This document shows positions 1-11,269 of a stretch of 11,269 nt of DNA, in pieces. The notes beneath the pieces were generated by a model, which was given only the letters and a program-made list of their open reading frames with translations, was not told the origin of the DNA and ran no database searches. The stretch covers positions 1 to 11,269 of the forward strand of contig JAWXCN010000023.1 of the NCBI GenBank assembly GCA_034408725.1. Reading direction: 5' to 3'. A program made the position numbers and the translations under genes. Each line of letters starts with the position of its first letter. Positions within the stretch are counted from its first letter, which is position 1. This DNA comes from Candidatus Hydrogenedentota bacterium (GTDB taxonomy: Bacteria; Hydrogenedentota; Hydrogenedentia; Hydrogenedentales; SLHB01).

Positions 1-61
1 GAATTGCGCGTTCGCGCGCTATGTTTAGCCGTGCCGGCGCTCATTTGTCTGCTCGTGGTAT
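1..61 (+). repeat. Exact 61-nt copy of 1586-1646 (inside the YfhO gene) at the window start; probable chimeric or duplication junction
   Basis: Bases 1-61 (gaattgcgcg...ctcgtggtat) match 1586-1646 exactly. From base 62 the sequence is the minus-strand GT2 gene. Confidence 0.95.
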
Positions 62-426
62 CGCGAGCCGACGGCAACGTCCGCATCAGTGCTTGCCGTT
101 TCGACCAGAGCAGGCAGGTAGGCGGGGTCATGGGAGAGGTCGGCATCCATTTGCACGAAAAGCGCCGCGTCTGGAAATTGTTCCATCGCGTATCGGTAAC
201 CAGCGACGTACGCCGCGCCCAGACCCTGTTTCTGGTTTCGATGCAGGACGCTCACCCGGTCCGGCATTTTGGCAGCTAACTCATCGGCGACTTGACCGGT
301 GCCGTCGGGCGAGTTATCGTCAACAACGAGTATCCGGGCGTCCGGCAGGTGTTCGAGCACCGTATCGATCAAGATCACGATATTGTCGCGTTCATTGTAT
401 GTCGGAACCACAACGACGACGGACAT
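58..426 (-). CDS. Polyprenol-monophosphate sugar synthase (DPM1-like GT2 glycosyltransferase), 3'-truncated
   Basis: Motifs VVVPTYNERDNI, ILVVDDNSPDGTG, GLGAAY, QMDADLSHDP and DVAVGSRY. GGGAG RBS upstream of the ATG at 426. Family similarity ends at GSRY, where the 61-nt duplicated segment begins, so the stop at 25 comes from foreign sequence. Confidence 0.9.
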
Positions 427-517
427 ACGCTACTCCCTTGCAACCACTATCGTTAGAAAGTCCGCATACTACCGGTGCGCCCCGGTCTTTGCAATGTTGG
501 CATGACGACGGACGGGC

Positions 518-2914
518 GTGCGCGTGACATTGCGCGTGCCATCGGCTTACCGCGAGTATTTGTTTCATGCTGCCCTTGTGGGGATGGCGCTCGCAGCTAT
601 TTTCCCGCTGGTGTTCCTGCGCGGCCACATGATTTCTTCAGCCTATTTGCTGTACGACTTTGCACCGTGGAAGGCCTATGGGTCACCAGCCGATTTTCCG
701 CATGACAAGGCGATCCTGACCTGGGAGTTCCTTGGCGTGTTTACGGGATGGTACTCCCTTGCGAACCGCGCGTTGTCGATGGGGGAGTGGCCGCTTTGGA
801 ATCCTTATGAGCATACCGGGGTGCCGCTGCTGGCCAACTACCAGTCCGCAGTGTTTTATCCCCCGAGATTGTTGCACGCGCTCATCAATCTTCATCTGGC
901 GAGTACGCTGCTGATTTTATTGAAGGTATGGCTGTGTGGTTTTAATGCTTATATCTATGCGCGTTGCACCGGCCTTGGTAAACCTGCATCGCGCCTTTTG
1001 TCTTTTGGCTGGATGCTTGCCACCTACAATATGGTTTGGACCTATTGGAGCCTGGCCGATGTAAGCGCCTGGTTTCCATTGCTCTTGCTTGGGGTCGAGT
1101 GGGCGTTGCAGGAACGGTACCGTCGCGCATTCTTTCTAATCGCCGCGAGTGCTACGTTGATGCTGTTAGCCGGGCATCCGGAAACCGCTTTCAGCATGGC
1201 GCTCGGCGCCGGCTTTTATTTTCTACTCCGCCTGGTTATAGTTTGGCCCAGCATGCGCTTTCCGTGGCGTGCGCCAGCGGTGTGTTTAGGCGCGTGGGCA
1301 TTGGCGCTACCGGTCTGCGCCGGGCAAATCCTGCCATTCCTCGAATACCTGCGCCATAGCTTTACCCTCGCGGAACGCGCCGGCCAGGCATCATCCGAAC
1401 ATGCACTAAGTGGCCTTGCACTCGTGAATGTCTGGGTGCCGCGCTATTTCGGCATGACCCATACGCCGACCGGGAATTATTGGGGTGGTTGGATCAATTC
1501 CAATTTTAACACCGTCATCTATCCGGGAATCGCCGTGCTGCTCTGCATTCTGATGTTGTTTTCCCTACGCAGAGGGGCCAGGAACGAATTGCGCGTTCGC
1601 GCGCTATGTTTAGCCGTGCCGGCGCTCATTTGTCTGCTCGTGGTATTCGATCATCCCGTCACGCATTTCATTAAAGCGGTGCCCGTTATCGGGTCAATGT
1701 GGAATATATGGTGGTTTGCATTTCCCGCCTTCGCGATTCCCGCCATTGGAGCGCTCGGTCTCGAACACGCTCTGGCAAGCAAACGTCCATTTCGAGACGC
1801 CGCGCCCGCGATAGCCGTCGCTGCAACGGCATTGGTCGCGTGCGCGGCTTTGTACCTCTCGTTTCATCGCGGCATTCATATTCTGGAAAAGAAGGGCTTG
1901 GACTATTACGTGCAGATGCAGCTTGGCATTGCATTCGTGTTCGCATTGTCCGCGATTACAATACTTGTCCTGCTGATTCGCTGGAAAAGTACGCGTCTCG
2001 CGAACACTCTAGTGGCGTTGTTGGTCGCGGACCTGCTATATGCGTCGCATGGCATTCATCCAACCGCCCCACTGGACCGCATTCTGCCCGAAACCAAGCT
2101 TACAAACTGGATTCAAAGTCAGGACCCGCCTCCCCGATTCGCATTGGGTTCCGCCTCTTCCGCGACAATCCCCGACGGCATCATGCAGTTCTACGGGATA
2201 GAAGATTTTTTGGGATACGATGGCATTTATCCAGAACGGGTGAAAGTGTTGCGTGAAAAGGTGAAACTCTGGAACAGTATCGATCCGGTATTTTCCGTGA
2301 AATACTATTTAAACCTTCCAGCACTTACGCTGTTTGTACCCGAAGACCAACGCAAAAATTTCAAACTCGTCGAGACAATTGACGGACTGGAAGTCTACGA
2401 AAACCTTCGCGCTTGGCCACGCGCGCGTCTGGTACCCAATGCCCGCGTGCTGCCAGACCGCGAAGCGATCTTCGACGTGCTGGACGATCGAACGTTCGAT
2501 CCCGCCCAGACTGTTTTGTTGGAAGAAAACTTCGAGCCGCCCTTGCCGGAAAATACGACGAATGATATCGGAACGGTCCGATTTGCCGGGCGCACCATGA
2601 ACACTGTTCGACTGGAAGCGCAAACCACCGCGCCTTGCGCATTGGTGTTGAGCGATCAATACTTTCCCGGATGGAACGCCTACATCAACGGCGAAACGGC
2701 GCCGATCCATTCCGCGTACTACCTGTTTCGCGCGGTCCAGCTTGCCGTGGGAAAGCAAACGATTGAGTTCCGTTACGAGCCCATGAGTTTTAGAATTGGA
2801 ATGGCGATATCAATTGCGGCCATGTTCTCGGGCCTGGCAGCCGCGTTATTCTGCATGCGAAAGCATCGCGGAATTGGCGCGATCAATCCATCAGGGCGCG
2901 CGCGTTGGCCATAA
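518..2914 (+). CDS. YfhO-family polytopic membrane protein (putative GT-C glycosyltransferase)
   Basis: 798 aa with many hydrophobic segments. N-terminal GEWPLWNPYEHTGVPLLANYQSAVFYP, LLAGHPE and C-terminal LVLSDQYFPGWNAYING...FRAVQLAVGKQTIEFRYEP followed by a final TM helix are typical of YfhO. Divergent from a GT2 lipid-sugar synthase. The GTG start is uncertain. Confidence 0.85.
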   Translation: MRVTLRVPSAYREYLFHAALVGMALAAIFPLVFLRGHMISSAYLLYDFAPWKAYGSPADFPHDKAILTWEFLGVFTGWYSLANRALSMGEWPLWNPYEHTGVPLLANYQSAVFYPPRLLHALINLHLASTLLILLKVWLCGFNAYIYARCTGLGKPASRLLSFGWMLATYNMVWTYWSLADVSAWFPLLLLGVEWALQERYRRAFFLIAASATLMLLAGHPETAFSMALGAGFYFLLRLVIVWPSMRFPWRAPAVCLGAWALALPVCAGQILPFLEYLRHSFTLAERAGQASSEHALSGLALVNVWVPRYFGMTHTPTGNYWGGWINSNFNTVIYPGIAVLLCILMLFSLRRGARNELRVRALCLAVPALICLLVVFDHPVTHFIKAVPVIGSMWNIWWFAFPAFAIPAIGALGLEHALASKRPFRDAAPAIAVAATALVACAALYLSFHRGIHILEKKGLDYYVQMQLGIAFVFALSAITILVLLIRWKSTRLANTLVALLVADLLYASHGIHPTAPLDRILPETKLTNWIQSQDPPPRFALGSASSATIPDGIMQFYGIEDFLGYDGIYPERVKVLREKVKLWNSIDPVFSVKYYLNLPALTLFVPEDQRKNFKLVETIDGLEVYENLRAWPRARLVPNARVLPDREAIFDVLDDRTFDPAQTVLLEENFEPPLPENTTNDIGTVRFAGRTMNTVRLEAQTTAPCALVLSDQYFPGWNAYINGETAPIHSAYYLFRAVQLAVGKQTIEFRYEPMSFRIGMAISIAAMFSGLAAALFCMRKHRGIGAINPSGRARWP

Positions 2915-3635
2915 GCTCGTTGTGAACCAAACCATTGCTGCCAAGTACGATGGCCGGCATCCTTCGGACGGCCTTGTTGTACCGCAACGGTACGCCGTCG
3001 ATGTCCGTCAGCATTCCACCGGCGGACTCAAACGCACAACTTGCCCAGGCATAGTCGTGTTCTCCCGTGCTTGGACTTGTCATGCAAATGCATCCTTCCA
3101 GCTCCCCTGTGATCACCTGGAAAATCGCGATGGCATTGTTGCGCAACTGCGCTGGCGCGGTGTGCAACGGCAAAAACCGTTCTGCGTGCGTAGCAATTTT
3201 TGGCCTGGTTGAATTGGCGGATACTTTCACGGCACGGCCATTCACAAATGCACCGAATGTTCGCCGGGCGTACAGGAGGATTTTGTGCATTGGAAAGAGA
3301 GCGACGCATTCATCCGCTTCGCCGTCGATGCACAGGGCAATGAGGATGCCAAAACCGTCGCGCATCGCCGCATAATGCGCCGTTCCATCGATTGGGTCTA
3401 CGATCCACACGCGACGCGCCTGGCCGCGGAGCGGGTCGTCCGGCGATTCTTCCGACAGCACACAGTCGCCGGGATGGCGTGATTTCAGTTCTCGCTGTAA
3501 AAATGCATCGACGGCGAGGTCCGCCGAAGTAACCGGGGAACCATCCGGTTTCGTAAAGACCTCGAACCCCTTTTCACGGTACTCCAGGGTCATGCGGCCG
3601 GCTTCTTCCGCCAATCCGATTAGCCACTGATTCAT
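2883..3635 (-). CDS. cysQ: Inositol monophosphatase family, CysQ-like 3'(2'),5'-bisphosphate nucleotidase
   Basis: Motifs TKPDGSPVTSADLAVD, LSEES, WIVDPIDGT and EHDYA (usually EWDxA). AGAGGA RBS on the minus strand at 3645-3650. Overlaps the YfhO 3' end convergently by 32 nt. The symbol is tentative within the IMPase family. Confidence 0.8.
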   Translation of the reverse strand: MNQWLIGLAEEAGRMTLEYREKGFEVFTKPDGSPVTSADLAVDAFLQRELKSRHPGDCVLSEESPDDPLRGQARRVWIVDPIDGTAHYAAMRDGFGILIALCIDGEADECVALFPMHKILLYARRTFGAFVNGRAVKVSANSTRPKIATHAERFLPLHTAPAQLRNNAIAIFQVITGELEGCICMTSPSTGEHDYAWASCAFESAGGMLTDIDGVPLRYNKAVRRMPAIVLGSNGLVHNELMANARALMD

Positions 3636-3688
3636 TACTAATTATCCTCTTACGGGCCTGGTGCGCATGGAAAGGGAGTGAGTGTATG

Positions 3689-3697
3689 TGGTACGAT
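3689..3697 (+). promoter_or_regulatory. Putative extended -10 promoter (TGnTACGAT) for the tRNA
   Basis: TG-G-TACGAT lies about 30 nt upstream of the tRNA 5' end. Confidence 0.45.
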
Positions 3698-3727
3698 GCG
3701 CTCAGTCAAAACCACGGACTTTCCTTC

Positions 3728-3803
3728 GCGCCCGTAGCTCAGCGGATAGAGCACTTGCCTCCGGAGCAAGGGGTCGTACGTTCAAATCGTATCGGGCGCG
3801 CCA
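3728..3803 (+). tRNA. tRNA-Arg(CCG)
   Basis: Acceptor stem GCGCCCG/CGGGCGC plus GCCA, D-arm GCTC-AGCGGATA-GAGC, anticodon arm CTTGC-CT-CCG-GA-GCAAG (CCG at 3761-3763), T-arm GTACG-TTCAAAT-CGTAT. 76 nt with encoded CCA. Confidence 0.97.
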
Positions 3804-3820
3804 TATAACTCCCACCTACG

Positions 3821-3896
3821 CAATACCTTACGAATGCGCCACTACGGGGCCAAATTCGACTACTTGACATTTTCGCTACTTTCCGGCAACTATAAT
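3821..3896 (+). promoter_or_regulatory. att-arm and integrase promoter region
   Basis: Partial IHF-like CAA-TACC-TTA (3821-3830); repeats TTCGACTACTT (3855-3865) and TTCGCTACTT (3872-3881); TTGACA (3864-3869) and TATAAT (3891-3896) separated by 21 nt. Confidence 0.5.
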
Positions 3897-3900
3897 TCTC

Positions 3901-4980
3901 ATGATTAGGGGTCAAAGTAAAGCGGGGCGAAAGTCGAGACCAATTACACGCGGCACCATCGTGTTGCGCAATGGAATCTACTCGTGGAAGCACCGGTGCA
4001 GAGGGCAAGTGGTGTGGACCCGGTTGGATGCTACAAACAAAACAGATGCGGAAACCGAGCGTGATGCCCGCATGGCGGACTTCCACGGGAATCGGGAGCA
4101 ATACCTTCAGAACGCGCTTGATCTGCCTGTCGAGGCGTTCTGGGCAAAGTATGAGGCATGGGCGCGGGAGCATCGGCGGGATGCAACGCTGAAAATCCAA
4201 ACAACATTCTGGAAGGCGTTGATCGAGCATAGCGGCGCGTACCGCATGAGCCAGATTACTCGCATCACGCTCGAAGAGTTCAAGACCGCACAATTAGGCC
4301 GTTGGTCAAAAGCCTCGGTTAACAGTGCGCTGAAGGACATCCGTGCAATATTCAACCGGGCGATTAAACAGGGTTGGTATTCGGGTCCGAACCCGACAGT
4401 CGGGATCGAACGCTACACCATCACCCGGAAGTTGCCGGAACCGCACAACGAAGCCGAACTCAACAAGCTGCTCGAGTACGCTGCGAAAGTTGGCCAGGTT
4501 GCGGAATGGACTGTGCTCCTGGGCGGATGGGCGGGACTTCGCCGGAAGGAAATCACGGCGGCGCGTTGGGAGTGGTTCCACTTCGACGGGCAGGAGCCTA
4601 TAGTCGAGATCAAGGCGTTCGAGGGATTTGACCTGAAGGATTCGGAAGAACGCACAATCGCGATGAGCAGGCGCGTATTCGACGCGCTGTATCCGCATCG
4701 GAAGGAAAGCGGTTTCCTGTTCGAGAGCGGACACAAGAACGAAGGGAAGCACCGCTACCGGTTCGAGCCGCGGCGTCAATTATTCGCGGCGCTACAGGCC
4801 GCGGGGTTGTCCACAGACGATGCTTTTCAGCGGTTGAGGGTGTCATTCGCATGTCTGCACGCGATGGCCGGCACACCAATTTATACGCTGTCGAAATGGC
4901 TTGGGCATAGCAGCGTGACAGTGACGGAGCGGTATTACGTGAGGGCCAAGGGGTATTCGAAGGACATCGACGCATTCTGA
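3901..4980 (+). CDS. int: Tyrosine recombinase / phage integrase
   Basis: 359 aa. Core-binding region (SKASVNSALKDIRAIFNRA), box I AGLRRKEI, K in DLKDSEERTI, box II FQRLRVSFA and WLGHSSVTVTERYY. Adjacent to a tRNA. Confidence 0.95.
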   Translation: MIRGQSKAGRKSRPITRGTIVLRNGIYSWKHRCRGQVVWTRLDATNKTDAETERDARMADFHGNREQYLQNALDLPVEAFWAKYEAWAREHRRDATLKIQTTFWKALIEHSGAYRMSQITRITLEEFKTAQLGRWSKASVNSALKDIRAIFNRAIKQGWYSGPNPTVGIERYTITRKLPEPHNEAELNKLLEYAAKVGQVAEWTVLLGGWAGLRRKEITAARWEWFHFDGQEPIVEIKAFEGFDLKDSEERTIAMSRRVFDALYPHRKESGFLFESGHKNEGKHRYRFEPRRQLFAALQAAGLSTDDAFQRLRVSFACLHAMAGTPIYTLSKWLGHSSVTVTERYYVRAKGYSKDIDAF

Positions 4981-5018
4981 AATAAAATACCCGCCGGATG
5001 TTGTAGCACCCGGCGGGT
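4979..5018 (-). terminator. GC hairpin with T-rich tail on the minus strand (possibly bidirectional terminator)
   Basis: ACCCGCCGG (4989-4997) pairs with CCGGCGGGT (5010-5018). The minus strand continues ATTTTATTT after the stem. Confidence 0.6.
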
Positions 5019-5110
5019 GAAGAGTCTTAACTACCAGGTAGGTAGTCGGAACCAGTCAATTCCGATTCTACCCTACCCGGTGCAACCCTTCAAGAGGGGA
5101 GAATTGCATC

Positions 5111-5371
5111 ATGCCGAAGCCGAAGAAACCCGCCAAGCCGAAGAAATCGCAGCCACCGAGCGCCTTGATTCAACAGGTACGCAAATTCCGCGAGGAGGAC
5201 CGGAAGACTTCGGAGCGCTACGCCAGACTCCACGAAGCAACCGTGGCGCGGCTGTCCGGGCCGGTCGAGTTCGATTGGTGCTCCAAATGCAAGGTCGTGC
5301 GCGACGGCACCTACTGTGTGGACTGCGGTTCCAAACTTCTGACCCACACAGACGTGCGGGGTGCGAAATGA
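5111..5371 (+). CDS. Small zinc-ribbon protein with basic N-terminus
   Basis: CSKC...CVDC motif pair, GAGGGGA RBS at 5094-5100, ATGA-coupled to the next ORF. Confidence 0.7.
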   Translation: MPKPKKPAKPKKSQPPSALIQQVRKFREEDRKTSERYARLHEATVARLSGPVEFDWCSKCKVVRDGTYCVDCGSKLLTHTDVRGAK

Positions 5372-5481
5372 GCAAGAAAAACAAGCGTGTCAATCCTGGG
5401 TATCGGCAAAAGATTTTGCAGGACTGGAAGAACCTTCGGCGTCTTATTGAATTGCGCCTACGAAAGCGGGGTGCGAAATGA
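5356..5481 (+). repeat. 16-nt direct repeat GCGGGGTGCGAAATGA at two consecutive gene junctions
   Basis: Exact copies at 5356-5371 and 5466-5481. Confidence 0.9.
5368..5481 (+). CDS. 37-aa basic small protein (MSKKNKRVNPGY...LRKRGAK)
   Basis: ATGA overlaps with both neighbours. It is the C-terminal part of the listed ORF 5017-5481. Confidence 0.6.
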   Translation: MSKKNKRVNPGYRQKILQDWKNLRRLIELRLRKRGAK

Positions 5482-6263
5482 AAGCACAGCCAACCGGAAA
5501 GAGGCCGAAAAACCGCACGTGTCTAGATGTCCACCCGGACACGAAGGCATTCCATAACCCCGACGCGAAGCTATCAGCCGTTCCATGGCTGAAGGGCGTG
5601 CGAGTCGAACTCTACGGGCCGGAGATTTGGGCACCAGCCGGACCGGGTGTTACGGAAAACCTTTGCGAGCGTTGCGGCGGGCACCACACGATACTCAACG
5701 ATAAAGCGCGTTATTGCCCGTGGTGTGGCGCTGTGCTGTACCTCAACAAGGCGCGGCGGTTCCCCGAACTGAAACTTGCAAGCCCGGACGAGTTGAGGAC
5801 CGACGATGATGACGATGATGCGCCGGCGACGTTGCCGGAAATCCCGTCGCAGTCGGAACATGACAAATTGATGGAGACGCTGAAAGAATTCGCGAAAATA
5901 CAATGCGCTTACTTCGATAAAGTGCTGTCCGAAAACAAACAGGCGGCGGCGGAGCCCGAGCCGTACAAGCAATCCATCGTTGACACGCTCAACATGCTTG
6001 CCGAAGGACTCTCGTGCGCATGCGGAGACGCGGAGAAGCCGGACGTCGGCGGGGACGAAGCGATTAACCATTTCGCGCGCGGAATCCGGTTGTTGCTGGA
6101 AACGGAGAAGACGCACGAGAGCGCGATCAGCCTGTTAGTCTATCGCTTATGGGAAGCGGGACAAACACTACCGGAACTCGTGACTGGCGATTCCGTGAAA
6201 GACCATTTCGCGCGCGGCGTCCATAAGTTGTTGGCGGATATTGCCGAGATCGAAGCAACATAG
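5478..6263 (+). CDS. Hypothetical protein with zinc ribbon, acidic linker and a duplicated C-terminal helical motif
   Basis: CERC...CPWC motif pair, DDDDDD tract, HFARG motif twice 45 aa apart, ATGA-coupled start. Confidence 0.75.
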   Translation: MKAQPTGKRPKNRTCLDVHPDTKAFHNPDAKLSAVPWLKGVRVELYGPEIWAPAGPGVTENLCERCGGHHTILNDKARYCPWCGAVLYLNKARRFPELKLASPDELRTDDDDDDAPATLPEIPSQSEHDKLMETLKEFAKIQCAYFDKVLSENKQAAAEPEPYKQSIVDTLNMLAEGLSCACGDAEKPDVGGDEAINHFARGIRLLLETEKTHESAISLLVYRLWEAGQTLPELVTGDSVKDHFARGVHKLLADIAEIEAT

Positions 6264-6276
6264 TTTTTTGTCTCTC

Positions 6277-6337
6277 ACCCCGCGCGGTCTAGGGTAGCTC
6301 CCGAAAACCGCATACCGTGGCGCCGGCCGCGCGGGGT
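6277..6337 (+). ncRNA. Candidate structured cis-regulatory RNA (three-way junction) upstream of ORF 6374
   Basis: 13-bp outer stem 6277-6289/6325-6337 (one G-U) enclosing GGG-TAGCT-CCC, a GAAAA linker and CCGC-ATACC-GTGG; followed by TTATT. Confidence 0.5.
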
Positions 6338-6373
6338 TTATTGAAGCACGGAGCACCAACGGGAGTGCGAGAA

Positions 6374-7054
6374 ATGAACGAAGCGGATTGGGAAAAATGG
6401 AAACCGGATTTACTTGCGGACAATCACTTGTGGGTTTGGACGCTGGCGCATCTATTGTGCGGAAAAGAGATGCCGCACGGCGGCACGGCATGGGTACCTG
6501 CGAGAAAGATAGTCGAGCAAGCCGTGCTGTGTGTGGACGAAGGATCGCTACAGGGCGTCAAGCAGACTTCCCACCATTCGCGTATCAAGTACGACTATTC
6601 CAAAGCGGTTATACGTTCTGGCAAGTTTCCAAAAGGGGAAGCCGTCGGCGTCGAGAGCTATGTCGAATACACCTACATGATACGGCCGGCGGCGTTTGTC
6701 GCCTGGGCACGTGGCAAGGGATACGCGGTTGCGCCGGAGTTGAATGCGATGTTCCCGCTGGCAAAGGTCAAAGTATCTCGTGGCCCTCACAAGGGTGCAA
6801 AAACAAACCAAGTGAACGCGGCGAAGCGGCGGGAAGCGTTGCGGGCTGCAATCGGATTCATCTTACAAACAACCCCGCGGCAACAAGGATTGTCAGCAAC
6901 CCGGTGGAACGCGGAAATGGTGTTTACCATCCTAAAAAAACAACACCAAGCCGGAAATCTCAAAGAATACTTTTCGCAGAAAGTAACCCTACTCACGGAC
7001 AAAAAGACTGTTCTACCAATCATCCAAGAACAGTTAGACACGAAAATCCGATAA
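6374..7054 (+). CDS. Hypothetical genomic-island protein, possible DNA-binding regulator (226 aa)
   Basis: ATG at 6374 with GGGAG RBS at 6361-6365, preferred over GTG 6317 which lies inside the RNA stem. Pattern W..LL.G..P and F.AWA..KG....EL, basic C-terminus. Function is inference. Confidence 0.75.
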   Translation: MNEADWEKWKPDLLADNHLWVWTLAHLLCGKEMPHGGTAWVPARKIVEQAVLCVDEGSLQGVKQTSHHSRIKYDYSKAVIRSGKFPKGEAVGVESYVEYTYMIRPAAFVAWARGKGYAVAPELNAMFPLAKVKVSRGPHKGAKTNQVNAAKRREALRAAIGFILQTTPRQQGLSATRWNAEMVFTILKKQHQAGNLKEYFSQKVTLLTDKKTVLPIIQEQLDTKIR

Positions 7055-7059
7055 TTCCA

Positions 7060-7146
7060 GCGGACCTTATGCGGACCTTTGAAGGTACGCATACCCCTAT
7101 AAATATTGCCGATTGTAAAGGTCCGCATAAGGTCCGCAAGGTTCGC
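7060..7146. repeat. Operator- or iteron-like array: 21-bp perfect inverted repeat built from ~11-bp units
   Basis: GCGGACCTTATGCGGACCTTT (7060-7080) is the exact reverse complement of 7117-7137. Extra degenerate units AAGGTACGCAT (7082-7092) and AAGGTTCGC (7138-7146). AT-rich centre. Confidence 0.9.
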
Positions 7147-7163
7147 GCTATCACTTTTTGTAG

Positions 7164-7188
7164 ATGTCGAGTAACTTGCACTCGACAT
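7164..7188. promoter_or_regulatory. Inverted repeat ATGTCGAGT-N7-ACTCGACAT (operator or hairpin)
   Basis: Perfect 9-bp arms at 7164-7172 and 7180-7188. Confidence 0.6.
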
Positions 7189-7261
7189 TTGAAAAACGGG
7201 CACACGGACCGACGAATCCGCCTAACCAATCGCTTTCCCGTTCGCGCCTCACAGGCGTTTC

Positions 7262-7305
7262 GGCCACTGGTGAAACTTTCGTCGGTCCCACCGGTGGCCT
7301 TTTTT
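7262..7305 (+). terminator. Intrinsic terminator / attenuator in the leader of the replication operon
   Basis: GGCCACTGGTG (7262-7272) pairs with CACCGGTGGCC (7289-7299), followed by T6 (7300-7305), 11 nt before ATG 7317. Confidence 0.7.
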
Positions 7306-7316
7306 CATTCCGGGAA

Positions 7317-7961
7317 ATGATGAACACAGCGAAACGACATAGCGGCACCAACCTACACGCGGACCGCGAGCAAGCAAACTTTGTATTCGGAAAATCCTTC
7401 ATCCGGCTTGATCGGCGGCTGTATGAATCGCCTGCATTCCGTTCGATACCGTTGCCCGCACAAGCAGTCCTAATCGATTTCATTTCGTTATGGCGTGTTG
7501 CCGAGCGCGAAACCATAGCCTTCCCTTGGGCGGCTTGCTCTAACCCGCAGGTGAGCGAGCGCGTTTTTCGAGATGCGATACAGCGGCTTGTTGCCGATGG
7601 GTTTTTGGACCGTTGCGCGTCAACCGGACTCGCCAATTCCTACCGGCCTTCGTCGCGGTGGATGACGGCAAAAGCCACCGAAAAAACACTTTCGCGAATG
7701 GCCGCGAAACAGACGCGAACCACAGGAAAAAGGCAAAGGTTTACCCATGCAGAATCCGCACAGGGTAAACCCCTTACCTGTGCGGAATTCGCACAGGGTA
7801 CCAGTGCGGAATCCGCATTGGTTAAACCCCTTAACCCATGCGGAATTGAGGCCGATAACCCATGCGGAATTGAGGCCGTTAAGAAGACTAAGAGAGACTT
7901 AATACCCCCCCCAAGACAGGAGACTTTCCGGAAAGTCGGGGGTGGGGGGTTGGATTTTTAA
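7317..7961 (+). CDS. Winged-helix replication-initiator-like protein with internal iterons
   Basis: FIRLDRRLYESPAFRSIPLPAQAVL...SERVFRDAIQRLVADGFL...NSY resembles phage initiator wHTH domains; the C-terminal part is encoded by DNA repeats. Start placed at ATG 7317/7320 because 7164-7316 is structured leader with a terminator. Confidence 0.7.
   Translation: MMNTAKRHSGTNLHADREQANFVFGKSFIRLDRRLYESPAFRSIPLPAQAVLIDFISLWRVAERETIAFPWAACSNPQVSERVFRDAIQRLVADGFLDRCASTGLANSYRPSSRWMTAKATEKTLSRMAAKQTRTTGKRQRFTHAESAQGKPLTCAEFAQGTSAESALVKPLNPCGIEADNPCGIEAVKKTKRDLIPPPRQETFRKVGGGGLDF
7741..7949. repeat. Putative replication origin: iterons plus palindrome
   Basis: Quasi-palindromic TGCRGAATYCGCA at 7748, 7781 and 7805; TAACCCATGCGGAATTGAGGCCG at 7832-7854 and 7856-7878; perfect palindrome GACTTTCCGGAAAGTC (7922-7937) flanked by C8 and G runs. 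Confidence 0.7.
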
Positions 7962-7963
7962 TT

Positions 7964-8419
7964 ATGCCGGAAATTGAAAAAATCAGCACCCTAATTCCCG
8001 ACGTGGCCAAGCGCCTAAAAGCGGCGGCATCGTCAAACCCGCACTATGAGGCCGAGGTGGCAGCGCGGGACACGGCGGTCCGGGACATGGCTAAGGCCAA
8101 GCGCGAAGTCGAGCTATCGCCTGCAATCGCGTTGCGTCGGGAATTAGAGAAGCGCCTTGGCGAGCTCGCGGGCGCTACAGCCGATGAACGCCGAAAGGCG
8201 GCGTGCACGATTATTGCGAACGCCGTCGCCAGGAAATACCGCACAAGCGCAAACGCCGTCGACGTCGGCAAAGTTGTCGCGGCTGTAGCCACATACGGCA
8301 GTAGTTTAGTACTGGACGTAGCGATGGAAATTCTGACCGAGCCGAGCGACAAAAGCATCCGCAACATTTTTTCTATTTTCCTTGGCCGTTTGCGGGTTCG
8401 GCAAGAGGCGGCGTCATGA
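7964..8419 (+). CDS. Hypothetical helical protein; C-terminus resembles replication-initiator C-terminal domains
   Basis: Starts 2 nt after the upstream stop, ends SIRNIFSIFLGRLR, ATGA-coupled to the next gene. Confidence 0.7.
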   Translation: MPEIEKISTLIPDVAKRLKAAASSNPHYEAEVAARDTAVRDMAKAKREVELSPAIALRRELEKRLGELAGATADERRKAACTIIANAVARKYRTSANAVDVGKVVAAVATYGSSLVLDVAMEILTEPSDKSIRNIFSIFLGRLRVRQEAAS

Positions 8420-8808
8420 CGGACCGCTGGAAAGACGCAGAGCGCGAAGCCGCGGAAGCCCTGGGCGGGACCCGCGTCATTCGGCAATGGAATTTATTCG
8501 AGTCTGCGGCCGACGTGCTTGTCCCGGACTTTGGCCTTGTCTGCGATTGCAAAGCCTATCGCCGGTTTTCAATCCACACGTTGATTGACACCGTGAAGCG
8601 CAAGTATTGCGGGCGCGGCGAAACGCCGGCGCTTGTCACGAAGAGCCAGGGGCAGCATGGTGCGTATATCACGCTCCCGATGGATTACGTTGGCGGGCTG
8701 CTCGACGAACTCCGCGCGCACCGGCGAGGCGCATCTTATGGTGCGCGTACACAAAGCACGCGCACCAGTGACGAACTCCGCGCGCACCGGCGAGGCGCAT
8801 CGGCATGA
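8416..8808 (+). CDS. PD-(D/E)XK nuclease, putative Holliday junction resolvase
   Basis: N-terminal helix with E (KDAEREAA), AD-V motif, D-C-K motif, then PALVTK and AYITLPMDY, a pattern like phage Hjc-type resolvases. C-terminus extended by a duplication. Confidence 0.7.
   Translation: MTDRWKDAEREAAEALGGTRVIRQWNLFESAADVLVPDFGLVCDCKAYRRFSIHTLIDTVKRKYCGRGETPALVTKSQGQHGAYITLPMDYVGGLLDELRAHRRGASYGARTQSTRTSDELRAHRRGASA
8704..8801. repeat. 32-nt direct repeat pair around a 34-nt hairpin spacer
   Basis: GACGAACTCCGCGCGCACCGGCGAGGCGCATC at 8704-8735 and 8770-8801. The spacer contains TGGTGCGCGT (8739-8748) / ACGCGCACCA (8758-8767). Confidence 0.92.
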
Positions 8809-9077
8809 GCACGAACGCCTGGCGACCCGAGTTGCGCGACGTGTTGGAAAACGCGTTGTCGAGTGCGGCTGTGGTATGCAAGTTGAATTTCACAGATCCG
8901 GAGTGGCAACGGTTTTGCAAACATGCAACCCGCGCACTTGATGAGCAATTACGAAGGAGCAAATTCACAGTGGCCGAAAAAATTGATTTCAGTGACTGCG
9001 GGACAATTCAACAACGCCAGGCAAAATTGCTGGAGCTGATTCTAGAAGAACTTCGCAAGTTGAATGCGCGGGAATAA
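8805..9077 (+). CDS. Hypothetical protein (90 aa)
   Basis: ATGA-coupled to the upstream gene, GAGG RBS at 8792-8795, part of a continuous operon. Confidence 0.65.
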   Translation: MSTNAWRPELRDVLENALSSAAVVCKLNFTDPEWQRFCKHATRALDEQLRRSKFTVAEKIDFSDCGTIQQRQAKLLELILEELRKLNARE

Positions 9078-9081
9078 GCCG

Positions 9082-9333
9082 ATGAGAGTTGAAACACACA
9101 CCATTCCGCGCGCGGCTATTCAGGCCGCGATCGACGAAGCGGACATGCGGCGCCACGGGATGATCGTCAACCTGAAACGCTATGGCGAACTCAAGCGCGT
9201 CTGTGATGGCGCGGATGAAGAATTTCTTATGGACCAATTGTTGGTCGGTACGAGTGACAACGAAGCGGCACAGGATTGGATCGCCAGGTTACAGCGACAG
9301 CTTAAAATACTCGAAAGGAACTTACAGCAATGA
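9082..9333 (+). CDS. Hypothetical protein (83 aa)
   Basis: ATG 4 nt after the previous stop, ATGA-coupled to the protease gene, helical C-terminus. Confidence 0.65.
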   Translation: MRVETHTIPRAAIQAAIDEADMRRHGMIVNLKRYGELKRVCDGADEEFLMDQLLVGTSDNEAAQDWIARLQRQLKILERNLQQ

Positions 9334-10103
9334 GCGGTCGGATTTTTGCAAAAGCAAGTGGCAACACGTTGCGCATGGATTTTGTCGGGAGCATCGGCGA
9401 TGGCGAACTCACGGCGCGTGGCGTGTCGGACCAGTTGCGCGCTGCCGAATCGCGCGGCGTGAAAAGTATCCACGTTGTGGTGAATTCGCCTGGCGGATAC
9501 GCGATGGACGGCGTGAGCATTTACCAGTTGCTAAAAACTTTCAAAGGCACATGCACAACGGAAATTTCGGCGTATTCACTTTCGGCCGCGTCTATGATTG
9601 TTTGTGCGGGCGAGCGCATATCGGCGCACGAGAATTCACTCTTCATGATCCACATGCCGCACGGACTATCGGCCGGTGGAGCGGATGACTTGCGTAAAGA
9701 CGCGCACGCGATGGACGTGATCGCGCGGCAATTCGCGGGCATCTATGCCGAGCGCACCGGCAAGAGTGTCGAGGCGATGCTTGCGTTGATGCGCGCGGAA
9801 ACGTGGTTTTCAGGCGCGGAAATTATCAACGCGAAATTCGCCGATGAATTACTGCCAGCGGACAAGATGGCCGCATCGTTTGACCTGGGCAAGTTCCACT
9901 ACGCGCGCGCCGTGGCCAAGCACGGCATGAGCGCAACCACCCGATGGAGCGCGGCGCTACGCGAGGCCGCGGCATTGGGTATCGGCAATCGCAAACCCGC
10001 AACGGCGAAGCACGAGCAAGTGAAGTGGATTGACACCAAGTATCCGGGACTTCGCGCGGAATATGCCGCAGAATTCAACGCTGTGCATTGTGCGCGGCGA
10101 TAA
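9330..10103 (+). CDS. Phage-type ClpP-like (S14) head maturation protease with ~80-aa C-terminal extension
   Basis: Motifs VNSPGG, GVSIYQLLK, SAAS (catalytic Ser region), FMIHMP (His), IYAERTGKS, AETWFSG and FADEL, as in phage ClpP prohead proteases. Confidence 0.92.
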   Translation: MSGRIFAKASGNTLRMDFVGSIGDGELTARGVSDQLRAAESRGVKSIHVVVNSPGGYAMDGVSIYQLLKTFKGTCTTEISAYSLSAASMIVCAGERISAHENSLFMIHMPHGLSAGGADDLRKDAHAMDVIARQFAGIYAERTGKSVEAMLALMRAETWFSGAEIINAKFADELLPADKMAASFDLGKFHYARAVAKHGMSATTRWSAALREAAALGIGNRKPATAKHEQVKWIDTKYPGLRAEYAAEFNAVHCARR

Positions 10104-10127
10104 GCAAACACCAAGGAGATTTTGAAC

Positions 10128-10874
10128 ATGGCAACCGCAGTGAGAAAACAAGAGACCGCGCCGAAGTTGACGGCGCAGGAAGTGGCGCAAGAGTGTCGCG
10201 CGGTTCTCGAACGATTGAACGCAAGGCAACACGAATTGCTCACGCGGTTCAGAACGCTGTCGAACGAGGCGGCGTTGATAACGGACGCGGCGCGCGAGAA
10301 GATGGTCGAGGAGCTTGTGCGAGTGCGCGCCGAACTGGACATCCTGCCCGCGCAGATTGGACACGCGCAAGGCCGGCAGATGGTCGCGGCAATGCTTGTC
10401 GAGGAAGCCACGGCGCGTGAAAAGCTGATACAGGCGGACAAGTTGGAGGAACGCATGAGCGTAGTTATCAACATGCTTCGTGATGACCCCGCCGAAGTTG
10501 TGGCCCCGGTGCGCGCGGTCTACACCACGCACGTGGACACGTTACGCCAGTACGCGCAAGTACACGAGCGATCCAGCGAACTGTATGCACGGCGGAACAC
10601 GTTGGCGAGGCGTATCGATGAAGAACGGCGCGAGGTCAATAATCAGCCGCACATCTCCGATGACTTGTGGGACAATCCGAAGAAGCTACAAGCGTTTCGC
10701 GAAGCCGCACGACGTGGTCTGGAGCAACGCATTGAAGAGATGCAACACGAGATGGCTACTCTGCCCGCGGTGTTGCTCGATGAAGCGAGCACGTGGCCGC
10801 CAAGTGTTCAACGGCATTGCAACGAAACCCGGTATGCGCGGAAGCACCACATTACCATCGAGCTTGCGAAGTAA
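10128..10874 (+). CDS. Coiled-coil, predominantly helical protein (248 aa)
   Basis: AAGGAG RBS at 10113-10118 before ATG 10128; rich in E, R, A, L, Q with heptad-like patterns. Confidence 0.8.
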   Translation: MATAVRKQETAPKLTAQEVAQECRAVLERLNARQHELLTRFRTLSNEAALITDAAREKMVEELVRVRAELDILPAQIGHAQGRQMVAAMLVEEATAREKLIQADKLEERMSVVINMLRDDPAEVVAPVRAVYTTHVDTLRQYAQVHERSSELYARRNTLARRIDEERREVNNQPHISDDLWDNPKKLQAFREAARRGLEQRIEEMQHEMATLPAVLLDEASTWPPSVQRHCNETRYARKHHITIELAK

Positions 10875-10878
10875 TGCG

Positions 10879-11025
10879 CGCGACGGTTAAACGGCAGCCA
10901 GGACTCGTTCCGCGTGGCCTTGCGGCGTCTCACGCGCGGTCAAGGGTGTTGCCGTGCCGTCGCGTCGCCATATCGGGCCGTGGTGGCACGCCCTTAACTC
11001 CAGGCGTGCCGCCACCATGCCCGAT
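10879..11025 (+). ncRNA. Two long adjacent hairpins in non-coding DNA (candidate structured RNA or DNA element)
   Basis: Pairings 10879-10886/10957-10964, 10891-10898/10948-10955, 10911-10916/10931-10936; and 10972-10978/11019-11025, 10980-10992/11003-11015. Confidence 0.45.
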
Positions 11026-11030
11026 CGTTT

Positions 11031-11085
11031 GGGTCCTCCCCGGGGCCCCCCAAGGCCTTCGCGGTAGGCATCTTGGTATCCGCGA
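11031..11085 (+). other. Putative lambda-type cos packaging site (cosQ-like plus cosN-like)
   Basis: GGGTCCT (11031-11037) is the lambda cosQ heptamer. 21 nt later comes the dyad TCGCGG (11059-11064) ... CCGCGA (11080-11085), directly upstream of a Nu1-like gene. Confidence 0.6.
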
Positions 11086-11136
11086 GATATTAATTGACAC
11101 ATTTTTTGGATTTCGCTTCCGGTAGAGGGTTGAAAA

Positions 11137-11269
11137 TTGTCAATAGTTACGGACATACGGCGCGTGACGCAGCGGATCGCAGCGGAAATTTTGGGAGTGT
11201 CGGCGCGCACCTTGCGTGACATGCCGGAAGCGCCGCGAAACAGGGACGGTAGCTATAGCTTGCCCGCAC
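11137..11269 (+). CDS. Terminase small subunit, Nu1-like winged HTH (partial, runs off the window)
   Basis: Absent from the ORF track. TTG start with GAGGG RBS at 11125-11129 gives MSIVTDIRRVTQRIAAEILGVSARTLRDMPEAPRNRDGSYSLPA, similar in pattern to the lambda gpNu1 N-terminus (VNKKQLADIFGASIRTIQNW). An excisionase-type HTH is an alternative. Confidence 0.65.
   Translation, partial: MSIVTDIRRVTQRIAAEILGVSARTLRDMPEAPRNRDGSYSLPA

Follow-up and report, generated by a model that had tools for sequence, protein, structure and literature searches.

The 11,269-nt window analysed here, which is the whole of contig C23 of a metagenome-assembled genome (280 contigs, 92.28% complete), contains a mobile element inserted at the tRNA-Arg gene of an uncultured mat bacterium. 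This element is probably a complete phage satellite of 10.6 kb, integrated at the tRNA-Arg(CCG) 3' end and still able to move. It has only a few virus-building genes, a putative tail ruler among them, and would therefore most likely spread by borrowing the absent parts from another phage, on which we infer it to depend.

Because the window is an entire contig, the element is truncated at the window end, and what the initial annotation had described as not in view was uninformative on the sequence further on. That annotation had proposed a satellite at this tRNA gene and had set the search for a second copy of the tRNA 3' end as a test. The tRNA and both repeats were located as follows:

3728-3803, plus strand: tRNA-Arg(CCG), the integration target (ARAGORN; Rfam RF00005, 64.9 bits)
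3756-3804: attL, a 49-nt exact direct repeat equal to the tRNA 3' part (exact-match scan of the whole genome and match extension)
C94 6508-6556 (same genome), minus strand: attR, the exact 49-nt partner of attL (same scan and extension)

The repeat has these two sites only in the whole-genome exact-match scan. C23 and C94, with a 15-nt gap between them, are bridged by the metagenome contig L004, which matches C23 8436-11269 at 99.97% and C94 9675-7252 at 99.96%. From the second repeat and this bridge, the element measures 10,599 bp between perfect repeats, and is not a prophage of 30-50 kb, which supports the satellite reading. It comprises 16 ORFs on a single strand, those in the window forming an unbroken plus-strand series from 3901 to the window end, and is 91% coding, with a GC content of 56.4% (genome, 57.0%).

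Both the MAG and a Logan contig of run X2 break within terS, and this might mean that the 10.6-kb form arose through deletion or a false join and that most cells carry a longer prophage, the middle of which escaped binning. The state of the genome (280 contigs, 92% completeness) and the general tendency of bins to miss phage contigs agree with such an artefact. However, the independently assembled L004 crosses the break and joins the terS halves in frame, contigs of runs X1 and X4 extend 951 and 835 nt beyond the window end, and depth is equal in the element and its flanks; since this depth is low (~7-10x), random breaks are explained. We therefore regard an artefact as very improbable. In the Logan contigs, the element has the same depth as the host, indicating that it was quiescent in these samples; an attP or attB junction was absent from the 24 loose ends listed out of 77, and neither excised circles nor empty sites nor packaged forms were observed.

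The integrase end of the element carries the following features:

3901-4980, plus strand: tyrosine integrase, 359 aa (PF00589, 8e-10, 39.2 bits, cut-off 27.1; phrog_1, 1.8e-35)
4989-5018: terminator-like hairpin with a 12-bp stem, directly 3' of the integrase stop (inverted-repeat search)
5111-5371, plus strand: 86-aa ORF, zinc-ribbon-like from two CxxC pairs in its sequence (weak matches to phrog_23450, 0.0045, and NF041664, 0.029)
5478-6263, plus strand: 261-aa ORF, acidic in one stretch and zinc-ribbon-like from its CxxC...CxxC (no family match at E<=0.001)
6317-7054, plus strand: 245-aa ORF (no Pfam, NCBIfam or PADLOC match; a single weak PHROG match, 0.0066)
7060-7137: perfect 21-nt inverted repeat, operator-like, arms 7060-7080 and 7117-7137 (100% complementary; TRF row 7118-7138)
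7164-7961, plus strand: 265-aa orphan ORF with iterons, putative replication initiator
7742-7882: array of five iterons, core TGCGGAAT, partly palindromic, putative origin (repeat search; TRF period 24, score 95)
7964-8419, plus strand: 151-aa ORF (no match in Pfam, PHROG, NCBIfam or PADLOC)
8416-8808, plus strand: 130-aa nuclease-like ORF (weak matches to Holliday-junction-resolvase PHROGs: phrog_244, 8.1e-5; phrog_2002, 3.2e-3)
8704-8801: 66-bp tandem duplication with 32-nt exact repeats at 8704-8735 and 8770-8801 (repeat search)
8805-9077, plus strand: 90-aa ORF (no match in Pfam, PHROG or PADLOC)
9064-9333, plus strand: 89-aa ORF (weak tblastn homologue, 26.5% over 83 aa, E 4e-6)

The integrase and the internal iterons of the initial annotation were thus recovered, and its resolvase-like nuclease was recovered weakly, by the two PHROGs above; this ORF had no Pfam or NCBIfam match. 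Three early ORFs have only weak matches (E 0.001-0.007), to PHROGs of unknown function, and the 261-aa ORF has a weak partial paralogue on contig C97. In the overall terminator scan, sites were no commoner than in shuffles. The inverted repeat at 7060-7137 occupies the gap preceding the putative initiator gene, and the iterons fall within the 3' end of that gene. Its product, the wHTH initiator of the initial annotation, had no family match in Pfam, PHROG or NCBIfam and found only itself in a word-based search of 5.8 billion proteins, and its single-sequence AF2 model (pLDDT 39) was too poor to use. The 66-bp duplication lies within the 3' end of the nuclease-like ORF and is polymorphic in the population (one run X4 contig skips from 8703 to 8770). 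The weak homologue of the 89-aa ORF lies immediately 5' of a tape-measure-like gene in another genome of the phylum (G121:C301).

Candidate capsid and packaging functions occupy the remainder of the window:

9330-10103, plus strand: ClpP-family (prohead-type) serine protease, 257 aa (PF00574, 5.5e-23; phrog_133, 6.8e-45, and phrog_94, 2.1e-44, 'head maturation protease')
10122-10874, plus strand: 250-aa orphan coiled-coil protein, a scaffold or size-determination candidate from its position
10875-11136: structured non-coding spacer of 262 nt directly 5' of terS, a candidate cos/pac site or late regulatory element
11137-11269, plus strand: 5' part of terS (HTH N-terminus; 44-aa open ORF at 11137-11268), continued past the 15-nt gap on C94 9673-9332, minus strand

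The protease, identified as ClpP from the outset, contains the motifs NSPGG, SAAS and MIHMP. Its homologues lie in an ordinary head-gene cluster in all five contexts examined in the phylum, downstream of portal- and TerL-sized ORFs in four of them; the fifth contig ends there. The coiled-coil protein had no family match in Pfam, PHROG, NCBIfam or PADLOC and lacked homologues both among 134 further genomes of the phylum and in the 5.8-billion-protein set, and its Atlas leads were all sub-threshold. The spacer contains inverted repeats, and its DNA fold (-67.8 kcal/mol) is stronger than that of shuffles (-50.8 +/- 3.3; z -5.2), none of 200 being as good. The small terminase called at the window end is confirmed by the full 163-aa protein (L004 2702-3193), which matches phrog_57 (1.1e-19) over positions 13-183 of 199. 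Its nearest homologue in the phylum (G129; 36% identity, 4.9e-15) is encoded immediately 5' of a GpA-type large terminase (2.1e-71), which fits the lambda-terminase-type helper proposed initially; the helper itself is inferred.

Past the window end, terS is completed on C94 and is followed there, in order, by genes for a 99-aa orphan, a tail-completion-like protein, a tape-measure-like protein and an excisionase-like HTH protein, and then by attR. The Atlas model of the tail-completion-like protein (p153; gpS/gp10 class) has a TM of 0.51-0.75 to viral clusters, some of which carry Phage_tail_S or HK97-gp10_like, and its homologue in G112 (29%, 1e-15) sits between head genes and a 307-aa ORF. 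The next protein (p513; 513 aa) is tape-measure-like by predicted-fold similarity and synteny. Its AF2 model, built from eight sequences, has an all-helical core at 120-370 (pLDDT ~85-95) and gave 87 Foldseek matches to BFVD at E<=0.001, the named top ones being tail tape measure or minor tail proteins; matches in the PDB were designed helical repeats only. PF10145 was touched by one of 70 family members (E 0.0023, under any cut-off). A homologue (28% identity, 5e-24) lies in a full prophage of G112, flanked by head-proximal tail genes and large distal ORFs; this prophage also encodes TerL, portal, protease, MCP and endolysin.

Meaningful Pfam and PHROG matches in the element were limited to the integrase, ClpP, TerS, the Xis-like HTH protein and, weakly, the nuclease. 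Among all 16 ORFs, neither database gave a TerL, portal, capsid, tail tube, fibre or lysis family, and no baseplate gene was found. The stretch past the window thus contains no terL, portal, capsid or full tail and lysis module, and the reported absence of lysis, portal and capsid genes extends to the complete element; that of tail genes does not, given the two tail-related genes on C94. Likewise, neither AlpA nor a primase-helicase was matched in the window, but an excisionase/AlpA-class HTH protein is encoded at the far right end. The co-resident helper prophage for which a search had been proposed was not found: none of PF05876, PF03354, PF05065 and PF04860 (TerL, portal, capsid) occurs anywhere in the 92.28%-complete genome, and no phage was found with homologues of all of TerS, ClpP, p153 and p513.

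In the cycle that we propose, a helper siphovirus with a GpA-type terminase would infect or be induced, Int and Xis would excise the element, and the orphan initiator would replicate it from its own iterons. The satellite TerS would direct the helper TerL to a site in the spacer 5' of terS, and the protease and coiled-coil protein, whose roles we guess from position, may act on helper capsid assembly, possibly reducing the head to a size suited to 10.6 kb. Tails otherwise made of helper parts would receive the satellite's own tape measure and tail-completion protein, giving chimeric tails like those of the Vibrio PLEs.

Every recognisable late gene is matched by homologues from ordinary prophages within this bacterial order, and the arrangement int - replication - cos - terS ... 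TMP - attR follows the lambdoid prophage map. The element could thus be a cryptic remnant, i.e., a lambda-like prophage that lost most morphogenesis and lysis genes by deletion and persists as inert cargo; the genome without a helper (four TerL, portal and capsid families absent) and a depth of one silent copy per genome are compatible with this. However, the protease and coiled-coil genes precede terS, an order unobtainable by deletion from phages of the phylum (terS-terL-portal-ClpP), and deriving the gene set from a phage would take several precise deletions. Moreover, the two 49-nt att copies are identical, both Int and the Xis-like gene remain intact, and all 16 ORFs are open, with many overlapping starts and stops and 91% coding density. 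Relatives bear on both sides. Two or three other small elements in other genera have a p513 family gene near an att-like end: in G028, a small ORF and a tRNA 3' fragment come after a p513-like gene, and the G011 element (~12.4 kb including an IS) lies at tRNA-Lys, has a 46-nt attR at 97.8% and encodes a protease-MCP fusion, p513-like and p153-like proteins and a primase-helicase. The integrase of the G011 element is split by the IS, so that element is decaying and such elements can be remnants. For the present element, we consider a remnant unlikely.

Still less probable, and marginally below an assembly artefact, is an integrative element whose phage-derived genes are retained to serve the host or its defence, for instance by blocking tail or head assembly of invading phages, and which never travels in virions itself. 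Host protection is common among satellite-like islands according to PMC10085698, PLE11 blocks phage tail assembly via the TMP pathway according to the preprint 10.1101/2025.01.29.635557, and six of the 16 ORFs (151, 90, 89, 99, 250 and 265 aa) lack any family match. However, a TerS with a structured site just 5' of its gene is sensible mainly for packaging, and PADLOC matched none of the 10 ORFs tested.

Compared with known systems, the satellite favoured here departs from the PICI, cf-PICI and P4 gene sets alike, as initially stated. Lambda-like temperate siphoviruses of the same order, the likely kind of helper, are the source of homologues: the G112:C129 prophage for the tail-completion-like and tape-measure-like genes, and the G129:C73 prophage for TerS, beside its GpA-type TerL, and for ClpP. 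Both differ in being full prophages, in which TerL, portal, MCP, endolysin and the distal tail genes are present, and their identities of only 28-37% to the element mean that neither is the actual helper. P4-like satellites share the size of ~11 kb, tRNA integration by a tyrosine integrase and helper-dependent cos packaging (presumed for the element). In P4, a helical size-determination or decoration module adjoins cos. In the element, the Psu, Sid, Delta, epsilon and alpha primase-helicase families had no match in Pfam or PHROG; for the coiled-coil protein, Atlas suggested Psu (0.89; TM 0.36/0.46), a lead below the threshold of the tool. TerS, protease and tail genes are not known from P4.

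As described in PMC10085698, cf-PICIs are likewise integrase-first, one-directional islands that encode TerS, a prohead protease and proteins for head-tail or tail joining. Their 11 core parts also include TerL, portal, major capsid protein and a head-tail adaptor and connector, and their detection model makes tail genes 'forbidden'. In contrast, the element lacks TerL, portal and MCP and has a tape-measure-like gene; with a protease-MCP fusion, the related G011 element comes closer to cf-PICIs. The PLEs of Vibrio cholerae, as described in 10.1101/2025.01.29.635557, build chimeric tails from satellite and helper parts with their own TMP (582 aa, against 513 aa in the element) and further tail-assembly proteins, and remodel capsids with their own scaffold, features to which we liken those of the element. 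They differ in being ~18-kb parasites of a virulent myovirus, confined to Vibrio, that carry TAC and a baseplate hub; the element instead has a ClpP protease and, as tail partner, a tail-completion-like protein.

Compared by description, the Extracellular Prophage-Inducing Particles (EPIPs) of Mycolicibacterium aichiense, 11-kb elements with terS, a scaffold gene and a TMP that were newly described (bioRxiv, December 2025; PMC12822802), are also similar. Like the element as read here, they are ~11 kb long and encode TerS, an integrase, an HTH protein, a tape measure, a scaffold-type protein and head-tail joining proteins, and they lack tail, lysis and most capsid functions. The integrase of EPIPs is of the serine type, and EPIPs were obtained as free particles, which induce a helper prophage, whereas the element, from another phylum, has a tyrosine integrase with a tRNA gene as target, an iteron-type putative origin and a ClpP protease.

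The window is the entire contig C23 of a genome assembled in 280 contigs (92% complete), and the far end of the element that begins in it was located on another contig, C94. The 49 nt of the tRNA-Arg(CCG) 3' region (window 3756-3804) have a single further exact copy in the genome, at 6508-6556 of C94 (minus strand). A metagenome contig, L004, which surfaced in the search with relatives of the 513-aa protein encoded near this copy, matches C23 8436-11269 at 99.97% and C94 9675-7252 at 99.96%, with 15 nt in between. Because the repeat on C94 and the join on L004 give the second end, the element could be measured from repeat to repeat as 10,599 bp, which bears out the element that the initial annotation had placed at this tRNA gene and whose attR it had proposed to seek. 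Its 16 ORFs all lie on the same strand, coding sequence makes up 91% of it, and its GC content is 56.4%, against 57.0% for the genome. Its main features are as follows, in window coordinates and then in order along C94 toward the repeat.

3728-3803, tRNA-Arg(CCG)
3901-4980, plus strand, tyrosine integrase (PF00589, 8e-10; phrog_1, 1.8e-35)
7164-7961, plus strand, 265-aa ORF
8416-8808, plus strand, 130-aa ORF with weak resolvase matches (best phrog_244, 8.1e-5)
9330-10103, plus strand, ClpP-family protease (PF00574, 5.5e-23; 82.2 bits against a gathering score of 20.2)
10122-10874, plus strand, coiled-coil orphan of 250 aa
C94, open fragment of a small terminase (TerS), 113 aa
C94, 99-aa orphan
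C94, 153-aa protein (p153)
C94, 513-aa protein (p513)
C94, HTH_17/excisionase-type protein of ~100 aa adjoining attR (Pfam E 1.9e-5, 25.3 bits, cut-off 27 bits; phrog_7338, 2.4e-7)
C94, the 49-nt repeat, followed by a host PilZ gene

From 3901 to the window end, 11 ORFs and the start of a 12th all lie on the plus strand, as had been described for the run from integrase to TerS, and their stops and starts overlap or stand close together. The AT skew is above zero throughout. No family at all was matched by 6 of the 16 proteins, and function could not be assigned to most of the others. The element is bounded and apparently intact, with an integrase and an excisionase-type gene, a packaging-specificity gene and four virion-assembly genes, and without core virion or lysis genes.

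An element joined across two contigs might also be a mis-assembly or a minority deletion variant. The bridging contig L004 and the sequencing depth, which is the same for the element as for its flanks (~7-10x) and corresponds to one copy per genome, argue against this. The ten sequencing runs in which the sequence occurs are all DNA-type mat metagenomes (contigs), with no RNA run listed, and the loose ends listed for the Logan contigs included neither an attP nor an attB junction. At the other end of the window, positions 1-61 are an exact copy of 1586-1646, inside a YfhO-like gene, and truncate the 3' end of a minus-strand GT2 glycosyltransferase ORF (25-426). This duplication probably arose as an artefact at the end of the assembly, although a Logan contig from sequencing run X2 spans 32-966 without difference.

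The ClpP-family protease, which scores above the gathering score of the Pfam CLP_protease family used for S14 prohead proteases, also matched head-maturation-protease PHROGs at about 1e-45 to 1e-24 (best 6.8e-45). Of 134 further genomes in the phylum, 7 encode homologues with 30-37% identity, and all five contexts examined were ordinary head clusters as judged by ORF order and size, TerL being verified in genomes G129 and G046 only and one contig ending just upstream. The coiled-coil ORF that follows matched no family, and its homologue search returned the query alone; we infer a scaffold role for it. The 262-nt spacer before the last ORF of the window folds far better than shuffled sequences (z -5.2) and may contain a packaging (cos) site. 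The open fragment on C94 matches the C-terminal half of the TerS family phrog_57 (1.1e-13), and L004 joins both TerS pieces into a single ORF of 163 aa covering positions 13-183 of the 199 in phrog_57 (1.1e-19), confirming the small terminase recognized earlier at the window end. It may be of the lambda Nu1 type, with an N-terminal HTH and a GpA-type TerL as partner; Pfam Phage_Nu1 gave no match with either half searched separately. The best TerS homologue (36% identity, 4.9e-15) is in G129, where it adjoins a GpA-type TerL.

The main alternative to a satellite is a prophage remnant. Three features speak against a remnant: the att repeats are perfect, the ORFs are intact and tightly packed, and the protease and coiled-coil genes are upstream of terS, an order that deletions cannot give. 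Signs of activity were not seen: the depth is one copy per genome, the loose ends listed gave no junction of an excised form, and no helper was found.

Two further proteins, encoded beyond the window, appear to be related to tails. For p513, six homologues with 41-47% identity were found in a set of 5.8 billion proteins, and a full HMMER scan gave a family of 122 representatives at E<=0.001, mostly of 450-650 aa. In its AF2 model, built from 8 sequences (mean pLDDT 63.6), high confidence is limited to a core that is all-helical (residues 120-370, pLDDT ~85-95). With this model, Foldseek retrieved 87 predicted viral proteins (BFVD) at E<=0.001, and the top named ones were tail tape measure or minor tail proteins. 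Fold searches of the PDB returned designed helical repeats only (Foldseek best E 2.3e-3; VIA best Z 5.8), and a PDB profile search with the wider family alignment gave coiled-coil noise only. The TP901 core model PF10145 did not match p513 itself and matched 1 of 70 family members (E 0.0023), and the family sequences lie outside the Pfam tape-measure models.

The gene context agrees with the fold and strengthens the tape-measure reading. Specifically, in G112, a genome of the same order, a 549-aa p513 homologue occupies the tape-measure slot of a complete prophage: TerL (phrog_15), portal (phrog_21), protease (phrog_53), major capsid protein (phrog_1005) and a block of small ORFs precede it, and five large ORFs and an endolysin follow. 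That prophage also encodes a p153 homologue, whose gene is flanked by the head genes and an ORF of 307 aa. Moreover, the Atlas model of p153 resembles viral clusters, part of them with Phage_tail_S or HK97-gp10_like (TM 0.51-0.75). With moderate confidence, we take p513 for a tape measure and p153 for a tail-completion protein. The earlier observation that no tail genes are in view holds within the window but not for the sequence beyond it. A tblastn search with both proteins against 50,697 deposited phages found nothing.

Matches to TerL, portal, capsid, tail tube, fibre or lysis families were absent from the 16 ORFs in Pfam and PHROGs searches, and the only ORF large enough for TerL or a portal encodes p513. 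An ordinary compact prophage, with terL, portal, capsid and a full tail and lysis module downstream, is thus not what the completed 10,599 bp contain. In the whole genome, GpA_ATPase (PF05876), TerL_ATPase (PF03354), Phage_portal (PF04860) and Phage_capsid (PF05065) were each absent while control genomes were positive, which is strong evidence, yet from a genome that is 92% complete. A tblastn search of the element proteins against their own genome returned, besides the two ClpP genes of housekeeping type, just one match, which was weak and partial. No helper phage was found in this genome or among the three candidates examined elsewhere: a 43-kb contig with the same att site in G015, a sister species, has no protein in common with the element at E<=0.01, and the G112 and G129 prophages each share just two genes with it, at 28-37% identity.

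Among the early genes, the 265-aa ORF carries five iteron-like repeats with the core TGCGGAAT at 7742-7882, within its 3' end, and the gap that precedes the ORF contains a perfect 21-nt inverted repeat. Because this ORF matched no family, returned only itself in the homologue search and gave an unusable AF2 single-sequence model (pLDDT 39), its earlier label of wHTH initiator stays a guess. The 130-aa ORF, previously called a resolvase-like nuclease, retains that name on the phrog_244 match, but all its matches are weak. The AlpA and Pri-Rep primase families of the PICI model gave no match in any ORF, in agreement with the initial annotation, and the HTH_17 match is restricted to the protein beside attR. 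The unknown ORFs gave no useful matches in NCBIfam or PADLOC.

A partial, weak paralogue of the 261-aa early ORF lies on contig C97 of the same genome (2296-2576; 31% over 88 aa, E 3.7e-6). The nuclease-like ORF contains a 66-bp tandem duplication (window 8703-8770) encoding a repeated DELRAHRRGAS peptide; one contig from run X4 is without one copy, so the duplication is polymorphic between samples, within the mat population.

Genes of the p513 family were found at E<=1e-10 in 5 of 133 genomes of the order, the present one included. G011 contains an element of ~12.4 kb at tRNA-Lys with a 46-nt attR (97.8%), on contig C10 at ~766.4-778.8 kb (L011 11441 to L012 3808). It comprises an integrase gene interrupted by an IS transposase, an HTH protein, a protease-MCP fusion of 649 aa (phrog_4523, 1.1e-77), p513-like and p153-like (35% identity) proteins and a primase-helicase. 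Neither an ORF of portal size nor a terminase was seen in it, and it resembles a capsid-encoding relative of the satellite in decay. In G028, a coiled-coil ORF, a p513-like gene and a 71-aa ORF are followed by a tRNA 3' fragment ending in CCA, which was read by eye on locus L007 and gave no score in the Rfam E-value scan. In G121, an 8.4-kb contig (C301 140-4771, L020) encodes on one strand a weak homologue of the 89-aa ORF, directly followed by a 560-aa p513-family protein, a 131-aa coiled-coil protein and a 389-aa integrase, the integrase gene lying 1.2 kb from the p513-family gene, which adds another compact setting for the family. Tail-like genes follow the p513-family gene in G112 and in a metagenome contig (L005). 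Thus, the family is found in full phages and small att-bounded elements alike. Searches for related loci in genome and viral contigs with ClpP alone and with a p513-family alignment (A1) found nothing, nor did three distant family members searched singly in viral contigs.

The att site may also be used by other elements. The G015 contig (C115; L044-L046) is 43,127 bp long, and its two ends repeat each other, indicating a circle. Its sequence starts with 46 nt of the tRNA-Arg(CCG) 3' end, as at the att site here, and directly behind them comes an ORF of 463 aa in the place of an integrase. The contig has large ORFs of 650, 671, 1348 and 985 aa and looks like a temperate phage that uses this att site. 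G017, of the same genus, has two more exact att copies of 46-48 nt on short contigs (C282 6923-6970 and C350 2322-2367), which hints at another element in this tRNA site; no homologue of the satellite proteins was found on either. In an empty-site comparison with G014 and G016, of the same genus, IMPase and tRNA-Arg(CCG) lie together there, PilZ, the neighbor of attR here, is not within ~3 kb, and only 10-17 nt match past att.

Most likely the element works as a satellite: Int and Xis would excise it, and the 265-aa orphan might drive replication from the iterons. Its TerS would redirect the GpA-type TerL of a helper to a site in the structured spacer, the protease and coiled-coil protein would act upon helper capsid assembly, and its tape measure and tail-completion protein would enter tails otherwise made of helper parts. 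At ~1.6 Å per residue, the tail length per tape-measure residue stated in the PLE preprint (10.1101/2025.01.29.635557), 513 aa would specify a tail of roughly 80 nm, and DNA of 10.6 kb needs a small head or several copies per head.

With somewhat more doubt than confidence, we propose that this apparently intact element from an uncultured mat bacterium is the first member of a new satellite family, in a small, little-studied phylum of mat bacteria, that remodels both ends of the helper virion. Such a satellite would bring its own protease and scaffold-like protein for the head and its own tail-completion protein and tape measure for the tail, whereas capsid protein, portal, TerL and tail tube would come from the helper. 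Its relatives would then span from capsid-hijacking (this element) to capsid-encoding (G011), joined by the tape-measure/tail-completion gene pair. If so, satellite-made chimeric tails, which to date have been shown for Vibrio PLEs only, would represent an ancient strategy in wide use.

Most of the known phage satellites come from Proteobacteria and Firmicutes and, more recently, from Actinobacteria, and the standard detection models turn down any candidate that has tail genes. The present element couples a TerS packaging switch with head-maturation and tail-length/tail-completion genes. If it works as a satellite, tail remodelling (reported for PLEs in 2025 and suggested for EPIPs) would extend well past those hosts, a class of satellites would be escaping the searches in which tail genes are forbidden, and a compact system would become available for studying tape-measure choice in tail assembly.

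Compared with the known groups, the element resembles a PICI in having its integrase at one end and unidirectional genes, as in the SatelliteFinder model. The SatelliteFinder account, in its statements on the PICI and cf-PICI models, lists tail and holin genes as 'forbidden' (PMC10085698), and by our own gene calls the element carries tape-measure-like and tail-completion-like genes. The TerL, portal, major capsid protein, head-tail adaptor and connector expected of a cf-PICI had no match in the 16 ORFs. For P4-like satellites, the family searches gave no match to Psu, Sid, Delta, epsilon or the alpha primase-helicase, and the sole lead was an Atlas match between the coiled-coil ORF and Psu that stayed below threshold. 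The misfit with the PICI and cf-PICI gene sets noted at the outset was upheld, and the P4 set probably does not fit either. In the limited literature searched for satellites with tape measure genes, or with a prohead protease and scaffold, this gene set was not described. Two recent reports provide precedents. One is on the EPIPs, 11-kb Mycolicibacterium satellites with terS, scaffold, head-tail joining and tape measure genes (PMC12822802), which the element resembles in size (10,599 bp), TerS, tape-measure-like gene and lack of capsid, holin and (the tape-measure and tail-completion candidates aside) tail genes, and in a scaffold by inference only. However, EPIPs have a serine integrase and free particles that induce a prophage helper, whereas this element has a tyrosine integrase (PF00589). 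PLEs, the subject of the other, are described as encoding their own tape measure, chaperone and hub and building chimeric tails, and the same preprint mentions that tmp genes are also predicted in satellites unrelated to them and from outside Vibrionaceae (10.1101/2025.01.29.635557); with a Vibrio host and ICP1 as helper, their likeness to the present element, set side by side from what that source describes, is functional only.
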